A program made the translations under genes and the position numbers. A DNA stretch of 64,000 nucleotides from positions 8,111-72,110 of the forward strand of contig JBBQKN010000012.1 of assembly GCA_038326945.1 (NCBI GenBank). Reading direction: 5' to 3'. Source of the stretch: Hyphomicrobiales bacterium. GTDB lineage: Bacteria > Pseudomonadota > Alphaproteobacteria > Rhizobiales > Methyloligellaceae. Shown here piece after piece: positions 1 to 64,000 of the stretch (within the stretch, counting starts at the first letter, position 1; every line of letters begins with the position of its first letter). A model generated the notes under the pieces. That model had not been told where the DNA came from. It did no database searches and was given only the letters and a program-made list of their open reading frames with translations.

Positions 1-1538
1 GCGAGGAGATAAACGCCGAGCACGTCGGCGACGGAGCGGGTCATCGACAGAATGAAACTGCCGAAGGCTTCCCGGTCGAGCTGCCCCCGCATCTCCGGCA
101 CCAGCCTGAACAGAGAAAGCGTCTCCTCGGCCTCCGGCGTGAGGCCTGCGAGCACGCGACCCGGATCGCGCGGGCGCGCGAGCTCGGCCATGAGCCAGGC
201 CTTCCACCCATCCGAGCTGAGGGCCGGCGGCTCGCCTCCAGCCCTGCCCGCGGTCGCCTGCCAGATCGACTGCAAGGCCTCGGTGGTGCGCGTCGTATTC
301 TCGCGCAGATCGAGCCTGACGGTGGAGAAACGGAAAATCTGCGCGGCGTAGCGGACCGGGCGCACGAGATCGGCGGCGATCGAGGCGAGATTGGCCTCCT
401 CGAGCCCTGCCTCGAGCACGCGAAGATCGACGACCAGCTCATCCGCGTTGGCGTAAACGGGGCGCCCTTCGGCCAGGGTGTTGCCCTCGGTGCGCTCGAT
501 CGTGGCTTCGAGTTTGCGCAGCACGATGGTGAGATATTGGCGATAGGCCTCGCCTGGATTGCGGACGCGGATGGCGTCAGCTTCGCCGCTTGCCTCGAGC
601 TCGCGCAAAAGCTCGGCGCGGAAGCTCTCCGGCACCGGCGCCGCCCGCTCGGTGATCGACAGGGCGCGCGCCAGCCCGGTGACCTTGGCTTTGTAGTGAC
701 GCAGACTCGCAAGCGCGTTCTGTCGCAAGGTCGTCCGCGAAACCTCCGTGGTGACGAAGGGATTGCCGTCGCGGTCGCCGCCGATCCAAGACCCGAACTG
801 GAAGAAGGGGGGAATATCGAAGCGTTGGCCAGGGTACGAGGCCGCGAGCGCCCGCTCGACGCCACCGATCATCTTCGGCGCCATCTCGAACAGGGCTTCG
901 TCGAAAAAGTGGAGCCCCCGCAGCACCTCGTGCTGAACCGAAGGCTTTTCCAGATGCAGCTCGCCCGTCATCCAGATGAGCTCGATCTGATCGCGCAGCT
1001 CATCGAGGATGGCGTCACGCTCGCGCTCGGTCCAGCGCGGAGTCTCGAGCTCGCGCAGCAGGAGATAGATCTTGCGGTATTTCTCCAGCACGGTGACGCG
1101 CTTCGATTCCGTGGGATGCGCGGTGAGCACCGGCCTGATGCGCAAAGTGGCGAGCAGTTTCTGGATCTCGCCGGCGCCGATGCCGTCTCGCGACGCGTCC
1201 GCCAGAACATTGCTGAAAGTGCCGCGCAAGCGCTCGCGCCCCTTCTCCCGCTCCGCCCGCCGGCGCCGCCGCATGGCCGCGTTCTGATCGGCGATTGACA
1301 GCAGTTGGAACCAAATGCCCTGCGCCTGAAGTGCTCGGGCCATGAGCTCGGGCGAAAAATCCGCGATGACGGACCCACCCTTGAGCACGGTCTCGACCTC
1401 TGGCCGATGCCGCCGCGCCACGTCTAGCAGCAGGCGGAACAAGAGATCCGCGACCTCCTTGACCGACGTTCCGGCGATCAGAGGCATTGCGGCGGAGGGG
1501 TCGCCCGCGCTGTCAGACTGCTTGACGTCTTCCTTCAT
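1..1538 (-). CDS. ppc: Phosphoenolpyruvate carboxylase, N-terminal ~510 aa; runs off the left edge, so it is absent from the ORF track
   Basis: Manual translation from the ATG at 1538 gives the in-frame PEPC motifs VLTAHPTE (~1107-1130), FGSWIGGDRDGNP (~760-797) and SFILSMTRSVADVL near the window edge; lies downstream of mtkAB. Confidence 0.95.
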   Translation of the reverse strand, partial: MKEDVKQSDSAGDPSAAMPLIAGTSVKEVADLLFRLLLDVARRHRPEVETVLKGGSVIADFSPELMARALQAQGIWFQLLSIADQNAAMRRRRRAEREKGRERLRGTFSNVLADASRDGIGAGEIQKLLATLRIRPVLTAHPTESKRVTVLEKYRKIYLLLRELETPRWTERERDAILDELRDQIELIWMTGELHLEKPSVQHEVLRGLHFFDEALFEMAPKMIGGVERALAASYPGQRFDIPPFFQFGSWIGGDRDGNPFVTTEVSRTTLRQNALASLRHYKAKVTGLARALSITERAAPVPESFRAELLRELEASGEADAIRVRNPGEAYRQYLTIVLRKLEATIERTEGNTLAEGRPVYANADELVVDLRVLEAGLEEANLASIAADLVRPVRYAAQIFRFSTVRLDLRENTTRTTEALQSIWQATAGRAGGEPPALSSDGWKAWLMAELARPRDPGRVLAGLTPEAEETLSLFRLVPEMRGQLDREAFGSFILSMTRSVADVLGVYLL

Positions 1539-1657
1539 GCAAAATCCCGGGCTCGTCCTATGCTGGCGGCCCGCATCGCCATGAGCAGGCGGGCGGCCCC
1601 GCATGCCGCCGGGCTGCCCGCACCTCTGTCCTCAACTCCGTGCCTTGCGATTCGGGC

Positions 1658-2542
1658 TTACCTTGACAGCACCTGCGCCACGGTTGAGCCGAACTCGCTC
1701 GGATTCGGCGCCACGGTCAGGCCGCAAGACTTCATGATCTCCGCCTTTTCCGCCGCGCTATCGCCCACCGCCGATATGATCGCACCGGCATGGCCCATGC
1801 GCCGACCCTTTGGCGCTGTGAGGCCAGCGACGAACCCGACCACCGGCTTCGACATGTGCTCCTTGATCCATTCCGAGGCTTCGGCCTCCTGCGGACCGCC
1901 GATTTCGCCGATCAGCAGCACGGCCTCGGTCTCGGGATCGTCCTCGAACAATTGCAGATGGTCGAGGAAGGACGAGCCGTTGATCGGATCGCCGCCGATG
2001 CCGACGGATGTCGTGATGCCGATGCCGAGATCCTTCATCTGCGAGGCGGCCTCGTAACCGAGCGTGCCCGAGCGCGAGATGACGCCGACTTTGCCCTGGA
2101 GATAGATGTGTCCCGGCATGATCCCGAGCATGGCCTTGCCGGGGCTGATGATGCCGGCGCAATTGGGCCCCACCATCATCGGGCGCTTGTCCTTGGGATA
2201 GCGGAACAGATAGCGCTTCACCCGCATCATGTCCTGCGCCGGGATGCCGTCGGTGATCGAGCAGATCAGCCTGATGCCCGCGTCGGCGGCTTCCATGATC
2301 GCGTCTGCGCAGAAGGCAGGCGCCACGAAGGTGATGCTGGTCGTGGCTCCCGTCGCCTCCACCGCGTCCTTCACCGTGTTGAACACGGGCAGCCCCTGAT
2401 GCGTGGAGCCGCCCTTGCCCGGGGTCACGCCGCCAACGACGTTGGAGCCGTACTCGACCATTTCCTTGGTATGGAAGGACCCTTTGTCGCCGGTCATGCC
2501 CTGAACGATGATCGGCGTCTTCTCGTCGATTAGGATACTCAT
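1658..2542 (-). CDS. mtkB: Malate thiokinase (malate-CoA ligase) small/alpha subunit, SucD family
   Basis: [35 protein letters not shown] and the phospho-His motif RMGHAGA; serine-cycle context favours MtkB over SucD. Confidence 0.9.
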
Positions 2543-2563
2543 TGGTGCTCTCCTGAGGGGCGC

Positions 2564-3754
2564 CTAGGCCGTCGCTCTCGCCGGTTCCTGCATCTGTTTG
2601 TAGGCCGCAACAGCCTTGTCCGCCGCTTCCGCCAAGGTTTCTGCGGTGATCAGCTCAAGCCCGCTCTCGGCCAGGATCTTCCGGCCTTCCTCGACATTGG
2701 TTCCGGCGAGGCGGACCACCAGCGGCACCTTGACGTCCACGGTCTGGCAGGCCTGGACCACGCCCTTCGCCACCCAGTCGCAACGGTTGATGCCGGCGAA
2801 GATGTTGACGAGCACCGCCTGCACCTTCTGGTCCGATAGTACCAACTTGAGCGCCGTGGCGATGCGCTCCGGCGATGCGCCGCCCCCGACATCGAGGAAG
2901 TTCGCCGGGCTGCCGCCGGCATGCTTGATCATGTCCATGGTGGCCATGGCCAGTCCGGCGCCGTTGACGATGCAGCCGATCTCTCCGTCGAGGCCGATAT
3001 AGTTGAGGTTGTGCTCGGCGGCCTGCGCCTCGCGCGGATCCTGCTGCGAGGGATCGTGCATGTCGGCGACCTGATGGCGGCGGAACAGCGCGTTGTCGTC
3101 GAACGACATCTTGGCGTCGAGCGCCAGCACACGATCATCCTTGGTCACCACCAGCGGATTGATCTCGAGCATGATGGCGTCGCGGTCGCGGAAGGCGCGA
3201 TAGGCGTTCATGATCGTGGTCACCGCGCGCTGCACCTGCTTGATGTTGAGGCCAAGCTGGAAGGCGAGCTGGCGCGCCTGGAACGCCTGGAGGCCGACGG
3301 CGGGCTCGACCAGAACCTGGAGGATGGCTTCGGGCTCGGTGCGCGCCACTTCCTCGATCTCCATGCCGCCGCGCTTCGAGGCGATGACGCGAATGCGCTC
3401 GGTCTTACGGTCGAGCACATAGCCGAGATAGAGCTCGCGCTCGAACGGCTCGGCCACCTCGATATAGACCCGCTGCACGGGCTTGCCTTCGGGCCCCGTC
3501 TGGATCGTCACCAGACGCTTGCCGAGCAGATTTGCGGCTGCCTCGCGTACCTCGTGATAGGTCTTGCACAACTTGATGCCGCCCGCCTTGCCACGGGCCC
3601 CGGCATGGATCTGTGCCTTGACCGCCCAGTTCCAGCCGCCGAGCTCGGTGGCGGCATAGACCGCCTGGTCGGGGCTGAAAGCGACGGCGCCCTTCGGCAC
3701 CGGCACGCCGAATTGAGCAAGCAATTCCTTGGCTTGATACTCGTGAACGTCCAC
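2564..3754 (-). CDS. mtkA: Malate thiokinase large/beta subunit, SucC family
   Basis: [37 protein letters not shown] and NFLDVGGG; located between fch and mtkB. Confidence 0.9.
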
Positions 3755-3797
3755 CTGTTTCCTCCCTATGTTCTTGGCTCGCGGGGCTGCCGAGCCT

Positions 3798-4424
3798 TTA
3801 GCTCAGCTTGCCCTTGACCAGCTCGTAAGCATCCTCGGTCGTCTTTTCCGCTCCCGCCAGGAGCGTCTCCAATTCCTTCAGCTTAGCGTCCGCGAAGTCC
3901 TTGTCAGTGATCAATTTCACGTTCGTGTAAACATTCAGCGCCGCGCTTCGCAATGCAGCATAGGCGGCGAGCACGCCGACGCCGGCATCGGAGATCACGC
4001 CGAGATTGCCCTTGCCCGACGCGCTCGCGGCAAGGTCGATGACCTCGCGCGCGGCGTGGCAGCAGCGCATTGGCACCTCCGTCGCGAGCTTGAGACCTTC
4101 TTGGATGGCGGCGCCACGGGCGGCCTTTTCGGCGTCGGTCTCCTTCGGCATGCCATAGGCACCCATGACTGCATCGAAGGCCTTGACGTCGTCCTCGATC
4201 ATGCCCGTCAGCCGAACCCGCAAGGCCTCGGACTTTTCGAGCAGTGCCTTCATCTCGTCCTCAACCTCGGCATATTTCTTCTTGCCGATGGTGAGATTGC
4301 ACACCATGGCGACGAGCGCGGCACCCATGGCACCGATAATCGCCGCGGCGCTACCGCCTCCCGGCGTGGCGCTCTGGCCGGCCAGATCGTCGAGGAACGT
4401 CTCGATAGCGCTCTGCTTGATCAT
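3798..4424 (-). CDS. fch: Methenyltetrahydrofolate cyclohydrolase (Fch/FTCD_C family)
   Basis: TPGGGSAAA and SDAGVG..NV motifs; directly downstream of mtdA. Confidence 0.92.
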
Positions 4425-4427
4425 CTC

Positions 4428-5285
4428 TTACGCCATCTCCTTCGCCAAAGCGTAGATCTCTTCCGCATCGAACACCTGTTCGGAGCCCTCGAACAGCTGG
4501 CCGATGCAAGCGCGGTGCAGCTTTAACTTGAGCCCGCCGATGCCGAGCGCGCCGAAGGCGAGCTTGCCCGAATAATCCTTGCCTTTGTCGGTGGCCTCGA
4601 TGCCCTCGATGCCGAGCGGCGGCTGCGCGTTGACGTCGGCCACAATCTCGACGTTCGGATTGTCCTTCCAGGCCGACAGCGGTAGGAGCTGGAGGCCGAT
4701 GGCGCCGGCGGCATAGACGATATTGGCGTCCTTCACCGCCGCGGCACGGGTCGCATCGTCGGCGGCCTCGACCACCTTGACCTTGACCCCGAAGCGCTCC
4801 TCGATGGATTTGGCGGTGTCATCGCCCTTCCGCTTGGTGCGGGAGGTGATGGTGACCTCGGCGCCCTCTTTGCCGAGCAGCGCCGCGGCGCGCATGCCGA
4901 CGGGCCCGGTGCCGGCCAGCACCACCGCCTTCTTGCCCTTGAGCTTCGCCGCTTTGGCGAGCAGCGCCACGCCGGCGGCGGCCGTGGTGTTGGAGCCGTT
5001 CGGATCGAGCATGACCGCGACGCGGAAGGGACCGAAGAATTTCTTCTTCACCGCCTTGAGCAGATCCTCGCCCTTCTTCATGTCGCCGCCGCCGATGAAG
5101 ATCGCGGTCTTCTGTTTGTCCTTGCCACCCCGGGTGAAGATGGCGCCGTCGACCAGGCCCCCGACATTGTCGATCGTCACATTGCCGTAGCCGGTCACGC
5201 GGTCGGCGCCGCCGTCATAGGCGACCACCGTGTCGAACACGCTCGGATGGGGGTCGGTATCGAACAGGAACAGCAGCTTCTTCAT
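4428..5285 (-). CDS. mtdA: NADP-dependent methylene-H4MPT/methylene-H4F dehydrogenase MtdA
   Basis: MKKLLFLFDTDPHPSVFD, DPNGSNTTAAA, GTGPVG, DVNAQPPLGIEG and GALGIGGLKLKLH are characteristic of MtdA. Confidence 0.95.
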   Translation of the reverse strand: MKKLLFLFDTDPHPSVFDTVVAYDGGADRVTGYGNVTIDNVGGLVDGAIFTRGGKDKQKTAIFIGGGDMKKGEDLLKAVKKKFFGPFRVAVMLDPNGSNTTAAAGVALLAKAAKLKGKKAVVLAGTGPVGMRAAALLGKEGAEVTITSRTKRKGDDTAKSIEERFGVKVKVVEAADDATRAAAVKDANIVYAAGAIGLQLLPLSAWKDNPNVEIVADVNAQPPLGIEGIEATDKGKDYSGKLAFGALGIGGLKLKLHRACIGQLFEGSEQVFDAEEIYALAKEMA

Positions 5286-5303
5286 GTGATCTCCCTTTAG
5301 TCC

Positions 5304-6248
5304 TTATTCCTGCACGACGTTGCGCGGGCTGCCGCCCACGAACGCCTCGATATTGTCGATGAGCTGGTCGGCCAGGATTTGCATCGCCTCCTGGCTGGCC
5401 CAGGCGACATGCGGCGTCAAAATAAAGTTCGGCAGCTTGAGCTCGAGGAGGACGTTGCCCTCTTTCGGCGGCTCCTTGGTCAACACGTCGAAGCCCGCGC
5501 CGGCAATGGTGCCGTCCTTGAGAGCCTGCGCCAGCGCCGCCTCGTCGACCAATCCGCCCCGCGCCGTGTTGATGAGGATCGCCGTCGGCTTCATCATCTT
5601 CAGCTCTTTCGCCCCGATCATGTTCTTGGTCTCGGGCGTGAGCGGCACATGCAAGGTGATGACGTCGCTCTCCTTCAGCACCGTCTCCAGATCGACAAGC
5701 CCCGGCTGGGGGAAGACGTCGAAAGGAAGGATGCGCATGCCGAGAGCTTCCGCGCGCTTGGCCACCGACTTGCCGAGCGCGCCATAGCCGATGAGGCCGA
5801 GCGTGGAACCTGCGACATCGCGGATCGGATGGTCGAAGAAGCAGAACTGGTCCACCTTGCCCCACCTGCCCGCCCGCACATCCTCGACATAAGCGAGGAG
5901 ATTGCGGCGGAGCGCGAACATCAGCGCCATGACGTGTTCGGGCACGGTGTTGAAGGCGTAGTTGCGGATATTGACGACGGCGATGCCGTTGGCCTTGCAA
6001 TAGGCCTTATCGACCACGTCCGTGCCGGTCGCCGCCACCGCGATCAGCTTGAGCTTCGGCAGCTGCTTCAGCGTGTCGGCGCGCATCGGCACCTTGTTGA
6101 TGATGGCGATGGACGCATCCTTCAGGCGATCGACGATCTCCTCGGGCGTCCAGGTCGACTCATATTCTTTATAGTTGTGCGGGAAGTTCGGCCGCCGGAC
6201 ATTGGCGCCGACCGATTCCCGATCAAGAAACACTATCTCGTGCTGCAC
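5304..6248 (-). CDS. hprA: Hydroxypyruvate reductase / glycerate dehydrogenase
   Basis: VFLDRES...YESTWTPEEIV..NKVPMRADTLKQLP, GYGALG, INTARG and TPHVAW; GTG start with GGGAG RBS. Confidence 0.95.
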   Translation of the reverse strand: MQHEIVFLDRESVGANVRRPNFPHNYKEYESTWTPEEIVDRLKDASIAIINKVPMRADTLKQLPKLKLIAVAATGTDVVDKAYCKANGIAVVNIRNYAFNTVPEHVMALMFALRRNLLAYVEDVRAGRWGKVDQFCFFDHPIRDVAGSTLGLIGYGALGKSVAKRAEALGMRILPFDVFPQPGLVDLETVLKESDVITLHVPLTPETKNMIGAKELKMMKPTAILINTARGGLVDEAALAQALKDGTIAGAGFDVLTKEPPKEGNVLLELKLPNFILTPHVAWASQEAMQILADQLIDNIEAFVGGSPRNVVQE

Positions 6249-6409
6249 CGCCCACTCCCTGACAAAACGTACCCGCGTTCAGGCTGCCCGAACGCTTAAC
6301 CACCAATCTCCCGCCGGCGAAACCGAAAGGCGGCGGCGGCAATGACCCCGAAGCGTTCGGTGGAACCGGCATCATCCGCCGCTGCTGCCCCGCTTCCGCG
6401 GGGCGAGCC

Positions 6410-7615
6410 CTACTCGGCGGCGATCCGGCTGAGCTGCGCGCCGCCACGAAAATGCGCCTGCGCCGCGGCCACGCCACTTCCGAGCTCGACCTCGATGCCC
6501 GTATCCCGCATGGCCATTTCCGCGCCGGCAATCGCGCCGAGCAGCATCAGCTCGTTCAGATCGCCGAGATGACCGATGCGGAAGAGCTTGCCCGCGACCT
6601 CCGACAGCCCGGCGCCGAGCGCGAGATTATAGCGCCTGTAAGCGACCTCGATGACGTCGGCGGCATTGAATCCAGCCGGAACCATGATGGCGGTCACCGT
6701 GTCGGAATGCCATTTTGGCTCCTTGGCGCAGATTTTAAGGCCCCAGGCCCTGACCGCGGCCCGCGCGCCGTTGGCCAGCCGATGGTGACGCGCGAACACA
6801 GCGTCGAGGCCTTCTTCGTCCAGCACGTCGAGCGACTCGCGCAAGCCGTAAAGCATCGGCAGCACCGGCGTGTAGGGGAAATATCCGGAGGGGTTCGTCC
6901 GCATGTGGTCGGTGAAATCGAAGTAAGCACGTCTCAGATTGCCGCCCTTCATCGCCGCGAGCGCCTTTTTGCTGGCGCAAGCGATGCCGAGGCCGGCCGG
7001 CAGCATGAGGCCCTTCTGCGTGCCGGTGATGGCGACGTCGACGCCCCAATCGTCCATGCGGAAATCGATGCTCGCGATCGAGCTCACCCCGTCGACATAA
7101 AGCAGGGCCGGGTGCTTGGCGGCGTCCATCGCCCGGCGCACCGCGGCAACGTCGCTGGTGACCCCGGTCGCGGTCTCGTTGTGGACCACCATGACGCCCT
7201 TGATGTCGTGGTTCTTGTCGGCGCGGAGGGCTTCCTCGATCCGTTCCGGCGAGACGCCCGTGCCCCACTCCTCCTCCTGCACCACAACCTCCAGGCCGTG
7301 GCGGCGGGCAAGTTCGATCCATAAATGGCTGAACTGGCCGAAGCGCGAGGCGAGCACCTTGTCGCCGGACGCGAGCGTATTGGTCAGAGCCGCTTCCCAG
7401 GCGCCGGTTCCACTGGAGGGAAACATGAAGACCTGCCCCTCCTCGGTCTTGAACACCCTCTTAAGGCGCTCAAACAGCGGCAGGGTCAGCTTGGGGAAGT
7501 CCGGGGACCGATGGTCCTCCATCGAGACGTGCATGGCACGCAAAATGCGCTCCGGAACGTTGGTCGGACCCGGTACAAATAGAAAATTACGTCCGGGCTT
7601 TCTTGCTCCCGACAT
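6410..7615 (-). CDS. sgaA: Serine-glyoxylate aminotransferase
   Basis: GRNFLFVPGPTN, VHNETATG, TGTQKG (PLP Lys) and FRIGHLG; ATG at 7615 follows a GGAGG RBS, so the ORF-track start at 7711 is too long. Confidence 0.95.
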   Translation of the reverse strand: MSGARKPGRNFLFVPGPTNVPERILRAMHVSMEDHRSPDFPKLTLPLFERLKRVFKTEEGQVFMFPSSGTGAWEAALTNTLASGDKVLASRFGQFSHLWIELARRHGLEVVVQEEEWGTGVSPERIEEALRADKNHDIKGVMVVHNETATGVTSDVAAVRRAMDAAKHPALLYVDGVSSIASIDFRMDDWGVDVAITGTQKGLMLPAGLGIACASKKALAAMKGGNLRRAYFDFTDHMRTNPSGYFPYTPVLPMLYGLRESLDVLDEEGLDAVFARHHRLANGARAAVRAWGLKICAKEPKWHSDTVTAIMVPAGFNAADVIEVAYRRYNLALGAGLSEVAGKLFRIGHLGDLNELMLLGAIAGAEMAMRDTGIEVELGSGVAAAQAHFRGGAQLSRIAAE

Positions 7616-7726
7616 GCACGTTTCCTCCAAGAAGGGGTATTCCTTTAAGAGCCACTGCCTAAGGCTTGGGCGGGACACGGTGGTGGTAACGCCCGCGTGA
7701 CCCGCTGGCAACCCCCCCCCAGCGCG

Positions 7727-9463
7727 CTAGAACAGGCCGGCAATACGCCCGTCAGAGGCGAGTTCGATATTGTTGGCGGCGGGGACCCTGGGCAGGCCTG
7801 GCATGGTCATGATGTCGCCGCAGACGACGACGACGAACTCGGCCCCGGCCGAGAGCCTGATCTCCCGGATCGGAATGATGTGGTCGCTGGGAGCGCCCTT
7901 GGCATCCGGATTGGTGGAAAAGCTGTATTGGGTCTTGGCGATGCAGATCGGGAATTTGCCGAAACCCTCCTTCTCCAGCTCGGCGAAGCGGTCGCGCACG
8001 CTCTTATCGGCGCTGATATCGGCGGCGCCGTAGATCTCCTGGGCGATCGTGCGGGTCTTGTCCCAGAGCGACATGTCGTCGGGGTAAAGCGGGTGAAAAT
8101 CGCTGGGCTTGGTCTCGATCGTGCGCACCACCGCATGGGCGAGGTCGGCGGCGCCCTCGCCGCCTTGCGCCCAATGATCGGCCAGCACGCATTCGACGCT
8201 GATTGCGGCGCAGAGACGCTGGAGCAGCGCCACTTCGGCCTCGGTATCGGTCGAAAAGCGATTAAGGGAGACGATCACCGGCAAATCGTAGCGCCTGAGA
8301 TTCTGAACGTGTCGTTCCAGATTGGCGAAGCCCTTCTCCAGCGCCTGTAGATTTTCCTTCTTCAGGTCGTCCTTGGCGACTCCGCCATGCATCTTGAGCG
8401 CGCGGATGGTCGCCACCAGCACGGCGCAATCCGGCTTCAGCCCGGCTTTCCGGCATTTGATGTCAAAGAATTTCTCCGCTCCGAGATCGGCGCCGAAGCC
8501 GGCTTCGGTGTTGGTGTAATCGGCGAGCTTCAGCGCGGCCTTGGTGGCGATCACCGAATTGCAGCCATGCGCGATATTGGCGAATGGGCCGCCATGGACG
8601 AAGGCCGGGTTGTTCTCGAGCGTCTGCACCAGGTTCGGGGCCAGCGCGTCCTTAAGCAGCGCCGCCATGGCGCCGGCGGCGGAAAGATCGCTCGACTTCA
8701 CCGCCTTCTTGTCGCGCGTTTGCCCGATTTGAATATTGCCGAGCCGCCGCTGCAAATCGGCAAGGTCGGTGGCAAGGCAGAAAATAGCCATGACCTCGCT
8801 CGCCACGGTGATGTCGAAGCCCGCCTCGCGCGGGAAGCCGTTGGCCGCTCCGCCGAGAGAGCTGACGATCTGGCGCAGCGCCCGGTCGTTCATGTCGACC
8901 GCGCGGCGCCAGGTGACGCGGCGGGTGTCGATGTCGAGCTTGTTGCCCCAATAGACGTGGTTGTCGATCAGCGCCGCGAGCAAATTGTTGGCGGCGCCAA
9001 TCGCATGGAAATCGCCGGTGAAGTGGAGATTGATGTCCTCCATCGGCACGACCTGCGCGTAGCCGCCGCCGGCCGCCCCACCCTTCATGCCGAAGCAAGG
9101 CCCAAGGCTCGGCTCGCGCACGCAGACGAGCGCCTTCTTGCCGATATGATTGAGCGCGTCGCCAAGACCGACCGTGGTCGTGGTCTTGCCCTCGCCCGCG
9201 GGCGTCGGCGTGATCGCGGTGACCAGGATCAGCTTCCCGTCTGGTCGATTGGCAAGAGACGCGATGTAGTCAAGCGAGATCTTCCCCTTGTAGTGCCCGT
9301 AAGGCAGCACGTATTCGGCGGGAATATCGAGTTTGTCCGCGGCCACCTCGATAATCGGCCGCATCGTAGCCGCTTGCGAGATTTCGATGTCGGATTTCGG
9401 CCTGCGGTGTTGTTCGTCTGGGCGCCGGGTTTTATTGGCGCTCTCACGCGATTCGACTGACAT
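7727..9463 (-). CDS. ftfL: Formate-tetrahydrofolate ligase
   Basis: [51 protein letters not shown] and MTMPGLP; start chosen at the ATG at 9463. Confidence 0.95.
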
Positions 9464-9580
9464 TGAGGACTGCCCCTGGGAACTGACGTGCGGCAATTGC
9501 CACTGGAATAGGCAGGGTAATTCATTCACTTGCCATCTTGCAATCGTCTGTGCAGTTTCAGCGGCCGGAGGGAGACCCAA

Positions 9581-10843
9581 ATGACGCCAGTCGACCTGTT
9601 GAAGTCCATGTTTCAGGCGGCGGTTGACGCCGCTCAGCCCGCGCTCTGCCTGCCGCCGCATTTGCCTGCACCGCCCAAGGGCCGCACCATCGTAATTGGC
9701 GCGGGCAAAGCCAGCGGGGCCATGGCCAAGGCGGTCGAGGACAATTGGAAGGGGCCGCTCGAAGGCCTGGTGGTGACCCGCTACGGCCACCGCCTGCCGA
9801 CAACGCGGATCGAGGTGATCGAGGCCGCCCACCCGGTGCCTGACGCGGCTGGCCGCGAGGCGGCGGCGCGCATCCTCCAGCTCGTGCAGGGACTCTCATC
9901 CGACGATCTCGTGCTTTGCCTCATCTCCGGCGGCGGCTCGGCCCTGCTCGCTCTGCCGGCTGAAGGCGTGAGCCTCGAGGACAAGCAGGCGGTGAACAAG
10001 GCGCTGCTCAAATCGGGTGCCACCATCGGCGAGATGAACGCGGTGCGGAAGCATCTCTCGGCGATCAAGGGCGGACGCCTCGCGCTCGCGGCATCGCCAG
10101 CGAAAGTCGTAAGCCTGATGATCTCCGACGTGCCCGGAGACGACCCATCGGTGATCGCCTCAGGGCCGACGGTTCACGACTCCACGACATTCGCCGACGC
10201 GCTCGCCATTCTCGACAAATACGGCATCGTGCCGCCACCCTCGATCATTGCTCGCCTCAACAGCGGCGCCGAGGAAACGCCGAAGCCCGGCGACCCGCGT
10301 CTGGCACGCGTCGAGAACATCATGATCGCGACGCCGCAAGCCTCGCTCGAGGCCGCCGCTGCCGTTGCCCGCACTCACGGCGTGACCCCGGTCATTCTCG
10401 GCAACGCGCTCGAGGGCGAGTCGCGCGACGTGGGGCTCGTCCACGCCGGCATCGCGCGCCAATGCGCCGAGTTCTCGCAACCGGCCGCGGCGCCTTGCGT
10501 GCTGTTGTCCGGCGGGGAGACCACGATCACGCTCAAGGGCAAAGGCAAAGGCGGCCGCAACACCGAATTCCTGCTAGCGCTTGCCATCGCGCTCGAGGGC
10601 AAGCCCGGCATTTACGGCGTCGCCGCCGACACCGACGGCATCGACGGCTCCGAGGACAATGCCGGCGCCATCATGACCCCCGACACGCTCGCTCGCGCCG
10701 CCGCCGCCGGTCTCGACGCCAAGGCCATGCTCGCCGACAACGATCCTTGGACCTTCTTCAAGGGCATCGGCGATCTCTTGATGACCGGCCCGACGCTCAC
10801 CAACGTCAACGACTTCCGCGCCGTGCTGATCGAGAAGGACTGA
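9581..10843 (+). CDS. gck: Glycerate 2-kinase, MOFRL/TtuD family
   Basis: [40 protein letters not shown] and [10 protein letters not shown]; GGAG RBS before ATG 9581. Confidence 0.92.
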
Positions 10844-10851
10844 GCGCGCAT

Positions 10852-10883
10852 AAAGAAACCCGCCGCGAGGCAATCGCGGCGGG
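10852..10883 (-). terminator. Rho-independent terminator of the fasciclin gene
   Basis: Minus strand reads CCCGCCGCGA-TTGCC-TCGCGGCGGG-TTTCTTT, ~60 bp after the fasciclin stop. Confidence 0.75.
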
Positions 10884-10942
10884 CTCAGGCCGATGGCTTC
10901 CAGGCGGGGGGAAACCCGCGAAGCGGGGAAGCCGCGAAGCGA

Positions 10943-11515
10943 TTAGCCGTGCATGAGCACGGTGTCGATCACATGGATGACGCCGTTCGACTGCATCACG
11001 TTCTTGACCGTGATTTTGGCGGAATCGCCCTTGGCGTCCCAGATCCACAACTCGCCGTCCTTGATCTGAACCGTGAGCTCTTCGCCCTCGACCGTCTTCA
11101 GCGTGGTCTTGCCGCCGTCCTTCTTGGCCATGGTCATCAGATCCTTGGCGGTGAGGCGGCCGGGAACCACGTGGTAGGTAAGAACACCCACGAGCTGGTC
11201 CTTGTTCTCGGGCTTAAGCAAAGTGTCGACCGTGCCGTTGGGCAGCTTGGCGAAGGCCGCGTTCGTCGGCGCGAATACCGTGAACGGGCCCGGGCCCGAC
11301 AGCGTATCGACCAGGTCTGCGGCCTTGACCGCGGCGACGAGCGTGGTGTGATCCTTCGAGTTGACCGCGTTCTGAATGATGTTCTTGGACGGATACATCG
11401 CCGCACCGCCAACGGTGACACTCATCTCCTTGGCCACACTGGGAGCAATGGCGACAGCCGATACGGCCAGAGCCGCGGCGGCAACACCGGACAGCACAAC
11501 ACTTGAAAACTTCAT
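10943..11515 (-). CDS. Secreted fasciclin (FAS1) domain protein
   Basis: Signal peptide MKFSSVVLSGVAAAALAVS; GPFTVFAPTNAAF, LTYHVV and NGVIHVID motifs; AAGGAG RBS. Confidence 0.92.
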   Translation of the reverse strand: MKFSSVVLSGVAAAALAVSAVAIAPSVAKEMSVTVGGAAMYPSKNIIQNAVNSKDHTTLVAAVKAADLVDTLSGPGPFTVFAPTNAAFAKLPNGTVDTLLKPENKDQLVGVLTYHVVPGRLTAKDLMTMAKKDGGKTTLKTVEGEELTVQIKDGELWIWDAKGDSAKITVKNVMQSNGVIHVIDTVLMHG

Positions 11516-11567
11516 CGTGATTCTCCTTAGCTGATTGGGGGCACCTCTCATTCGAGGTGTCGCCAGC

Positions 11568-11623
11568 AGTTACGGAGGAGTGCGCGCGGCGGACGCGGTG
11601 ATGCGTGTTGAACTTTTCGTGAG
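11568..11623 (-). promoter_or_regulatory. Putative ECF-type promoter module upstream of the fasciclin gene (copy 1)
   Basis: Minus strand: CTCACGAAAAGTTCA-N12-GCGTCC-N16-CGTAACT; nearly the same layout occurs at 11989-12042. Confidence 0.6.
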
Positions 11624-11711
11624 GGAGGCGGGAACGCCGGGTCTAGAGCTTCGCCAAGGCGCGGCTCTGGGTTCCGAGGGTGGTGACGCGCCCCGGTATC
11701 GGTCTCAACCG

Positions 11712-11741
11712 AAAAGGGCACCCGCCGGAAAGCGGGTGCCC
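11712..11741 (-). terminator. Rho-independent terminator downstream of the small ORF
   Basis: Minus strand reads GGGCACCCGC-TTTCCG-GCGGGTGCCC-TTTT (perfect 10-bp stem). Confidence 0.8.
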
Positions 11742-11804
11742 AATAAGGCAGGGGGAATAGGTTGGTGGTGGTCATGCGATCACCGAACCGGGAACCCGCG
11801 ACGC

Positions 11805-11903
11805 CTACGGGTGGTAGGTCTGGGCGTAAGCGAACTGCTCGGCCATTGCCGGCGCGGCGGCGGCGGTGGCAATCAATGCGATGGCAAGGAAGATCGTCTT
11901 CAT
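11805..11903 (-). CDS. Unannotated 32-aa signal-peptide ORF, MKTIFLAIALIATAAAAPAMA-EQFAYAQTYHP
   Basis: GAGGAG RBS 7 nt before the ATG, a Sec-type signal with an AMA cleavage motif, its own promoter copy and its own terminator; below the ORF-track size cutoff. Confidence 0.65.
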   Translation of the reverse strand: MKTIFLAIALIATAAAAPAMAEQFAYAQTYHP

Positions 11904-11988
11904 GGGGTTCTCCTCAGTTTGTTGGCGGCCTGTTGATCCAGGGGTCGAACCGGCTGGCCATTTTGTCCGATCGCCCATTTGATGCTGT

Positions 11989-12042
11989 AGCTACGGAAAA
12001 CGGTTCGCCCGGACGCCTGGGGGCGAGTGAACTTTTCGTGAG
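11989..12042 (-). promoter_or_regulatory. Putative ECF-type promoter module upstream of the small ORF (copy 2)
   Basis: Minus strand: CTCACGAAAAGTTCA-N11-GCGTCC-N15-CGTAGCT. Confidence 0.6.
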
Positions 12043-12102
12043 CTCGATGATGGGACCTCTACCCGGATCGGGTCCGGGCGTGACGGGGCGGCAGAGAAGC
12101 CC

Positions 12103-12813
12103 CTACAGGCTCGCGAGCTTGCCGTTGGCGATGATCGGGCCGGTGGGCTGGCCTGTCGGGGAGCCTCCACGCGGCTCGAGGGTAATGGCGAGGGTCGAAT
12201 CGACGCTCACATGCGGCTGCAGCTCGGGCGGAACCGCGACCTTCACCGGCCGCGTCGGATCGACCAGACCGAGCGAGTGCGGGGTGCCGCCCGGCGGGAT
12301 CACCCACAATTCATAAGATTGCTGCTGCTGGCCTGTAATCAACGCTGCGGGCACGATGGTGACGCTGCCATCGGCGGGATTGGACGCGGCAAGGAACCCG
12401 GGCTGGCCCGACTTCTCGTCGAGCTGGGCGACCAGCGGCGGCCCGAGCGCAGGAATCTGGGCAAGATAGATGAGACCGGCCATGCTCGCGGCCGCGAGCC
12501 CCGCCGAAGCGAGGGCAACAGGGCGCCAGAAGGCGAGGCTCTGCCATAGGCCGCCTGGCTCGGGGGCCGGCTTGACGGCAATGCGCGCTTCGATGCGTTG
12601 CCACACCTCCGCCGGCGGCGGCACGGGCGCGACGCCTTCGGCGAGCACGGCGAGGCGCGCTTCCCAGAACGCAATTTCGGTCGCCAACTCAGGCTCGCGC
12701 TCAAGCCGAAGCTCGAGGGCGCGACGCTCCTCGGCGCCAAGCACGCCAAGGACGTATTCGGCAGCGAGAAAATCGCGATCCTCGCCCGCGCCTATGGTCT
12801 GGTCGTCGCTCAT
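12103..12813 (-). CDS. Anti-sigma factor, RskA (anti-sigma K) family
   Basis: AAEYVLGVL N-terminus, one TM helix, YELWVIP and LAITLEPRGGSPTGQPTGP; ATGA overlap with the sigma gene stop. Confidence 0.9.
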   Translation of the reverse strand: MSDDQTIGAGEDRDFLAAEYVLGVLGAEERRALELRLEREPELATEIAFWEARLAVLAEGVAPVPPPAEVWQRIEARIAVKPAPEPGGLWQSLAFWRPVALASAGLAAASMAGLIYLAQIPALGPPLVAQLDEKSGQPGFLAASNPADGSVTIVPAALITGQQQQSYELWVIPPGGTPHSLGLVDPTRPVKVAVPPELQPHVSVDSTLAITLEPRGGSPTGQPTGPIIANGKLASL

Positions 12814-13367
12814 CGCTCCAAACACGCTCTCAGTTTCAACAACCCGCGCCTGATCCAGCTCTTCATGGTGCCGAGCGGGACGGCGGATTTGCGCGCAAGC
12901 TCGTCATAGGTCAGCCCGTCCAGGAACGCCGCTCTGATCGCCGCCGATTGGCGATCCTCGAGTTCTCGCAGGCAATCGTTGAGGCGCGCCCGCTCCTGGC
13001 CGGTTTCGATCAGATCGACGGCGCTTGGGCTTGCGTCGGCCACGTCGTCGGCGGCCTCGATCGGCAGGCTGGCACGGGCGACACGACCCGAGCGCAAACG
13101 GTCGATGGCGCGGTTGCGCGCGATGGCCACGAGCCAACTGATCGGGCTCGCCACGCTCTCATCGAAGCGCGCTGCCTTTCGCCACACGGTAAGATAGACC
13201 TCTTGCAACAAATCCTCGGCCTCGCTTCTGTCATTTAAGATACGCAGGCCGACGCCGAATAGCTTCGCCGAGGTGTTGGCATAAACGAGGCGGAGAGCGT
13301 CGCGGTCGCCCGCCGCCACGCGGCCGAGGGCGGCGACAAGCTGCCGGCGTCTCGTCTGTGCATCCAT
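12810..13367 (-). CDS. ECF RNA polymerase sigma factor (SigK-like)
   Basis: EAEDLLQEVYLTVW, WLVAIARNRAID and PLGTMKSWIRRGL; probable start MDAQT at 13367. Confidence 0.9.
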   Translation of the reverse strand: MDAQTRRRQLVAALGRVAAGDRDALRLVYANTSAKLFGVGLRILNDRSEAEDLLQEVYLTVWRKAARFDESVASPISWLVAIARNRAIDRLRSGRVARASLPIEAADDVADASPSAVDLIETGQERARLNDCLRELEDRQSAAIRAAFLDGLTYDELARKSAVPLGTMKSWIRRGLLKLRACLER

Positions 13368-13710
13368 GCTAAAAATCCGTCCCGGGAGGGGCCACTCCCG
13401 CAACCAAGATACTCCGAATCGGGCGCGGCCGGGGCAGTACTCCGCCATGGCAGCGGCAAATCGCGATTTCCCGGTTGCGGATTGAGGGCGCTGCGCTACT
13501 CTCCGCCCGCGCCAAACCGGCTGTTTTCCCTTCACGCGGCATAAAAGCACCACAGGAACCGGTGAATGGGATCAATCCGCGCCGAGTGCCACGGAACAGT
13601 CGAATTTACGGTGAGTATAGGGCAGGAGAGCTTGACATCTAATTACGGGGGTTCCGAGCCAGCGCCCGGCTCGGCTTGGTGTGAGGCACACCCAAAATGA
13701 AGGGGAGCAC

Positions 13711-14691
13711 ATGATGTTGAGACGCGCGGGCCTCGGCCTTCTCGTGGGAGCGATGCTTTTGGCTCCGACGGCCGCCAGTGCCGGGCCGGCTCTCGTGTTC
13801 GAGCCCTACAATGGGACCATCTTCTACGCCGAGGATCTCGACGCGCCTTGGTTCCCCGCTTCGCTGACCAAGATGATGACGGCCTATGTCACCTTCCAGG
13901 CGATTAAGAAGGGTGAGGTCAAACTCGATAGCGACATCACCTGCTCGAAGAAGGCGGTGTCCCAGGCCCCGACCAAGCTCGGGCTTCCGGTCGGCGGCAA
14001 GATCACGCTGGAGACCGGGCTCAAGGTCCTGATCGTCAAATCCGCGAACGACGTCGCGATGATGATCGCCGAGGCCGTTGGCGGCAGCGAAGAGGCCTTC
14101 GTCCAGCGTATGAATGAAGCCGCGCACAAGCTCGGCATGACGCGAACCAAGTTCGCAAACCCCAACGGGCTCCCGAATGAAGACCAATTCACGACTGCGC
14201 GCGATCTCGCCAAGCTCGCCCGAGCCCTGATCGTCGAGTTCCCCGAATATGCTGACATCTTCGCCATGCCCAATGTGAAGGTCGGCAACAAGGTGATGCG
14301 GACCCACAACGGGCTCCTGATCTCCTTTCCGGGGGCCGACGGCATGAAGACCGGGTTCATTTGCGATTCCGGCTTCAACGTGGTGGTGAGCGCCACGCGC
14401 GACGGCCGCAAGCTCGTAGCCGTGGTGCTCGGCGAGCCATCGGTCGCAATCCGGAGCGACCGCGCCGCCAATTTGCTCGAGAATGGCTTCAAGCGCTATT
14501 TCTGGAAGTCGCTGTTCGGCACCACCATCGACGGCATGGCCATTCAAACCTCGATGAATGAGGGGCCGGCTCATCTCCGCAACGACATCTGCGGGCCGGG
14601 CCGAGCCAAGAAGAAGAAGCGCAAGCGGACCGCCGGCAGCGCTGCCAAGGCGCAGCCCCAGATCCGCAACCTCAACGCCGCAGCCAACTGA
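13711..14691 (+). CDS. D-alanyl-D-alanine carboxypeptidase (peptidase S11)
   Basis: Signal peptide; SxxK (ASLTKM), SxN (KSAND) and KTG (GMKTGF) motifs; AGGGGAG RBS. Confidence 0.9.
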   Translation: MMLRRAGLGLLVGAMLLAPTAASAGPALVFEPYNGTIFYAEDLDAPWFPASLTKMMTAYVTFQAIKKGEVKLDSDITCSKKAVSQAPTKLGLPVGGKITLETGLKVLIVKSANDVAMMIAEAVGGSEEAFVQRMNEAAHKLGMTRTKFANPNGLPNEDQFTTARDLAKLARALIVEFPEYADIFAMPNVKVGNKVMRTHNGLLISFPGADGMKTGFICDSGFNVVVSATRDGRKLVAVVLGEPSVAIRSDRAANLLENGFKRYFWKSLFGTTIDGMAIQTSMNEGPAHLRNDICGPGRAKKKKRKRTAGSAAKAQPQIRNLNAAAN

Positions 14692-14703
14692 GCCATTTCG
14701 CCC

Positions 14704-15195
14704 TTGCTCCCGCCGGCGCGCAAACTGACACCACTTATCCCGAATTTGCTTACAGCACTGCTGATCCTCGGCGGGAGTCTCTGCGCCTTTGCCGGCGAAG
14801 CGCCTGACAATGTCGCGGCCGAAATCGCCTATGCGGCCCAGTCATGCAAGGATTTGGATGGCACCCCCCATGCCGATGCCGTACTCAGCTTCGACGATGT
14901 GAATGGGGACGGCGGCGAGGACTGGGTTGCCGATTACGCCAAGTTCGACTGCGAAGGCGGCATTAACCCGATGTGCGGCGCGGACGGCTGTGACTTGCAA
15001 ATCTTCCTGTGGAACGGCGCCACCGCCTGGCCCCTCACCTTCGAGGAGACGGTGAAGAGCTATCGATTCGTCCGGCGCGGCGGCAAGCCCGAACTGCAAG
15101 TCGTCATGGCGGGCAGCGCCTGCGACCGGCCGGGCAGCGAAACCTGCCGCATCACCTACAGCCTCGACCACGACGCGATCGAGCGCGCGCGATAG
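14704..15195 (+). CDS. Hypothetical secreted Cys-rich protein
   Basis: Hydrophobic N-terminus, six Cys, DVNGDGGED loop and CGADGC motif; TTG start uncertain. Confidence 0.6.
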   Translation: MLPPARKLTPLIPNLLTALLILGGSLCAFAGEAPDNVAAEIAYAAQSCKDLDGTPHADAVLSFDDVNGDGGEDWVADYAKFDCEGGINPMCGADGCDLQIFLWNGATAWPLTFEETVKSYRFVRRGGKPELQVVMAGSACDRPGSETCRITYSLDHDAIERAR

Positions 15196-15198
15196 GGC

Positions 15199-15747
15199 TC
15201 AGAAGGACGAGCCGGGCTCGGCGAGAAACGCCTGCTCCGCTTCCGTCGATGGCCGTCCGAGCACGGCGTTGCGATGCGGGAAGCGGCCGAAGCGGTCGAT
15301 GATCGCCTGATGCCTTTCGGCGAAATCGAGATTGAGCGGAAGCCCGAGCATGGTGAACAGCGCGACCGACCGCTCCTGATCGGCCGCGTCCTCCGAATGC
15401 TGGAAGGGTATGTAGATGAAAGCGCGCTGCTCTGGCTGGAGCTTCACGTCGATCCCGTCGGCAATGGCGCGCTTGGCCAGTGTGAGCGCCTCGGCGTCGG
15501 TGGCGAAGGCACGCGGGTCATCGCGGAACATGTTGCGCGGGAACTGGTCGAGCACGAGGATCGCGGCCAGAACGCCCCTTGACGTTCCGAGCCAGGAGGC
15601 GGGTACGCCGGCGCTGAGCTCACGATAGGTCGGGCCAAAGCGCGAGACGATGGTCGCATCGATCGCCTCGTCCTTGCGGAACCAGTCCTTGGGCTGAAGC
15701 TCCACGAACCAGAAGCGGAGAATGTCGTCGATGCTGGCGGAGCTCAT
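15199..15747 (-). CDS. DUF924 family protein
   Basis: ILRFWF, LDQFPRNMFR, FIYIPFQHSED and FGRFPHRNAVLGRPST. Confidence 0.9.
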   Translation of the reverse strand: MSSASIDDILRFWFVELQPKDWFRKDEAIDATIVSRFGPTYRELSAGVPASWLGTSRGVLAAILVLDQFPRNMFRDDPRAFATDAEALTLAKRAIADGIDVKLQPEQRAFIYIPFQHSEDAADQERSVALFTMLGLPLNLDFAERHQAIIDRFGRFPHRNAVLGRPSTEAEQAFLAEPGSSF

Positions 15748-15777
15748 GGCTGCGCTCCTTTCGGCCGAAGGCGTTGC

Positions 15778-16470
15778 TTAGGCATTCGCGGACGCCGCGA
15801 TCGCGGCCTTGATCAGAGCCAGCGCCTCGGGCGAATCCCATTTCGCCGGCCCGACGAGGCGGCCGATCTCGCGCCCCTCGCGGTCGAGCAGCAAGGTCGT
15901 CGGCATGCCGACCGCCCTCAGCGCGGCGAACAGCTTGCCGCTGGGATCGGTGTAGAGGGTTAGATGCGTGGCCCCGGTCTCGGCCAGGAACTTCTTGGGA
16001 TTGTCGCCGCCGCCTCGATCGATATTGACCGCGACCACATCGAAATCCTTGCCGCCGAGGTCGGCTTGAAGCTTGTCGAGCGCCGGCATCTCTTCGCGGC
16101 AGGGCACGCACCACGTGGCCCAGATGTTGAGCAGCACCACTTTGCCCCGCCAGTCGCTTAACGATTCCGGCGCGCCATTAGCGCCGGCGAAATTGATTTC
16201 GGGCACAGCTTCAGGCTTCGACCTGATGACGAAAGGCGCCATCGCGCCCGTGTTCAGGCCGGCAAGCGGCCCTTGCCCCATGCCTCCGCTCGCCGCTCCC
16301 TCACTCTCCTTTCCGGGCGAAAGGGCAATGCGGCCATTGTCAGAAGGGGCAAAACTCCAATATACCGTGCCGAACCCGGCAATCGCCGCCAGTAGCGCGA
16401 TGATGACAATGGTGGCCGGCGACCCGTCGCGGTCGCGTTTTTCGCTTCTGTTCACGTCTTCCTCGCTCAC
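15778..16470 (-). CDS. tlpA: TlpA-family thiol:disulfide interchange protein
   Basis: N-terminal TM helix, [16 protein letters not shown] and GMPTTLL; probable GTG start at 16470, divergent from argH. Confidence 0.88.
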
Positions 16471-16495
16471 CCTCGCTTTGGACAGGGCTCGTTCT

Positions 16496-17893
16496 GTGAC
16501 CAATACCATGTGGGGCGGCCGCTTCTCTTTGAGCCCCGCCGCGATCATGGAGGAGATAAACGCCTCCATCGGCTTCGACAAGCGCCTCTGGCGCCACGAC
16601 ATTCTTGCGTCCAAGGCTCATGCCGCCATGCTGGCCGAAACCGGCATCGTCACCAAGGGCGAAGCTGACAAGATCGCGCGCGGCCTGGACAAGATCGCGG
16701 CCGAGATCGAAGCCGGCAAATTCACCTTCAGCCGGTCGCTCGAGGACATTCATCTGAATATCGAGAGCCGACTGGCCGAGTTGATCGGGCCGGTCGCCGG
16801 CAGACTGCACACGGCGCGATCGCGTAACGACCAGGTGGCGACGGACTTCCGCCTCTATGTGCGGGACGAGATCGATATCGTCGATGCGATGCTCGCCGGG
16901 CTTCAATCCGTTCTGGCCGAGACCGCGCACGCGCACGCGGCGACGGTGATGCCGGGTTACACCCATTTGCAGAACGCCCAGCCGGTCACCTTCGGCCATC
17001 ACTGCCTCGCTTATGTCGAGATGTTCGGCCGTGACCGGGGACGTTTCGCCGATGCGCGGACGCGTCTGAACGAATCTCCGCTCGGTGCGGCGGCGCTCGC
17101 CGGCACGAGCTTCCCCATCGACCGGGAAGCGACGGCGAAGGCGCTCGGCTTCGCGCGGCCCTCGGCCAATTCGCTCGACGCCGTGTCGGATCGCGACTTC
17201 GCGCTCGAGACCATGGCCGCGGCCGCCATCGCCGCCATGCATCTGTCGCGGCTGGGCGAAGAGATCGTGCTCTGGACCTCGCCGCAATTCGGCTTCGCCC
17301 GCCTCTCCGACCGTTATTCGACCGGCTCCTCGATCATGCCACAGAAGCGCAACCCCGACGCGGCCGAACTCGTCCGCGCCAAGACCGGCCGCATCTCCGG
17401 CGCGTTCCTCGCGCTGCTCATGGTGATGAAGGGACTGCCGCTCGCTTATGCCAAGGACATGCAGGAGGACAAGGAGCCGACCTTCGACGCGCTCGATTCG
17501 CTCAAGCTCGGACTCGCGGCCATGACCGGCATGGTTGGCGACCTGGAGCCTGATCCGCGCGCGATGAAGAAGGCCGCCGGCGGCGGTCACGCCACCGCCA
17601 CCGACCTCGCCGACTGGCTCGTGCGCCAGGCCGGCCTGCCCTTCCGGGAGGCCCACCACGCCACCGGACGAATCGTGGCGCTGGCCGATGCCAAGGGTTG
17701 CGGCCTGGCCAAGCTCAGCCTCGCCGAATTGCAACAGATCGAGCCCCGAATCACGGAAGGCGTGATCGCCGTGCTCGATATAGGCAAATCGGTCAAAAGC
17801 CGGACATCTTATGGTGGTACGGCCCCCCAGAATGTGCGGCGGGAAGCCCGGCGCTGGATAAAGCGTTTGAAGAAGGATGGCTTAACGCGATAG
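16496..17893 (+). CDS. argH: Argininosuccinate lyase
   Basis: [26 protein letters not shown] and [14 protein letters not shown]; GTG start gives ~465 aa. Confidence 0.96.
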
Positions 17894-17942
17894 AAAGGAC
17901 CAAAGGGCCGCTGCGTAAGGGCCCGGTCAAAGGGGCACGACC

Positions 17943-18134
17943 ATGGGAAGCGCTTTGCGCGTCCTCCTAGCTATTGCGCTGATCCTCAGCCTGGGCTTGA
18001 GTGCCTGCGGCAAGCGCGGCTCGCTCGACCGGCCGAAGCCCAGCTATCCCGAGACCAAGGCCGATCCCGAGACCAAGATGTCGCAAGCGCCGGCCCGGTC
18101 GCTTTGGATTGACCGACTGCTCGGGGCTCCATAA
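17943..18134 (+). CDS. Small lipoprotein, LppL/LptM(YifL)-like
   Basis: Lipobox LSAC followed by GKRGSL..P, resembling the CGxKGPL motif; sits immediately before lysA. Confidence 0.7.
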   Translation: MGSALRVLLAIALILSLGLSACGKRGSLDRPKPSYPETKADPETKMSQAPARSLWIDRLLGAP

Positions 18135-18142
18135 GCCTTCCC

Positions 18143-19408
18143 ATGCACCACTTTGCTTACCGGCAAGGACTCCTCCACGCCGAGGACGTTAGCCTTGCCC
18201 TGATCGCCGAGGCGGTCGGCACGCCCTTCTATTGCTATTCGACCGCGACGCTGGAGCGCCATTTTCGCGTCTTCGCCGACGCCTTCGCGGGCACCGACGC
18301 CGAAATCTGCTACTCGGTCAAAGCCAATTCCAGCCTGGCCGTGCTCGCCACGCTCGCCCGCCTCGGCGCCGGCATGGACGTGGTGTCAGAAGGCGAACTC
18401 CGCCGTGTGCTCGCCATCGGCGTTCCCGCCGGCAAGATCGCCTTCTCCGGCGTGGGCAAGACCCAAGACGAGATGGCCTTCGCGCTGAAAGAGGGCATCT
18501 TCGCCTTCAACGTCGAGTCGGAGCCGGAGCTTCGCCTGTTGAGCGAGACGGCAGCCGCGCTCGGCCTGTCTGCCCGCATCGCGCTCAGAGTGAATCCCGA
18601 CGTCGACGCCAAGACCCACCATAAGATCGCGACCGGCAACGCCGAGAACAAATTCGGCGTGCCCTTCGCGCAAGCGCTGCCGCTCTATCAGCTCGCGCGC
18701 GCGCTGCCGGGGGTCGAGCCGCGCGGCGTGCACATGCATATCGGCAGCCAGATCACCGACCTTGCCCCCTTCCGCAACGCCTTTGCCCTGTTGAAGGAAC
18801 TTGTCGGCGTGCTTCACGCCAACGGCTTCGCCATCGATTTCGTCAATCTCGGCGGCGGCCTCGGCGTGCCTTACCGAAGCGACGCGCCGGCTCCACCTTT
18901 GCCGCAAGCCTATGGCAAGCTGGTGATGGAGGCGGTCGGCGGTCTCGGCTGCAAGCTCCTGTTCGAGCCTGGGCGCATGATCGCCGCCAATGGGGGCATC
19001 CTCGTTTCGCGCGTCATTTATGTGAAGCACGGCCAGCCTAAGAGTTTCACCATCATCGACGCGGCGATGAACGATCTCATCCGCCCCACTTTGTACGACG
19101 CCTATCACGAGATCTGGCCCGTGGCTGAGCCCGCGGACGGGTCGGCGACGGCGGTCACCGATGTCGTGGGCCCCATCTGCGAGACCGGCGACTATCTCGC
19201 GCTCGCCAGGCCCTTGCCCGAACTCCGCGACGGCGATCTCGTTGCCATCATGACGGCGGGGGCCTATGGCGCCGTGCTCGCCTCTGAATATAACAGCCGG
19301 CTCCTGGTGCCGGAGGTGCTGGTTGCGGGCGACCGCTTTGCCGTGACGCGGCCAAGACCAAGCTACGACGACATGCTGGCGGCGGAGCGGCTGCCCGATT
19401 GGCTCTAG
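18143..19408 (+). CDS. lysA: Diaminopimelate decarboxylase
   Basis: YSVKANS (PLP Lys), HMHIGSQI, LGGGLG, EPGR, VVGPICETGD and AGAYG. Confidence 0.96.
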   Translation: MHHFAYRQGLLHAEDVSLALIAEAVGTPFYCYSTATLERHFRVFADAFAGTDAEICYSVKANSSLAVLATLARLGAGMDVVSEGELRRVLAIGVPAGKIAFSGVGKTQDEMAFALKEGIFAFNVESEPELRLLSETAAALGLSARIALRVNPDVDAKTHHKIATGNAENKFGVPFAQALPLYQLARALPGVEPRGVHMHIGSQITDLAPFRNAFALLKELVGVLHANGFAIDFVNLGGGLGVPYRSDAPAPPLPQAYGKLVMEAVGGLGCKLLFEPGRMIAANGGILVSRVIYVKHGQPKSFTIIDAAMNDLIRPTLYDAYHEIWPVAEPADGSATAVTDVVGPICETGDYLALARPLPELRDGDLVAIMTAGAYGAVLASEYNSRLLVPEVLVAGDRFAVTRPRPSYDDMLAAERLPDWL

Positions 19409-19514
19409 GCCGCGAGGCCCGTTAGGGCCTCCGTTTCGCCCCCATCGCTCCCCACATTACGTGCATCACGCTTGTATTACCCGCCCGCTCCACGCTTTAT
19501 GCTAAGCCTCGACG

Positions 19515-22223
19515 ATGATGCGAAACGTGACTGATCAGAACCGAACGCCCCCGGAAACGCCGGAGGACAAGTCGCTCGCCCGGCGCTTTGAATGGCGCGT
19601 GCGCTTGAGCCGGCTCGCGCTGATCGGCGAGGGCGTCTGGGAAGCTCTGCTCTGGCCTTTCCTCGTGCTCGCGTCCTTCCTCATCCCGTCGCTGTTCGAT
19701 CTGTGGCGTTTTCTGCCGCCGCTCGTTCACCGCGGCCTGCTCATCGCCTTCGGCCTCGCGCTGCTCGCCTCGCTTCTGCCGCTTCTGCGCCTCCGCTTGC
19801 CGACGCGGGCCGAGGCGCTCCGCCGCCTGGAGCAGAACGCCGACATCAAGCACCGGCCGGCATCGTCCTATGAGGACCGGCTCGGCACCGCCCCGCGAGC
19901 CGAGACCACCATGCTCTGGGCCGCCCACCGCGAGCGGCTTGGCCGGCTCGTGTCGAAGCTGAAGCCGAGCTGGCCCGCACCGCGGACCGACCGCAAGGAC
20001 CCTTACGCCATCCGCTCAGCCCTGCTGCTTCTCCTCTTCGTCGGCGCGCTCGCGGCGGGGCCGAATGGATGGAACCGCATCATGTCAGCCTTCGCACCCG
20101 CGCCCCCGACGGCCACAGCGCTGCTTCGTCTCGACGCCTGGGTCACGCCGCCGGTCTATACCGGCATCGCTCCCATCGTGCTCGCCGACGGCAGCGAGCC
20201 CGTCGGCGCCGGGGCCGAGACATTCCGCGCCCTGTCCGTGCCGGAACGGAGCGAGCTCGTCGTCAGGGCCTATTCGCCGCGAGGCGAAAGCGTGAGCCTC
20301 GTTTCCCATCCCGACGATGGTTCCCAGCCGCAGGCCGCGACGCCCAAGACCAGCGGCAGTCAGGGGCTCATCGAGTTCAACCTGCCGCTGATGACCCCCG
20401 GCGCCGCCGATGTTGTCGTCGCCGGCAACGTTGTCGCCAAATGGCGATTCGAGCTGATCGCGGACGAAGCGCCCCATATCGCCCTGTTGGGCAACCCGAC
20501 CACGACGCCCCGCGCCGCCTTGCGCTTGAGCTACCGCGCCAGCGACGATCACGGCGTGGCGAGCGCCGAGGCAAAATTCGAGCTCATCGACGCTGCGGGG
20601 ACCGTGACGCCGCTGCCGGAACTCGACGGCGGCAAGCCGGAAGCCGACCCCTTGCGCGAGGCCCCCGTCATGCCGCTGCAATTGCCGCGCAGCAACGCCA
20701 AGCAGATCGAGGGCAATGCCTCCCAGGATCTGACCGCTCACCCCTGGGCCGGGCTCAAGGTCCACATGACGCTGGCCGCGCGCGACCAGGCCGGTCAGAC
20801 CGGGACTAGCGAAGGCTACGAATTCATTCTGCCCGAGCGCAAATTCACCAAGCCGCTGGCCAAGGCGGTGGTCGAGCAGCGCAAGAAGCTCGTGCGCGAG
20901 CGCGATTCAGTCGACGATGTGTCCCGCGCCCTCGACGCGCTGACGCTTGGCGGCGAGCGGGCGATCCAGGACAGCTCCATCTATCTTGGCCTGCGCGATG
21001 CCTATTGGCGGCTCAACACCGATCCCTCGCCGGCGAGCGTGGCGAGCGTGGTCGACCAATTGTGGGATCTGGCGCTTCGCATCGAAGATGGCGACCTGCC
21101 CGAGGCCGAGCGCGACGTGAAGTCGGCGCAGGAGCGGCTGATGCAGGCGCTGAAGGACAACGCCTCGCCCGACGAGATCCAGAGCCTGGTCGAGGAGCTG
21201 CGCGCGGCGCTTTCGCGCTATTTGCAGGCCCTGGCCGAGCAGGCGCAGCAGAAAGGCAATCTGCCCCAGCAAGAAAGCCAGGACGGCGACCAGCTCGTGT
21301 CCCAGCAGGACCTCGACAAGCTCCTCAACAATATCGAGGAACTGGCCAAGTCAGGGTCCAAGGATCTCGCCGAGCAGATGCTGAGCGAGCTGAAGGATAT
21401 TCTCGAGCGCATGCAGACCGGCACCTTCGCCGATGACGCCAAGCAGCAGCGCGCCACGAAGATGATGCAAGACCTGAACGAGCTGGTTCAGAATCAGCAG
21501 AAGCTGCTCGACGAGACCTTTGGCGCCGAGCGCGAGCAAGGCGACAGGGATGGCAATGAGTTCAAGGTGAGCCCGCCGGGCCAGCCGATGCAGTTTGGCA
21601 ACGGCATGTTCATGGAGCCATTCGGCATGCCCCAGGAGCAAAGCTCGAACACCGGTCAGAGCGCGCAAGGCAACGACGCCGGCCAAGGAAAATCGGGCGG
21701 CCAGGGCAAGCCCGGTCAAAGGCCCGGCCAGCAAGCCCGCGGTCAGCGCCCAAGCCAATTCGATCAGCTTGGACAGCGGCAAGGTGACTTGCGCGAGAAG
21801 CTACAAAGCCTGCTCGACCGCTTGCGGATCGACGGCGCGAGCCCGCCCAACCAGCTCGAGAAGGCCGGCGAGGCCATGGGGGAAGCCCAGGAGTCCATCG
21901 GACAGAAGAATCTTTCCCGCGCCACCGACGAACAGGGCCGCGCGCTCGACCAATTGCGCAAGGGCGCCGAGTCCATGGCGGAGCAGATGATGGATGGTGG
22001 TCAGGCCCAGGCGGGCCAGGGCAAGGGCAATAATGGGCGCGATCCGCTCGGCCGGCCCGACCGCAGCAACCGGCCCGACCTTGGTCTCAGCGTTCAGGTT
22101 CCCGACCAGATCGACATTCAGCGGGCGCGCCAGGTCCTGGACGAGCTCCGGCGCCGGCTCGGCGATCCGTCCCGGCCGACGATCGAACTCGACTATCTTG
22201 AGCGCCTGATCCAGTCCTATTAG
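19515..22223 (+). CDS. TIGR02302/DUF4175 family membrane-anchored coiled-coil protein
   Basis: N-terminal TM pair, LDAWVTPPVYTG, Q-rich coiled coil, and a DPLGRP..ELDYLERL C-terminus. Confidence 0.85.
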   Translation: MMRNVTDQNRTPPETPEDKSLARRFEWRVRLSRLALIGEGVWEALLWPFLVLASFLIPSLFDLWRFLPPLVHRGLLIAFGLALLASLLPLLRLRLPTRAEALRRLEQNADIKHRPASSYEDRLGTAPRAETTMLWAAHRERLGRLVSKLKPSWPAPRTDRKDPYAIRSALLLLLFVGALAAGPNGWNRIMSAFAPAPPTATALLRLDAWVTPPVYTGIAPIVLADGSEPVGAGAETFRALSVPERSELVVRAYSPRGESVSLVSHPDDGSQPQAATPKTSGSQGLIEFNLPLMTPGAADVVVAGNVVAKWRFELIADEAPHIALLGNPTTTPRAALRLSYRASDDHGVASAEAKFELIDAAGTVTPLPELDGGKPEADPLREAPVMPLQLPRSNAKQIEGNASQDLTAHPWAGLKVHMTLAARDQAGQTGTSEGYEFILPERKFTKPLAKAVVEQRKKLVRERDSVDDVSRALDALTLGGERAIQDSSIYLGLRDAYWRLNTDPSPASVASVVDQLWDLALRIEDGDLPEAERDVKSAQERLMQALKDNASPDEIQSLVEELRAALSRYLQALAEQAQQKGNLPQQESQDGDQLVSQQDLDKLLNNIEELAKSGSKDLAEQMLSELKDILERMQTGTFADDAKQQRATKMMQDLNELVQNQQKLLDETFGAEREQGDRDGNEFKVSPPGQPMQFGNGMFMEPFGMPQEQSSNTGQSAQGNDAGQGKSGGQGKPGQRPGQQARGQRPSQFDQLGQRQGDLREKLQSLLDRLRIDGASPPNQLEKAGEAMGEAQESIGQKNLSRATDEQGRALDQLRKGAESMAEQMMDGGQAQAGQGKGNNGRDPLGRPDRSNRPDLGLSVQVPDQIDIQRARQVLDELRRRLGDPSRPTIELDYLERLIQSY

Positions 22224-22765
22224 TCCGCCACCGCCATCTCGCCGATAAAAGGCAGTTCGCGGTAGCGATTGTGCAGATCCATGCCGTAGCCCACCACGAA
22301 CACCGGCGGGCAGACGAAGCCGCTGAAATCCGCCGCGATCTGCGCCTCGCGCGGCACCTGCTTGTCGACGAGGACGCAAGTAAGCACGCGCTTGGCGCCA
22401 CGCGCCGACATCAGCCCCTTGGCGAAGGCGAGCGTGCGACCCGAATCGAGAATGTCGTCGACGATGACGACGTTGCGATTGTCGAGATCGCTTTCCACGT
22501 CGCGCACCACTCTGACCTCGCCCGCGGATGTGGGCGCGCCGTCATAACTTGCGAGATAGATAAATTCGATCTCTGGGCTTAGTCCCTCGCGCTGGAGCGC
22601 CCGGACCAGATCGGCGGCGAAAACGAAGCTCCCCTTGAGCACGGCCACGATGATGGGGTCGTCAAGCCGTGCCGCGGCGATATCGCGGGCGAGTTCGCCC
22701 ACCCGCATAGCGATCGCCTCGGCACTGAACAGCGGTTTGATCGCGCTGTTCGGGGCCGACATCAT
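22220..22765 (-). CDS. hpt: Hypoxanthine phosphoribosyltransferase
   Basis: VLKGSFVF, PRPP motif IVDDILDSGRTL, and FVVGYGMD..YRELP. Confidence 0.92.
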   Translation of the reverse strand: MMSAPNSAIKPLFSAEAIAMRVGELARDIAAARLDDPIIVAVLKGSFVFAADLVRALQREGLSPEIEFIYLASYDGAPTSAGEVRVVRDVESDLDNRNVVIVDDILDSGRTLAFAKGLMSARGAKRVLTCVLVDKQVPREAQIAADFSGFVCPPVFVVGYGMDLHNRYRELPFIGEMAVAD

Positions 22766-22770
22766 GATCG

Positions 22771-23739
22771 TCAGTCTGCCTTGGCGAGGTAAACCTTGAC
22801 GCTACGGACTGTTTCCGGCGTGGAGCTGATCTGCGCGGTGAAGGGCACGCGTGCGCCGGGAGCGATCGGGGGCACCTTGGTGTTGAATTCCTGGAGCATT
22901 TTGCCATCTGGATCCTGTAAGGCGATCACCACGGTCGGAACCGTCAGCTGCTGCGAAGCGCGATTGGCGACATAGCCCGCGATCTCCAGCACCTGTTGCC
23001 CGCCGGCGACGCCCCAGCCAGAGGTGACATCGACAATGACCAGATCGTTCATGTTCACCGGGTTGCCCATCATCGCGTAGAGCCGGTTGGCTCCGGGCAG
23101 GACCGAGACCACGGCCTTCGGCACGAGCGCCACGATGGCCGCCAGCACGGCGAGCAGAAGCGCAAGGCCGCCCCAACCCATGGCGACCCGCGATGGAAGC
23201 TTAAGCCTACGACGCCCGGCGGCGCCGGAGGCATCCGCGCTCTCGGCTACGGGCTCGGTAGAGGCCTCGGCATTGAAGCTGCCGAAGTCCTGACCCGAAG
23301 CGTCGGAACTCGACCAGGAGCTGATGGTGCCCTGGCCATCGCCCCCCCCGACGTCAGGCTGAAAATCCTCGTCGCTGCCCAATGAGGCATCGGCGCCGGC
23401 CGCGGCGATCGGCCGGCCGCCAGGCAATGGCCCATTCGGCGACTTGGGTGGGAAAGCTGGGAACTGATCCTTTGCTCCCGAAGGCGCCCCCCGAGCGGGC
23501 CCCATCGGCGCGGGCCGAGGTGGCGTTGGTGCTGGGCGCGGCGCCTCGACTGGAGGTCGCGGTGAGGCCGCGACTGGAGGTCGCGGGGCGAGAACGGCAG
23601 GAGGCATCCCAGGCTCGACGACCGCCTTCGCCTGCCAAACATGAGCGCATTTGCTACAGCGGACGCGCCGCCCTTCGGGTGGGATAATTGCAGCGATCTC
23701 GTAGCGCGCGCCGCAAGCAGGACAGATAATGACCGTCAT
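22771..23739 (-). CDS. MJ0042-type zinc-ribbon / DUF3426-like membrane protein
   Basis: CPACGARY..VRCSKCAHVW zinc finger, Pro-rich linker, TM helix and a C-terminal beta domain. Confidence 0.8.
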   Translation of the reverse strand: MTVIICPACGARYEIAAIIPPEGRRVRCSKCAHVWQAKAVVEPGMPPAVLAPRPPVAASPRPPVEAPRPAPTPPRPAPMGPARGAPSGAKDQFPAFPPKSPNGPLPGGRPIAAAGADASLGSDEDFQPDVGGGDGQGTISSWSSSDASGQDFGSFNAEASTEPVAESADASGAAGRRRLKLPSRVAMGWGGLALLLAVLAAIVALVPKAVVSVLPGANRLYAMMGNPVNMNDLVIVDVTSGWGVAGGQQVLEIAGYVANRASQQLTVPTVVIALQDPDGKMLQEFNTKVPPIAPGARVPFTAQISSTPETVRSVKVYLAKAD

Positions 23740-23878
23740 CGTTCCAAAAACCTTCGCGGGCCTATCTCCGCATCCTACGAAGCGGCCCACGCCTTTGCCC
23801 TATTCCATTGATACCGGACAGCGAGTTCCGCATAAAGACGCAAGTTGAGCCGAATGTTAAGAGGGTCGAGGACTAAGC

Positions 23879-24535
23879 GTGATCCGCTTTGAAAATGTCG
23901 GCCTGCGCTACGGCACTGGTCCCGAGATCCTGCGCGACGTCACCTTCCACGTGATACCGGGGTCGTTTCACTTCCTTACCGGCCCCTCCGGAGCTGGCAA
24001 GACGTCGCTGTTGCGTCTCCTGTTCATGTCGATACGCCCGAGCCGGGGCTTGATCCATGTCTTCGGCGAGAACGCCTTGGAGCTCACGCCAGCTGGCAGG
24101 GCCGAGCTCAGACGGCGAATCGGCATCGTGTTTCAAGACTTCCGGCTGCTCGACCATCTGACCACGTGGGAAAATGTCGCTCTGCCGCTGCGGGTCATGG
24201 GCAAAAAGGAATCCGACTATCGCGAGGACGTGACTGATTTGTTGCGCTGGGTGGGATTGGGAGACCGCGTCGATGCCTATCCCGAGATTCTATCTGGCGG
24301 CGAGAAGCAGAGGGCGGCGATCGCCCGCGCCGTGATCGGCCGGCCGGAGCTGCTGCTGGCCGACGAGCCGACCGGCAATGTCGATCCGTTGATCGCCGAC
24401 CGCCTACTCAGGCTCTTCGTCGAGCTCAATCGCCTCGGCACGTCGGTGATCATCGCCACCCATGATTATGCCCTCATGGATCAGCTCGACGCCCCGCGTC
24501 TTGTGCTCTACGAAGGCCATCTGGACCTCAGATGA
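23879..24535 (+). CDS. ftsE: Cell division ATP-binding protein FtsE
   Basis: [26 protein letters not shown] and [10 protein letters not shown]; overlaps ftsX. Confidence 0.93.
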
Positions 24536-25518
24536 TCAGCGCCCGGGCTTTCATCGACAATCTGCGTGCATACCCTTGGGCCAATCTCCTGGCCGGGCTC
24601 CTGCCCGCGCGCTTTCAGCCGAAGACGGCGCAGATCGTGCCCTCGGCCTCCATCGCCGGCAACGCCCTCACCGTGGTGATCGCCATCATGTCCTTCCTCG
24701 CCTGCCTCACCGCCGGCGCCGTCTACATGGTCAATCAATCCGCGCGCGCCTGGGTCAACGACATCGCGAGCGAGATCACCATCGAGCTCGATCCGGTCAA
24801 CACCGCCGACATCGAGAAGAAGATGACCTTGGTGTCCCTGTTCCTCGCCAAGCAATCGGGGATCACCAGAGTGAAGCCCTTGACCGCAGAGGATTCGGCC
24901 AAGCTGCTCGAACCCTGGCTCGGCCGCAGCGACGCACTCTCGGCCCTGCCGATCCCCCGCCTGATCGCGGTGGAGATCGACCGCTCCAATCCGCCGGACA
25001 TCAAGACCATCAGCGCGGCGCTGTCGCAGAATTTTGAAGGCGTGACTCTGGACGATCATCGCCGCTGGCGCGCCGAGATCAGGACCTTGACCCGGTCGGC
25101 GGCGCTTGGCGGCCTCGCCGTGCTTGGCCTCGTCGCCGCGGCGACGGTCGCGGTGATCGTGTCGGCCACCCGCAGCGCCATGGCCTCGAACCGCGAGATC
25201 ATCGAGGTGTTGCATTTCGTCGGCGCCAATGAGCGCTTCATCAGCCGCGAATTCGAGCGCCATTTCCTCGGGCTCGGCGTGCGCGCCGCACTTGTCGGCG
25301 CGATCAGCGCGATGCTCGTGTTCCTGCTGCTGCCGGTCATGATGCATTTGCTCGGCGGCGGCGGCACCTCGGTCACCGAGATGAGCCGGCTGGTAGGATC
25401 TGGCGAGCTTGACTTCCCCGGCTATCTGCTCTGCGTGCTCGTGGTCTTCGTCGTGGCGTCGCTCTGCGTGATCACCTCGCGCCTCGGTGTCATCCGGGTG
25501 CTCAAGTCCTACGCCTAA
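24532..25518 (+). CDS. ftsX: Cell division permease FtsX
   Basis: Four-TM layout, LEPWLG..LPIPRLI and IIEVLHFVGA..FI. Confidence 0.9.
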   Translation: MISARAFIDNLRAYPWANLLAGLLPARFQPKTAQIVPSASIAGNALTVVIAIMSFLACLTAGAVYMVNQSARAWVNDIASEITIELDPVNTADIEKKMTLVSLFLAKQSGITRVKPLTAEDSAKLLEPWLGRSDALSALPIPRLIAVEIDRSNPPDIKTISAALSQNFEGVTLDDHRRWRAEIRTLTRSAALGGLAVLGLVAAATVAVIVSATRSAMASNREIIEVLHFVGANERFISREFERHFLGLGVRAALVGAISAMLVFLLLPVMMHLLGGGGTSVTEMSRLVGSGELDFPGYLLCVLVVFVVASLCVITSRLGVIRVLKSYA

Positions 25519-25559
25519 ACTCCCCGGAAGGCGGACGCCTTCGGTACTCCCAAGCTGAT

Positions 25560-25587
25560 TTGATATTGACTTAATTAAGCCTATTCT
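25560..25587 (+). promoter_or_regulatory. Possible sigma70-type promoter with an internal palindrome upstream of the YdcF gene
   Basis: TTGATA-N16-TATTCT in an AT-rich patch; CTTAATTAAG palindrome at 25570-25579. Confidence 0.35.
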
Positions 25588-25613
25588 TGCGGCCGCTTGG
25601 ACGGAGCACAAGA

Positions 25614-26300
25614 GTGACGGAAGAGGAGCCGAAATCGAGGGGCAGATTTCGCGGCTTCGCCGGCGGCGTGCGGCTCCTTTTCGACGCACTCCTGGGAGTG
25701 GTGGTCCTGCTCGTTATCGGGTTTTTCCTCTTTGTCGACACCATCGAGCGCGAACAGCGCGACCCGGCGCGCTCCGCCGACGGCATCGCCGTCTTGACCG
25801 GGGGCGTCGCTCGCATCGACGAAGCGATGAAGCTGTTATCGCGCCAAAAGGCAAAGCGCCTCCTGATCACCGGCGTCAATCGCACCACCACGACGGAAGA
25901 GCTGAAGCAGCTCTCTAGCCAAGGCGACCAGTATTTCTCCTGCTGCGTCGATATCGACCACGAGGCGCGCAACACCATCGACAATGCCACCGAAACGAGC
26001 CAGTGGGTGGCGCGGCAGCACTATGATTCGATCATCGTCGTGACCTCGAACTACCACATGCCCCGCGCGCTCGCGGAGCTGGCGCGCGTCATGCCCGACG
26101 TGACGCTGATCCCCTATTCGGTCGTGGATAATAACGCCCATCTCGACCGGTGGTGGACCTACCCCGGGACCACTAGGCTTCTTCTCGGCGAATACATCAA
26201 ATATCTGCTTGCGCTCGGTCGCCTCGGCGCCACCCATTTCGTCGGCAAGTTCTTCTTGGGCGGAACGGCGATCGCGGTGCAGGATGCCTCCGAACCGTGA
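25614..26300 (+). CDS. YdcF/DUF218 family protein
   Basis: TM helix, IAVLTGG..RI, ARNTIDNA and VTSNYHMPRA. Confidence 0.88.
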   Translation: MTEEEPKSRGRFRGFAGGVRLLFDALLGVVVLLVIGFFLFVDTIEREQRDPARSADGIAVLTGGVARIDEAMKLLSRQKAKRLLITGVNRTTTTEELKQLSSQGDQYFSCCVDIDHEARNTIDNATETSQWVARQHYDSIIVVTSNYHMPRALAELARVMPDVTLIPYSVVDNNAHLDRWWTYPGTTRLLLGEYIKYLLALGRLGATHFVGKFFLGGTAIAVQDASEP

Positions 26301-27052
26301 CGGACGGCCTGGCCATGGCGCGTTCGCTTCTGTTCAACGCCCTCTTCTATGTGACCACCACGCTGTTCTTGGTGCTTGGCTCGCCGCTCTTGTTGGCGCC
26401 GAGGCGCTGGGCCATGGCCACGCTCGACCTGCATGCGCGGGTCGAGCTTTTTCTCCTGCGCGTCATCGTCGGCACGAAACTCGAGGTCCGTGGGGCCGGA
26501 AAGCTGCCCAAGGGAGCCTGCCTCGTCGCTTCTAAACATCAATCCGCCTGGGAGACCTTTGCCCTCATTCCGCTCTTCCGTGACCCGGTCTATCTGATGA
26601 AGCGCGAGCTGTTCTGGATCCCGTTCCATGGCTGGTTCTCCCGCAAATTCGAGATGATTCCCGTCGACCGGGATAAGGGAGCGAGCGCGCTTCGCCGCAT
26701 GCTGCGCGAAGCGAAGAAGCGGGTGGAGGCGGGGCGTGAGATCATCATCTTTCCCGAAGGCACGCGCCGCGCGCCGGGCGACCCGCCCAGCTACAAGACC
26801 GGCGTGTTTCTGCTGTATGAGGCCCTTGACGTTCCTTGCGTGCCGGTCGCACTCAATTCAGGGCTGTTCTGGCCGCGGCGAAGCATCGCCCGCCGCCCAG
26901 GCACCATCGTCGTGGAAATCCTCGATCCGATTCCTCCAGGTCTGGGCAAGGCCGAGTTCCTATGCCGACTGGAAACAGCCATCGAAAGCGCCACCAGCCG
27001 CCTCGTAGACGCGTCAAGGGCGGAAATTCTTCCCCCGGGCAGCAGCGATTAA
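26297..27052 (+). CDS. plsC: 1-acyl-sn-glycerol-3-phosphate acyltransferase
   Basis: KHQSAWET, FPEGTR and VPVALNSG. Confidence 0.88.
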   Translation: MTDGLAMARSLLFNALFYVTTTLFLVLGSPLLLAPRRWAMATLDLHARVELFLLRVIVGTKLEVRGAGKLPKGACLVASKHQSAWETFALIPLFRDPVYLMKRELFWIPFHGWFSRKFEMIPVDRDKGASALRRMLREAKKRVEAGREIIIFPEGTRRAPGDPPSYKTGVFLLYEALDVPCVPVALNSGLFWPRRSIARRPGTIVVEILDPIPPGLGKAEFLCRLETAIESATSRLVDASRAEILPPGSSD

Positions 27053-27064
27053 CCCTTCATTAAC
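27049..27064 (+). promoter_or_regulatory. CtrA binding box
   Basis: TTAA-CCCTTCA-TTAAC is an exact TTAA-N7-TTAAC match. Confidence 0.65.
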
Positions 27065-27083
27065 TCGATCCGAGCCAAGGTTC

Positions 27084-27100
27084 TGTTCTAGCTTTGTTCT
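27084..27100 (+). promoter_or_regulatory. Alphaproteobacterial LexA (SOS) box
   Basis: tGTTC-TAGCTTT-GTTCt is an exact GTTC-N7-GTTC match; an extra GTTC lies at 27080. Confidence 0.7.
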
Positions 27101-27186
27101 TGCGAATCGCCGCCACCCAGACTTGATTTTGTCATCGCGACGCCCATGTGACAGTCAGGTTCAAAGGTTAAGGCGGGAACGGGACC

Positions 27187-27600
27187 ATGTGGATGCACCA
27201 GTCAGATTTGACCAATGAAGCCCCGTGGGGGCCTCCGGACGAGCCCGCACTCATCTGCGCCGAGGCGACCTTCGCCCAGGCCTTCCATTATTGGCGCGGC
27301 GCTTCGAGCCGGCGCTACCTCCATAGCGTCTATACCCTGATCGGCTGCCCGGCGCTGCCTCGGGCCAACTACATCCTCGTCCGCCGCCACGACGACGGCA
27401 CGCGATCCCCCCTGATGTTCGGCCAGACCAAGGACGATGCCGTCACCTTGAATCTCGCCCATCTTCGCCATGAGGGCGCCAAGCTTGGGGCGAACGAGGT
27501 GCATATCCACCTCTTGGCCGAGACCCCCGAAGAACGGGGCAAGGTCGAGGCCGACCTGACAGAGGCGCATTTCCGCCACCGCGCCGCCAACGCGGCCTAG
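27187..27600 (+). CDS. Conserved-looking hypothetical protein, possible degenerate GIY-YIG fold
   Basis: WRGASSRRY..VY, ANYIL..LMFGQT, GANEVHIH and R..VEADL; upstream CtrA and LexA boxes support expression. Confidence 0.7.
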   Translation: MWMHQSDLTNEAPWGPPDEPALICAEATFAQAFHYWRGASSRRYLHSVYTLIGCPALPRANYILVRRHDDGTRSPLMFGQTKDDAVTLNLAHLRHEGAKLGANEVHIHLLAETPEERGKVEADLTEAHFRHRAANAA

Positions 27601-27670
27601 GGCCTTCTCCTTGTTTAGGCAGCTATTTTAGCCAAGCTCCCCGGTCTGGCGAACCCACGTCGGTCCCCCC

Positions 27671-27696
27671 GGAACTTGGCGACCTCCCCAATTGTT
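27671..27696 (+). promoter_or_regulatory. Possible general-stress (EcfG/RpoE2/SigT) promoter upstream of the cytochrome c gene
   Basis: GGAAC-N17-TGTT compared with the consensus GGAAC-N16/17-CGTT. Confidence 0.35.
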
Positions 27697-27784
27697 TATG
27701 GGCAAAGCCCGTCGCGTCAATGCGGAGCCGAAAACTGCCGCGGAAGCCGTCGGGATAAGTCATCGCCTCCTGGGAGGAGACCAC

Positions 27785-28447
27785 ATGCTGATCCGCACCC
27801 TGCCCATCCTCGTCCTTACGATGCTTGCGCTCGGCTGTTCGGACGCGGAGAAGTCCGAAGCTAACGCCGCCAAAGACTCGACGCCGGCGGCGAACCCGGG
27901 CGCGGTTCCAAACGCGGCGCCTGCTAAAACGGCCCAGGCTGACCAGCCCGCCGCCACGCCAACGCAAAGCGACGGCGATCGCCCGGCGCCAGCCGAGGCA
28001 AGTGAGGCAAAGGCTTCCGCTGAAGCATCCGCCGGCGCTGGCGGATCGCCGAAAGCCGTGGCTGAAACGGCCGCCAAGGGAGAGCTCAAAAGTCCCTATG
28101 CCGACTACGCCTCGGTCGCTGAGGAGGGCCATAAGAAATACATGTCCGCCGGCTGCAATGGCTGCCATGGCGGGGGTGGTGGTGGCGGTATGGGGCCGCC
28201 TTTGACCAACCCGGTGTGGGTCTACGGCAAGGATGACGACACCTTGTTCCGGCTGGTCGCGCTTGGCAGCGACGCTCTGCAGAAGCAGGGCTACGTCCGC
28301 AAAGGATCGGAGAATGTGGTCGGGCCAATGCCGCCAATGGGTGAGATCGTCAAGAGCGACGACGATCTGTGGAAGATCATCGCCTGGATCAGGTCGGTAA
28401 ACCCATCATCGGCGTCCGCAAGCCCCGGAACCGCACCGCCGCAATAG
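27785..28447 (+). CDS. Lipoprotein monoheme class I cytochrome c (cytochrome cL/c551i-like)
   Basis: Lipobox LALGC, Ala/Pro linker, CNGCH heme motif, GPPL..W.YG, PMPP and WKIIAWIRS; GGAGGAG RBS. Confidence 0.85.
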   Translation: MLIRTLPILVLTMLALGCSDAEKSEANAAKDSTPAANPGAVPNAAPAKTAQADQPAATPTQSDGDRPAPAEASEAKASAEASAGAGGSPKAVAETAAKGELKSPYADYASVAEEGHKKYMSAGCNGCHGGGGGGGMGPPLTNPVWVYGKDDDTLFRLVALGSDALQKQGYVRKGSENVVGPMPPMGEIVKSDDDLWKIIAWIRSVNPSSASASPGTAPPQ

Positions 28448-28642
28448 CCTCGATTATCAAGCGGCGCGGGGCCGCTTGCCGCGCGCACGCCGCGGCGCAT
28501 TCGCTTATCAGTGTGCGTTGTAGCGACGCTGCTCGCGCGGCCTTGCGTCGTGAGCGCGCGGGTCTATGCTCTTTCCGCGAAGCTGGAGTCGCCATCCTTA
28601 AAGTGGATGGCCTCCGCAAGGCCCGGAAGGCAGATCCGCAGC

Positions 28643-30028
28643 ATGCCAGAGCTCGATCCCCTACTGCTCTCGCGTATCCAGTTCGCCTTCACCATCTCCT
28701 TCCACATTCTGTTTCCCACCTTCACCATCGGCCTCGCCGCCTGGCTGCTGGTGCTCGAAATGCTGTGGCTCCGGACCGGCAAGCCGGTCTATCTCGATCT
28801 CACGCAGCAATGGACCAAGATCTTCGCCGTGTCCTTCGGCATGGGCGTGGTGTCGGGCGTGGTGCTCTCCTACGAGTTCGGCACCAATTGGAGCGAGCTG
28901 TCGCGGCGCGGCGGCAACGTCATTGGGCCGCTCCTGTCCTACGAGGTGCTGACCGCCTTCTTCCTCGAAGCCGGCTTTCTCGGCATCATGCTGTTCGGCC
29001 ATAAACGCGTGCCGAGAGCCGTGCACGCCTTCGCCACCGCCATGGTGGCGCTCGGCACAGTGATTTCCACCTTTTGGATCCTGTCGGCCAATAGCTGGAT
29101 GCAGACGCCCACCGGCCATGTCGTGGGCGCCGACGGCGTACTCCGCGTCGCCGATTGGTGGCAGGTGATCTTCAACCCTTCCTTCCCTTACCGCCTCACC
29201 CACATGGTTGCCGCAGCCTACATCACGACCGCCTTCATGGTGGGCGGCATCGGCGCCTGGTACATCCTGCGCGACCGCAGCGTCTCGCATGGGCGCGTCA
29301 TGCTCGGCATGGCCTTGAGCCTGCTCGTCTGGCTGGCGCCGCTGCAAATCTTCATCGGCGATCTGCACGGCCTCAACGCGCGGGAGTATCAGCCGGCCAA
29401 GATCGCCGCGATCGAGGCCCATTGGGAGACGAAGAAAGGCGCGCCGCTCATCCTGTTTGCGTGGCCCGATACCAAGACCGAGAGCAACAAATACGAGATC
29501 GCCGTGCCGAAGCTCGGCAGCCTGATCCTGACACATGAGTGGGACGGCGAGATCAGGGGCCTCAAATCCTTCCCCCCCGACGACCGGCCGAATCCCATCA
29601 TTCCCTTCTTCGCCTTCCGCATCATGGTCGGCATCGGCCTGATCATGGTCGCGCTTTCCAGCATTGGTGCGGTGCTGTGGCTCACCGGGCGCCTCTATTC
29701 GACCCGCTGGTTCTTGCACGCGATGATCTGGGCATCGCCGCTCGGCTTCGTCGCCGTGCTCGCCGGCTGGTTCACGGCCGAAGTGGGCCGTCAGCCCTGG
29801 GTGGTCTATGGCGTGTTGCGCACGGCCGACGCGGTCTCGCCCGTTGGCGGCATGAGCGTCCTCGCCTCGATCATCCTGTTCGTGATCGTCTACGGCATCA
29901 TCTTCGGCGCGGGCGCCTATTACATCGCCAAGCTCGTGCGCCGCGGACCCGACCAGACGCCTCCGGTGCCGGAAGAAGAGGACGCGGACGTTTCGCGCAG
30001 ACCCATGGCGGCGGCGGGTAACCCATGA
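28643..30028 (+). CDS. cydA: Cytochrome bd-type quinol oxidase subunit I (short Q-loop, CIO-like)
   Basis: LSRIQFAFTISFHILF, EFGTNW, FFLEAGF, QPAKIAAIE and GWFTAEVGRQPW. Confidence 0.95.
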   Translation: MPELDPLLLSRIQFAFTISFHILFPTFTIGLAAWLLVLEMLWLRTGKPVYLDLTQQWTKIFAVSFGMGVVSGVVLSYEFGTNWSELSRRGGNVIGPLLSYEVLTAFFLEAGFLGIMLFGHKRVPRAVHAFATAMVALGTVISTFWILSANSWMQTPTGHVVGADGVLRVADWWQVIFNPSFPYRLTHMVAAAYITTAFMVGGIGAWYILRDRSVSHGRVMLGMALSLLVWLAPLQIFIGDLHGLNAREYQPAKIAAIEAHWETKKGAPLILFAWPDTKTESNKYEIAVPKLGSLILTHEWDGEIRGLKSFPPDDRPNPIIPFFAFRIMVGIGLIMVALSSIGAVLWLTGRLYSTRWFLHAMIWASPLGFVAVLAGWFTAEVGRQPWVVYGVLRTADAVSPVGGMSVLASIILFVIVYGIIFGAGAYYIAKLVRRGPDQTPPVPEEEDADVSRRPMAAAGNP

Positions 30029-31056
30029 CAGCAGCAAGCAACATGACCGAGTTCCTTCCCGTCATCCTGCCGCTCGCCTGGGCCGCCATTCTTGCGCTCG
30101 CCGTGTTCCTCTATGTGCTTCTCGGCGGCTACGACCTCGGTCTTGGCGTGCTGTTCCCGTTCGCGCCAACGCATCAAGACCGCGATGCGATGATGGGCTC
30201 GGTCTCGCCCTTCTGGGACGGCAACGAAACGTGGCTGGTGCTGGGTGGCGGCGGCCTGCTCGCCGCCTTTCCACTCGCTTATTCGGTGATGCTGCCTGCC
30301 CTTTATTTGCCCATCATCCTGATGCTGATCGGGCTGATCCTGCGCGGCGTCGCCTTCGAGTTCCGCTTCAAATCCAGCACCTATCGCTGGGTCTGGGATC
30401 TCGCCTTCACCGGGGGCTCGATCACCGCCGCGCTGATGCAGGGCATCGTCATCGGCACGTTCGTGCAAGGGTTCAAGGTCGCCGACAATAAATACGCCGG
30501 CGGCGCCTTCGACTGGCTGACGCCGTTCACGCTGGTGACCGCGCTCGCGGTCGTGTCTGGTTACGCGTTGCTGTCGGCGGGATGGCTGATCATGAAGGGC
30601 GACGAGGCCTTGCGCGAATGGGCCTATGGCGTCGCCCGCGTTGCCCTGATCGCGGTCACGGTCTTCATTTTGACCTTCAGCCTGTGGACGCCGCTGGCGC
30701 ACCCGAACATCGCCGCGCGCTGGTTCTCGCCCGGCAATATGGTGATGCTGAGCCCGGTGCCATTGTTCACCGCCGCCACCATTGGCGCGCTGTGGCTCTC
30801 GCTCGATCGCCGCATGCGCTACGCCCCCTTCCTGCTGGCGACTGGGATCTTCCTGCTTTGCTATACCGGGCTCGCGGTGAGCCTGTTCCCCTTCATCATC
30901 CCGCCATCGATCACGCTATGGCAGGCGGCCGCCGCGCCTGAATCGCAGCTGTTCATGCTTTACGGCGCCATCCCGATCCTGCCGATCATCCTCGGCTACA
31001 CCGCCTATTCCTATTACGTGTTCTGGGACGCGACCGAGCACGAGGGCTACCACTGA
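30025..31056 (+). CDS. cydB: Cytochrome bd-type quinol oxidase subunit II
   Basis: GYDLGLG, PFWDGNETWLV and LRGVAFEFR; overlaps the cydA stop. Confidence 0.95.
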   Translation: MTAASNMTEFLPVILPLAWAAILALAVFLYVLLGGYDLGLGVLFPFAPTHQDRDAMMGSVSPFWDGNETWLVLGGGGLLAAFPLAYSVMLPALYLPIILMLIGLILRGVAFEFRFKSSTYRWVWDLAFTGGSITAALMQGIVIGTFVQGFKVADNKYAGGAFDWLTPFTLVTALAVVSGYALLSAGWLIMKGDEALREWAYGVARVALIAVTVFILTFSLWTPLAHPNIAARWFSPGNMVMLSPVPLFTAATIGALWLSLDRRMRYAPFLLATGIFLLCYTGLAVSLFPFIIPPSITLWQAAAAPESQLFMLYGAIPILPIILGYTAYSYYVFWDATEHEGYH

Positions 31057-31086
31057 GGGCGCGAAGTAGCGGCGTGGGTTACCCGG

Positions 31087-31156
31087 CGTCATACCGGCAT
31101 AAGCCGGTATCCATTCTTTCCTTACGCTCTGGATTCCGGCTTACGCCGGAACGACG
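31087..31156. repeat. REP-like composite palindrome
   Basis: CGTCATACCGGC-ATAA-GCCGGTATCCA...TGGATTCCGGC-TTAC-GCCGGAACGACG: two inverted hairpin units between the convergent cydB and nagZ genes. Confidence 0.7.
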
Positions 31157-31166
31157 GAACCCTTCG

Positions 31167-32348
31167 CTACCACTTCCCCGGCAGATCGTGCTGCATCAGG
31201 CGGCGCTTCAACAGCAAGATCTTGCCATAGGCCTGCTCGATGCGCGTCCTGTCGATGCGCCCGTCGCGCGCCGCCTCACTCATGATCGCGTGGATCTTGA
31301 CGCCAAGGTCGGTGTCGCGCGACTTGACGTTGGAGAAGACGAGAAGGTCGGTGCCGGCATTGACGGCGAGGATCACGCGATCTTCGAGCGAGTGATCCAA
31401 TCGCACCGCACCCATCTCCAAATCGTCGCTGACGACGACGCCCCTGAAGCCGATATAGCCCTTGGCGCGAAGCGCATCGATCGCGCGCGCCGAGAGCGAG
31501 GCCGGCAGTCTGTCGCCGTCGCTGAAACGCGGATGGTAGAGGTGCCCGACCATGACCATGTCGAGCAGACCGTCGCGCGACAGGTTCACATAGGGGTCGA
31601 GCTCGACCTCGCGCCAGCTGCGCGTAATGTCGGGAAGCGACTTGTGGCTGTCGCTCCAGCTCGACCCATGGCCCGGGTAATGCTTGGCCGCGGTGACGAC
31701 ATTGGCTTCGCGGTGGGCGGTGATGAAGGCGCCGGCGAGCAGGGTTACGGCCTCGGGGTCGTCGCCGAAACTGCGCTTGCGGCGGACGATGACCGGATTG
31801 CCGGGATTGACGCTGAGATCGACCACAGGGCCGAAATTGACGTTGATGCCGGCTTGCGCCAGCTCCCGCGCCATCCGCGCATAGAGCCGATGCGCGCCTT
31901 CCGGGGTCCGAAGCGCTGGATCGCGCCCGACCTTTCGAGCCGACGGAAATTGGCTGAAGCCGTTTCGCCGCGTCAGCCGCTGCACCAGCCCGCCCTCCTG
32001 ATCCACCGCGATCAGGGGCACCAAGCTCGCATTCGCGTTGTTGAGATAGGCCGTGAGCAGACGAAGCTGGCGGGCCGATCGGATATTGTCGGGATAGAGC
32101 ACCACCCCGCCGATCTCGCCTTTCGCCAGTTGATCGCGCACGGCGATGACGCCAGGGGACCGTTCGCCGTCGCCCTGGAAGCCGACCATGATCATCTGGC
32201 CGATCATGCGGTCGAGCAGATCGTCCGCCTCGACCAGCTGCCGCAAGGTTTCGAGGCCGTCGGGCTCCGCCGCGACGCCATGACGGGCGCCAAGCGCGAG
32301 CATGGCCCCGAACAGAAGGGCGCCGGCCGCAAGCGGCGTCAGTTTCAT
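31167..32348 (-). CDS. nagZ: Secreted GH3 beta-N-acetylhexosaminidase (NagZ-like)
   Basis: Signal peptide, AVDQEGGLVQR, NFGPVVD, RSFG, KHYPGHG-x4-DSH and SDDLEMGA. Confidence 0.85.
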   Translation of the reverse strand: MKLTPLAAGALLFGAMLALGARHGVAAEPDGLETLRQLVEADDLLDRMIGQMIMVGFQGDGERSPGVIAVRDQLAKGEIGGVVLYPDNIRSARQLRLLTAYLNNANASLVPLIAVDQEGGLVQRLTRRNGFSQFPSARKVGRDPALRTPEGAHRLYARMARELAQAGINVNFGPVVDLSVNPGNPVIVRRKRSFGDDPEAVTLLAGAFITAHREANVVTAAKHYPGHGSSWSDSHKSLPDITRSWREVELDPYVNLSRDGLLDMVMVGHLYHPRFSDGDRLPASLSARAIDALRAKGYIGFRGVVVSDDLEMGAVRLDHSLEDRVILAVNAGTDLLVFSNVKSRDTDLGVKIHAIMSEAARDGRIDRTRIEQAYGKILLLKRRLMQHDLPGKW

Positions 32349-32503
32349 GGTTTTGCACCAAAGGCGATCATCACAGGCCTATGGCAGTTCGTTCCGTGAC
32401 GCGCCACTCAAGATGGCTGGATTGCTGATTTTCGGCGGCTGTCGGGGTCGACCGTCCGCCGCGGCATGGTATGGTGCCCCTTCCGAGCCCTAAGGAGCGG
32501 GCC

Positions 32504-34786
32504 ATGCTATCGCGCATTCTCTCCCTGAAATCTGTTGCTACGGTTGCAGCGGCTTTGGCTGTGATCTTGGTCTTGGTCTTGAGCGCTGGCGCCGGCGACA
32601 AGAACAAGAACCGTAATGGCGGAGGCGGCGGCAACAAGCAGGGGCAGAATTGCCCACCGCCGCTGGTGAAGAAGGGCGGCAACTGCGTCATGCCTGGCCA
32701 GGGCAAAGCCAACAAGCAGCAGGGCGGCGGCAAAAACCAAGTCGGCGGACCGCCTGATCGCAACAAGCAAGGCGGCAGGCCGAAGGGGCAAAAGAACCAA
32801 GCCGGCGGACCGCCGGATCGTAACAAGCCGGGTGGCAAACACGGCGGCAAGAACAAGGATAAGGCTGCCGGGCCCCGCGACGACAAGAAGCAGGTCGGAA
32901 AGCCCCCTCGCAACACCCTCGCCGGGGATCGCCAGGGCGGCAAGCCCGATGGCAAGGACAAGGATCAGGCTGGCGCGCCAACTGACGGCAAGAAACAAGG
33001 CGGCAAGGACAAAGACAAGGGGCAGGCCGGCGGGCCCCCTGACCACAACAAGCAGGGCGGCAAGGACCACGGCGGCAAGAACAAGGACAAGGATCAGGCC
33101 GGCGGTCCCGGCGACGACAACAGAGACGGCAAGAAACACGGCGGCAAGGATGGCGACCGGGACCGCGACAACGACAAGGTCGCCGACTGCAAGCGCCCCT
33201 TCGTCTACCGCCGTGGCAAAGGCTGCGTGAAGCCCAATCGCGAGCCCGAGCTCGTCAAATGCCAACATCCGAAGGTCTGGCGCCGGGGCCGGGGCTGCGT
33301 GAGACCCGGGCGTGACCAGGTCTTTTGCGGCTGGCCGATGATCAAGCGCGGCAACTCTTGCGTCTGCGGTCCGGGATTCATCCCGCGCCATGGGGATTGC
33401 TACCGGCCGCCGATTTTCGTGGTGCCGGTTGGACCGGAACCCTATCCCGAAGGGCCTTACCCCGAGGGGCCTTATCCGGAAGGACCTTATCCCGAAGGGC
33501 CTTATCACGACGGACCGCCGCCGGGTCCTGGGCCTCGACCCGGCCCCGGTCCGGTCGATGACGGACCGCCGGATTACGCGCCGGAGCCGCCGCAACAGGC
33601 AGAGCCTGCCCCACCGCCTGAACTGGAGGCCGAGCCGCAACCCGTGGCCGCGCTCGATCCAGCGATCACCAGATGTCTCGCCGACGATCTCTATGATCTC
33701 CTGGCGAAAACCTACGGCAAGCCGCGCGACCTCGACCGCTGCCCTTCCGCCTGCTTGCCCAAGCCGGCATTCTTCAGCCCGGGCGAGCTCGACGACATCG
33801 CCGAGCAGAACGGCATCGATTGGTGCGAGAACTGCGTGCAGGTCGGCGGTTACATCCCGCTGAGTTCGGCTCTGCGGCTCGAGCGCGGCGCCGGCGTCAC
33901 CATCTGCGTCAACCCCGATATGTGCCGGCTGCCAAGCGCGATCCCGGTCGAGCGCCGGTCGGAGATCCGCACCGTGTTCAAGGATTTGCCGGTCGGGGTC
34001 CACAACGAGGGCAATATCGCCGTGGTCGTGGGCAACCAGGATTACCAGGGCGATCTGCCCGCCAATCCCGACGGCTCCGCCGATGCCGATGCGGTCATGA
34101 CGCTTCTGATCGACCAGCTCGGCTACAAGCAGGAGAACATCATCGACCTCCGCGACGCCACGCTCGCCGAGCTGGAGCGCGTATTCGGCGGACGCGGCGA
34201 ACCCGGCGGCGAGCTTGCCAAGCGCATCGACAAGGACAGTCCGGGCGATGTGTTCATCTATGTCGCGAGCCACGGGCTAGTGAAGAACGGCAAAGAAGCC
34301 TACCTGCTCCCGGTCGATGCCGACATCGAGGCTCTCGACCAGACCGCCTATCCGATGCAGGGGCTCTACGACAACCTCGGCAAGCTCGGCGCGCGCACAA
34401 TCATGCTCATGCTCGAAGCCAATTTCGCCCGCAATCTCGACGAGCTGATCGATCCGCCCAATCTGCCCGAGCTCGAGGTCGAAGTGATGCCCGCGACACC
34501 GGTGCCGGGGCTCGCCGTGTTCAAGGCCTCGGACCGCGATCAGAAGACGATCCTCGACCCCGAATACGGCATCGGGCTTTTCACCCGCTACCTGATCGAA
34601 GGCCTGGCCGGCAGGGCCGACGCGGCGCCGATCGGCAATGACGACAAGCGCATCGATACGGTCGAGCTCTATGTCTACACCTCCGACGCGGTGAGGACCG
34701 CGGCGCGGAAGTCGTTCGGCCTGGAGCAGAAGCCGCTCTTGAGCAAGATCGACAATCTGCTGGTCGGCCAGCTCAGCTCGAACTGA
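32504..34786 (+). CDS. Secreted multidomain pseudo-caspase (peptidase C14 fold, catalytic Cys replaced)
   Basis: AAGGAG RBS, signal peptide, G/K/D/Q repeats, Cys hairpins, PEGPY repeats and a Cys-rich domain, then IAVVVGNQDY..DADA, FIYVASHG, YLLPVD, LMLEANF and GLFTRYLIEGLAG. Confidence 0.8.
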   Translation: MLSRILSLKSVATVAAALAVILVLVLSAGAGDKNKNRNGGGGGNKQGQNCPPPLVKKGGNCVMPGQGKANKQQGGGKNQVGGPPDRNKQGGRPKGQKNQAGGPPDRNKPGGKHGGKNKDKAAGPRDDKKQVGKPPRNTLAGDRQGGKPDGKDKDQAGAPTDGKKQGGKDKDKGQAGGPPDHNKQGGKDHGGKNKDKDQAGGPGDDNRDGKKHGGKDGDRDRDNDKVADCKRPFVYRRGKGCVKPNREPELVKCQHPKVWRRGRGCVRPGRDQVFCGWPMIKRGNSCVCGPGFIPRHGDCYRPPIFVVPVGPEPYPEGPYPEGPYPEGPYPEGPYHDGPPPGPGPRPGPGPVDDGPPDYAPEPPQQAEPAPPPELEAEPQPVAALDPAITRCLADDLYDLLAKTYGKPRDLDRCPSACLPKPAFFSPGELDDIAEQNGIDWCENCVQVGGYIPLSSALRLERGAGVTICVNPDMCRLPSAIPVERRSEIRTVFKDLPVGVHNEGNIAVVVGNQDYQGDLPANPDGSADADAVMTLLIDQLGYKQENIIDLRDATLAELERVFGGRGEPGGELAKRIDKDSPGDVFIYVASHGLVKNGKEAYLLPVDADIEALDQTAYPMQGLYDNLGKLGARTIMLMLEANFARNLDELIDPPNLPELEVEVMPATPVPGLAVFKASDRDQKTILDPEYGIGLFTRYLIEGLAGRADAAPIGNDDKRIDTVELYVYTSDAVRTAARKSFGLEQKPLLSKIDNLLVGQLSSN
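33446..33505 (+). repeat. 4 x 15-bp coding tandem repeat (PEGPY)4
   Basis: cccgaagggccttac cccgaggggccttat ccggaaggaccttat cccgaagggccttat; differences are synonymous. Confidence 0.9.
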
Positions 34787-34790
34787 GCAC

Positions 34791-36617
34791 CTACTCCAGC
34801 GGTCTGGCGACGCGGAAGCCGATGACGTTGAGGCGTGACCCCTTGGGGAAGCTCATGCGCGCGGAGGGCCGCGCGAACTCCGCCTCGTAATACCAGGCGC
34901 CGCCCTTGGCCATCCGGCGCTGACAGTCGCCGCCACGGGGAGAGGCATCGGCCGGCGCGCCCGCATGGGTCTGGTTCGAGCAATCCTCCACCCATTCGAA
35001 CACATTCCCCTCCATGTCGTGGAGGCCATAGGGGTTGGGCGGGAAGGAGCCGACCTCGACACTCATGCCCTGATAGGTGCCGGGCTTGCGGCTCGAGGTC
35101 TGACTGCTCGCATCGAAATTGGCTTGCGTGGGTTGAAGCGTCTCGCCCCCAGCGAAAGACGTCGAGGTGCCGCCCCGCGCCGCGAACTCCCACTCCGATT
35201 CCGACAACAGGCGATAGGCCTTGCTCGATTTCTGGCGCAGCCAGTCGACATAGGACTTGGCGTCGTCATGGGAGACATAAATCACCGGGCGGCGGCCCCG
35301 GCCCCAGCCGCCATCCTGCGGGCGATAATTGGCGCAGCCGCCTTCGAGCGCACAAGTCTCCCACTCATCGAAAGTGATCTCGAATTTGGCGATGGCGAGC
35401 GGCGCCGCGACCGTCACCTCGTGCTGCGGCTCCTCCGCCGGCTGATGTCCCTTGTCCGCTTTCGCCGCGCCCATGAGAAAGCGCCCCGCCGGCGCCACCA
35501 CCATGTCCGGGCAGCTCTCGCAATCCCTGAAAGTCGAGCCGACCTCATGCTCGAGCGGGCCTGAAATAATTGGCGCGGAGGTCCCCGGCTTCGGCATCAC
35601 CGGCAGGGCCCCAATTTGCGTCTTGGTCGCGCGCAACACCGCGAGCAGGCTCGGGGTGACCTGCCCGTCGGCGGTCAAGCCGGCCTTGGCCTGGAAGCGC
35701 TTGACCGCGTCTTCAAGCGCATCGTCGCCGCTACCCCGGCTCGTCTCGCTGATGAAGCCGAGCTGTTTGAGAATGGCGCGCGTCTCGGTGAGCGCGGCCT
35801 GATCGCTGAGCACGCCTTCGGGCGGGAGCGCGAGCGTCGTCTCGCCGCAGCCCGTGGCGTCCAGACAAACTTTCGGGGAGCCGCCACGCGTGGTGATCTC
35901 AGGCACCTGGCTGCCGCGCGAGGCGACACGAACGTCCCTCGCCGTGAGCTCGAGCAGATCGCGCAGGAACAGGCGGGGATGCTCGTCGAAATTCTTGAGC
36001 AGGGATTGGGCGAAGGGCGAATGACTGCCTGAATCCCCATCCGCCGCGAGCTGACCCGACAGCGTCGCGTTGGCGATCAGAAGCGCGCGGTCTTCCTCCG
36101 TGAGCCGGGAGAAGCCGCGAAAGCCACTGCCGGCATTGGCGCCGCGCGACGGGCATTGCGGAAACGGATTGTTGCGGCAAGCATCGAGCAGCACGATCTG
36201 CTGCGGCGCGGGGCCGGCGGCGGCGAAGAGCTGATCGAGCTCGATCGCGCGGATCGTGGTCTTTTTCGCGCATTCGATCTCCATGTCGGTCGGCGCCACC
36301 ACGTTCTTGCCGTCGATCTCCATGCCGTGCCCGGCGTAGTAGACGAGCGCCACCTCGGCGCCTTCCGCCTCGCGCTTGAACCCCTCCAGCGCGTCGAGCA
36401 GATCGGCGCGGGCGAGGTCGTAATGCTCGGAGACGGCAAAGCCGTGTCTCTTCAGCTCCGCCGCGATGGCCTTGGCGTCGGACACGGGATTGTCGAGGCT
36501 GGAGAGATGCTGGTACGCGCCGATGCCGACGATAAGCGCCACGCGCTTACCTTCCGCGGCGGCCGGCAGCCAGGCCGAGACGACAAGCATTAGCGCTGCG
36601 ATCAGGGTACGAAACAT
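34791..36617 (-). CDS. Secreted caspase-like (C14) protease + peptidoglycan-binding domain + FGE/SUMF1-like domain
   Basis: Signal MFRTLIAALMLVVSAWLPAAA; ALIVG, L.NP.SDA, YYAGHG, LDACRNNPF; PGBD-like LKQLGF..AVKRFQAKAGLTADGQVT; FGE motifs RPVIYVS, RLLSESEWEFAARGG, NPYGLHDMEGNVFEW and IGFRVAR. Confidence 0.85.
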   Translation of the reverse strand: MFRTLIAALMLVVSAWLPAAAEGKRVALIVGIGAYQHLSSLDNPVSDAKAIAAELKRHGFAVSEHYDLARADLLDALEGFKREAEGAEVALVYYAGHGMEIDGKNVVAPTDMEIECAKKTTIRAIELDQLFAAAGPAPQQIVLLDACRNNPFPQCPSRGANAGSGFRGFSRLTEEDRALLIANATLSGQLAADGDSGSHSPFAQSLLKNFDEHPRLFLRDLLELTARDVRVASRGSQVPEITTRGGSPKVCLDATGCGETTLALPPEGVLSDQAALTETRAILKQLGFISETSRGSGDDALEDAVKRFQAKAGLTADGQVTPSLLAVLRATKTQIGALPVMPKPGTSAPIISGPLEHEVGSTFRDCESCPDMVVAPAGRFLMGAAKADKGHQPAEEPQHEVTVAAPLAIAKFEITFDEWETCALEGGCANYRPQDGGWGRGRRPVIYVSHDDAKSYVDWLRQKSSKAYRLLSESEWEFAARGGTSTSFAGGETLQPTQANFDASSQTSSRKPGTYQGMSVEVGSFPPNPYGLHDMEGNVFEWVEDCSNQTHAGAPADASPRGGDCQRRMAKGGAWYYEAEFARPSARMSFPKGSRLNVIGFRVARPLE

Positions 36618-36804
36618 GACGGTTCGCGCCTTTCGACTCGCGCAAAGCCGGGCCTCGGCAAGCCAGCTTTGAGGATGCGAACCTAACATTGGCACGCCTC
36701 GGCGCCCAGACCAGAGGGAAGGTGCCGCTTTTGCCATGATTGTGAATAGACTGGCGCGGCAGGGGCTTCTGAATCCCCGCGGCATGAAGCGTAGGGAACC
36801 CGCG

Positions 36805-37347
36805 ATGCAGCGCACTCTTTCCCAGCTTATTCCCCTGGCGGCTTTGGCCGCCTCGCTCGCGCTTCCGCCTGGGACCGCACGCGCGGAGCCCAAGCCGCCG
36901 AGCGAAGAGGAATCCGCCGACGCCGATTTCGCCAAGAGCTTCATCGGCAAGAATTACGACGGCGACCTCGAGATCGAGGGCTGGGGCGATTTGGGCGGCG
37001 GCCTCGTCTCCGCCCAGGTCTTTGTCCACCAATATCAGCGCGAGGATGGCACCTTCCTGGTACTGACCAGCCGCCAGCTCGACAAGGGATCGAGCGGCTC
37101 CCCCGCCAATTACGAAGTCGCCGATGCCCTGATCGTGCCGCCGCCGCAATCGGGCGTCGAGTTCACCATCTCCTGCGTACAAGGCCAGGACCCGACGCTC
37201 CGCTTCATGGGCGAGGCCAAGGGGCCCGAGACCAAGGAATGGTGGACCGAGGTCCGGCGCGCCTGGGAAATCTCGATCGAGACCGGCCAGATCTCAGCGG
37301 CCAAGACCAAGGGCGTGCGCTGCACCAATGTGAGTTGGGGGCAGTAG
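36805..37347 (+). CDS. Hypothetical secreted protein with two Cys
   Basis: Signal peptide ending TARA; beta-rich body; AWEISIETGQI..VRCTN C-terminus. Confidence 0.7.
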   Translation: MQRTLSQLIPLAALAASLALPPGTARAEPKPPSEEESADADFAKSFIGKNYDGDLEIEGWGDLGGGLVSAQVFVHQYQREDGTFLVLTSRQLDKGSSGSPANYEVADALIVPPPQSGVEFTISCVQGQDPTLRFMGEAKGPETKEWWTEVRRAWEISIETGQISAAKTKGVRCTNVSWGQ

Positions 37348-37359
37348 CGAGGAACGGCG

Positions 37360-37845
37360 ATGGACCAATTGCTGTTCGCATCGACGTTTCTTGCCGCCAT
37401 CGGCTTCGGCCTGATCGGCGGGCTGTTCTTCGCCTTCTCGGCCTTCGTCATGACCGCACTTGGGCGCTTGCCGCCGGCCGGAGGCATCTCCGCCATGCAG
37501 TCCATCAATATCGCGGTGTTGACCCCGCTGTTCTTCGCGGCCTTCTTCGGTACCGCCGCTCTGTGTCTCCTGTTGGCGATTGCCGCCCTGGTGCGTTGGG
37601 CCAGTCCCGGCGCCGCCTATTTGCTCGCAGGCAGCCTGCTCTATCTCCTCGGCACCATCCTGGTGACGATCATGGTCAATGTCCCACTCAACAATGAGCT
37701 TGCCGCGGTCAAGGCGGATAGCCCCACCGGCGCGAGCTCGTGGCAGCGATATTTACGCGTCTGGACCGCCTGGAACCATGTGCGCACCGTCGCCCCGCTC
37801 GCAGCGGCGGTGTGTTTCATCATGGCGCTGATCGAGCAGGCTTGA
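37360..37845 (+). CDS. DUF1772 / anthrone oxygenase family membrane protein
   Basis: GLFFAFSAFVM, MQSIN, VNVPLNNELA and WTAWNHVRT. Confidence 0.85.
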   Translation: MDQLLFASTFLAAIGFGLIGGLFFAFSAFVMTALGRLPPAGGISAMQSINIAVLTPLFFAAFFGTAALCLLLAIAALVRWASPGAAYLLAGSLLYLLGTILVTIMVNVPLNNELAAVKADSPTGASSWQRYLRVWTAWNHVRTVAPLAAAVCFIMALIEQA

Positions 37846-37851
37846 GCTTGC

Positions 37852-38493
37852 TCACTCCCAAGCCGGCAACTTTTCCTCCGCCGCGAGCGCGGCCATGCGT
37901 GCTTCTAGCTCGCGCACGAAGGCATCATAGGAGTCCTGGCCGTAGATTGGCTCGCCGACGCTGACGGTGCAGTTGAAGGGAACGAATAGGGCCGAGCCTT
38001 TCGGCAGCGCCTTGCCGAGCCCATGCATGAACACCGGATGCACCGGCACTTGCGGCCGAGCCTTGGCGAGATGGCCGATGCCCTTCTTGAACGCGGCCGG
38101 CGTCTCCGGCTCGCCGCGCGATCCTTCCGGAAACAGGATGAGGATGTCGCCGCGGTCGAGCGCCTCCTCGCAAGGTGCGAGCGGATTGCCGCCATCCTTG
38201 GCGCCGCCGCGCGCCACCGGAATGATGCCGATGATGTTGAGCGCGAACCAGCCCATCGGGCCGGGCTTGAGGAAATAATCCGCCGCCGCCACCGGCCGGA
38301 GATGCGGCAGCAGGCGCAGGGGGAACAGCGACATCAGCGCCAGCGTATCGAGATGGGAATTGTGATTGGCGGCGACGATCGCAGGCCCCTGCTTCGGCAG
38401 CTTTTCGCGATGGCGCACGGTCAAGCCCAGCGCCACCAGGATCACCGCCCGCACCACGATGGCGAAGAACACGAAGCGCAGTATCTTGGTCAT
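37852..38493 (-). CDS. Second lysophospholipid acyltransferase (PlsC-like)
   Basis: NHNSHLD, AAADYF and FPEGSR; the start could alternatively be 38505 or 38508. Confidence 0.85.
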
Positions 38494-38504
38494 CGGTCCG
38501 CCCA

Positions 38505-39452
38505 TCACGAATAGAAGAAGTAGCGGATGAAATGCGTGAACACCGGCGCGGCGTAAGTGAGGCTATCGACGCGGTCGAGAATGCCGCCATGGCCCGGGAT
38601 CAGCCCGCCGCTATCCTTGACCCCGAGATCGCGCTTCATGGCCGACATGGTGATGTCGCCGAGGAAGCCAGAGACGCCGATAATGGCGCCTGCGAGCCCC
38701 GACCAGCGAAAATCCATCGGCGTGAGGTAAGGACCGATCAGGGCGGCAACCAGGGTCGTCGTGGCAACGCCGCCGACAAGCCCCTCCCAGGTCTTTTTTG
38801 GGCTCACGCTCGGCGTCACTTGGTGGCGGCCAAACAGCTTGCCCCAGACATATTGCGCGACGTCGTTGAACTGAGTGAGCATGACAAGGAAGAACAACAG
38901 CCCGAGGCCGCCGGCGAGCGGATTCTCGGCATCGCCGGAGACGAGCAGCATCGCCATGTGGCTCAAGGTGAAGACCGTCATCATCACACCAAAGATCAGG
39001 GTGCCGACGGCGCGCAGGAAGCCGTGGGTGTCGCCGCGAAGCGCCATCAGCATCGGGAAAAACAGGAACATCCAGACCGGAATGAACACCACGAACATGC
39101 CGTACCAGTCGATCGCCGCCCAATAATACTGAATAGGGATGGCGAGATAGGCGAACAGCAGAACCTCGCGGTCGATGCGCCGCGTCGGGATCAGGGACAG
39201 ATATTCCTTCAGCGCGAGATAGGAGATGAAGCCGAGAAAGACGATCGCCGCAGTGCGGTTGAACAGCATGGCGCAGGTGAAGGCGGCGATCATCCACCAC
39301 CAGGAGGCGATCCGCGTTTGCAGCTCGTGATAGCGCCCGCTGGCGTCGCGCTGCTGCAACACGAAGGCGATCACTGTGGCCGCGATCAAAACCGCATAGA
39401 TGCCAGCGGTGGCGTAGACCACATGGGCCGGGATGCCCCATATCGTGCTCAT
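38505..39452 (-). CDS. Phosphatidate cytidylyltransferase (YnbB/CdsA family)
   Basis: [29 protein letters not shown] and [23 protein letters not shown]. Confidence 0.9.
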
Positions 39453-40081
39453 CGGCGCGGAGCCTCGGCGCGAAGCGTCTTGGCGGCGGCGGCAATGAAG
39501 CGGGCACGATTGACAATGGTGAGCACGCCGAGCGCGAGCAGCACGGCGAGATAGGCCGTGGTCCACATCCCCGGCGCGATACCAACGCCGATGAGAACAG
39601 CCAGGAGCCCGAAGGCAAAGGCGCGGTCGCTCTTGCCGAGTGGCCCGTCATAGCGCCGCTCCACGCCAAGCATCGGTCCGAGCGCGCCGGCCATCTCGCC
39701 GATAATGGCCACGATCACCACCAGCACCACCAACGGCGCGTTCACGCCCGTGACCAGGGCGAAGGGAAGATAAAGTGCGGCATCGGAGACGACGTCGCCG
39801 AGCTCGTTCAAGATCGCGCCCTTCGGGCTCGCTTGGCCATGCTCGCGCGCCATCATGCCATCGATGGCGTTGAGCGCCATGCGCACGAACAGCGTCACCG
39901 GCAAGAGCAGGAATGGCCAGCGCGATTGCGGCAGCAGCGCCAGCCAGGCGCCATGAGCGAGGCTCAAAGCGAGCGCGGCAGACGTCACGCCATTGGCGGT
40001 GATGCCGGCGCGAACCAAAGCGGCGGCCACCGGGCGCAGCAGGGCCTGAAAGCGCGATTTCAGATCGTAGATGGTGGGCAA
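39449..40081 (-). CDS. CDP-alcohol phosphatidyltransferase (YnbA family)
   Basis: MPTIYDLKSRFQALLRP, RMALNAIDGMMARE, GAILNELGDVVSD and GPLGKSDRA; TTG start. Confidence 0.88.
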   Translation of the reverse strand: MPTIYDLKSRFQALLRPVAAALVRAGITANGVTSAALALSLAHGAWLALLPQSRWPFLLLPVTLFVRMALNAIDGMMAREHGQASPKGAILNELGDVVSDAALYLPFALVTGVNAPLVVLVVIVAIIGEMAGALGPMLGVERRYDGPLGKSDRAFAFGLLAVLIGVGIAPGMWTTAYLAVLLALGVLTIVNRARFIAAAAKTLRAEAPRR

Positions 40082-40157
40082 AGCGCGACACCCCGCCCTC
40101 GCATGGACCGTGCCGTTTTAGAGCTATTCGTGCCTAGCGACCAGCCGTTACTCTGAT

Positions 40158-40180
40158 CGTCATGCCCGGGCCATGACCCG
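40158..40180. repeat. Truncated REP-like unit
   Basis: CGTCATGCCCGGGCCATGACCCG begins with the same CGTCAT head as the 31087 element. Confidence 0.3.
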
Positions 40181-40186
40181 CTCGAT

Positions 40187-40834
40187 CTAGTCCTTGCTTT
40201 CAACCCGGGCCAACAGCTCCTCCACCTTGGGCAAGATGCCCTCTACGATGCGGGCGACGCCTTGCGCATTCGGGTGCAGCCCGTCGTCAAGGGTGAGACC
40301 GTCGTCCAGCGCGACGCCATCGAGAAAGAAGGGGTAGAGCAGGAGATCGTAGCGGGCGGCGAGGTCCGGATAGATGGCGCCGAAGGCCTCGACATAGTCC
40401 TTGCCCATATTGCGCGGCGCTTCCATGCCTGCGAGCAGGATCGGCAGCCCGCGCGCCTGCACCTGGGCGATGATCTTTTCCAGCGTCGCCTTGGTCGCCT
40501 GCGGGTCCAGGCCCTGGAGCGCGTCATTGGCACCAAGCTCGATGATGACGGCGCTCGCATCCTCCGGCAGGGACCAGTCGAGCCGCGCCAGCCCCGCCGC
40601 CGCCGTATCGCCGGAGACGCCGGCATTGACCACCTTGACCTCCTGGCCGCGCGCGCGCAGCGCCTGTTGCAGCCGAGCCGGGAAGGCTTGATCCTGGGCC
40701 AGGCCGTAACCGGCGGTCAGGCTGTCGCCGAAGGCCACGATCACGGGCGCGGGCAGCCGTGCCGCATTCGCGTGCAACCCGGTTGCAGCCAAGAGCGCGG
40801 CGATAGCGACCATCACGACCATGTGGCGTTCCAT
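40187..40834 (-). CDS. tesA: Periplasmic SGNH/GDSL arylesterase (thioesterase I / lysophospholipase L1)
   Basis: Signal peptide, FGDSLTAGYG, NAGVSGDT, LGAND and DGLHPN; divergent from the ybbAP-like ABC genes. Confidence 0.88.
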   Translation of the reverse strand: MERHMVVMVAIAALLAATGLHANAARLPAPVIVAFGDSLTAGYGLAQDQAFPARLQQALRARGQEVKVVNAGVSGDTAAAGLARLDWSLPEDASAVIIELGANDALQGLDPQATKATLEKIIAQVQARGLPILLAGMEAPRNMGKDYVEAFGAIYPDLAARYDLLLYPFFLDGVALDDGLTLDDGLHPNAQGVARIVEGILPKVEELLARVESKD

Positions 40835-40901
40835 CTTTTGACCTCTTTCGCTCTTCTCTATTCCAAGCCGTCGTGCCATGTCAGGAGTGCGACGCTATTC
40901 C

Positions 40902-41624
40902 ATGGATCAAACACTTAAACCACCCCATCCGCCCGCCATCAGGCTTAAGGGCGTCCGTGTCACCCTCCCGTCGCGCGCGGGGCCGGTCGCGATTCTGCGC
41001 GGGCTCGATCTGAACGTCGCCGCGGGCGAAGCCATCGCCGTGGTCGGGCGCTCAGGCTCCGGCAAATCCACGCTCCTCCTCGTCATCGCCGGGCTCGAGC
41101 GCGCCACTGACGGCCACATCTCCGTGCTCGGCACCGACCTCACCGCGCTCGACGAGGATGACCTCGCCCGGCTCCGTGCCGCCAATATTGGGATTGTGTT
41201 CCAATCCTTCCACCTCGTGCCGACCATGACCGCGATCGAGAATGTCGCGTTGCCGCTCGAATTCCTTGACCGCGACGACGCCTTCACCGCCGCGCGCGAT
41301 GCGCTGGCAGAGGTGGGGCTCGCCCATCGCGAGACTCATTTTCCCGGACAGCTCTCGGGCGGCGAGCAGCAGCGCGTCGCCATGGCGCGCGCCTTGGCGC
41401 CGCGGCCCTCCCTCATACTGGCAGACGAGCCGACCGGCAATCTCGACGACACCACGGGGGCTGAGGTGATGGACCTGCTCTTCACCCTGAAGCAGAAAAG
41501 CGGCGCGACCCTCCTCCTGATCACCCACGACCGGGCTCTGACCAAACGCTGCGACCGCATCGTCACCCTCGTCGATGGCCGCATTCAGGGCGCAGGCGCC
41601 AAACGGAAGGCCGCCGCCTCGTGA
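40902..41624 (+). CDS. ybbA: ABC transporter ATP-binding protein (YbbA-like)
   Basis: GRSGSGKST, GIVFQSFHL, LSGGEQQR and ADEPTGNLD. Confidence 0.85.
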   Translation: MDQTLKPPHPPAIRLKGVRVTLPSRAGPVAILRGLDLNVAAGEAIAVVGRSGSGKSTLLLVIAGLERATDGHISVLGTDLTALDEDDLARLRAANIGIVFQSFHLVPTMTAIENVALPLEFLDRDDAFTAARDALAEVGLAHRETHFPGQLSGGEQQRVAMARALAPRPSLILADEPTGNLDDTTGAEVMDLLFTLKQKSGATLLLITHDRALTKRCDRIVTLVDGRIQGAGAKRKAAAS

Positions 41625-44197
41625 CCGCGGCGAGCCCAGCCAATACGGGGGGGACGAGAGGCCTGAGGCTGCCGCTTGCCATCGCCATTGCCTTTCGCGA
41701 ACTCCGCGCCGGTGCCGGCGGACTTCTGGTTTTTGTGCTCTGCATCGCCCTTGGCGTCACCGCCGTCGCCGCCATCGGCTCGCTCGGGGCTTCTTTCGAC
41801 GCGGCGCTGGCCCGCCAGGGCCGAACGCTGGTCGGCGGCGATCTCGCCTTCGAGCGCGTGCATCGCCGCGCCGGCGCCGAAGAGCGGAAGGCGCTCGATG
41901 CCGAAGGCCTGGTCAGCGAGTCTGCGAGCCTTCGCGCCATGGCACGGCTTCCGGGCGGCAAGAGCGCCCTCATCGAAGCGAAGGCCGTCGATGCGGCCTA
42001 CCCCCTTTATGGCGAGGTCGATATCGCCGATCCCAAGGACGCCGGCGCGCTCTGGCGCGAGCCTGGCGTGATCGTGGTGGAGCGGTCTCTACTCGAGCGT
42101 CTCGATGCAAGCATCGGCGGCACGCTTCTGATCGGCGACGCCAAGGTCAAGATCGGCGGGGTCCTCGGCGGGCAGCCAGACCGTCTTGCCGACCGCCTCG
42201 CTTATGGCCCGCGCGTGCTGATGTCCCTCGACACGCTCGACCTGACCGGGCTGGTGCAGCCTGGGAGCCTCATCCGCTGGATCTATCGCCTCAAACTTCC
42301 TGCGCCGCAGGCCGACGACAAGAAGGCGCTGAACGCGGCCAGGTTCACCATCGAGGCCAAATTTCCCGAGAGCGGCTTCGCCATTCACGACTGGACCGAC
42401 CCCGCGCCGTCGATCCGCCGCGAGGCGCAGCGCTTCACCCAATTCATCAGCCTGGTCGGGCTCGCGGCGCTGCTCCTCGGCGGCATCGGCGTCGGCAACG
42501 CCATCAGCAGCTATATGGCGAAGAAGCGGACGGTGATCGCCACCTTCAAGAGCCTCGGTGCCTCGAGCCGCCTCGTGCTTCTCGTCTATCTAATCCAGGC
42601 GCTGATGCTCGCGGGCCTCGGCATCGCCATCGGGCTCACGCTCGGCGCCCTCACCCCAGCTCTGATCTCCGCCACCTATGGCGACGCTCTGCCGATCGCG
42701 CTCGCGGTCGAGCCGCATCCCCGGTCGCTACTGACCGCCGCCGGCGCCGGGCTCCTGACCATGCTCCTCTTCGTGCTGCTGCCCCTGGGCCGCGCCGCCG
42801 CCGTGCCTCCGGCCGTGCTGATGCGCTCGCACCTCACCGACGAGGGGGAGCGCCCCGGATGGGCGTTCGTCGCCGGCGCGGCCGCAAGCGGGCTGGCGCT
42901 GTTCGGCTTGGCCCTCGCCGCCTCGGAGGAGCGGGTGATCACCGCCTCAATCTCGGCCGGCATCGTCGCCGCTTTCGTGCTGCTATGGGGATTTGGCTGG
43001 GCTCTGCAACGGCTCGCGGGCCGCTTCCGCCGCACGCGGCCCCCAGCCTGGGCCATGGCGCTTGCGAGCATCGCCGGGCCGGGGTCCATTGCCCGCCAGG
43101 TGGCGATCTCGCTCGGGCTCGGCCTCGGTTTCCTCGTCGCCATTGCCCTGATCGACCGCTCCTTGATGGCGGAATTCGCCAACACCATCGAGGCCGAGGC
43201 TCCCGCCTATTATTTCCTCGATGTCGACGCCAACGAGCTGGACGCCTTCCGCGACACCGCCAAGGCCATCGAGCCGGACGCGAAACTCGCCGACGCGCCG
43301 ATGCTGCGGGGCCGTATCGTTGCGGTCAACGGCGTCGCGGCGGAGAAAATCGAGGCGTCTCCGGACAGCCGCTGGGTGCTCTCCAGCGACCGCGGTCTCA
43401 CTTACGCCGATGAGGTGCCGAAAGGCTCGACTGTCGCCGAAGGCAAATGGTGGCCAAAGGACTATGCCGGTCCGCCACTCGTGTCCTTCGACGCCGAAGC
43501 CGGGCACGGGTTAGGTATCAAGCTCGGCGACACCGTCACCGTCAATGTTCTCGGCCGCAATGTCGAAGCGCGCATCGCCAATCTGCGCAAAGTCGATTGG
43601 GAATCGCTTGCCATCAACTTCGTCATGGTGTTCTCGCCCAATACCCTGTCGAGCGCGCCCCACCGCATGCTCACCACGCTTGAGCTGCCCGAGGGCGCCA
43701 CGCCGGCGCGGGAAGCGAAGATCGTGCAGGCGCTCGCGGACCGCTTTCCCCTGGTCACGGCGATCAAGGTCGGCGACATCGTCAGTGCCGCCAAGGACCT
43801 CCTTGAAAAGGTCATGACCGCGATCCGGATGACCGCGGGCGCAATTCTCCTGATCGGAGCCTTCGTGCTCGCCGGCGCCGTGGCCGCGACCCAGCAGCGG
43901 CGGAAATATCAGGCCGTGCTCTACAAGACCCTCGGCGCCACGCGCGGGCGGATCGTCCGCGCCGAGCTCATTGAGTTCGGGCTTCTGGGATTTGCCACCG
44001 CCGCCTTCGCCGTCGCCGCCGGAACGGCCATGGCCTGGGTGCTGTGCACATGGGTGTTCGAGGTGAAGTTCAGCTTCTCTGGCATCGCTGCCGCCGAGAC
44101 GGTGATCTTGGCCTTGGCCCTGGTGCTCGGCCTCGGCGCGGTCGCCACCTGGTGGGTGCTTTCGGCCAAGGCTGCGCCCTATTTGCGTGGTGAATGA
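41621..44197 (+). CDS. ybbP: ABC transporter permease (YbbP-like, duplicated FtsX-type)
   Basis: FRELRAG..CIALGV, GIGVGNA..IATFKSLGA, PAYYFLDV, APMLRGRI, SDRGLTY and LYKTLGATR. Confidence 0.85.
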   Translation: MTAASPANTGGTRGLRLPLAIAIAFRELRAGAGGLLVFVLCIALGVTAVAAIGSLGASFDAALARQGRTLVGGDLAFERVHRRAGAEERKALDAEGLVSESASLRAMARLPGGKSALIEAKAVDAAYPLYGEVDIADPKDAGALWREPGVIVVERSLLERLDASIGGTLLIGDAKVKIGGVLGGQPDRLADRLAYGPRVLMSLDTLDLTGLVQPGSLIRWIYRLKLPAPQADDKKALNAARFTIEAKFPESGFAIHDWTDPAPSIRREAQRFTQFISLVGLAALLLGGIGVGNAISSYMAKKRTVIATFKSLGASSRLVLLVYLIQALMLAGLGIAIGLTLGALTPALISATYGDALPIALAVEPHPRSLLTAAGAGLLTMLLFVLLPLGRAAAVPPAVLMRSHLTDEGERPGWAFVAGAAASGLALFGLALAASEERVITASISAGIVAAFVLLWGFGWALQRLAGRFRRTRPPAWAMALASIAGPGSIARQVAISLGLGLGFLVAIALIDRSLMAEFANTIEAEAPAYYFLDVDANELDAFRDTAKAIEPDAKLADAPMLRGRIVAVNGVAAEKIEASPDSRWVLSSDRGLTYADEVPKGSTVAEGKWWPKDYAGPPLVSFDAEAGHGLGIKLGDTVTVNVLGRNVEARIANLRKVDWESLAINFVMVFSPNTLSSAPHRMLTTLELPEGATPAREAKIVQALADRFPLVTAIKVGDIVSAAKDLLEKVMTAIRMTAGAILLIGAFVLAGAVAATQQRRKYQAVLYKTLGATRGRIVRAELIEFGLLGFATAAFAVAAGTAMAWVLCTWVFEVKFSFSGIAAAETVILALALVLGLGAVATWWVLSAKAAPYLRGE

Positions 44198-44234
44198 CGG
44201 GCTGATGACAAGCGTGGGTTTGCCGGAGGCTCAG

Positions 44235-44263
44235 CTTGCGCTTGCGAGCCTCAGCACCCATAT
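44235..44263 (+). promoter_or_regulatory. Possible RpoH/RpoD-type promoter of the BI-1 gene
   Basis: CTTG-N18-CCCATAT. Confidence 0.35.
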
Positions 44264-44323
44264 TCAGTTCAACGTGTGTTCCATCGAACCAATGTCGGAT
44301 CAGCAAGGGCGAAAGGACTATCA

Positions 44324-45079
44324 ATGGCGGACCTAGACAGACGATACGCGCAAGGCACGACCATCGGCCGCGCCGAGACCGGCGTGATCGATCAGGGCCT
44401 CCGAGCCTATATGCTGCGCGTCTACAACTACATGGGCATCGGCGTCGCGATCACCGGCGTGGTCGCCTATCTGACCTTCGCCATGGCCGTGGTGAATACG
44501 GATTCGGGCATGCAGCTCACGAGCTTCGGCTCGTTCATCTATGCCAGCGCCTTCAAATGGGTGGTGATCTTCGCCCCCCTGGCGATGGTGTTCCTGATCT
44601 CCGCCCGCATCAACAAGATGAGCCTACCGGGCGCGCAAGCTGCGTTCTGGGCCTTCGCAGCCCTGATGGGGATGTCGATCTCGACCATCTTCCTCGCTTA
44701 CGCGCATGAGAGCATCGCGCGCGTATTCTTCATCACAGCGGCGTCTTTCGGTGCGCTCAGCCTCTACGGCTACACCACGAAAAAGGACCTGTCGGCCTGG
44801 GGCTCGTTCCTGTTCATGGGCCTGATCGGCATCATCATTGCGATGCTGGTGAATCTGTTCCTCGCCTCTTCGGCGCTGCAATTCGCGATCTCGGTCATCG
44901 GGGTGCTGATCTTCGCCGGTCTCACCGCCTATGACACCCAGCAGATTAAGGAGATGTACTATGCCGGGGATGACGGCACCGTCGCCGGCCGCAAGGCGGT
45001 GATGGGCGCGCTCAGGCTCTATCTCGACTTCATCAACCTGTTCATGATGCTGCTCTCGCTGTTCGGCGACCGACGCTAG
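44324..45079 (+). CDS. Bax inhibitor-1/YccA (YbhL-like) membrane protein
   Basis: IDQGLRAYMLRVYNYM, YGYTTKKDLS, LTAYDTQQIK and GALRLYLDFINLF. Confidence 0.92.
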   Translation: MADLDRRYAQGTTIGRAETGVIDQGLRAYMLRVYNYMGIGVAITGVVAYLTFAMAVVNTDSGMQLTSFGSFIYASAFKWVVIFAPLAMVFLISARINKMSLPGAQAAFWAFAALMGMSISTIFLAYAHESIARVFFITAASFGALSLYGYTTKKDLSAWGSFLFMGLIGIIIAMLVNLFLASSALQFAISVIGVLIFAGLTAYDTQQIKEMYYAGDDGTVAGRKAVMGALRLYLDFINLFMMLLSLFGDRR

Positions 45080-45104
45080 CATCGAGACAACGGGCACAAG
45101 TCAG

Positions 45105-45138
45105 GGCCCCGGCCATTCGCCGGGGCCTTTTCTTTTTT
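45105..45138 (+). terminator. Rho-independent terminator after the BI-1 gene
   Basis: GGCCCCGGC-CATTC-GCCGGGGCC-TTTTCTTTTTT. Confidence 0.85.
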
Positions 45139-45213
45139 ACGCTCATCCTGCGTGAATTGGGAAGCGGCACCCCCACCCCGGCGACGCCTAAGGCCAAAGA
45201 TATTGCCCTTTGC

Positions 45214-45624
45214 CTAGGCCTCAACCAAGCGTAGGCCCTTGTCGAGGGCGCGGAGCACCCGGGCGAGATCGTGGCCGCGCTTGAGGATCAGCCCCGTCGC
45301 CGCGATCACGCTATAGGCGCCCTGGCGGCGTGCGAGCTTGGGCGATTTCTCGATGCGGTAGAGCGGGACCTCGGTCGTGCGCCGGAACACGGAAAACACC
45401 GCCTTCTCGCGCAGAATATCGATGGCGTAATCGCGCCATTCGCCGCTGCGGACCTTGCGTCCGTAAACATTGAGGATTTGAGACAATTCCTGGCGGTCGA
45501 AAGCGATACCGCCGCGCCGGGAGACAACCTCGGACTGCTGTGATTGGCCGCCGGCCTTGCGAGCCAGCGGCAAGACTATGGGCTCGGTTTCGCTCAACGG
45601 CGCCTCCTGTAATGAAAGCGTCAT
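45214..45624 (-). CDS. DUF2794 family protein
   Basis: FDRQELSQILNVYGRKV..GEWRDYAID..AVFSVFRR..PLYRIEK. Confidence 0.88.
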   Translation of the reverse strand: MTLSLQEAPLSETEPIVLPLARKAGGQSQQSEVVSRRGGIAFDRQELSQILNVYGRKVRSGEWRDYAIDILREKAVFSVFRRTTEVPLYRIEKSPKLARRQGAYSVIAATGLILKRGHDLARVLRALDKGLRLVEA

Positions 45625-45839
45625 GATGACCCGCGATGTGAGGAAATTCAAGCTAATGCCTACGGCCGCACGACTTGAAATACTTCGAAACACAAATCAC
45701 AGTTCCGCCCAGTTTCAGCCCTTGGCAAGCCCCAAAGAGCCGTTTCATTAGCCATGTTGCCTCTCGGCCCGGTCCAGGTAGAGGCTTCGGAATTTCAGCC
45801 CCCCAGCCCCCCGGGGTCTTCTCTCGGACCGGGCCATTT

Positions 45840-45909
45840 GGCTCAATTCTTCCACAGCGTTCCTCCCGTGGATGCATCAGCGGGTCGGGTCTTCCGGCCC
45901 GCTTTTGTT
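45840..45909 (+). ncRNA. Candidate small RNA with a GUUCCUCCC loop and its own terminator (5' end uncertain)
   Basis: TCCAC-AGCGTTCCTCCC-GTGGA hairpin followed by GCGGGTCGG-GTCTT-CCGGCCCGC-TTTTGTT; both flanking genes are on the minus strand. Confidence 0.55.
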
Positions 45910-45967
45910 ATGCGCGAGAGCTTGGAAACGACGTTTGGAGAGCGGTGAGCCCGGGAGGCGCTAGGCC

Positions 45968-46735
45968 TTATGGCATGAACTCGGCGGCGCCGAGGATGGG
46001 TCCGGTATTCTCCACCTGCAGCAGCGCGAACAGACAATCGCCCCCCATGGTCTTCAGGTCCTTGAGCGGCAATCTCAGCGTCATCGCCTCGCCGTGCCAG
46101 ATGCCGATCGGGGTGAATTCGCGCACCGGATGATGGTAGCTGAGCGCGCGCCCGCGATTCTCGCCGCGCACGACCTCGACCTTTTCCACCTCCTTGGCGA
46201 TGGCAAGCCAGACCGCGGCCGCGCGGCGGTCGGAGCCCGCTGGCGCGGCGCCGATATCGACGATCAGGGTATCGCCTTCGGCATGCATGCTGACCGGCAC
46301 CTTGACCTCCGCCAGCCTCTTCTCGGCCGCCTTGACCGCGGCGCGCACGGCGCTCTCGTCGGCGCCGTTCACATGGGCGACGCCGTCGACCACGATCTGC
46401 GGTGTGTAGACCCGTCCGTCGCCACGGGACCGCGCGTAGCCACGTTGGCGGTCGCTATTGGCCGGGGTGCCGAGCGTATCGCGCCAGCCGAGATAGTCCC
46501 AATAATCGACGGAGAACGAGAGCGCGACAAGGCCAGGCTTATCGACGAGCCGTCCGAGCAGCGCATCGGCCGGCGGACAGGACGAGCAACCTTGGCTCGT
46601 GAACAGCTCAATCACGGCGCTGGTCTTGCTTGCCGGTGCTGGCGATGGATCGGCCAAGGCCGGTCCGGCGAGCAAGGTGGCCGTGGCCGCGAACGCCAGG
46701 AGAGCACCGCCGCGCGGGAATAGGAGCCGCTTCAT
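45968..46735 (-). CDS. DUF1223 family secreted thioredoxin-like protein
   Basis: Signal peptide, IELFTSQGCSSCPPAD, VDYWDYLGWRD and VYTPQIVVDG. Confidence 0.9.
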   Translation of the reverse strand: MKRLLFPRGGALLAFAATATLLAGPALADPSPAPASKTSAVIELFTSQGCSSCPPADALLGRLVDKPGLVALSFSVDYWDYLGWRDTLGTPANSDRQRGYARSRGDGRVYTPQIVVDGVAHVNGADESAVRAAVKAAEKRLAEVKVPVSMHAEGDTLIVDIGAAPAGSDRRAAAVWLAIAKEVEKVEVVRGENRGRALSYHHPVREFTPIGIWHGEAMTLRLPLKDLKTMGGDCLFALLQVENTGPILGAAEFMP

Positions 46736-46865
46736 GAGAGGTACAATGCAGGAAACGAGCCCATCTTTCCGACGAAAAGCGCTCACCCATGGGTCACAAC
46801 TCGGTGACTGGTTGCAACCTCGGTGAAAGCTTTGGCCCAAAAGCCCGGCCAGCCTTGACTCAAGG

Positions 46866-49571
<2,706 letters not shown>

Positions 49572-49803
49572 CAAAGAACTCCTTGGGCGCAAATTGATCT
49601 TGCGCAAACGAGGCGACATGCAGACGACATGCCAAGGCTTGGCCAATCTCTTGGCGGTGAGGCGCCGGCCATGCCCCCTGGATAACGTGGACCATGCCCG
49701 GACTATTGGAGGCGCGCTCACCTCTATATAAGAGCCCTTGCGGCGAAGAGACAATGCGCGGGAAGCGCAAAGACAAGCCGCGCCGGTTTCCTTGCCTTGC
49801 TTC

Positions 49804-49830
49804 TCTTCATGCCAATCTTCATGCCAATCT
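49804..49830. repeat. 12-bp tandem direct repeat just upstream of ccmA
   Basis: TCTTCATGCCAA TCTTCATGCCAA TCT. Confidence 0.8.
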
Positions 49831-49847
49831 GAGCGAATTCCAGGCAA

Positions 49848-50465
49848 ATGCCTCAAGCGATCAGCCTCTCAGCCCATGAGATCAGTTGCCAGCGCGGCGG
49901 CAGACTCCTGTTCGAGGGATTGAGCTTCTCGCTCGGACCCGGCGAGTCTCTGCTCGTCACCGGGCCGAACGGCGTCGGCAAGACGAGCCTGCTGCGCATG
50001 ATCGCCGGCTTGTTGCCGCTTCACGCCGGCAGCCTCGACGGCGGCGACGCCTCGATCCCGCTCCCCGAGCTTTGCCACTATGTCGGCCACGCCAATGGCA
50101 GTAAGAGCGCGCTGAGCTTGAGCGAGAATGTCGAATTCTGGGCCGACTTTCTCGGCGGCGGCAGGTCCGATCTCGATGGCGCCTTCCGTACCTTCGGGCT
50201 TGCGAGCCTCGAGGCGCTGCCGGCGGGACTGCTCTCGGCCGGGCAAAAACGCAAGCTGTCGCTGCTTCGACTGTTCGCGGCGGAGCGCCCCATCTGGCTG
50301 CTGGACGAGCCCTCGGTCTCACTCGACGCGCCGTCGGTCACAGCCCTCGGCCAGGCGATCGCCGACCATTTGGCGCAAGGGGGCATCGCCGTGGTTGCCA
50401 GCCATACGCCGCTCAAGCTGCGCTTCTCGCAGGAGCTCGCGCTCAAGCGGGAGCATGTGTCGTGA
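49848..50465 (+). CDS. ccmA: Cytochrome c maturation ABC ATPase CcmA
   Basis: [20 protein letters not shown] and WLLDEP. Confidence 0.93.
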
Positions 50466-51130
50466 AATCAGCCTGGGCTCTGTTCCGCCGCGACGTCGTG
50501 CTCGCCTGGCGCGAGGGCGGCACCACCGGCACCGCGCTTGGCTTCTACCTCGTGGTGGTCGCCATCATTCCCTTAGGGCTGGGCCCAGATCTCAATCTGC
50601 TGTCGCGCATCGCCCCCGGCGTGCTGTGGGTCGCGCTCCTGCTCGCGAGCCTGCTCTCCGCCGACCGCATCTTCCACAACGACTACGAGGATGGCGGCCT
50701 CGACGTTCTGGCGATGGGCCCTTTGCCGCTCGAGCTCGTCGCGGCGCTGAAGAGCCTCGCCCATTGGGTCGTGACTGGCGTGCCGCTGGCCCTGCTCGCG
50801 CCCCTGCTCGGGCTTCTCCTCAATCTGCCGATCGAGGCTTTCCCGCTGCTGGTGCTGGCCATGCTGGCCGGCACCCCGGCCGTCAGCTTCGTCGCCGCCA
50901 TCGGCGCGGGCCTCACTTTAGGCTTGCGACGGAGCGGCGTGCTGCTCGCGCTTCTGGTGCTGCCGCTCTACGTGCCGGTGCTGATTTTCGGCGTGGCCAC
51001 CGTGTCCGCGGCAAGCGTTGGGCCGGCCTCGCCCTGGCCTCCCTTTCTGATGCTTTGCGCCCTCAGCCTGGCGAGCCTGGTGCTCGCGCCCATCGCCGCC
51101 GCCGCGGCGCTGCGCACCGCGCTCCGCTGA
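50462..51130 (+). CDS. ccmB: Heme exporter protein CcmB
   Basis: IAPGVLWVALLLA, DYEDG and LLVLPLYVPVLIFG. Confidence 0.94.
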   Translation: MKSAWALFRRDVVLAWREGGTTGTALGFYLVVVAIIPLGLGPDLNLLSRIAPGVLWVALLLASLLSADRIFHNDYEDGGLDVLAMGPLPLELVAALKSLAHWVVTGVPLALLAPLLGLLLNLPIEAFPLLVLAMLAGTPAVSFVAAIGAGLTLGLRRSGVLLALLVLPLYVPVLIFGVATVSAASVGPASPWPPFLMLCALSLASLVLAPIAAAAALRTALR

Positions 51131-51147
51131 GTCCCTGCCTTGCCGGG

Positions 51148-51305
51148 CCCCCTCGCCGCGGCAGCGCCGGGTCACCCTCTCCCACGAGGGGAGAGGGGAA
51201 AATTTGCAGCGCTTATCAAAACCCCTCGCCCCTTGAGGGAGAGGGCTTTCGCCGCGATCTTGCCGGCGCAGCCTTGGCAAGTCGCATGGGGGGAAGGGTG
51301 AGGGG
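51148..51305. repeat. Inverted pair of REP-like elements between ccmB and ccmC
   Basis: CCCTCTCCC-ACGAG-GGGAGAGGG hairpin plus a degenerate inverted copy CCCCTCGCCCCTTGAGGGAGAGGG...GGGTGAGGGG. Confidence 0.7.
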
Positions 51306-51349
51306 TGAAGTGATTGCGCTGTTTTATCAAACCAACTAGACCAACCGCC

Positions 51350-52081
51350 ATGTGGAGCCTCGCCAATCCGACGCGTTTTCTGGCCCTCGCCGGCCGCGTC
51401 ATTCCCTGGCTCGCGGCGCTTACCTTCCTCCTCATCGGCATCGGCCTTTACCTCGCGCTGTTCGTGGCCCCGCCCGACTACCAGCAAGGCGAGACCGTGA
51501 AGATCATGTTCCTGCACGTGCCCGCGGCGTGGCTTGCCATGTTCGGCTACACCCTGATCGCGCTTGCAAGCCTGGGCTCGCTGATCTGGCGCCATCCCCT
51601 GGCCGAGGTCGCGGCCAAGACCGCCGCACCGATCGGCGCCACCTTCTGCTTCCTCGCCCTCGTCACCGGCTCGCTCTGGGGCAAGCCGATGTGGGGCACC
51701 TATTGGGTGTGGGACGCGCGATTGACGTCGATGCTGGTGCTGTTTCTGCTCTATCTCGGCCTGATCGCGCTGTGGCAATCGATCGAGGAGCCGAGCCGGG
51801 CCGGGCGGGCCGCGGCCATCCTCGCCCTGGTCGGCTTCATCAACGTGCCCATCATCAAATTCTCGGTGGATTGGTGGAACACGCTGCACCAGCCAGCGAG
51901 CATTTTCCGCGTCGGCGGCCCCACCATCGATCCGTCGCTGCTCATGCCCCTCTTTGTCATGGCCGCCGGCTTCACGCTTCTGTTCGTGCTCCTGCACCTC
52001 ATCGCCATGCGCGCCGAGATCCTAAGGCGCCGCGTGCATGCGCTCCGTCAGGTGCATGTCGAGCGCGCCGCGGCAGCTTAG
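51350..52081 (+). CDS. ccmC: Heme chaperone/exporter CcmC
   Basis: IMFLHVPAAW, WWD-type motif WGKPMWGTYWVWDARLT, and WWNTLHQ. Confidence 0.95.
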   Translation: MWSLANPTRFLALAGRVIPWLAALTFLLIGIGLYLALFVAPPDYQQGETVKIMFLHVPAAWLAMFGYTLIALASLGSLIWRHPLAEVAAKTAAPIGATFCFLALVTGSLWGKPMWGTYWVWDARLTSMLVLFLLYLGLIALWQSIEEPSRAGRAAAILALVGFINVPIIKFSVDWWNTLHQPASIFRVGGPTIDPSLLMPLFVMAAGFTLLFVLLHLIAMRAEILRRRVHALRQVHVERAAAA

Positions 52082-52096
52082 CCAAGCCCCGCCTCC

Positions 52097-52342
52097 ATGC
52101 CCGATCTCGGTCCCCATGCGGTCTTCATCTGGGCAGCCTATGGCATCACCTTCATCACGGTGACCGCGCTGGTGCTGTTCATCCTGCGCGACGACCGGCG
52201 GCAGCGGCAGATTTTGGCGGAGCTCGAGCGCCAAGGCTTCACCCGGCGCTCGGCCAAGCCCGCAGCGACAACCGAGCCGGCTGCCACAACCAAGCCGAAG
52301 CCTAGACAAAGAAAAGCCCGAGCCAGAAAGCCGAGCCCATGA
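52097..52342 (+). CDS. ccmD: CcmD with an extended basic C-terminal tail
   Basis: HAVFIWAAYG TM helix followed by a charged segment; located between ccmC and ccmG. Confidence 0.85.
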   Translation: MPDLGPHAVFIWAAYGITFITVTALVLFILRDDRRQRQILAELERQGFTRRSAKPAATTEPAATTKPKPRQRKARARKPSP

Positions 52343-52932
52343 CCGAGCCAGAAACACGATCCTTCTGGCGGAAATGGAGCCTGGCGCTGCCGCTCCTCAT
52401 CTTCGCCAGCCTCGCCGGACTGTTCTGGCTCGCTTTGCATGGCGGCGACCCCTCCCACCTGCCCTCGGCGCTGTTAGGCAAGCCCGTCCCACCCTTCGAT
52501 TTGCCCGAGATCGAAGCGCTCACCGGCGAAGGCGGCGGGGCGGAAGCCTTCGGGGCTGCGGATCTTGCGACCGGTCAGCCGACGATCGTGAATGTATGGG
52601 CCTCCTGGTGCGTGCCCTGCCGCGAGGAACACCCCTTGCTCATGCAGCTGGCAAAGCAGCCGGGAGTACGCCTCTACGGCATCAACTACAAGGACGATCC
52701 GGCCGCGGCACGGCGGTTTCTCGGCCGCTATGGCAATCCGTTTGCGCGCGTGGGCGCGGACCGCACCGGGCGCGTGGCCATCGACTGGGGCGTCTATGGC
52801 GTGCCGGAGACCTATGTGATCACGGGCGACGGCAAGATCGCCTACCGCCATGTGGGTCCGCTGACCGAGGAGGCGATCCGCGAAAAGCTCTTGCCCAAAT
52901 TGACGGAGCCAAGCTCCAAGCCTCAGGGCTGA
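52339..52932 (+). CDS. ccmG: Thiol:disulfide oxidoreductase CcmG/DsbE
   Basis: [30 protein letters not shown] and DWGVYGVPETY. Confidence 0.93.
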   Translation: MTEPETRSFWRKWSLALPLLIFASLAGLFWLALHGGDPSHLPSALLGKPVPPFDLPEIEALTGEGGGAEAFGAADLATGQPTIVNVWASWCVPCREEHPLLMQLAKQPGVRLYGINYKDDPAAARRFLGRYGNPFARVGADRTGRVAIDWGVYGVPETYVITGDGKIAYRHVGPLTEEAIREKLLPKLTEPSSKPQG

Positions 52933-52956
52933 GCCGCGTCCACCAATTGAGGCCCG

Positions 52957-53397
52957 CTATTTGCGCGCCGCGGTCACAATCGTGTGAAGAGTGTCGAGGA
53001 ACTCCTGCCGTTTGGCCGGCGGCAGCGCCGCGAGCAGGCGCGAATCCGTCGCCGCCGCCCCGGGCTCGGCCTCGCGTAGGCCCTTCCAGCCCTGGGAGGT
53101 CAGTTTGATGGCGTAGGCCCGGCCATCCTCCTTAGCCCGGCGCCGATGGATCAGCCCCCTCGACAGCAGCCTCGCGACAATGTCGGCAAGGGTCGACCTG
53201 TCGATCCCCGTGCGTTCCACCAAGTCGGTCTGGGTCAAGCCTTCCTCGTCCGCGATGGTCATGAGCACGGCGAATTGGCGGGGGGTCAGGCCACTGGAGC
53301 GAGCCTCGACTTGAAAAATATCGGCCGCGCATTGGCCGGCTCGATGGATCAGATGGGTCACCGAGCGCTCAAGCTGACTGATATTCTTAGACGCCAT
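52957..53397 (-). CDS. MarR-family transcriptional regulator
   Basis: LTPRQFAVL, LTQTDLV..GIDRSTL and EDGRA..LT. Confidence 0.9.
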   Translation of the reverse strand: MASKNISQLERSVTHLIHRAGQCAADIFQVEARSSGLTPRQFAVLMTIADEEGLTQTDLVERTGIDRSTLADIVARLLSRGLIHRRRAKEDGRAYAIKLTSQGWKGLREAEPGAAATDSRLLAALPPAKRQEFLDTLHTIVTAARK

Positions 53398-53468
53398 TCC
53401 GAGCCCAGCCTCTTTCGCGCAAAAAGGGCAACACCGTAATCTTCACCCCCGCTAATCCAGCATTTTTA

Positions 53469-53485
53469 AGTTGTTTACCACAACT
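53469..53485. promoter_or_regulatory. Inverted repeat, candidate MarR operator
   Basis: AGTTGT-TTACC-ACAACT in an AT-rich patch ~70 bp upstream of the MarR start. Confidence 0.4.
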
Positions 53486-53661
53486 CGCACGCGGCTTCAG
53501 CAACCACAGAACTGTATTCTCCCCAACGCGAAGGGAGGCCTGTTACTCAACTCGTAAGAAAAGTGGCAGCCCGCGCGAGGCATATTGGTTGCAGGCACGC
53601 AACCCACAAGGCCCAAGCTGACAAAGCTTCGGCAGACCTTTGTCGTAAGCTTAAGAGCCGT

Positions 53662-54303
53662 TTAGGGGCGCGGCAGCTCGTCGTGGCGCGGAGTCTCGGC
53701 CCCCTCCTCCGACGTCAGACCGTAACGCTGCATGAGCGGCATCTGGGAAAGGGCGAAGGCGAAAGTGAGTGGCAGAAAGCCGAAGGCTTTGAAACTCACC
53801 CAGGCATTTGTGGAAAAGTTGCGCCATACAAGCTCGTTGACCAAGGCCATGGCGATGAAGAACACGGCCCAGCGCAGCGTCAGCTTGCGCCAGCCTTCCT
53901 CGGTGAGATTGAACACAGGGCCGAGCAGAAGCTCGAGCACCGGCTTCTTCATCAGTAACCCGGCCCCAAGCACCACGGCGAAGATCATGTAGACGATGGT
54001 GGGCTTGAGCTTGATGAAGGTCTCGTCGCGCAGATAAAGCGTCAGCGTGCCGAAAACGAGCACGACCGCGCCGCTGACGAGCGGCATCACCGGCAGCTTG
54101 CGATAGCGCCACCAAGCCACGGCAAGCGAGATCAGCGTCACCACCATGAACGCCGCCGTCGCCACATAGATGCCGGCCGCCGCGTTGGCACCGAAGAACA
54201 CGAGCAAGGGTCCGAGCTCGATCGCAAGCTTGGCGGCAAGCGCCTGACCGCTTTGGGCGTTCTTGGTCTGGATCGCCGGCGAGGCCTTAGGCTGCTGCGG
54301 CAT
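53662..54303 (-). CDS. yciB: Intracellular septation protein A (YciB/IspZ)
   Basis: [26 protein letters not shown] and WVSFKAFG. Confidence 0.9.
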
Positions 54304-55768
54304 TGTTGTGGTCCACACCGGCAATGGCGCCGGCGAAGTCTTGGGCGTCGAAAGCCTGTAGGTCGTCCACGCCTTCGCCGACACCGAGGGCATTGACCGG
54401 CAGGCCGAAACGCTCGGCGATGGCGACAAGGATGCCGCCGCGGGCGGTGCCATCGAGCTTGGTCAGCACCAGGCTGGTGACGCCTGCGATCTCCTGGAAG
54501 ATCTGCACCTGATTGAGGGCGTTCTGCCCGGTGGTGGCGTCGAGCACGAGCACGACACTGTGGGGCGCCTTTGGGTCGAGCTTCTTGAGCACGCGCACGA
54601 TCTTGGCCAGCTCCGCCATCAGGTCCGATTTGTTCTGCAGCCGCCCCGCCGTATCGATGATCAGCACGTCGTGGCCCTCGGCTCTTGCCCGCTCGAATGC
54701 CTCAAAGGCGACGCCGGCGGGATCGGCCCCGACATCCTTGGCCACCACTTCAGCCCCGACGCGCTGGCCCCAGACCTTCAACTGGTCGATGGCGGCGGCG
54801 CGGAAGGTATCGGCGGCCGCCAGCATCACGGATTTGTCCGCGCGCATGAACTGACGCGCCATCTTCGCTGCCGTCGTCGTCTTGCCGGTGCCATTCACCC
54901 CAACGAGCAGGATCACATGCGGGTGCGCCTCGGGCGCAAGCTTGAACGGCTCGGCCACGGGCGCGAGCACCTTGGCGATCTCGGCCGCGAGCACCTCGCG
55001 CACGCCTTGCGGCGAAAGTCCCCGCTCATGCCGCGCAGCCGCGATCGCGGACCGGATGCGCGCGGCCATGGCGATGCCAAGATCGGCCTTGATCAGCGCT
55101 CCCTCGAGCTCGTCCAGCGTCTGCTCGTCGAGCTTTCGGCGACTCAAGGCGGAGGTGAGATTGTCGCCGAGCGCCGCGGACGTCCGGGCCAAGCCTTGGC
55201 GAAGCTGCGCGAACCAGCTCCGTCCACGCGTCTCGCCGACGGCCGAGCCCTTGGCTCTGCCGTCGTCCTCGGGCTCCGGCTCTGAGGCCGCCGGTTCCTC
55301 GTCCGGTGCTGGACTTTCGGCGTCGTCGGGGGCGCCGTTTTCCTCGGTCCGAGGCAATCTCTCCTCCGGCGGAGCGGCCCCCGGCTCGCTGGCCGGCCCT
55401 GCCGGCGGCGGTGCCGCCGGTGTGTCAGCTTTGGGCTTTTTGGCGGCGCGGGACTTACTTCCAGCCTTCGGACCACGACCAGGCCCTGTGGGCTCGCCGT
55501 CGCCAGGCGGCGGATGCGGGCCGGCAGGAGGTGGTCCCTTCGGCGCGGTCGCCGTCCTCGCCGCCGTGCGTTGCGCCTTTTTTGGCGGCCGCTTGCGGTC
55601 CGGTGGTTCCTTTCGCGCCGGCTTTGGCTTTGGCGGTTCCTTCTTGGTCGGTGAGGAGGCCGGCGGCTCCTTCTTGGCCGGCTTTACGGCCTCAGCCTTC
55701 TCCGGTGCCGCGCTGCCGCCCAGGCCAAACAGTCGCTGCCAAAAGCCTGACTTCTTGTCGCTACTCAT
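54287..55768 (-). CDS. ftsY: SRP receptor FtsY with a long Pro/Lys/acidic N-terminal region
   Basis: [26 protein letters not shown] and [10 protein letters not shown]. Confidence 0.95.
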
Positions 55769-57017
55769 GCCGTATCCTCGCCATCAACGCGCTGCCGTCA
55801 TGACCCCTCACAACGGCATCAATCAGTCGGCCCGCAGCTTCGTTCCCCTCGATCTTCACGGGCGTGAAATCGGCGGCGCGGCCGCGGCCGTCGCTCTCCA
55901 TCAACACCTTGATGTGCCGGCCCTCGGCGCCGGCAAGATGCCGGCGGAGCGCCACGACCCCTTTCTCCCGCAGGCGAGCGGCGCGCTCCGAGACGATCGC
56001 GCCATTGAGTTGCCGCATCCGGGCCGCCGGGGTTCCGGGCCGCGCCGAGAACGGAAACACATGCAGGAACGTCAGCCCGCAATCGTCGATCAGCGCGAGC
56101 GAGCCTGCGAACATGGCGTCACTCTCGGTGGGAAAGCCGGCGATCAGATCGGCGCCGAACACCATGTCGGGGCGCAAGCGCCGCACCTCGTCGCAGAAAC
56201 CGACCGCATGCTCGCGCGAATGGCGGCGCTTCATGCGCTTGAGGGTCAAATTGTCTCCCGCCTGCAACGACAGATGCAGATGCGGCATCAAACGCGCCTC
56301 CTCGGCGATGACCTTCAGCAGCGCGGCGTCGGCCTCGACCGAATCGATCGAGGATAGCCGGAGCCGGGGCAGCTCCGGCACGAGCTTCAGCACCTTGGCC
56401 ACGAGCTTGCCGAGCGTCATCTCGCCCGGGAGGTCGGCGCAATAGGCGGTGATGTCGACGCCGGTGAGCACGATCTCGGCATAGCCGTTCTCCACCAGCT
56501 TGCGGATCTGCGCCACCACCTCGCCCGCCGGCACCGACCGCGAGGGTCCGCGCCCGAAGGGAATGATGCAGAAGGTGCAGCGGTGGTCGCAGCCATTCTG
56601 GATCTGCACATAGGCGCGGGCCTGGCCGCCGAAGCCTTCGATCAGATGACCCGCGGTCTCCTTCACCGACATGATGTCATTGACCCTGACCCGCTCGGTG
56701 TCGCCGCCGAGCGCACGGAAGGTCGCGCCTTGCGTCTTCTCGTGATTGCCGATGACATGGTCGACTTCCGCCATGGCGGCGAAGGCGGCCGGATCGACCT
56801 GTGCGGCGCAGCCGGTGACCACGATCTTGGCGTCGGGGCGCTGGCGGCGGGCTTTGCGGATGGCTTGCCGGGCCTGGCGCACGCTTTCTCGCGTGACGGC
56901 ACAGGTGTTGACGATCACCGCGGACTGAAGTCCTGCGTCCTCGGCGTGCTTGCGCATGACCTCCGACTCATAGGCATTCAGCCTGCAGCCGAAGGTGATG
57001 ATCTCGATCTCTGACAT
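55761..57017 (-). CDS. mtaB: tRNA methylthiotransferase MtaB (radical SAM)
   Basis: TFGCRLNAYES, NTCAVT, TGCAAQ and CDHRCTFCIIP. Confidence 0.9.
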   Translation of the reverse strand: MSEIEIITFGCRLNAYESEVMRKHAEDAGLQSAVIVNTCAVTRESVRQARQAIRKARRQRPDAKIVVTGCAAQVDPAAFAAMAEVDHVIGNHEKTQGATFRALGGDTERVRVNDIMSVKETAGHLIEGFGGQARAYVQIQNGCDHRCTFCIIPFGRGPSRSVPAGEVVAQIRKLVENGYAEIVLTGVDITAYCADLPGEMTLGKLVAKVLKLVPELPRLRLSSIDSVEADAALLKVIAEEARLMPHLHLSLQAGDNLTLKRMKRRHSREHAVGFCDEVRRLRPDMVFGADLIAGFPTESDAMFAGSLALIDDCGLTFLHVFPFSARPGTPAARMRQLNGAIVSERAARLREKGVVALRRHLAGAEGRHIKVLMESDGRGRAADFTPVKIEGNEAAGRLIDAVVRGHDGSALMARIRHE

Positions 57018-57049
57018 TCCAGGCTTCTAACACGAAACTGAGCGATAAG

Positions 57050-57919
57050 TCAGACCCCCACCCCGCCGCCTGCCTTCACAAGCAGCTGGGGCGGGAGCGT
57101 GCCCTCGTAGTCAAGCGCGTAGGGGCCGGTCATCAGGACGTGGTCATCGTCCTCGCGCCAATCGATGACGATGTCTCCGCCCGGAACCGTCACCGTCACG
57201 ACGCGGCTCGTGAGCCCGCGCCGCACCGCCGCGACCGCGGCGGCACAAGCCGCCGTCCCGCACGCTTTGGTTAGGCCGGCGCCACGCTCCCAAGTGCGCA
57301 AGCGCAGGCTGCCGGACCCGGTCACTTGCGCGAGCGACATGTTGGCGCGCTCCGGGAACAGGGGATGGTGCTCCAGCATCGGTCCGAAGCGGGCAAGATC
57401 GTGCGCCTCAATGTCATCGACGAAGAAGATGCAATGCGGGTTGCCGACATTGACGACGGAAGGCGAATGCAAGGCGGGATCGCCGAGCGGCGGCTCGATC
57501 TCGATCCGTTTCGTATCGGGGAAAGGCCGCGCGAGCGGGATCTCGTCCCAATTCAGCCGTGGCGCGCCCATGTCGATGGTCACGGTGCCGTCGTCGTTGA
57601 CGGAGGCGCCAAGGACCGCATTTTCCGTCTCGATGGTGACGCTGGCCGTGCCGCGCTCCTCGGCGATCAGGCCCGCGACGCAGCGCGCGGCATTGCCGCA
57701 AGCGCCGACCTCGCCGCCATCGGCGTTCCAGATACGCATGAACACGTCGGCATCGGCGGACGGCTCGAGCGCGATTAATTGATCGCAGCCAAGCCCGCGC
57801 TTACGGTCGGCGATCGCCGCAACCTCTTCAGTCCCAAGCGCAAGCGGCCGCGCGCGCAGATCGAGCACGACGAAGTCGTTGCCGAGGCCGTTCATCTTGC
57901 GGAAGGACATGGCGCTCAT
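57050..57919 (-). CDS. dapF: Diaminopimelate epimerase
   Basis: KMNGLGNDF, CGNAARC, VGNPH and ERGAGLTKACGT. Confidence 0.95.
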   Translation of the reverse strand: MSAMSFRKMNGLGNDFVVLDLRARPLALGTEEVAAIADRKRGLGCDQLIALEPSADADVFMRIWNADGGEVGACGNAARCVAGLIAEERGTASVTIETENAVLGASVNDDGTVTIDMGAPRLNWDEIPLARPFPDTKRIEIEPPLGDPALHSPSVVNVGNPHCIFFVDDIEAHDLARFGPMLEHHPLFPERANMSLAQVTGSGSLRLRTWERGAGLTKACGTAACAAAVAAVRRGLTSRVVTVTVPGGDIVIDWREDDDHVLMTGPYALDYEGTLPPQLLVKAGGGVGV

Positions 57920-57928
57920 GGGATCCTT

Positions 57929-59134
57929 TTAGCGGATCTCGCCTGCTTGCCCAAGGAAGAGAAAGGCGATGAGCGCCGCGGCCGCAAGGCCCGCCCCTAC
58001 GGCGAATGTAGCGTCCGAGCCGATCTCGACCCAGATCAGCCCGGCCGACACGCTTGCGAGCAGGGTGAACAGCCCCGTGACCAGACCGAAGAGGCCGAAG
58101 GCAGTCCCGCGTAAGCGCTCCGGCGCGGTTGCGGCGATAAGGGCCGCAAGCACCCCTTGCGTCAGCCCCATATGCAGCCCCCAGAGTGCGATGCCGGCAA
58201 ACACGGCGCCGAGCGACTGCCCAAAGCCAAGCGCCAGATCGGCCGCGATCAGGGCCGCGAGGCCAGCAAGCAGCAGGGGTCGGGCGCCAGTCTTGTCCTG
58301 GACGCGCCCGGCGGGATAGGCGCTTAGCGCAAAGACGATGCTCATCACCGCGATGACGGCGGGAGCGAAGGCGATGGCGAGACCTGCATCCTGCGCCCGA
58401 AGCACGAGAAAGGCCTCGCTGAACCGGGCCGACGTGAAGATCGCGCCGGCGCCGAGCACGAGCCAATAGGGACGGCCGAGCAGCGCGAGTTCTTTCAGTT
58501 TGAGCGGGACCCTCTCGGCTCGCTTAGGAGCCGGCGCCGGTTCCTTCACGCCGACGATGAGAATGACGACGGCGATCAGAGCTGGCGGCACCGCGAACCA
58601 GAGGACGATGCGGATGTCGTCATTGAACAGAAACATCAACCCGATGGCCGCCAAAGGGCCCAGCACCGCGCCAATCGTGTCGAGAGACTGGCGCAAGCCG
58701 AAAGCGGCGCCTCTGCTTGCGCGCGGGGTGACGTCGGCGAGGAGGGCATCGCGCGGCGCGCCCCTGATGCCCTTGCCGACGCGGTCGGCAAATCGGGCGA
58801 AGAGGACGGTGCCGACAGAACTCGCGAGCGGAAACAGCGGCTTCGTCACCGCGGCCAGGCCGTAGCCCAGCACCGTGAGCAGCTTCCGCCGTTGCAGCAC
58901 ATCGGACAGCCAGCCGGAGAAAACGCGCGTGACCTGCGCCGTCGCCTCGGCGATGCCTTCGATCGCACCGAGCACCGCGGCCGAGGCGCCGAGATTGATC
59001 ACGAGGAACAGCGGCAGGAGCCCGTGGATCAGCTCCGACGACATGTCCATGAACAGCGAGGTCAGGCCGAGCGCCCACACCGTTCGCGGCAAGCTCCTGT
59101 CTTTTGGCTTATCACCCGGCACGCCGCTCTCCAC
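57929..59134 (-). CDS. MFS transporter
   Basis: GLTSLFMDMSSE, DRVGKGIRGAPRDAL and RGTAFG; ~12 TM helices. Confidence 0.88.
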   Translation of the reverse strand: MESGVPGDKPKDRSLPRTVWALGLTSLFMDMSSELIHGLLPLFLVINLGASAAVLGAIEGIAEATAQVTRVFSGWLSDVLQRRKLLTVLGYGLAAVTKPLFPLASSVGTVLFARFADRVGKGIRGAPRDALLADVTPRASRGAAFGLRQSLDTIGAVLGPLAAIGLMFLFNDDIRIVLWFAVPPALIAVVILIVGVKEPAPAPKRAERVPLKLKELALLGRPYWLVLGAGAIFTSARFSEAFLVLRAQDAGLAIAFAPAVIAVMSIVFALSAYPAGRVQDKTGARPLLLAGLAALIAADLALGFGQSLGAVFAGIALWGLHMGLTQGVLAALIAATAPERLRGTAFGLFGLVTGLFTLLASVSAGLIWVEIGSDATFAVGAGLAAAALIAFLFLGQAGEIR

Positions 59135-59226
59135 ACATTGCCTGTCTTGCGCTCGCTGTTATATGCCGTGAACGCGCGCAAGCGTTACTCGCGAAAAGCG
59201 ATCCCCGCGCGTTGAGGAGACATCCC

Positions 59227-60429
59227 ATGCCCTCGGTTCCGATCAGCGATCCCGTCGGCGCCCTTGTCCCCCACACTGTCCCGAAGCCGATCGAGGGATG
59301 CGCCACCGGGCCTCTCTTCGGGCGGAGCTTCATGATCAAGGATCTGTTCGCGGTCGAGGGCCACAGGACCGGCAACGGCAATCCGGATTGGTATCAAGCG
59401 GCAAGCCCGGCGCAAGAGACCGCGCCCGTCATTCGCCGCCTGCTCGCGGCCGGGGCGACGCTCACCGGCATCACCATCTGCGACGAGTTCTTCTACAGCC
59501 TGCTCGGCGGCAACGCTCATTATGGCACGCCGGTTAATACGCTCTGCCCCCGCCACGTCACCGGCGGCTCCTCCTGCGGCTCGGCCGCCGCCGTGGCGGC
59601 GTCCATGTGCGATTTCGCGCTTGGCAGCGACACCGGCGGCTCGATCCGCGTGCCGGCGTCCTTCTGCGGACTTTACGGCCTCCGCCCCACCTATGGCCGC
59701 ATCGGCATGGCCGGCGCCACCCCGATGGCGCCGAGCTACGACACTATCGGCTTCCTCGCCCGCGAGGCCGAGCTGTTCCGCACCGTCGGCCGCGCGATCC
59801 TCGACGGCAATGCCGTGGCGGCGCCGCTCGAACGCGTGGTGGTGGCGCAAGACATGTTCGACCGCGCCCAATCGAGCATCGACGAGGAGCTGTGGCGGGT
59901 GCTCGATAAGATCGCGCACGCGCTTCCGACCCAAGAGCGGCTGGATGTCGCGGGCGAAGCGTTCGACGCCTGGCGCAACGCCTTCCGCGCCATCCAAGGT
60001 TTCGAGCTGCAATCGACGCTGATGCCCTTCGCTCTTGCTCATGCCGAGGGACTGTCTCCTGCCATCAGGGAGCGCTTCGACATCGCCGCCAGCGTGACCC
60101 CCGAGGACGAACGGACTGGACGCGAGATTCGCGCTCTTGCGGCGAAGCGCCTGCATGAACTCGCCCGGCCCGGCACCTTGATCGTGATGCCGACGACGCC
60201 GACGCTGCCGCCAAAGCGGGACATCCTCGACGGGGCATCGACGGTCGAATTCAGGTCCATGACCCTTGGCAGCACCTGCCCCGCTGGCCATGCCGGCCTG
60301 CCGCAGATCTCGATTCCGGCGGGGATAGCGGCCGGCTGTCCGGTTGGGCTCTCCTTCATCGGCTGGAAGGGTGGCGACGAGGCCCTGCTCGATCTCACCG
60401 TCAGGCTGGAGCCGCTGTTGCGGATTTAG
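59227..60429 (+). CDS. Amidase signature family enzyme
   Basis: IKDLFAV (Lys), GGSSCGSAAAVA and GSDTGGSIRVPAS; GAGGAG RBS. Confidence 0.88.
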   Translation: MPSVPISDPVGALVPHTVPKPIEGCATGPLFGRSFMIKDLFAVEGHRTGNGNPDWYQAASPAQETAPVIRRLLAAGATLTGITICDEFFYSLLGGNAHYGTPVNTLCPRHVTGGSSCGSAAAVAASMCDFALGSDTGGSIRVPASFCGLYGLRPTYGRIGMAGATPMAPSYDTIGFLAREAELFRTVGRAILDGNAVAAPLERVVVAQDMFDRAQSSIDEELWRVLDKIAHALPTQERLDVAGEAFDAWRNAFRAIQGFELQSTLMPFALAHAEGLSPAIRERFDIAASVTPEDERTGREIRALAAKRLHELARPGTLIVMPTTPTLPPKRDILDGASTVEFRSMTLGSTCPAGHAGLPQISIPAGIAAGCPVGLSFIGWKGGDEALLDLTVRLEPLLRI

Positions 60430-60502
60430 CCAAGCAAACGCATCGTCCGGCTCCACGCTATCGCCTATAGTCACGCGCGGGACCGACTTTGGGAGGGGCT
60501 CC

Positions 60503-60715
60503 ATGACCGCGGCGGCCATTCTGGGAAATTTGGGGAGTGTCATCATCGTGCTCGGCGTTGCCATCGTGGTCTTTCAGACCGCCAAGACCTGGTCGAAACG
60601 CCGCGTGCCCGAGCTAGACCCAAACGCCCCGAAGCCGAATATCGCCTATTCAGGCATCGTGGTCCTGGGCATAGGGGTGCTCATGGTCGCGGCGTCGGCG
60701 TCCCTGTCTCCCTGA
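60503..60715 (+). CDS. Small 70-aa protein with two TM helices
   Basis: GGAGGGG RBS; two hydrophobic helices separated by KTWSKRRVPELDPNAPKP. Confidence 0.6.
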   Translation: MTAAAILGNLGSVIIVLGVAIVVFQTAKTWSKRRVPELDPNAPKPNIAYSGIVVLGIGVLMVAASASLSP

Positions 60716-60728
60716 CCCGGTCCCCGGG

Positions 60729-60758
60729 CTTGACTTGCGGGGCCGGCTCGACGACATT
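60729..60758 (+). promoter_or_regulatory. Putative housekeeping promoter of the ffh operon
   Basis: CTTGACT-N17-GACATT. Confidence 0.4.
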
Positions 60759-60856
60759 CCGGCCTGAAATCAATGGCCGCTCAAGTTTCGAGCCGCCGCC
60801 CTGCACATGAACTCACGCTCAAGTAGCGCGAAGCGCGGTAGCGCCAATTAAGTTCA

Positions 60857-60910
60857 GGAGGCAGGGAGGTCAACACCCGACAGCGCGATGCGCCCTCGGG
60901 TGCTTTTGTC
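60857..60910 (+). ncRNA. ffh leader structured RNA (resembles the alphaproteobacterial ffh sRNA/leader)
   Basis: CACCCGA-cagcgcgatgcgccc-TCGGGTG hairpin followed by CTTTTG, ~40 nt before the ffh ATG; family match is from memory and was not searched. Confidence 0.5.
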
Positions 60911-60947
60911 GTTTGCGCTAACGCGTGAGTGTCTGGAGAGAGGGACG

Positions 60948-62459
60948 ATGTTCGAGACCCTGTCGGAGCGCCTTGGCGCCATTCTCGACAAGCTCACCCG
61001 CCGGGGTGCGCTGACCGAGACCGACGTGGGCGAGGCCATGCGCGAGGTTCGCCGCGCTCTAATCGAGGCGGATGTGGCGCTCGACGTCGTGCGCGACTTC
61101 ACCGACGCGGTAAAGGCGAAGGCGGTCGGCCAGGACGTGGTGCGCTCCATCACGCCCGGCCAGATGGTCATCAAGATCGTGCATGACGAGCTCGTGCGCG
61201 TGCTCGGCTCGGACGCGACCCCCATCGACCTTGGCGCCTCGCCGCCGGTGGTGATGATGCTGGTGGGCTTGCAGGGCTCGGGCAAGACCACGACTACGGC
61301 CAAGATCGGCCGCCGCCTCCAGACCCGTGACAAGAAGAAAGTGCTGATGGCCTCGCTCGATACGCGACGGCCCGCGGCGCAAGAGCAGCTCCGCGTGCTG
61401 GGCGAGCAGACCGAAATCGCCACGCTTCCCATTGTCGAGGGCCAAGACCCGGCCGGTATCACCAAGCGCGCGCTCGAAGCGGCTAGGCTCGGCGGCTTCG
61501 ACGTGCTGCTGCTCGACACCGCCGGCAGGACCCATATCGACGAAGAGCTGATGGCGGAGACGCAGACGATCGCGGCGCTCGCCAAGCCGCATGAGACCTT
61601 GCTCGTGGCCGATGCGCTGACCGGCCAAGACGCGGTCAACCTCGCGCGCAATTTCGACGAGCGTCTGCCGCTCACCGGCATCGTGCTCACCCGCATCGAT
61701 GGCGACGGCCGCGGCGGCGCCGCGCTCTCCATGCGCGCCGTCACCGGCAAGCCGATCAAGCTCATGGGTGTGGGCGAGAGGGTCGATGCGCTCGAGGATT
61801 TCGATCCCGCGCGCGTATCCGGCCGCATCCTCGGCATGGGCGACGTGGTCGGACTGGTCGAGAAGGCGATAGAGACGATCGAAGTCGACAAAGCGGAAGC
61901 CATCGCCCGCAAAATGCGCAAGGGCGCCTTCGATCTCGAGGACCTCGCCGAGCAATTGAAGCAGATGCAGAAGCTCGGCGGCATGGGCGGCGTGCTCGGC
62001 ATGCTTCCCGGCGTCGGCAAGATCAAGAAGCAGATCGACGCCGCCAAGCTCGACGACACCATTCTCAAGCGCCAGCAGGCGATCATCGGCTCGATGACCA
62101 AGGGTGAGCGCAAGAACCCGAAGCTGCTCAACGCCTCGCGCAAGAAGCGGGTGGCCGCCGGCTCCGGCAGCTCGGTGCAGGACATCAACAAGCTGGTGAA
62201 GATGCACCGCCAGATGGCGGACATGATGAAGTCGATGGGCAAGAAGCGGGGAATGCTGGGGCAGATGTTCGGAGGCGGTCCGCCGCCGGAGCTTCCGCCC
62301 GCGCTGCCCGCCGACGCCGGCTCTTCCTTACCCCCTGGCCTGCCTCCGCTGCCCCAGGGCGGACTGCCCGGCCTCGGCGGCGGCATGCCGCGCGGTCTGC
62401 CGGGACTCCCGGGCATGCCCCGGGGCATTCCCGGCCTGCCCAAATCGAAAAAGAGATGA
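60948..62459 (+). CDS. ffh: Signal recognition particle protein
   Basis: MFETLSERL, GLQGSGKTTT, DTAGR, TRIDGDGRGGAALS and RILGMGDV. Confidence 0.97.
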   Translation: MFETLSERLGAILDKLTRRGALTETDVGEAMREVRRALIEADVALDVVRDFTDAVKAKAVGQDVVRSITPGQMVIKIVHDELVRVLGSDATPIDLGASPPVVMMLVGLQGSGKTTTTAKIGRRLQTRDKKKVLMASLDTRRPAAQEQLRVLGEQTEIATLPIVEGQDPAGITKRALEAARLGGFDVLLLDTAGRTHIDEELMAETQTIAALAKPHETLLVADALTGQDAVNLARNFDERLPLTGIVLTRIDGDGRGGAALSMRAVTGKPIKLMGVGERVDALEDFDPARVSGRILGMGDVVGLVEKAIETIEVDKAEAIARKMRKGAFDLEDLAEQLKQMQKLGGMGGVLGMLPGVGKIKKQIDAAKLDDTILKRQQAIIGSMTKGERKNPKLLNASRKKRVAAGSGSSVQDINKLVKMHRQMADMMKSMGKKRGMLGQMFGGGPPPELPPALPADAGSSLPPGLPPLPQGGLPGLGGGMPRGLPGLPGMPRGIPGLPKSKKR

Positions 62460-62498
62460 AGCGAACAGTCAGTAGGTTTTTGAAGAGAAGGATGTGAC

Positions 62499-62975
62499 AT
62501 GTCACTGAAAATCAGACTGGCGCGGGCCGGCGCCAAGAAGCGGCCCTTTTACCGGATCGTCATCGCCGATTCGAGAAGCCCGCGCGACGGCCGCTATATC
62601 GAGAAGATCGGCACCTTCAACCCGCTGCTGCCGCAAGATTCAAGCGACCGCGTGATCCTGATCGAGGAACGCGCGAAGCATTGGCTCGGCGTCGGCGCCC
62701 AGCCGACCGACCGCGTGCTCCGGTTTCTGGACAAATTGGGACTGGCGAAGCGCGACGCGCGCCTGAACCCGACCAAGGCCCTGCCCGGCAAGAAGCGGCT
62801 TGAGCGCGAGGAAGCGAAGCTGGCCGCCGAGGCCGAGAAGGAAAAAGCCGCGGCCGAGGCCGCTGCGGCTCCGCCCGAGCCCGCTCCGGCCGAACCGGTC
62901 GACGAGCCCGCAGCCGATGAGCCGGCGTCCGACGACGCCGCTCCGGTCGAGGCCGAGCTGCCGCCAGGCGCTTAG
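62499..62975 (+). CDS. rpsP: 30S ribosomal protein S16 with C-terminal extension
   Basis: [29 protein letters not shown] and GAQPTDRV. Confidence 0.97.
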
Positions 62976-62977
62976 TC

Positions 62978-63493
62978 TTGCAGGAGAGACCGGACCGCGT
63001 GCTGCTCGGCGAGATCGGCGCCGCGCAAGGGTTGAAGGGCGAGGTTCGCATCCGCTCCTTCACCGCCGCGCCCGCCGATATCGCGAGCTACGGCCCGCTC
63101 GAGGACGAGAGCGGCGCACGTCTGATCGAGTTCGCTTCGGCGCGGGTCACGCCGAAGGCGTTGATCGCGCGCATCAAGGGCGTCGGCACGCGCGAGGCGG
63201 CCGAAGCCCTGACCGGAACGAAGCTCTACCTCGCCCGCTCCCGCCTGCCCGAGCGGGAAGAGGGTGAGTGGTATCATTCCGATCTGATCGGGTTGGCCGC
63301 GATCGACCGCGATGGCGCGGCCATCGGCACCGTAATCGCGGTCCATAATTTCGGCGCCGGTGATCTGCTCGAGATCAGGCCCTCGGGCGGCGGCGCGGAC
63401 GTGCTGGTACCGTTCACGCAAGAGGTGGTGCCGGAGGTCGATATGGAGGCCGGCAACCTCACTGTCGTCCCGCTCGAAGGCCTGTTCGACTAG
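62978..63493 (+). CDS. rimM: Ribosome maturation factor RimM
   Basis: GEIGAAQGLKGEV, WYHSDLIG, NFGAGDLLE and LVPFT. Confidence 0.95.
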   Translation: MQERPDRVLLGEIGAAQGLKGEVRIRSFTAAPADIASYGPLEDESGARLIEFASARVTPKALIARIKGVGTREAAEALTGTKLYLARSRLPEREEGEWYHSDLIGLAAIDRDGAAIGTVIAVHNFGAGDLLEIRPSGGGADVLVPFTQEVVPEVDMEAGNLTVVPLEGLFD

Positions 63494-63527
63494 GCCGCGA
63501 TCAAGCCCGCAACGATAAGGGTGCAAT

Positions 63528-64000
63528 ATGTGGCGCGCCACCGTGCTCACCATTTTCCCCGAGATGTTCCCGGGACCGCTTGGACTTAGCCTCGCCGGCA
63601 AGGCGCTGGCTGAGGGCTCCTGGTCCCTGTCCGTCGCCGACATTCGCAACTCCGCCACCGACAAGCACCGGTCCGTCGACGACACCCCGGCCGGGGGCGG
63701 TCCGGGCATGGTCATGCGCGCCGATGTCGCCGCAGCTTCGATCGATGCCGCACGCGCCACCATGCCGGCCGAGACGCCGACGATCTATCTGTCGCCGCGG
63801 GGACGCCCCCTGACCCAGGCGCGCGCGCGGGAGCTGGCGCAAGGACCGGGCGCGATCCTGCTTTGCGGCCGGTTCGAAGGCGTGGACGAGCGCGTGCTGG
63901 AAGCGCGCCAGGTCGACGAAATCTCGATTGGCGATTATGTGCTGTCCGGCGGCGAGCTTGCCGCACAGGTGCTGATCGATGCCTGCGTGCGCCTCCTTCC
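63528..64000 (+). CDS. trmD: tRNA (guanine-N1)-methyltransferase, partial (runs off the right edge)
   Basis: Manual translation: [60 protein letters not shown]. Confidence 0.95.

Follow-up and report, generated by a model that had tools for sequence, protein, structure and literature searches.

The 32-aa open reading frame (ORF) located on the minus strand between an RskA-type anti-sigma gene and a fasciclin gene in the window (i.e., the whole 64,000-nt stretch of Methyloceanibacter DNA that was analysed) appears to be a genuine coding micro-gene, beyond what chance would be expected to leave, as its start, frame and stop are conserved in two other genomes with the same gene layout, and as the peptide family to which it belongs is under purifying selection in the frame of the ORF alone. 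Most likely, its product is a micropeptide that is exported, the gene having newly joined an ECF regulon of two genes. The account of its origin and workings that is put forward here with moderate confidence is that of a functional micro-gene, copied from the native locus of its family, which would be driven together with the fasciclin gene and whose pre-peptide would be exported and cleaved to an 11-mer.

Results

Organization of the locus

On the minus strand, the genes follow one another (5' to 3') as ECF sigma factor, RskA-type anti-sigma factor, 32-aa ORF and fasciclin gene, and the features of the locus are as follows:

12810..13364, minus strand: ECF sigma gene, SigK-like (Pfam Sigma70_r2 and r4_2; start taken at the ATG at 13364)
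12103..12825, minus strand: RskA-type anti-sigma gene (Pfam RskA_C, 3.5e-19, above the cut-off)
11991..12040, minus strand: distal (duplicated) three-box ECF promoter, ahead of the small ORF (motif comparison)
11904..11970, minus strand: 5' UTR of native peptide family origin, including the Shine-Dalgarno (SD) sequence (homology to contig C67 and to the native copies of relatives)
11805..11903, minus strand: small ORF, 32 aa (paralogues, orthologues, selection test)
11716..11775, minus strand: ORF2 remnant, codons 1-20, MTTTNLFPLPYWAPAFRRVP (likeness to the main-locus ORF2)
11707..11741, minus strand: hairpin GGGCACCCGC-N6-GCGGGTGCCC and U-tract (terminator scan, pattern search)
11570..11621, minus strand: proximal (orthologous) three-box ECF promoter, ahead of the fasciclin gene (architecture shared by 23 of 24 related modules)
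10943..11515, minus strand: gene of a fasciclin-domain protein, MPT83/MPT70-like, putatively secreted (Pfam Fasciclin, 2.5e-37)

The sigma ORF is open up to 13553, with the ATG at 13364 being the start chosen, and the best NCBIfam match of its product is PRK12514 (4.7e-60; 202.6 bits, below the curated cut-off of 265), with the SigK subfamily model PRK09646 also matching below its curated cut-off (2.7e-46; 157.6 bits, cut-off 226); the anti-sigma protein exceeds the cut-off of the NCBIfam “antisigma” model NF052375 (108.8 bits, cut-off 100). The Pfam domains and coordinates bear out the position between the anti-sigma and fasciclin genes that the original prediction had given for the small ORF, and the other elements that it had listed were likewise all found on the minus strand, namely, a GAGGAG ribosome binding site (11915-11910, 6 nt ahead of the ATG at 11903), a Sec-type signal, an 11-residue tail and a TAG stop codon (11807-11805). 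Read completely from the ATG at 11903, the ORF gives MKTIFLAIALIATAAAAPAMAEQFAYAQTYHP, which is made up of a predicted 21-aa Sec-type signal (MKT, a hydrophobic core and APAMA; MKTIFLAIALIATAAAAPAMA) and the tail EQFAYAQTYHP.

The inherited 5' UTR holds, in this order, TCGGAC, a GGCCAGCCGG stem and GATCAACAGGCCG. On the other side of the ORF, the ORF2 remnant carries a C/U-rich tract (11761-11747), is devoid of an SD and diverges past codon 20, and the hairpin stem (11741-11716) consists of 11 bp (9 of them GC) followed by UUUUCGGUU, which amounts to the makeup of an intrinsic terminator and is terminator-like by scan, in agreement with the strong downstream terminator that had been predicted. 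Given the U-tract on its 3' side, the hairpin would act here as a plain terminator. No Rfam match at E<=1 overlaps 11700-12050, and nothing above threshold was returned by Pfam or NCBIfam for the window peptide.

A widespread and uncharacterised peptide family

The small ORF belongs (49.7 bits, E 1.5e-12) to a family whose HMM has matches in 101 of 116 Methyloceanibacter genomes, a single genome containing as many as 11 copies spread over several loci. Outside the genus, it matches three of the four genomes in one sister genus, and hardly anything else in the taxonomic family. Two of its paralogues in the same genome lie in tandem on contig C67 (MKTIFLAVALVVTFAAAPVMAEQFSNPFSQQR and MKSIFLAVALVVTFAAAPAMAEQFAYFQAYHP) and have a 5' UTR of ~60 nt and the hairpin in common with the window copy, which is 78% identical to one of them (copy B). 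The ORFs of the family are 30-36 aa long and usually form tandem arrays of one to four copies (arrays were read at 30 loci), and the main family locus is near serine-cycle genes. Each consists of a signal (e.g., MKKLILAVALVVASAAPVLA) and a tail of 9-16 residues that typically takes the form xxFxNxY...R (e.g., EGFPNVYMTR, QDFAQSYSQNR, DTFPNSYMSR and EQFGNPYSQR), with further tail subtypes, including EQFPNNYATDSDAMSR, DNFVNPYATTLGR and QNFDNPFAPTCKSCR, at other loci.

The window ORF keeps the signal pattern M-K-x4-A-x-A-L-x4-A-x-P-x2-A, the Phe at tail position +3 and the stop position, but departs from F-x-[NQ]-x-Y...R and from the C-terminal Arg of the family, as its tail contains a two-residue insertion and ends in YHP. 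This divergent tail subtype is common to copy B on C67 and to the copies in G082, a metagenome-assembled genome of Methyloceanibacter sp.

The family is uncharacterised and is matched by no Pfam, NCBIfam or Rfam model; the window ORF reaches 17.9 bits (E 0.004) against Pfam DUF4148, whose gathering threshold is 27, and does so over residues 1-28, which are essentially the signal peptide. The ORF had been described as hidden, which does not hold, since a public collection already lists a predicted protein with exactly these 32 residues, and many relatives of the peptide are found in such collections as well, either unnamed or annotated as “hypothetical protein”. A contig search, in which the genome's own records were possibly left out, gave no match to the exact window peptide. 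As regards the concern that homologues might extend into a longer protein, of which this copy would be a truncation, 1.84 billion representative proteins yielded 11 significant matches, none of which was a genuine longer protein: some were the short form as such, and the rest could be traced to it by way of a miscalled start, a frameshift or a two-copy fusion.

Coding selection and the signal-like N-terminus

Codon-position entropy and residue conservation were derived from 75 distinct family ORFs. The mean entropy at the three codon positions is 0.54, 0.30 and 0.91, respectively, and residues L10, A15, P17, A20 (-1), F23 (+3) and Y27 (+7) are invariant or nearly so, with the third positions of their codons varying. 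In-frame pN/pS for the whole ORF is 0.44 (1.19 and 2.33 in the shifted frames), with values of 0.28 for the signal (1.51 and 3.59 shifted) and 0.72 for the tail (1.08 and 1.49 shifted). The family is thus protein-coding, and the test of conservation and selection that had been proposed for the ORF finds purifying selection across the family, in the frame of the ORF only.

The predicted signal, as judged by inspection, comprises MK(T/K), 13-14 hydrophobic residues and A-P-x-x-A, with position -1 being Ala in 75 of the 75 members and position -3 being V, A or S. A positively charged n-region, an h-region within the 7-15 residues expected and small residues at -3/-1 are all recognizable by inspection, and the N-terminus would accordingly have the textbook layout of a cleaved Sec signal that is processed by SPase I. 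The same N-terminus, together with AEQF, heads three two-Cys proteins of 67-70 aa in the source genome, which are distant paralogues; its presence on these proteins speaks for a role as a signal, and might be a hint that proteins of this kind gave rise to the short family.

Very short Sec pre-proteins are unusual, and a Sec substrate of 30-32 aa would be among the shortest known, which leaves room for a reading in which no cleavage takes place and the product is a 30-aa single-pass membrane micro-protein (N-in, with the 10 tail residues outside) acting as a modulator of a membrane partner, which in the case of the window copy could be RskA or its site-1/site-2 proteases. The hydrophobic segment is indeed unusually conserved for a signal (the abovementioned pN/pS of 0.28, with A9, L10, A15 and P17/18 being invariant), but the core extends over just 13-14 residues before a helix-breaking Pro, the invariant small-x-Ala site with E/Q/D at +1 is typical of cleaved signals, and the 67-70-aa proteins headed by the same N-terminus look soluble, all of which makes the membrane micro-protein an unlikely alternative to the exported peptide.

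Two copies of one ECF promoter

The claim that the ORF has its own upstream copy of the promoter proved correct, the three-box module at 12040-11991 being repeated at 11621-11570. The distal copy comprises box A CACGAAAAGTTCA (12040-12028), a GCGTCC -35 box (12016-12011) and a CCGTAG -10 box (11996-11991), and the proximal copy comprises box A CACGAAAAGTTCA (11621-11609), a GCGTCC -35 box (11596-11591) and a CCGTAA -10 box (11575-11570). These two sites are the only ones in the 2.9-Mb genome with the full module; a -35/-10 pair without box A is also present ahead of a cytochrome-b561-like gene on contig C11, and no such promoter was seen ahead of the sigma gene.

The anti-sigma-to-fasciclin gaps of 23 of the 24 relatives read contain one promoter, consisting of box A, GC(A/G)TCC, 15-16 nt and CCGTA(A/G), with a distance of either 11-12 or 21-23 nt from box A to the -35 box. 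The -35/-10 spacer of the distal copy is 14 nt long, as opposed to 15-16 nt in the 27 instances read outside the source genome (G000) and a near-identical metagenome contig from Logan, and the distal promoter may therefore be a weak one. A comparison of the distal copy in G000 with that in G082 shows all three boxes to be conserved and the spacers to have diverged.

As the promoter in front of the small ORF duplicates the ECF promoter that serves the fasciclin gene, with the same boxes as those preceding the fasciclin gene of the cassette (and the 14-nt spacer), the ORF is plausibly the second member of the regulon of that gene. The original prediction of a secreted micropeptide in an ECF regulon is accordingly upheld as regards the coding nature of the ORF, its Sec/SPase-I-type signal and the duplicated ECF promoter, with regulon membership being plausible.

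Native loci and the terminal hairpin

At 38 of 47 arrays, the palindrome ATAGCC-N4-GGCTAT is found 114-128 nt ahead of the ATG, and the native upstream region also includes a TGTTCGAACGG motif, a 5'-UTR stem (GGCCAGCCGG...CCGGCC) and AAAGGAGAACC directly ahead of the ATG. The palindrome is absent from the copies in the window, on contig C350 of G082 and on the Logan contig, where the ECF promoter takes its place. Homology of the window to the native loci begins at TCGGAC (11970), at about the start of the native 5' UTR, which indicates that the native upstream region has been replaced by the ECF promoter.

On the 3' side, a C/U-rich tract (CUCUUCCC or CCUCCC) directly precedes the terminal hairpin in 38 of the 39 arrays with a perfect hairpin, and the combination of tract and hairpin is seen with every tail subtype and at every locus. 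From one locus to another, the arms of the hairpin covary (e.g., GGGCACCCGC/GCGGGTGCCC versus GGGCACAAG/CTTGTGCCC and GGGCGCCTC/GAGGCGCCC). The pattern TGGGCACCCGC-N6-GCGGGTGCCC is present in 41 of 117 genomes of the genus, nearly always once in each, and nearly every such hairpin that was read has an array of one to four ORFs of 30-34 aa on its 5' side. The ECF-linked copies, as well as a few of the native ones in this clade, have a U-tract 3' of the hairpin; in most species there is no such tract. Most species have a conserved ORF2 (63-80 aa, MTNLFPLPYWAPALKRVPIPLQALDEAF..G.R; no Pfam or NCBIfam match) at the main locus, and both the C/U tract and the hairpin, the arms of which are invariant there, sit inside its 5' end. 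ORF2 is under selection of the coding type, with an in-frame pN/pS of 0.24 on the 5' side of the hairpin and 0.50 on its 3' side, versus 1.3-2.5 off frame.

These features could be taken to mean that RNA is the main functional product, i.e., that the array transcript is a dual-function or 3'-UTR-type regulatory RNA whose single-stranded C/U tract acts, either in trans or in cis, as a seed of the anti-Shine-Dalgarno type, in which case the ECF-driven copy would bring a riboregulator into the regulon. Apart from the near-constant tract and hairpin behind every tail subtype and the covarying arms, this reading can draw on the alphaproteobacterial CCUCCUCCC sRNAs, some of which are co-transcribed with a small ORF (PMC4615179, PMC8034643). 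Rfam, however, gives no match at E<=1, and the main-locus tract is under coding constraint as the NLFPLP stretch of ORF2 (in the segment with a pN/pS of 0.24); moreover, the purifying selection acting on the peptide ORFs argues that any RNA role would be additional and not alternative to that of the peptide. A mainly RNA-based function is thus regarded as improbable. A reading that joins the two has a similarly small chance of being right: a multi-copy exported-peptide system, not described before, with tails of ~10-16 residues (xxFxNxY...R) and its own palindromic operator, the transcripts of which double as C-rich anti-SD riboregulators. On this reading, the system would be coupled at the main locus to the hairpin-containing ORF2 of ~70 aa, and one of its members would have been captured by the SigK-RskA regulon in the G000/G082 lineage, possibly with feedback on RskA by the captured peptide.

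Lineage distribution of the ECF-linked copy

The sigma/anti-sigma/fasciclin module is present in 47 of 117 genomes of the genus, and a fasciclin gene 3' of rskA is conserved throughout Methyloceanibacter. An insert of ~400 nt between these two genes, made up of the small ORF and the second promoter copy, is carried by G000, by G082 (contig C350) and by a Logan contig (SRR19962013, reached via the one-residue peptide variant P0002) only. The same sigma/anti-sigma/ORF/fasciclin layout, with the three promoter boxes kept and the spacers diverged, is seen in L042 and L044, and the start, frame and stop position of the ORF are conserved in the two other genomes that share the layout. The insert is absent from all 24 of the other Methyloceanibacter modules whose gap was read, in which ~120-240 nt separate the anti-sigma and fasciclin genes. 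With 24 modules doing without the ORF, the peptide would not be a core part of SigK/RskA signalling, and its ECF link is a rewiring that is recent and specific to this lineage, and that affected a single paralogue out of a far more extensive family, for which control by a different upstream element is the norm.

The tails of the ECF-linked copies vary between genomes (EQFAYAQTYHP, EQFAYAPTYHP and EQFAFTQAYHP), as opposed to the native tail EQFAYFQAYHP, which is identical in G000 and G082; this faster change could reflect relaxed constraint. It is one of the grounds on which the window copy might be seen as a decaying by-product of a segmental duplication, perhaps still transcribed, with the native family being the functional one. 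The restriction of the copy to three closely related genomes, the faster gain of nonsynonymous changes in its tail than in that of the native copy, the remnant state of the ORF2 piece accompanying it and a promoter spacer that is one nucleotide off would all fit such decay. The start, SD, frame, length and YHP-stop are, however, intact in the three genomes and in a fourth representative (P0074), despite the ~9% divergence of the adjoining anti-sigma protein (91% amino-acid identity), and the promoter boxes have been conserved with the spacers around them diverging, so that decay seems an unlikely explanation for the ECF-linked copy.

Discussion

Proposed origin and mode of action

According to the account preferred here, that of a functional micro-gene brought under ECF control, a segment corresponding to approximately one native transcript (5' UTR, ORF, first 20 codons of ORF2 and hairpin) would have been inserted between rskA and the fasciclin gene in the ancestor of G000, G082 and the organism behind the Logan contig, where it would have come to stand behind a duplicate of the SigK-type three-box promoter, with the native ATAGCC-N4-GGCTAT being lost. 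Once RskA releases the ECF sigma factor, the peptide and fasciclin genes would be transcribed from the twin promoters, with the peptide transcript presumably stopping at the hairpin and U-tract; the pre-peptide would then be exported and cut after AMA, leaving EQFAYAQTYHP in the periplasm. Among the rows listed in the transcriptome tables of M. caenitepidi Gela4 (PMC6417678), a search for lengths of 93-102 nt and for “fasciclin” gave no hits.

Two other readings of the locus were considered and rejected. An attenuator, in which a leader peptide and terminator would control the fasciclin gene, conflicts with the fasciclin gene having its own promoter 3' of the hairpin and is also contradicted by the native arrays, which precede unrelated or convergent genes. 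A truncated fasciclin gene or a duplicated gene start does not fit either, as the ORF matches the peptide family and not the fasciclin N-terminus. The alternatives weighed here, including those discussed together with the results, are not all mutually exclusive.

The original prediction had gone further in proposing the peptide as a possible ligand or feedback signal for the periplasmic domain of the anti-sigma factor. In the form weighed here, the 11-mer, once exported, would feed back on ECF activity by binding to RskA_C in the periplasm, or else to the fasciclin protein. What speaks for this are the position of the ORF and the shared promoter, besides the dual role of RskA as both an inhibitor and an activator of SigK, the switch mechanism of which is not established (PMC7509140); given that 24 other modules of the genus do without the peptide and that the family is normally encoded elsewhere, under the control of a different element, such feedback is deemed very unlikely. 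That the family represents RiPP or cofactor precursors encoded by tandem leader and core genes is highly improbable: the F-x-N and Y-x-T/Q motifs do resemble aromatic-x-residue cyclophane motifs, and the tandem genes, whose products combine a constant N-terminus with a C-terminal core that varies but retains invariant Phe and Tyr, would be in line with it, but in six 12-kb neighbourhoods no radical-SAM, MNIO, P450 or other maturase gene, nor an RRE gene, was seen within ~5 kb, the N-terminus is similar to a Sec signal and not to a RiPP leader, and ORF2 is without a Pfam or NCBIfam match. A type I toxin is considered unlikely, as the A-x-A cleavage site does not vary and the tail is both polar and conserved.

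Comparison with known systems

Phr-type pro-peptides of Firmicutes are ~38-57 aa long, have to be processed a second time and act through partner Rap receptors. The family described here resembles them in that a short pre-peptide with a Sec signal would give rise to a small peptide outside the cytoplasm, and in being often multi-copy; the differences are that the precursor is 30-36 aa long, that the organism is Gram-negative and that there is no sequence relationship. No cognate receptor gene has been identified for the peptide family.

As far as the gene neighbourhood is concerned, the closest counterpart is the mpt83-sigK-rskA cassette (ECF18/19), which, according to PMC7509140 (citing Veyrier 2008), is conserved, has a SigK site upstream of mpt83 and is found in Gram-negatives as well. 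The window shares with it an ECF sigma factor, an RskA_C anti-sigma factor and an adjacent fasciclin gene with a sigma-specific promoter. It differs in having a second promoter copy and a 32-aa signal-peptide ORF between rskA and the fasciclin gene, an insertion that is not described for the cassette in PMC7509140 and is absent from the 24 related modules, and in a sigma factor that falls below the NCBIfam SigK cut-off. The three-part sigma/anti-sigma/fasciclin arrangement is itself conserved across Methyloceanibacter.

The transcript, in turn, is reminiscent of CcaF1/CcsR of Rhodobacter sphaeroides and of the cuckoo (alpha-r14) sRNAs, in which a small ORF is likewise followed by C-rich anti-SD-like motifs associated with hairpins, likewise in Alphaproteobacteria and under the control of stress sigma factors (PMC8034643, PMC4615179). 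There, however, the motif is found in the loops of repeated hairpins, whereas here a single-stranded tract precedes one terminal hairpin, and the small ORF encodes a predicted signal-peptide product and not a DUF1127 protein, with no Rfam match being found. The small secreted proteins of DUF4148, finally, are longer than the peptides of this family, the mature part of which is without a match to that model.

Implications

To our knowledge, very few Sec-exported peptides of ~10 residues have been known from Gram-negative bacteria, and we know of none described in SigK/RskA/fasciclin modules. The family presented here amounts to hundreds of copies in over 100 species-level genomes, under clear purifying selection in the frame of the ORF, and the window offers a natural experiment in which one peptide type is found both under native control and under an ECF sigma factor promoter. 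Its hairpin is likewise seen in two guises, here as a terminator and elsewhere within a coding region. Peptides that proved to be exported and active would give methylotrophic Alphaproteobacteria as a testable setting for peptide signalling or for micro-effectors of the envelope; otherwise, the locus would still illustrate the recruitment of a gene into an ECF regulon by promoter duplication. Should the joint peptide and RNA reading be true, this would be a natural case in which a sigma factor for envelope stress, in a Gram-negative bacterium, has a diffusible peptide signal of the periplasm under its command.

Sequence Elements of the Peptide Arrays

At the main peptide locus of the relatives (L032, L037, L016, L036 and others), where the terminal hairpin of the native array falls within a second reading frame, this conserved ORF2 of ~70 aa (MTNLFPLPYWAPALKRVPIPLQALDEAF..G.R) starts ~50 nt 3' of the last peptide gene, and its codons 10-18 hold an invariant 26-nt hairpin (GGGCACCCGC-N6-GCGGGTGCCC), the arms of which show no change in any copy; the codons flanking it vary synonymously (pN/pS of 0.24 and 0.50). 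Searches of Pfam and NCBIfam returned no match for ORF2, a remnant of which lies in the window:

11775-11716, (-) strand: ORF2 remnant

The conserved palindrome ATAGCC-N4-GGCTAT is found 5' of 38 of the 47 arrays. In many cases AAAGCACCGAC lies ahead of it, with TTGGG and TGTTCGAACGG on its 3' side. It occurs as follows:

~114-128 nt 5' of the first ATG: native arrays (L006, L016, L032 and others)
L009 ~1255-1275: contig C67 of the window's own genome

A related motif (ATAGC...GGTATTGGGAAG) precedes at least one longer paralogue (the C2 copy), and the palindrome is probably an operator for a regulator of the whole micropeptide family.

Longer Paralogues and an Apparently Frameshifted Family Member

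Outside the window, the same genome encodes three secreted two-Cys proteins of 67-70 aa (e.g., MRKYLIAAALTVAFATPALAEQFYIAFDEASHKCEMMHN...MKECN) and a further micropeptide gene:

C2:64283-64351, C35:25544-25624 and C30:30992-31066: two-Cys proteins
C2:64644-64706, (-) strand: micropeptide family member with the tail HNFPSPFEFVCKHCR

The three two-Cys proteins, which belong to no family in Pfam or NCBIfam, share the signal peptide and AEQF start with the micropeptides; the short family may have evolved from them. The further member carries an apparent frameshift inside its signal peptide, which reflects either pseudogenization or a mistake in the assembly.

Promoter Architecture and Genomic Neighbourhood

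Within the intergenic regions L045-L072 (the relatives' fasciclin promoters), box A (CACGAAAACGTCA) lies either 11-12 nt or 21-23 nt from the -35 box, and as these two classes differ by one helical turn, box A would seem to be a face-of-helix-dependent site (UP-like or an activator site) outside the core promoter. One motif lacking box A was found outside the window:

C11:75082-75055, (-) strand: GCATCC-N16-CCGTAA

It sits ~50 nt 5' of a gene for a cytochrome-b561-like membrane protein (MESKTDVSTHKQEVIYRHSGAVRATHWVN...), and this gene may be the third one that the ECF sigma factor controls.

The neighbours of the peptide locus and of the ECF sigma/anti-sigma/fasciclin module include:

L009 1802-2077, (-) strand; L002 417-809; also L004, L005 and L073-L077: Cys-rich secreted protein of ~90 aa
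Window 7727-10843: formate-tetrahydrofolate ligase-like ORF and DUF4147/MOFRL (glycerate kinase-type) gene

Many species encode the Cys-rich protein (...C..DY..YC.EYGLE......C....AGEVSQAEV.RRK) at 0.3-5 kb from the main peptide locus, in some cases twice. The two genes flanking the module fit the lifestyle of a serine-cycle methylotroph.

Follow-up and report, generated by a model that had tools for sequence, protein, structure and literature searches.

A conserved SOS box, a sigma-32-type promoter motif and genus-specific CtrA-type sites upstream of an uncharacterised gene family in Hyphomicrobiales

The SOS box of Caulobacter is tabulated as GTTCN7GTTC (da Rocha et al. 2008, in PMC9578287). 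In Dinoroseobacter shibae and Rhodobacter capsulatus, both CtrA and LexA sites have been predicted at lexA and at Tad pilus, flagella, c-di-GMP and GTA-related genes (PMC6473078). In Rhizobium etli, some RpoH1 and RpoH2 promoters overlap or pair with SigA promoters (PMC4167512). Motifs of all these kinds were found together upstream of a single small gene in a Hyphomicrobiales genome of 2.92 Mb with 63% G+C. The window, which is the whole stretch of 64,000 nucleotides analysed, covers positions 8111-72110 of contig 12. A CtrA-type box, a LexA-type box and a further TTAACC half-site in reverse orientation had been reported there in a preliminary description, and all three are exactly at the places given for them. 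They are situated within the 134 bp that separate a PlsC-like acyltransferase gene from a 137-codon ORF (Table 1), and the TAA stop codon of the former falls within the first TTAA of the CtrA-type box. The 137-aa gene has its closest relatives in Methyloceanibacter. The genome encodes lexA, recA, ctrA (425 bits, above the curated cut-off) and rpoH (380 bits).

Table 1. Coordinates of genes, predicted promoters and motifs around the 134-bp gap (positions within the window)
Feature	Position	Strand	Sequence	Remarks
PlsC-like acyltransferase gene	26297..27052	+		Upstream and co-directional; Pfam PF01553 (1e-21), TIGR00530
CtrA-type full site, TTAA-N7-TTAAC	27049..27064	+	TTAACCCTTCATTAAC	Downstream half adjoins the P1 -35; upstream half is the GTTAA(C/T) of the genus
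P1 -35 position	27065..27070	+	TCGATC (degenerate)	Placed by alignment; TTGAC(N) in most relatives
LexA operator, alphaproteobacterial SOS box, GTTC-N7-GTTC direct repeat	27085..27099	+	GTTCTAGCTTTGTTC	Assigned from the pattern, the genome's own lexA and recA, and conservation
P1 -10 hexamer	27089..27094	+	TAGCTT	Inside the LexA box; TAnnnT at this position in the alignments
GANTC, CcrM methylation-type site	27104..27108	+	GAATC	Just downstream of the inferred P1 start
P2, sigma-32 (RpoH)-type promoter	27122..27149	+	CTTGAT (27122-27127), CCCATGT (27143-27149)	Form CTTGAT-N16-CCATGT, with CCATGT at 27144-27149
Third TTAAC-type half-site	27166..27171	-	GGTTAA (reverse TTAACC)	Just upstream of the ribosome-binding region
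Target gene, 137-aa conserved protein	27187..27600	+		Apparently stands alone; next ORF convergent

The frequency of the bare patterns was compared with random expectation. TTAA-N7-TTAAC has a single match in the window and occurred in 0 of 100 shuffles, while the TTAA-N7-TTAA form is found 6 times genome-wide against 1-3 times in Markov-1 simulations or 3.7 times as calculated from base composition. GTTC-N7-GTTC occurs 2 times in the window, with 1.6 expected, and 61 times in the genome on both strands, against 60-83 times in Markov-1 simulated genomes. The LexA-type pattern is thus not enriched in count and the CtrA-type one hardly so, and a consensus match alone is weak evidence. Since both patterns are near chance level genome-wide, the sequence match by itself does not go beyond chance, though the present locus is the only one in the 2.9 Mb genome with both perfect boxes at most 80 bp apart. 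Several other GTTC-N7-GTTC matches are intragenic, as in the genes for LeuRS and topoisomerase I, and were taken as chance and not as SOS sites. Perfect boxes with a T-rich spacer are also present 5' of a 1156-aa DnaE-type gene, an SNase-like gene, a YkuD gene and dnaG. Two of the four other intergenic perfect TTAA-N7-TTAA boxes are situated upstream of a GGDEF gene and of a PopZ-like (DUF2497) gene; one more perfect match within the parB coding sequence was taken as chance. What separates real sites from chance is conservation in orthologous promoters, which for these boxes is far above background.

Such conservation was analysed in two sets of loci. In the same-genus set, orthologues were found in 21 of 24 genomes, giving 21 loci with upstream DNA, the present one included. 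The wider set comprised 80 named loci, with the clade counts split as 26 Methyloceanibacter, 18 other Methyloligellaceae-type and 34 from elsewhere. The loci L082-L100 of this set represent Methyloligella together with Methyloligellaceae, Hyphomicrobiaceae and unclassified Hyphomicrobiales metagenome genomes. The two sets probably share species, and all the counts given below come from related species, which are not independent samples.

A perfect LexA box in the same orientation and about 100 nt 5' of the ATG is present in all 21 same-genus loci. In the wider set it is perfect in 26/26 Methyloceanibacter, 4/4 Methyloligella and 11 of the 15 other loci in L082-L100, which makes 15/19 for L082-L100 and 41/45 for L056-L100, amid diverging flanks. 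With 61 sites in 2.9 Mb, the background is about 0.006 boxes in every 300 bp. The LexA box, whose presence upstream of orthologues the preliminary description proposed to check, is unchanged in all the Methyloceanibacter and Methyloligella orthologues that were compared. Three homologues of still greater distance, which belong to other families of the order, possess a perfect box too; in two of them TTG(A/C)CA-N17-TATATT is found within GTTCTATATTTGTTC, with the ATG directly after it. Among the named loci, none of the Hyphomicrobium-type homologues (at most 55% identity) carries the box. The genome's own lexA has GTTCTAGTTGTGTTC upstream and its own recA GTTCGCAATATGTTC, both of the same form as the box at the target gene; since these two promoters bear GTTC-N7-GTTC-type repeats, the alphaproteobacterial SOS box is applicable to this genome. 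On the basis of these comparisons, the 137-aa gene is almost certainly a conserved member of the SOS regulon in Methyloligellaceae, predicted to be induced by DNA damage through LexA.

Alignment of the LexA-positive loci predicts an ordinary sigma-70 promoter, P1, the -10 of which would lie within the operator. The LexA box encloses TAnnnT in 35 of the 41 LexA-positive loci, and TTGA is found 17-18 nt upstream of this -10 in 30 of the 41. A -10 element inside an operator is the classic layout for repression. The earlier proposal that LexA represses near the transcription start is strongly supported, as the box covers a conserved sigma-70 -10 and matches the operators of the genome's own lexA and recA. 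A strict consensus scan of the gap detected neither a terminator nor a plus-strand sigma-70 promoter, the latter because the P1 -35 is degenerate here, and P1 is visible only by comparison with the relatives. The good TTGAC -35 present in most relatives should work without an activator. The loci which lack the TTGA -35 are mostly those with a TTAAC adjoining the -35 position, a pattern that would be expected where a weak -35 is compensated by an activator, though the numbers are small.

The most widely conserved block in the gap is CTTGAA-N15/16-CCCATnT, positioned about 62 nt 5' of the ATG and named P2 here. The motif is kept in 23/26 Methyloceanibacter and 10/18 other Methyloligellaceae-type loci, and it fits the rhizobial sigma-32 form cTTGaa-N16-CgATaT (PMC4167512). 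Genome-wide the P2 pattern is matched 6 times, while shuffles gave 0-4 matches; two of the other copies are located upstream of hsp20-DUF1150 and of rpoD, and CTTGCG-N16-CCTATAT is found upstream of dnaK. Both groES copies have CIRCE-like inverted repeats instead of a sigma-32-type motif. From its form and its company, P2 is probably a heat-shock (RpoH) promoter. A short inverted repeat, (T/C)GTCA-N14-TGAC(A/G), brackets the P2 -10; between species its outer base varies in both arms, with TGTCA/TGACA here and CGTCA/TGACG in relatives. The P2 motif begins about 23 bp past the LexA box on the downstream side, so LexA should not block P2, and LexA-independent expression from it is likely. The homologues in Hyphomicrobium possess neither LexA box nor P1, yet a degenerate P2 block is retained at the same distance from the gene, and P2 can therefore presumably serve alone as a promoter. 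The Rfam search for known RNA elements in the leader gave only a sub-threshold match, Guanidine-III, which scored 17 bits where the gathering score is 36, and this was treated as chance.

The CtrA-type elements show a narrower distribution. Of the 26 Methyloceanibacter loci, 19 have a perfect full site and 3 more have it with one mismatch; it was found in 0/52 loci outside the genus. A single half-site, GTTAA(C/T), located 10-11 nt upstream of the -35 hexamer, is near-invariant within Methyloceanibacter (24/26, against 0/18 and 1/34 in the other clades). The position of its partner depends on the clade: it lies downstream and adjoins the -35 in the clade of the window, is placed one helical turn upstream in a second clade and is absent in a third. 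The TTAA halves are kept in an 11-bp register while the spacer between them varies. The stop codon of the upstream gene was considered as the cause of TTAA conservation and rejected, as its type and position differ between species. Near the start codon, between -45 and -5 relative to the ATG, GTTAA occurs in 14/26 Methyloceanibacter loci against 1/18 and 2/34 elsewhere, with a genome background of 0.25 per kb. Similarly, GANTC is present in the matching 30-nt window of 21/26 Methyloceanibacter loci against 4/18 and 2/34, with a background of 0.06 per 30 nt. CtrA-type elements are strongly enriched at three positions of the promoter in a Methyloceanibacter-specific manner. The upstream region of ctrA itself contains TTAAGGGGCGGTAAAC, GTTAAC and TTAACCAT, as would be expected for an autoregulated ctrA.

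These distributions qualify the earlier claim of CtrA control. The exact consensus site stands, and CtrA remains a plausible input, but the case is weaker than claimed, as the site belongs to one genus and is perfect in only about 70% of its species. About 30% of Methyloceanibacter species and all the other genera do without the full site, which thus is not needed for the basic regulation of the gene and does not appear to be a defining feature of it. A CtrA input gained within the genus is plausible, and the balance of the comparative evidence leans somewhat towards it.

Taken as a whole, the 134-bp gap is probably a composite stress-responsive control region with tandem promoters P1 and P2, on which LexA, CtrA and sigma-32 would act in the following manner. 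LexA bound to the operator would block P1, whose predicted -10, TAGCTT, lies inside it. On DNA damage, RecA-stimulated cleavage of LexA would free P1. In Methyloceanibacter, P1 appears to have gained TTAAC-type CtrA half-sites next to or upstream of the -35, which form a full site in the lineage of the window, and also a GANTC at the presumed P1 start. Phosphorylated CtrA (CtrA~P) would probably raise the output of P1, and this may be most important where the -35 has decayed, as in the window. Sigma-32 acting at P2 would transcribe the gene in heat or proteotoxic stress regardless of LexA.

The preliminary description went further in confining expression of the gene to DNA damage at one particular stage of the cell cycle. 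This is unsupported, with a sigma-32-type P2 downstream of the LexA box and a TTGAC -35 in most relatives; a P2 that LexA should not block contradicts expression limited to damage and cell cycle. In its strict form the proposal amounts to an AND gate at a single promoter, with CtrA~P needed at the -35 and LexA repressing at the start. The full CtrA site adjoins a degenerate -35 in the window and its closest relatives, which is a class-II-like geometry, the LexA box covers the -10, the conserved GANTC is a second mark of the cell-cycle type, and promoters with predicted CtrA and LexA sites are known from Dinoroseobacter shibae (PMC6473078). Such a gate is nevertheless improbable, as P2 offers a route needing neither relief from LexA nor CtrA, most relatives retain a good -35, and the full CtrA site is missing from about 30% of the genus and from all other genera with the LexA box. 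A different doubt concerns the TTAAC-type elements, which may belong to another genus-specific regulator recognising GTTAAC repeats or may be non-regulatory, leaving just an SOS and heat-shock promoter. The half-site alone is near-invariant while its partner is upstream, downstream or missing according to clade, the LexA box and P2 extend beyond the genus but the TTAAC-type element does not, and the perfect TTAA-N7-TTAA pattern is rare, barely above chance, with one copy inside parB. This possibility deserves to be taken seriously but is on the unlikely side: the site is an exact CtrA consensus including the 3' C, its 11-bp register is held with a varying spacer, three TTAAC-type elements and GANTC were gained together in one genus, and CtrA is encoded with the same motif types at its own promoter.

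The P2 block could also be an element of the P1 5'-UTR or another operator, with all transcription coming from the LexA-controlled P1. The bracketing inverted repeat, in which the outer base changes on both sides, would suit such a role. We regard this as rather unlikely, because the conserved letters coincide exactly with a correctly spaced sigma-32 -35 and -10, hsp20, rpoD and dnaK of this genome have the same motif upstream, and Hyphomicrobium keeps a degenerate block at the same distance without LexA box or P1. That the motifs are functionless chance matches would agree with the near-random genome-wide counts of both bare patterns, but it has hardly any probability left; for the LexA box it is effectively refuted by orthologue conservation, since 41 of 45 orthologous promoters carry the box, where the background is about 0.006 in 300 bp, and they carry it over a -10 element with position and orientation fixed. 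Overall, the comparisons point to a real SOS promoter with a plausible CtrA input and leave the AND gate unsupported.

The product of the gene was searched against domain and structure collections. The 137-aa protein has no match in Pfam, NCBIfam, PHROGs or PADLOC, and none of 47 diverse family members matched Pfam. The family comprises 610 clusters at 50% identity (E up to 0.001), and its profile gave nothing meaningful against PDB sequences. The AlphaFold2 model has a mean pLDDT of 78, reaching about 90 for residues 33-136, and is composed of four strands, a helix, a strand and a helix. Foldseek found no significant match in PDB or BFVD, the best E values being 0.4 and 0.056, respectively, with TM-scores of at most 0.34. 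In a 55-sequence alignment W36, G38, R43, H46, L51, C54, P55, L88, N89, L90, A91, G101, A102, N103, E104, H106, H108 and D123 are invariant. The order hairpin, helix, strand, helix is compatible with GIY-YIG nucleases, which is a resemblance only. Membership of this family is not supported: there is no Pfam match, the PDB-sequence profile search returned no GIY-YIG chain with E up to 10, and no such domain is among the Foldseek matches listed for PDB and BFVD. A further possibility, of rather low probability, is that the protein founds an undescribed family and acts as a stress effector, the expression of which would combine DNA damage through LexA, heat or proteotoxic stress through sigma-32 and, in Methyloceanibacter, cell-cycle state through CtrA and a CcrM-type site. 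As such it might be a metal-dependent enzyme that relies on its invariant His, Glu, Asp and Cys, or alternatively a checkpoint factor linking DNA damage to cell-cycle progression in Hyphomicrobiales; both roles are possibilities.

The locus adds a well-footprinted, uncharacterised family to the alphaproteobacterial SOS regulon in a form which is directly testable. It also indicates regulatory turnover on one gene, which appears with a sigma-32-type promoter alone in Hyphomicrobium, with a LexA-controlled and a sigma-32-type promoter in Methyloligellaceae and with a LexA promoter alone in at least two other families, CtrA-type and GANTC marks being added in one genus. It carries a caution as well, since in a GC-rich genome perfect CtrA and LexA consensus sequences are about as frequent as chance would make them, and real sites can be told from noise only by comparative footprinting.

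Every element in the gap is of a known kind, namely an alphaproteobacterial SOS box, a CtrA box and an RpoH promoter. A pair of sigma-32-type and LexA-repressed sigma-70 promoters on one small gene is not described in the SOS, CtrA and sigma-32 literature cited here. P2, which reads CTTGAT-N16-CCATGT, resembles the sigma-32 promoters of Rhizobium etli and is matched by the hsp20, rpoD and dnaK promoters of the genome. The SOS promoters of Caulobacter crescentus and other alphaproteobacteria share the same direct-repeat operator overlapping the core promoter; the present one differs from the Caulobacter type in controlling an uncharacterised family without a Pfam model and in having a downstream sigma-32-type promoter and CtrA-type sites at the level of a genus. 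The promoters of Dinoroseobacter and Rhodobacter likewise combine both motif types in one promoter, which suggests integration of cell-cycle or phosphorelay signals with the SOS response. Those promoters belong to motility, pili, GTA and signalling genes of Rhodobacterales and their sites were predicted by weight matrices, whereas the present promoter is from a Hyphomicrobiales methylotroph, precedes the gene of an unknown protein and bears both sites in perfect form, with the CtrA part limited to one genus.

The sigma-32-type promoter P2, which lies between the LexA box and the 137-aa gene of the window, carries an inverted repeat flanking both sides of its -10 element. Comparison of the sequence with relatives showed that the same repeat reads CGTCA-N14-TGACG there, whereas it is TGTCA-N14-TGACA in the window; thus the outer base of the repeat is altered on both arms. 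This repeat could be an operator for an additional regulator, or a weak RNA stem.

Distant homologues of the 137-aa protein are found in loci L031 and L033 from other families of the order. In both loci, the ATG of the homologue directly follows the LexA box, which suggests that its SOS transcript is leaderless or has a very short leader. The homologue is situated immediately 3' of a gene for a protein with a Cys-rich C-terminal tail (…QEGC…C…CG…SKCG), possibly that of a class II ribonucleotide reductase.

The host genome (G000) possesses further perfect LexA-type boxes. The gene behind one of them encodes a DnaE-type polymerase, which may be a replicative DnaE or an SOS DnaE2, and is preceded by ABC-transporter (MacB/FtsX-like) genes. 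Two other boxes, both with T-rich spacers, precede an SNase-like nuclease gene and a YkuD L,D-transpeptidase gene, and these are candidate members of the SOS regulon. A GAAC-N7-GAAC match on contig 18 shares bases with a sigma-32-type motif, and is probably a chance LexA-box reading of the CTTGAT...GTTC sequence. Among the intergenic perfect CtrA-type boxes elsewhere in the genome, one precedes a gene for a GGDEF diguanylate cyclase and another a gene for a PopZ-like (DUF2497) protein; CtrA could plausibly control either gene.

Positions and contexts of the motifs (contigs are those of G000; L numbers denote extracted loci)
Feature	Position	Context
Inverted repeat TGTCA-N14-TGACA	window 27130-27153	around P2 -10
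LexA-type box GAACAAAATACGAAC, perfect	contig 1, about 21983 (L037:3984)	126 bp 5' of DnaE-type gene (L037:4124-7594, 1156 aa)
LexA-type box, perfect, T-rich spacer	contig 6, about 57306 (L039:3307)	about 50 bp 5' of SNase-like gene (310 aa)
LexA-type box, perfect, T-rich spacer	contig 2, about 27098 (L038:3099)	about 50 bp 5' of YkuD gene (217 aa)
TTAA-N7-TTAA	contig 8, 77392 (L050:3393)	18 bp 5' of GGDEF gene
TTAA-N7-TTAA	contig 36, 20872 (L049:3373)	77 bp 5' of PopZ-like gene
CTTGAT-N16-CCTATAT, sigma-32-type	contig 18, 42308-42336 (L041, about 3309-3340)	5' of radical-SAM gene (401 aa)
CIRCE-like repeat TTGGCACTC-N9-AGTGCTA	contig 31, 13745	upstream of groES
CIRCE-like repeat TTGGCACTC-N9-AGTGCTA	contig 5, 97288	upstream of groES

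Upstream of both groES copies the sigma-32-type motif is absent and a CIRCE-like inverted repeat is found in its place. The heat-shock response of this organism would thus be divided between HrcA and RpoH.

Follow-up and report, generated by a model that had tools for sequence, protein, structure and literature searches.

Caspase homologues are numerous in bacteria; to our knowledge almost none of them has a known role, and we know of no pseudo-orthocaspase with a known mechanism. The pseudo-caspase c-FLIP acts by forming a heterodimer, for which it uses its death-effector domains and the interface through which caspases dimerise. In Trypanosoma brucei, the pseudo-metacaspase MCA4 is processed by the active MCA3 within one pathway (cited in PMC6426788). 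Pseudo-orthocaspases, prokaryotic p20 homologues in which at least one residue of the His-Cys (HC) dyad is substituted, are established in cyanobacteria, as the original prediction stated; they are not confined to that group, having already been described in Alphaproteobacteria/Rhizobiales (582 sequences; Klemencic et al. 2019, PMC6426788). The gene analysed here lies in a 64,000-nucleotide stretch of DNA from a Hyphomicrobiales bacterium, the whole of which is referred to as the window, and encodes a predicted caspase-like domain from which the nucleophile has been lost.

Domain layout and the former active site

The gene (32504..34786, + strand) encodes a protein of 760 amino acids from the ATG that is also the start of the database protein P0001 (MLSRIL). 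An upstream ATG gives a longer open reading frame of 771 amino acids (32471..34786, +), and residue numbers throughout refer to this 771-residue frame (ATG at 32471). The N-terminus contains a putative hydrophobic signal or anchor read from the sequence (MLSRILSLKSVATVAAALAVILVLVLSAGAG; 32504..32596, +), and the orthologues all begin in a similar way, with a basic and then a hydrophobic stretch; the protein is apparently exported. The following low-complexity half, delimited on the translation (32597..33646, +), is variable and combines PYPEG repeats with a K/G/D-rich tract and short basic Cys-x10/11-Cys units, with orthologue medians of 13% K+R, 12% G and 13% P. A Pfam search of this half of the window protein gave no match; in more distant orthologues (55–65% identity; precomputed Pfam) the same position is occupied by PG_binding_1. 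A clade-specific Cys-rich domain (residues 393–492; 33647..33946, +) is joined by a conserved linker motif, EIRTVFK (33962..33982, +; R500 at 33968–33970), to the C-terminal p20-like domain (residues 508–771; 33992..34783, +), which is recognised by Pfam C14, an NCBIfam caspase family and Foldseek.

With a score of 25.6 bits, Peptidase_C14 (PF00656) passes its cut-off of 21.4, but the match covers only residues 516–624. The NCBIfam family NF047832 (caspase_w_EACC1) aligns over 3–209 of its 211 positions at 41.9 bits, under its curated 140-bit cut-off. Searches of PDB sequences with the domain alone or with a four-sequence profile returned no caspase match; the structural link to caspases came only from the model. 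In the AlphaFold2 model, the core has pLDDT values of 85–97, and Foldseek aligns it to MALT1 paracaspase, the yeast metacaspase Yca1 and caspases with E values of 1e-9 to 1e-6 and a TM score on the target of up to 0.66–0.72. The pseudo-caspase domain, as modelled, has a caspase-like fold. An hhalign comparison with the caspase domain of the neighbouring gene product (see below) gave 41% probability, in an alignment that ends just before strand 4, short of the catalytic Cys column.

The position of that column was set by aligning 150 library representatives to the family profile. It is filled by Asn651 (AAT; 34421..34423, +) within LMLEANF, a codon two substitutions away from TGT/TGC, whereas the 86–87 nearest active relatives have Cys there and read hhhDACFS (the DACFS motif) after GHG. 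The proposed equivalence of EAN in this protein with DAC in active enzymes is therefore right. Across 120 orthologues (55–100% identity) the column contains Asn in 79, Thr in 28, Ser in 11 and Asp and Glu in one each, and Cys in none; Gly and Ala also occur in the wider pseudo clade. A scan of the caspase domain (residues 501–771) found no Cys at all, and hence no substitute Cys from within this domain. With Asn651 in the Cys column and no other Cys in the domain, the protein is a member of the caspase fold but not a cysteine peptidase, and its H-N dyad fits the published definition of a pseudo-orthocaspase (PMC6426788).

Other parts of the old site are retained. His601 (CAC; 34271..34273, +), which was correctly read within FIYVASHG, keeps the catalytic position, with the His of SHG aligned to the GHG His of the 86 active relatives. 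The residue ahead of the catalytic Cys in active enzymes (the D of DAC) is Asp in 97% of the active relatives; here it is replaced by Glu649 (GAA; 34415..34417, +), a replacement shared by every one of the 120 orthologues and by 96% of sequences in the wider pseudo clade. Asp538 (GAT; 34082..34084, +) lies in a 'DA' motif; all active relatives (100%) have Asp there, as do 91% of close-family sequences and 67% of those in the wider pseudo clade. These two residues correspond by motif to Asp211 and Asp95 of TbMC2, respectively, which bind the basic residue in the specificity pocket (PMC6426788). Asp538, the first acid, and Glu649 are thus presumed, from motif position rather than superposition, to be the acids of the S1 pocket.

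The same residues raise the question of whether the protein is still an enzyme that uses another mechanism at the old site, with His601 acting with Glu649 or with the Asn, Thr or Ser at 651 in hydrolysis or self-cleavage. His601 is present in 119 of the 120 orthologues, Glu649 is invariant among them, the residues found in the Cys column of the close family are all polar, and the surroundings of the site are strongly conserved. However, free variation is seen in the nucleophile column, which in the wider clade extends to Gly and Ala; His is kept in only 51% of that clade, where L, Y, Q, W, K, R or F replaces it in about half of the members; and the SG that follows Cys in active enzymes is missing from the pseudo clade. 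We know of no precedent for such non-Cys chemistry in a caspase fold and regard this explanation as very improbable.

A single ancient loss and the signature of the clade

The Cys-less sequences, at least 54 representatives at the 50% identity level and so a lower bound on the size of the group, are monophyletic (SH-aLRT 100) and nested within active DACFS enzymes. A single ancient loss of Cys defines this pseudo clade. The sister active clade has the architecture PG_binding_1 + C14, and the pseudo clade appears from its sequences to have originated from active peptidoglycan-binding orthocaspases. These active enzymes are the closest sequence relatives (160–190 bits against the family profile) and have in common with the pseudo clade the C-terminal caspase domain, the motifs GLFT and AD..GN.D...E, and an N-terminal peptidoglycan-binding region. 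They differ in having no Cys-rich domain and in keeping YSGHG.P, DACFSG and Q.ASWD. Relatives of the window protein are labelled Methyloceanibacter and Bauldia, neither of which is known to be phototrophic.

Close pairs of pseudo-caspase genes have dN/dS values of 0.04–0.25 (0.19 between the window gene and locus L005), showing purifying selection. Together with the modelled fold, this agrees with the predicted picture of a structurally maintained pseudo-caspase. The only observation in favour of a recently inactivated or decaying allele of a normally active caspase, or of a sequencing error, is that this single sequence lacks the Cys. Such a reading is refuted by the orthologue column, dN/dS and the tree: since no orthologue has the Cys, the orthologues are not normally active and the loss was one old event, and the reading frame is uninterrupted over 760 codons, with two substitutions needed to restore the codon. 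We give this explanation practically no weight.

The clade is marked by more than the missing nucleophile. The Cys-rich domain comprises ∼100 residues with six or seven Cys; C402, C424, C428, C452, C455 and C479 are kept clade-wide and C485 in the close family only. All 46 pseudo-clade representatives whose upstream sequence is long enough have the domain, and none of 47 active relatives does; its arrival coincides exactly with the loss of the nucleophile. It matched nothing in Pfam or among PDB sequences. Its model (pLDDT 70) shows three beta-alpha units, for which Foldseek found no match (best E 0.028, TM 0.2). Within the caspase domain, the change from Asp to Glu ahead of the lost Cys is accompanied by the novel invariants P663, N664 and R706. 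Pro663-Asn664 (34457..34462, +) belong to the DPPNLPE loop adjoining the former active site and are found in 88–100% and 98–100% of pseudo-clade members, respectively; neither is conserved in active relatives. In the close family, the linker has R500 in 95% and T501 in 98%, at columns gapped in 94–99% of active relatives; the model is of low confidence here (pLDDT <50 over model residues 87–115). One old event may have combined the loss of Cys, the Asp-to-Glu change, the remodelling of the loop beside the site (DPPNLPE, R706) and the insertion of the Cys-rich domain ahead of the caspase domain.

The neighbouring protease and possible roles

On the opposite strand, tail-to-tail with the pseudo-orthocaspase and with the two stop codons 4 bp apart, lies a gene (34791..36617, −) for an intact orthocaspase (YYAGHG, LLDACR). 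Pfam identifies C14 (109.6 bits), PG_binding_1 (39.3 bits) and an FGE-sulfatase-type domain (163.3 bits) in its product, and the N-terminus at MFRTLIAALMLVVSAWLPAAA is signal-like, making this partner putatively exported as well. Because the genes are convergent they are not co-transcribed, and a promoter and terminator scan around the pair gave nothing usable. The partner is not a recent tandem duplicate of the pseudo-caspase: it is a remote outgroup (branch length 3.2) with DACR rather than DACF.

Of 25 informative orthologous loci, 24 have the partner on the downstream side in convergent orientation, at distances of 10 bp to 3.4 kb. On the other side of the pseudo-caspase, a divergent gene for a GH3 (NagZ-like) glycosidase with a signal-like N-terminus (31167..32348, −; Pfam Glyco_hydro_3, 190 bits) is found upstream in loci with ≥72% identity in the pseudo-domain and is absent at 60–67%; the partner's adjacency survives in loci of 60–66% identity where this synteny is gone. 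The deeper pseudo-clade members L061, L067 and L073 have the partner adjacent as well. The H/C dyad is kept in the nine loci with a readable partner caspase domain (L005, L007, L008, L010, L024, L025, L028, L061 and L073); in L067 no dyad motif was seen in the automatically chosen frame. Among 301 genomes of the order, a partner orthologue occurs in six, and five of the same six have a close pseudo-caspase; in the other, G265, the pseudo gene is not detectable. Five genomes of the same genus that lack a close pseudo-caspase also lack the partner. The adjacency among relatives is owed partly to plain vertical inheritance.

The surrounding genes are housekeeping ones (cydAB, GH3 and lipid-synthesis genes). 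PADLOC defence models gave no match for the pseudo-caspase and only the generic caspase model, at 55 bits, for the neighbour; a defence island is rejected on these findings.

Rather than the product of a broken gene, the protein is probably a partner that binds or regulates without cutting, since it is kept by selection, has a constant Cys-rich domain and usually neighbours an intact protease. It keeps the caspase fold and the old catalytic His, and Asp538 and Glu649 would preserve an Arg/Lys-binding S1 pocket as in metacaspase-type enzymes; lacking a nucleophile, the protein most likely binds basic peptide segments and leaves them uncut. In this lineage, the pseudo-caspase seems to have been inherited jointly with the adjacent orthocaspase/PG-binding/FGE-type protein, and our preferred reading is that both act jointly in the periplasm, where the dead paralogue would hold substrates without cleaving them, compete with or regulate the live protease, or itself be processed by it as a substrate. 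We therefore lean, with some reserve, towards an exported, envelope-associated pseudo-orthocaspase that binds basic peptides without cutting and acts with the adjacent protease, in other words a wall-associated Arg/Lys-peptide binder; here we infer the export, the ligand binding and the interaction with the neighbour. The putative scaffold, decoy or regulator role suggested at the outset is now backed by the conserved gene for an active protease next door. More tentatively, the two proteins may form a dedicated periplasmic system in which, at the cell wall, the dead paralogue gates or targets the live protease or is cut by it, with the Cys-rich domain as an interaction or sensing module.

The pseudo-enzyme could instead function independently of the protease, as a wall- or envelope-tethered ligand-binding or receptor module; a component of the envelope would be bound by its Cys-rich domain together with the remodelled pocket, and the adjacency would be historical. 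A caspase-FGE neighbour is missing from eleven deeper clade loci, including a paralogous HS type from the same genus, and the pseudo clade as a whole is therefore not dependent on the partner. The Cys-rich domain and the novel invariant loop are clade-wide and the partner is not, the two genes are convergent, and in the L002/L003 orthologue the partner was not found within 8 kb. Against this stand the adjacency in nearly all informative orthologous loci, which outlasts the surrounding synteny, and the near-coincident phyletic profiles. We consider an independent module rather unlikely, and continue to favour a binder that cooperates with its neighbour.

Comparison with known systems

The window clade resembles the Rhizobiales pseudo-orthocaspases (PMC6426788) in belonging to the same order, in its p20-type domain with an incomplete HC dyad, in conservation as clades and in the presumed retention of acidic pocket residues; for the published proteins, too, a non-proteolytic role as scaffold or competitor was proposed. 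It is set apart from them on comparison with their published common features: their common dyads are YS, YA, FS, QC and HA, whereas the window clade has H with N, T or S; their p20 domain is N-terminal, with long C-terminal tails and TPR or trypsin partners, whereas here it is C-terminal, behind an obligatory Cys-rich domain. The window clade further differs in the Asp-to-Glu change at the presumed pocket, apparent export and an intact caspase-FGE gene as conserved neighbour. The published proteins were tied to phototrophy (PMC6426788), and the Methyloceanibacter and Bauldia labels of the window relatives point to alphaproteobacterial pseudo-orthocaspases without that tie.

The family offers a defined, testable case, with a single old nucleophile loss and a pocket seemingly still able to hold basic residues, and with a conserved intact protease adjoining it in one lineage, both proteins apparently being exported. 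If the two proteins cooperate, the pair would give a simple bacterial model for the control of live proteases by dead ones. Like TbMCA4 and MCA3, it would bring together an active caspase-fold protease with Arg/Lys specificity and its catalytically dead paralogue; TbMCA4 differs in being eukaryotic and cytoplasmic or membrane-associated, in its YS dyad and in that the genes are not adjacent. Like c-FLIP (CFLAR), which regulates its active paralogue caspase-8, the window protein would be a pseudo-caspase with the fold kept, but it has no DED-like domains and its neighbour is only a remote paralogue. Metacaspase-type enzymes, and bacterial ortho-/metacaspase-type domains generally, are usually monomeric, which weakens a heterodimer model in the style of c-FLIP. 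A dedicated two-protein system, if true, would nevertheless be a bacterial envelope counterpart of these pseudo-caspase/caspase pairs.

Loss of the catalytic cysteine from an intact caspase fold

The pseudo-caspase ORF (32471..34786, + strand) encodes 771 residues, or 760 from the database start at 32504. The codons of the catalytic dyad are as originally noted: the histidine is retained in FIYVASHG (His601, CAC at 34271-34273, + strand), and the nucleophile position in LMLEANF reads Asn651 (AAT at 34421-34423, + strand), two substitutions from either Cys codon. The Pfam Peptidase_C14 match is weak (25.6 bits, residues 516–624) and ends just before the Cys position; NCBIfam caspase_w_EACC1 covers residues 517–742 at 41.9 bits, far under its cut-off. 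The AlphaFold2 model of residues 393–771 has a core pLDDT of 85–97 and matches the MALT1 paracaspase, yeast and plant metacaspases, and animal caspases in Foldseek (E 1e-9 to 1e-6), bearing out the prediction of a preserved caspase fold.

Searching 1.84 billion representative proteins with a profile built from four caspase domains gave 14,588 hits, of which the best 150 were aligned to the profile. GHG and hhhDACFS are present in 86–87 of these 150, with the Cys in the Asn651 column and the Asp in the Glu649 column; the proposed replacement of DAC by EAN is therefore sound. Proteins scoring above this DACFS set among the same 150 all read hhLExxF. At the His position they carry H, which more distant members may replace with L, Y, Q, W, K, R or F; at the Cys position they carry N, T, S, D, G, E or A. 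This variability makes residual or novel catalysis improbable. Residues 501–771 contain no Cys, so the caspase domain itself offers no substitute for the lost nucleophile. A profile match from the active group, P0162 (684 aa), contains two tandem caspase domains with H-D and H-C dyads, a dead and a live copy fused in one chain.

Across 120 orthologues (55–100% identity; labelled Methyloceanibacter, Bauldia, Methyloligellaceae or Hyphomicrobiales), the Cys column reads N in 79, T in 28, S in 11, and D and E in one each. All 120 share Glu649 and Phe652, and 119 keep the His. dN/dS over the Cys-rich and caspase domains is 0.04–0.25 (Nei-Gojobori, pairs with dS < 0.6), and 0.19 between the window gene and its nearest relative, L005, consistent with the predicted selection for structure. 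In an IQ-TREE phylogeny of 142 domains, the Cys-less sequences, all but one, form a single clade (54 members, SH-aLRT 100) with a long stem (0.75), nested within the active DACFS enzymes; the caspase domain of the neighbouring gene described below is a remote outgroup. The nearest active sister group combines one or two copies of PG_binding_1 with a C-terminal C14 domain. The absence of Cys from all 120 orthologues, the low dN/dS and the single clade all argue against a decaying allele of a normally active enzyme, which we regard as having next to no chance of being correct. The window gene encodes an old, selected, nucleophile-free protein of caspase fold, which supports its reading as a pseudo-enzyme.

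Residues and domains accompanying the loss

Column statistics show that the pseudo clade lacks YSGHG.P, the SG after the Cys and Q.ASWD of the active set, and has gained near-invariant Glu649 (96–100%) and Pro663-Asn664 (88–100%); Pro674, Arg706, Pro720, Asp729 and Pro755 are further near-invariant gains. Asp538 of the DA motif, GLFT and the AD..GN.D...E segment are common to both groups. By motif position, Asp538 and Glu649 are the presumed equivalents of Asp95 and Asp211 in the Trypanosoma brucei metacaspase TbMC2, a pair that binds the basic P1 side chain and is reported to be retained by other pseudo-orthocaspases (Klemencic et al., 2019; PMC6426788).

A Cys-rich domain of ~100 residues precedes the caspase domain in all 46 pseudo representatives whose sequence extends far enough upstream, but in none of 47 active proteins. 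Six of its cysteines are clade-wide (C402, C424, C428, C452, C455 and C479), with C485 additional in the close family; searches of Pfam, PDB sequences and Foldseek gave no match. It is joined to the caspase domain by a conserved EIRT(I/V)FK motif, which is absent from active relatives and lies in a stretch left disordered by the model. The same Cys-rich domain occurs in a second, paralogous type of pseudo-orthocaspase (SGHG, LLES(S/E)FG; dyad H-S or H-E). This type is present in most genomes of the genus (L041–L044, L046 and L057, in G293, G237, G133, G172, G040 and G092), and has no caspase-FGE neighbour; no copy turned up in the genome from which the window comes.

The N-terminus of the pseudo-caspase, like that of its orthologues, is basic and then hydrophobic, as in a signal or anchor sequence. 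It is followed by a K/G/D-rich, polycationic low-complexity half of ~350 residues (32597-33646, + strand) with short Cys-x10/11-Cys basic units and PYPEG repeats. The length of this half differs greatly among orthologues, and in more distant ones its place is taken by PG_binding_1, which suggests that one wall-binding device may have been swapped for another. From these features, we infer that the protein is probably exported and wall-associated.

A conserved convergent neighbour with an intact dyad

A signal-bearing GH3 (NagZ-like) gene lies upstream in divergent orientation; the cytochrome bd oxidase genes cydA and cydB (28511-31053) lie just upstream of it, and the three keep their order in the relative L001. 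Downstream, the convergent partner gene (34791..36617, − strand) encodes 608 residues that begin like a signal sequence and include PG_binding_1, an FGE-sulfatase-type domain and a caspase domain that is intact (YYAGHG, LLDACR). Only 4 bp separate the two stop codons (34784-34793), so the transcripts must either overlap or end in a common terminator region. The gene divergent from the partner (36736-37347) encodes a 203-aa protein whose N-terminus resembles a signal sequence and which has no Pfam match; it is conserved in this position (59–78% identity) only among close relatives.

Among species-representative genomes and metagenome contigs, the partner lies convergently downstream in 24 of 25 informative orthologous loci, with a gap of 10 bp to 3.4 kb, including loci of 60–66% identity where GH3 synteny is gone; the sequences of L011 and L019 stop too early to be scored. 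No partner occurs within 8 kb at L002/L003. The H/C dyad is kept in the nine loci with a readable caspase domain, and no dyad motif was seen in the automatic frame of the L067 partner. Partners at L024 (3443-5125) and L025 (10844-12511) have diverged caspase domains (31% identical to that of the window partner) yet retain the dyad, and their FGE domains are 61% identical; the protease domain looks to have been replaced, or to be evolving fast, on a conserved FGE domain.

Of 301 sampled genomes of the order, five have a close pseudo-caspase and six a partner orthologue, including the same five, and five same-genus genomes without the former also lack the latter. These genome counts, like the locus counts, involve relatives, and the search scores few candidates per genome, so they are supportive and not statistical proof. 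One same-genus genome, G265, carries a partner (C43:10998-13654, L078; 80% identity) but no detectable pseudo-caspase, either in the 833 bp between it and the contig end or, at E 1e-45, elsewhere in the assembly. Across the orthologous loci, the pseudo-caspase has a conserved, intact protease neighbour. Deeper members of the pseudo clade have a caspase-FGE neighbour in three cases (one co-directional) and none in eleven. These eleven favour a binding function independent of the partner, an explanation against which the 24 convergent loci weigh and which we consider unlikely, though clearly less so than catalysis.

Relation to known pseudo-caspases

Relatives of the window pseudo-caspase are labelled Methyloceanibacter and Bauldia, which to our knowledge are not phototrophs. 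With that lifestyle, they would not fit the link between pseudo-orthocaspases and photosynthesis drawn by Klemencic et al. (2019; PMC6426788). As that study lists 582 alphaproteobacterial pseudo-orthocaspases (96% Rhizobiales), the kind is already known; its dyads are YS, YA, FS, QC and HA, its architectures are unlike the present one, and it contains no genomic-context analysis. The variant described here, with an H plus N/T/S dyad, D-to-E replacement, obligatory Cys-rich domain, likely export and conserved active partner, was not found in the literature searched.

A scaffold, decoy or allosteric regulator was originally proposed. The pseudo-enzyme part of that proposal is upheld by the 120 Cys-less orthologues, and the role is still conjectural. 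Once exported, the protein would bind basic peptide segments without cutting them. It may work with the partner as holder, competitor, regulator or processed substrate, much as the pseudo-metacaspase TbMCA4 works with MCA3, or c-FLIP with caspase-8, each pairing a dead caspase-fold protein with an active one.
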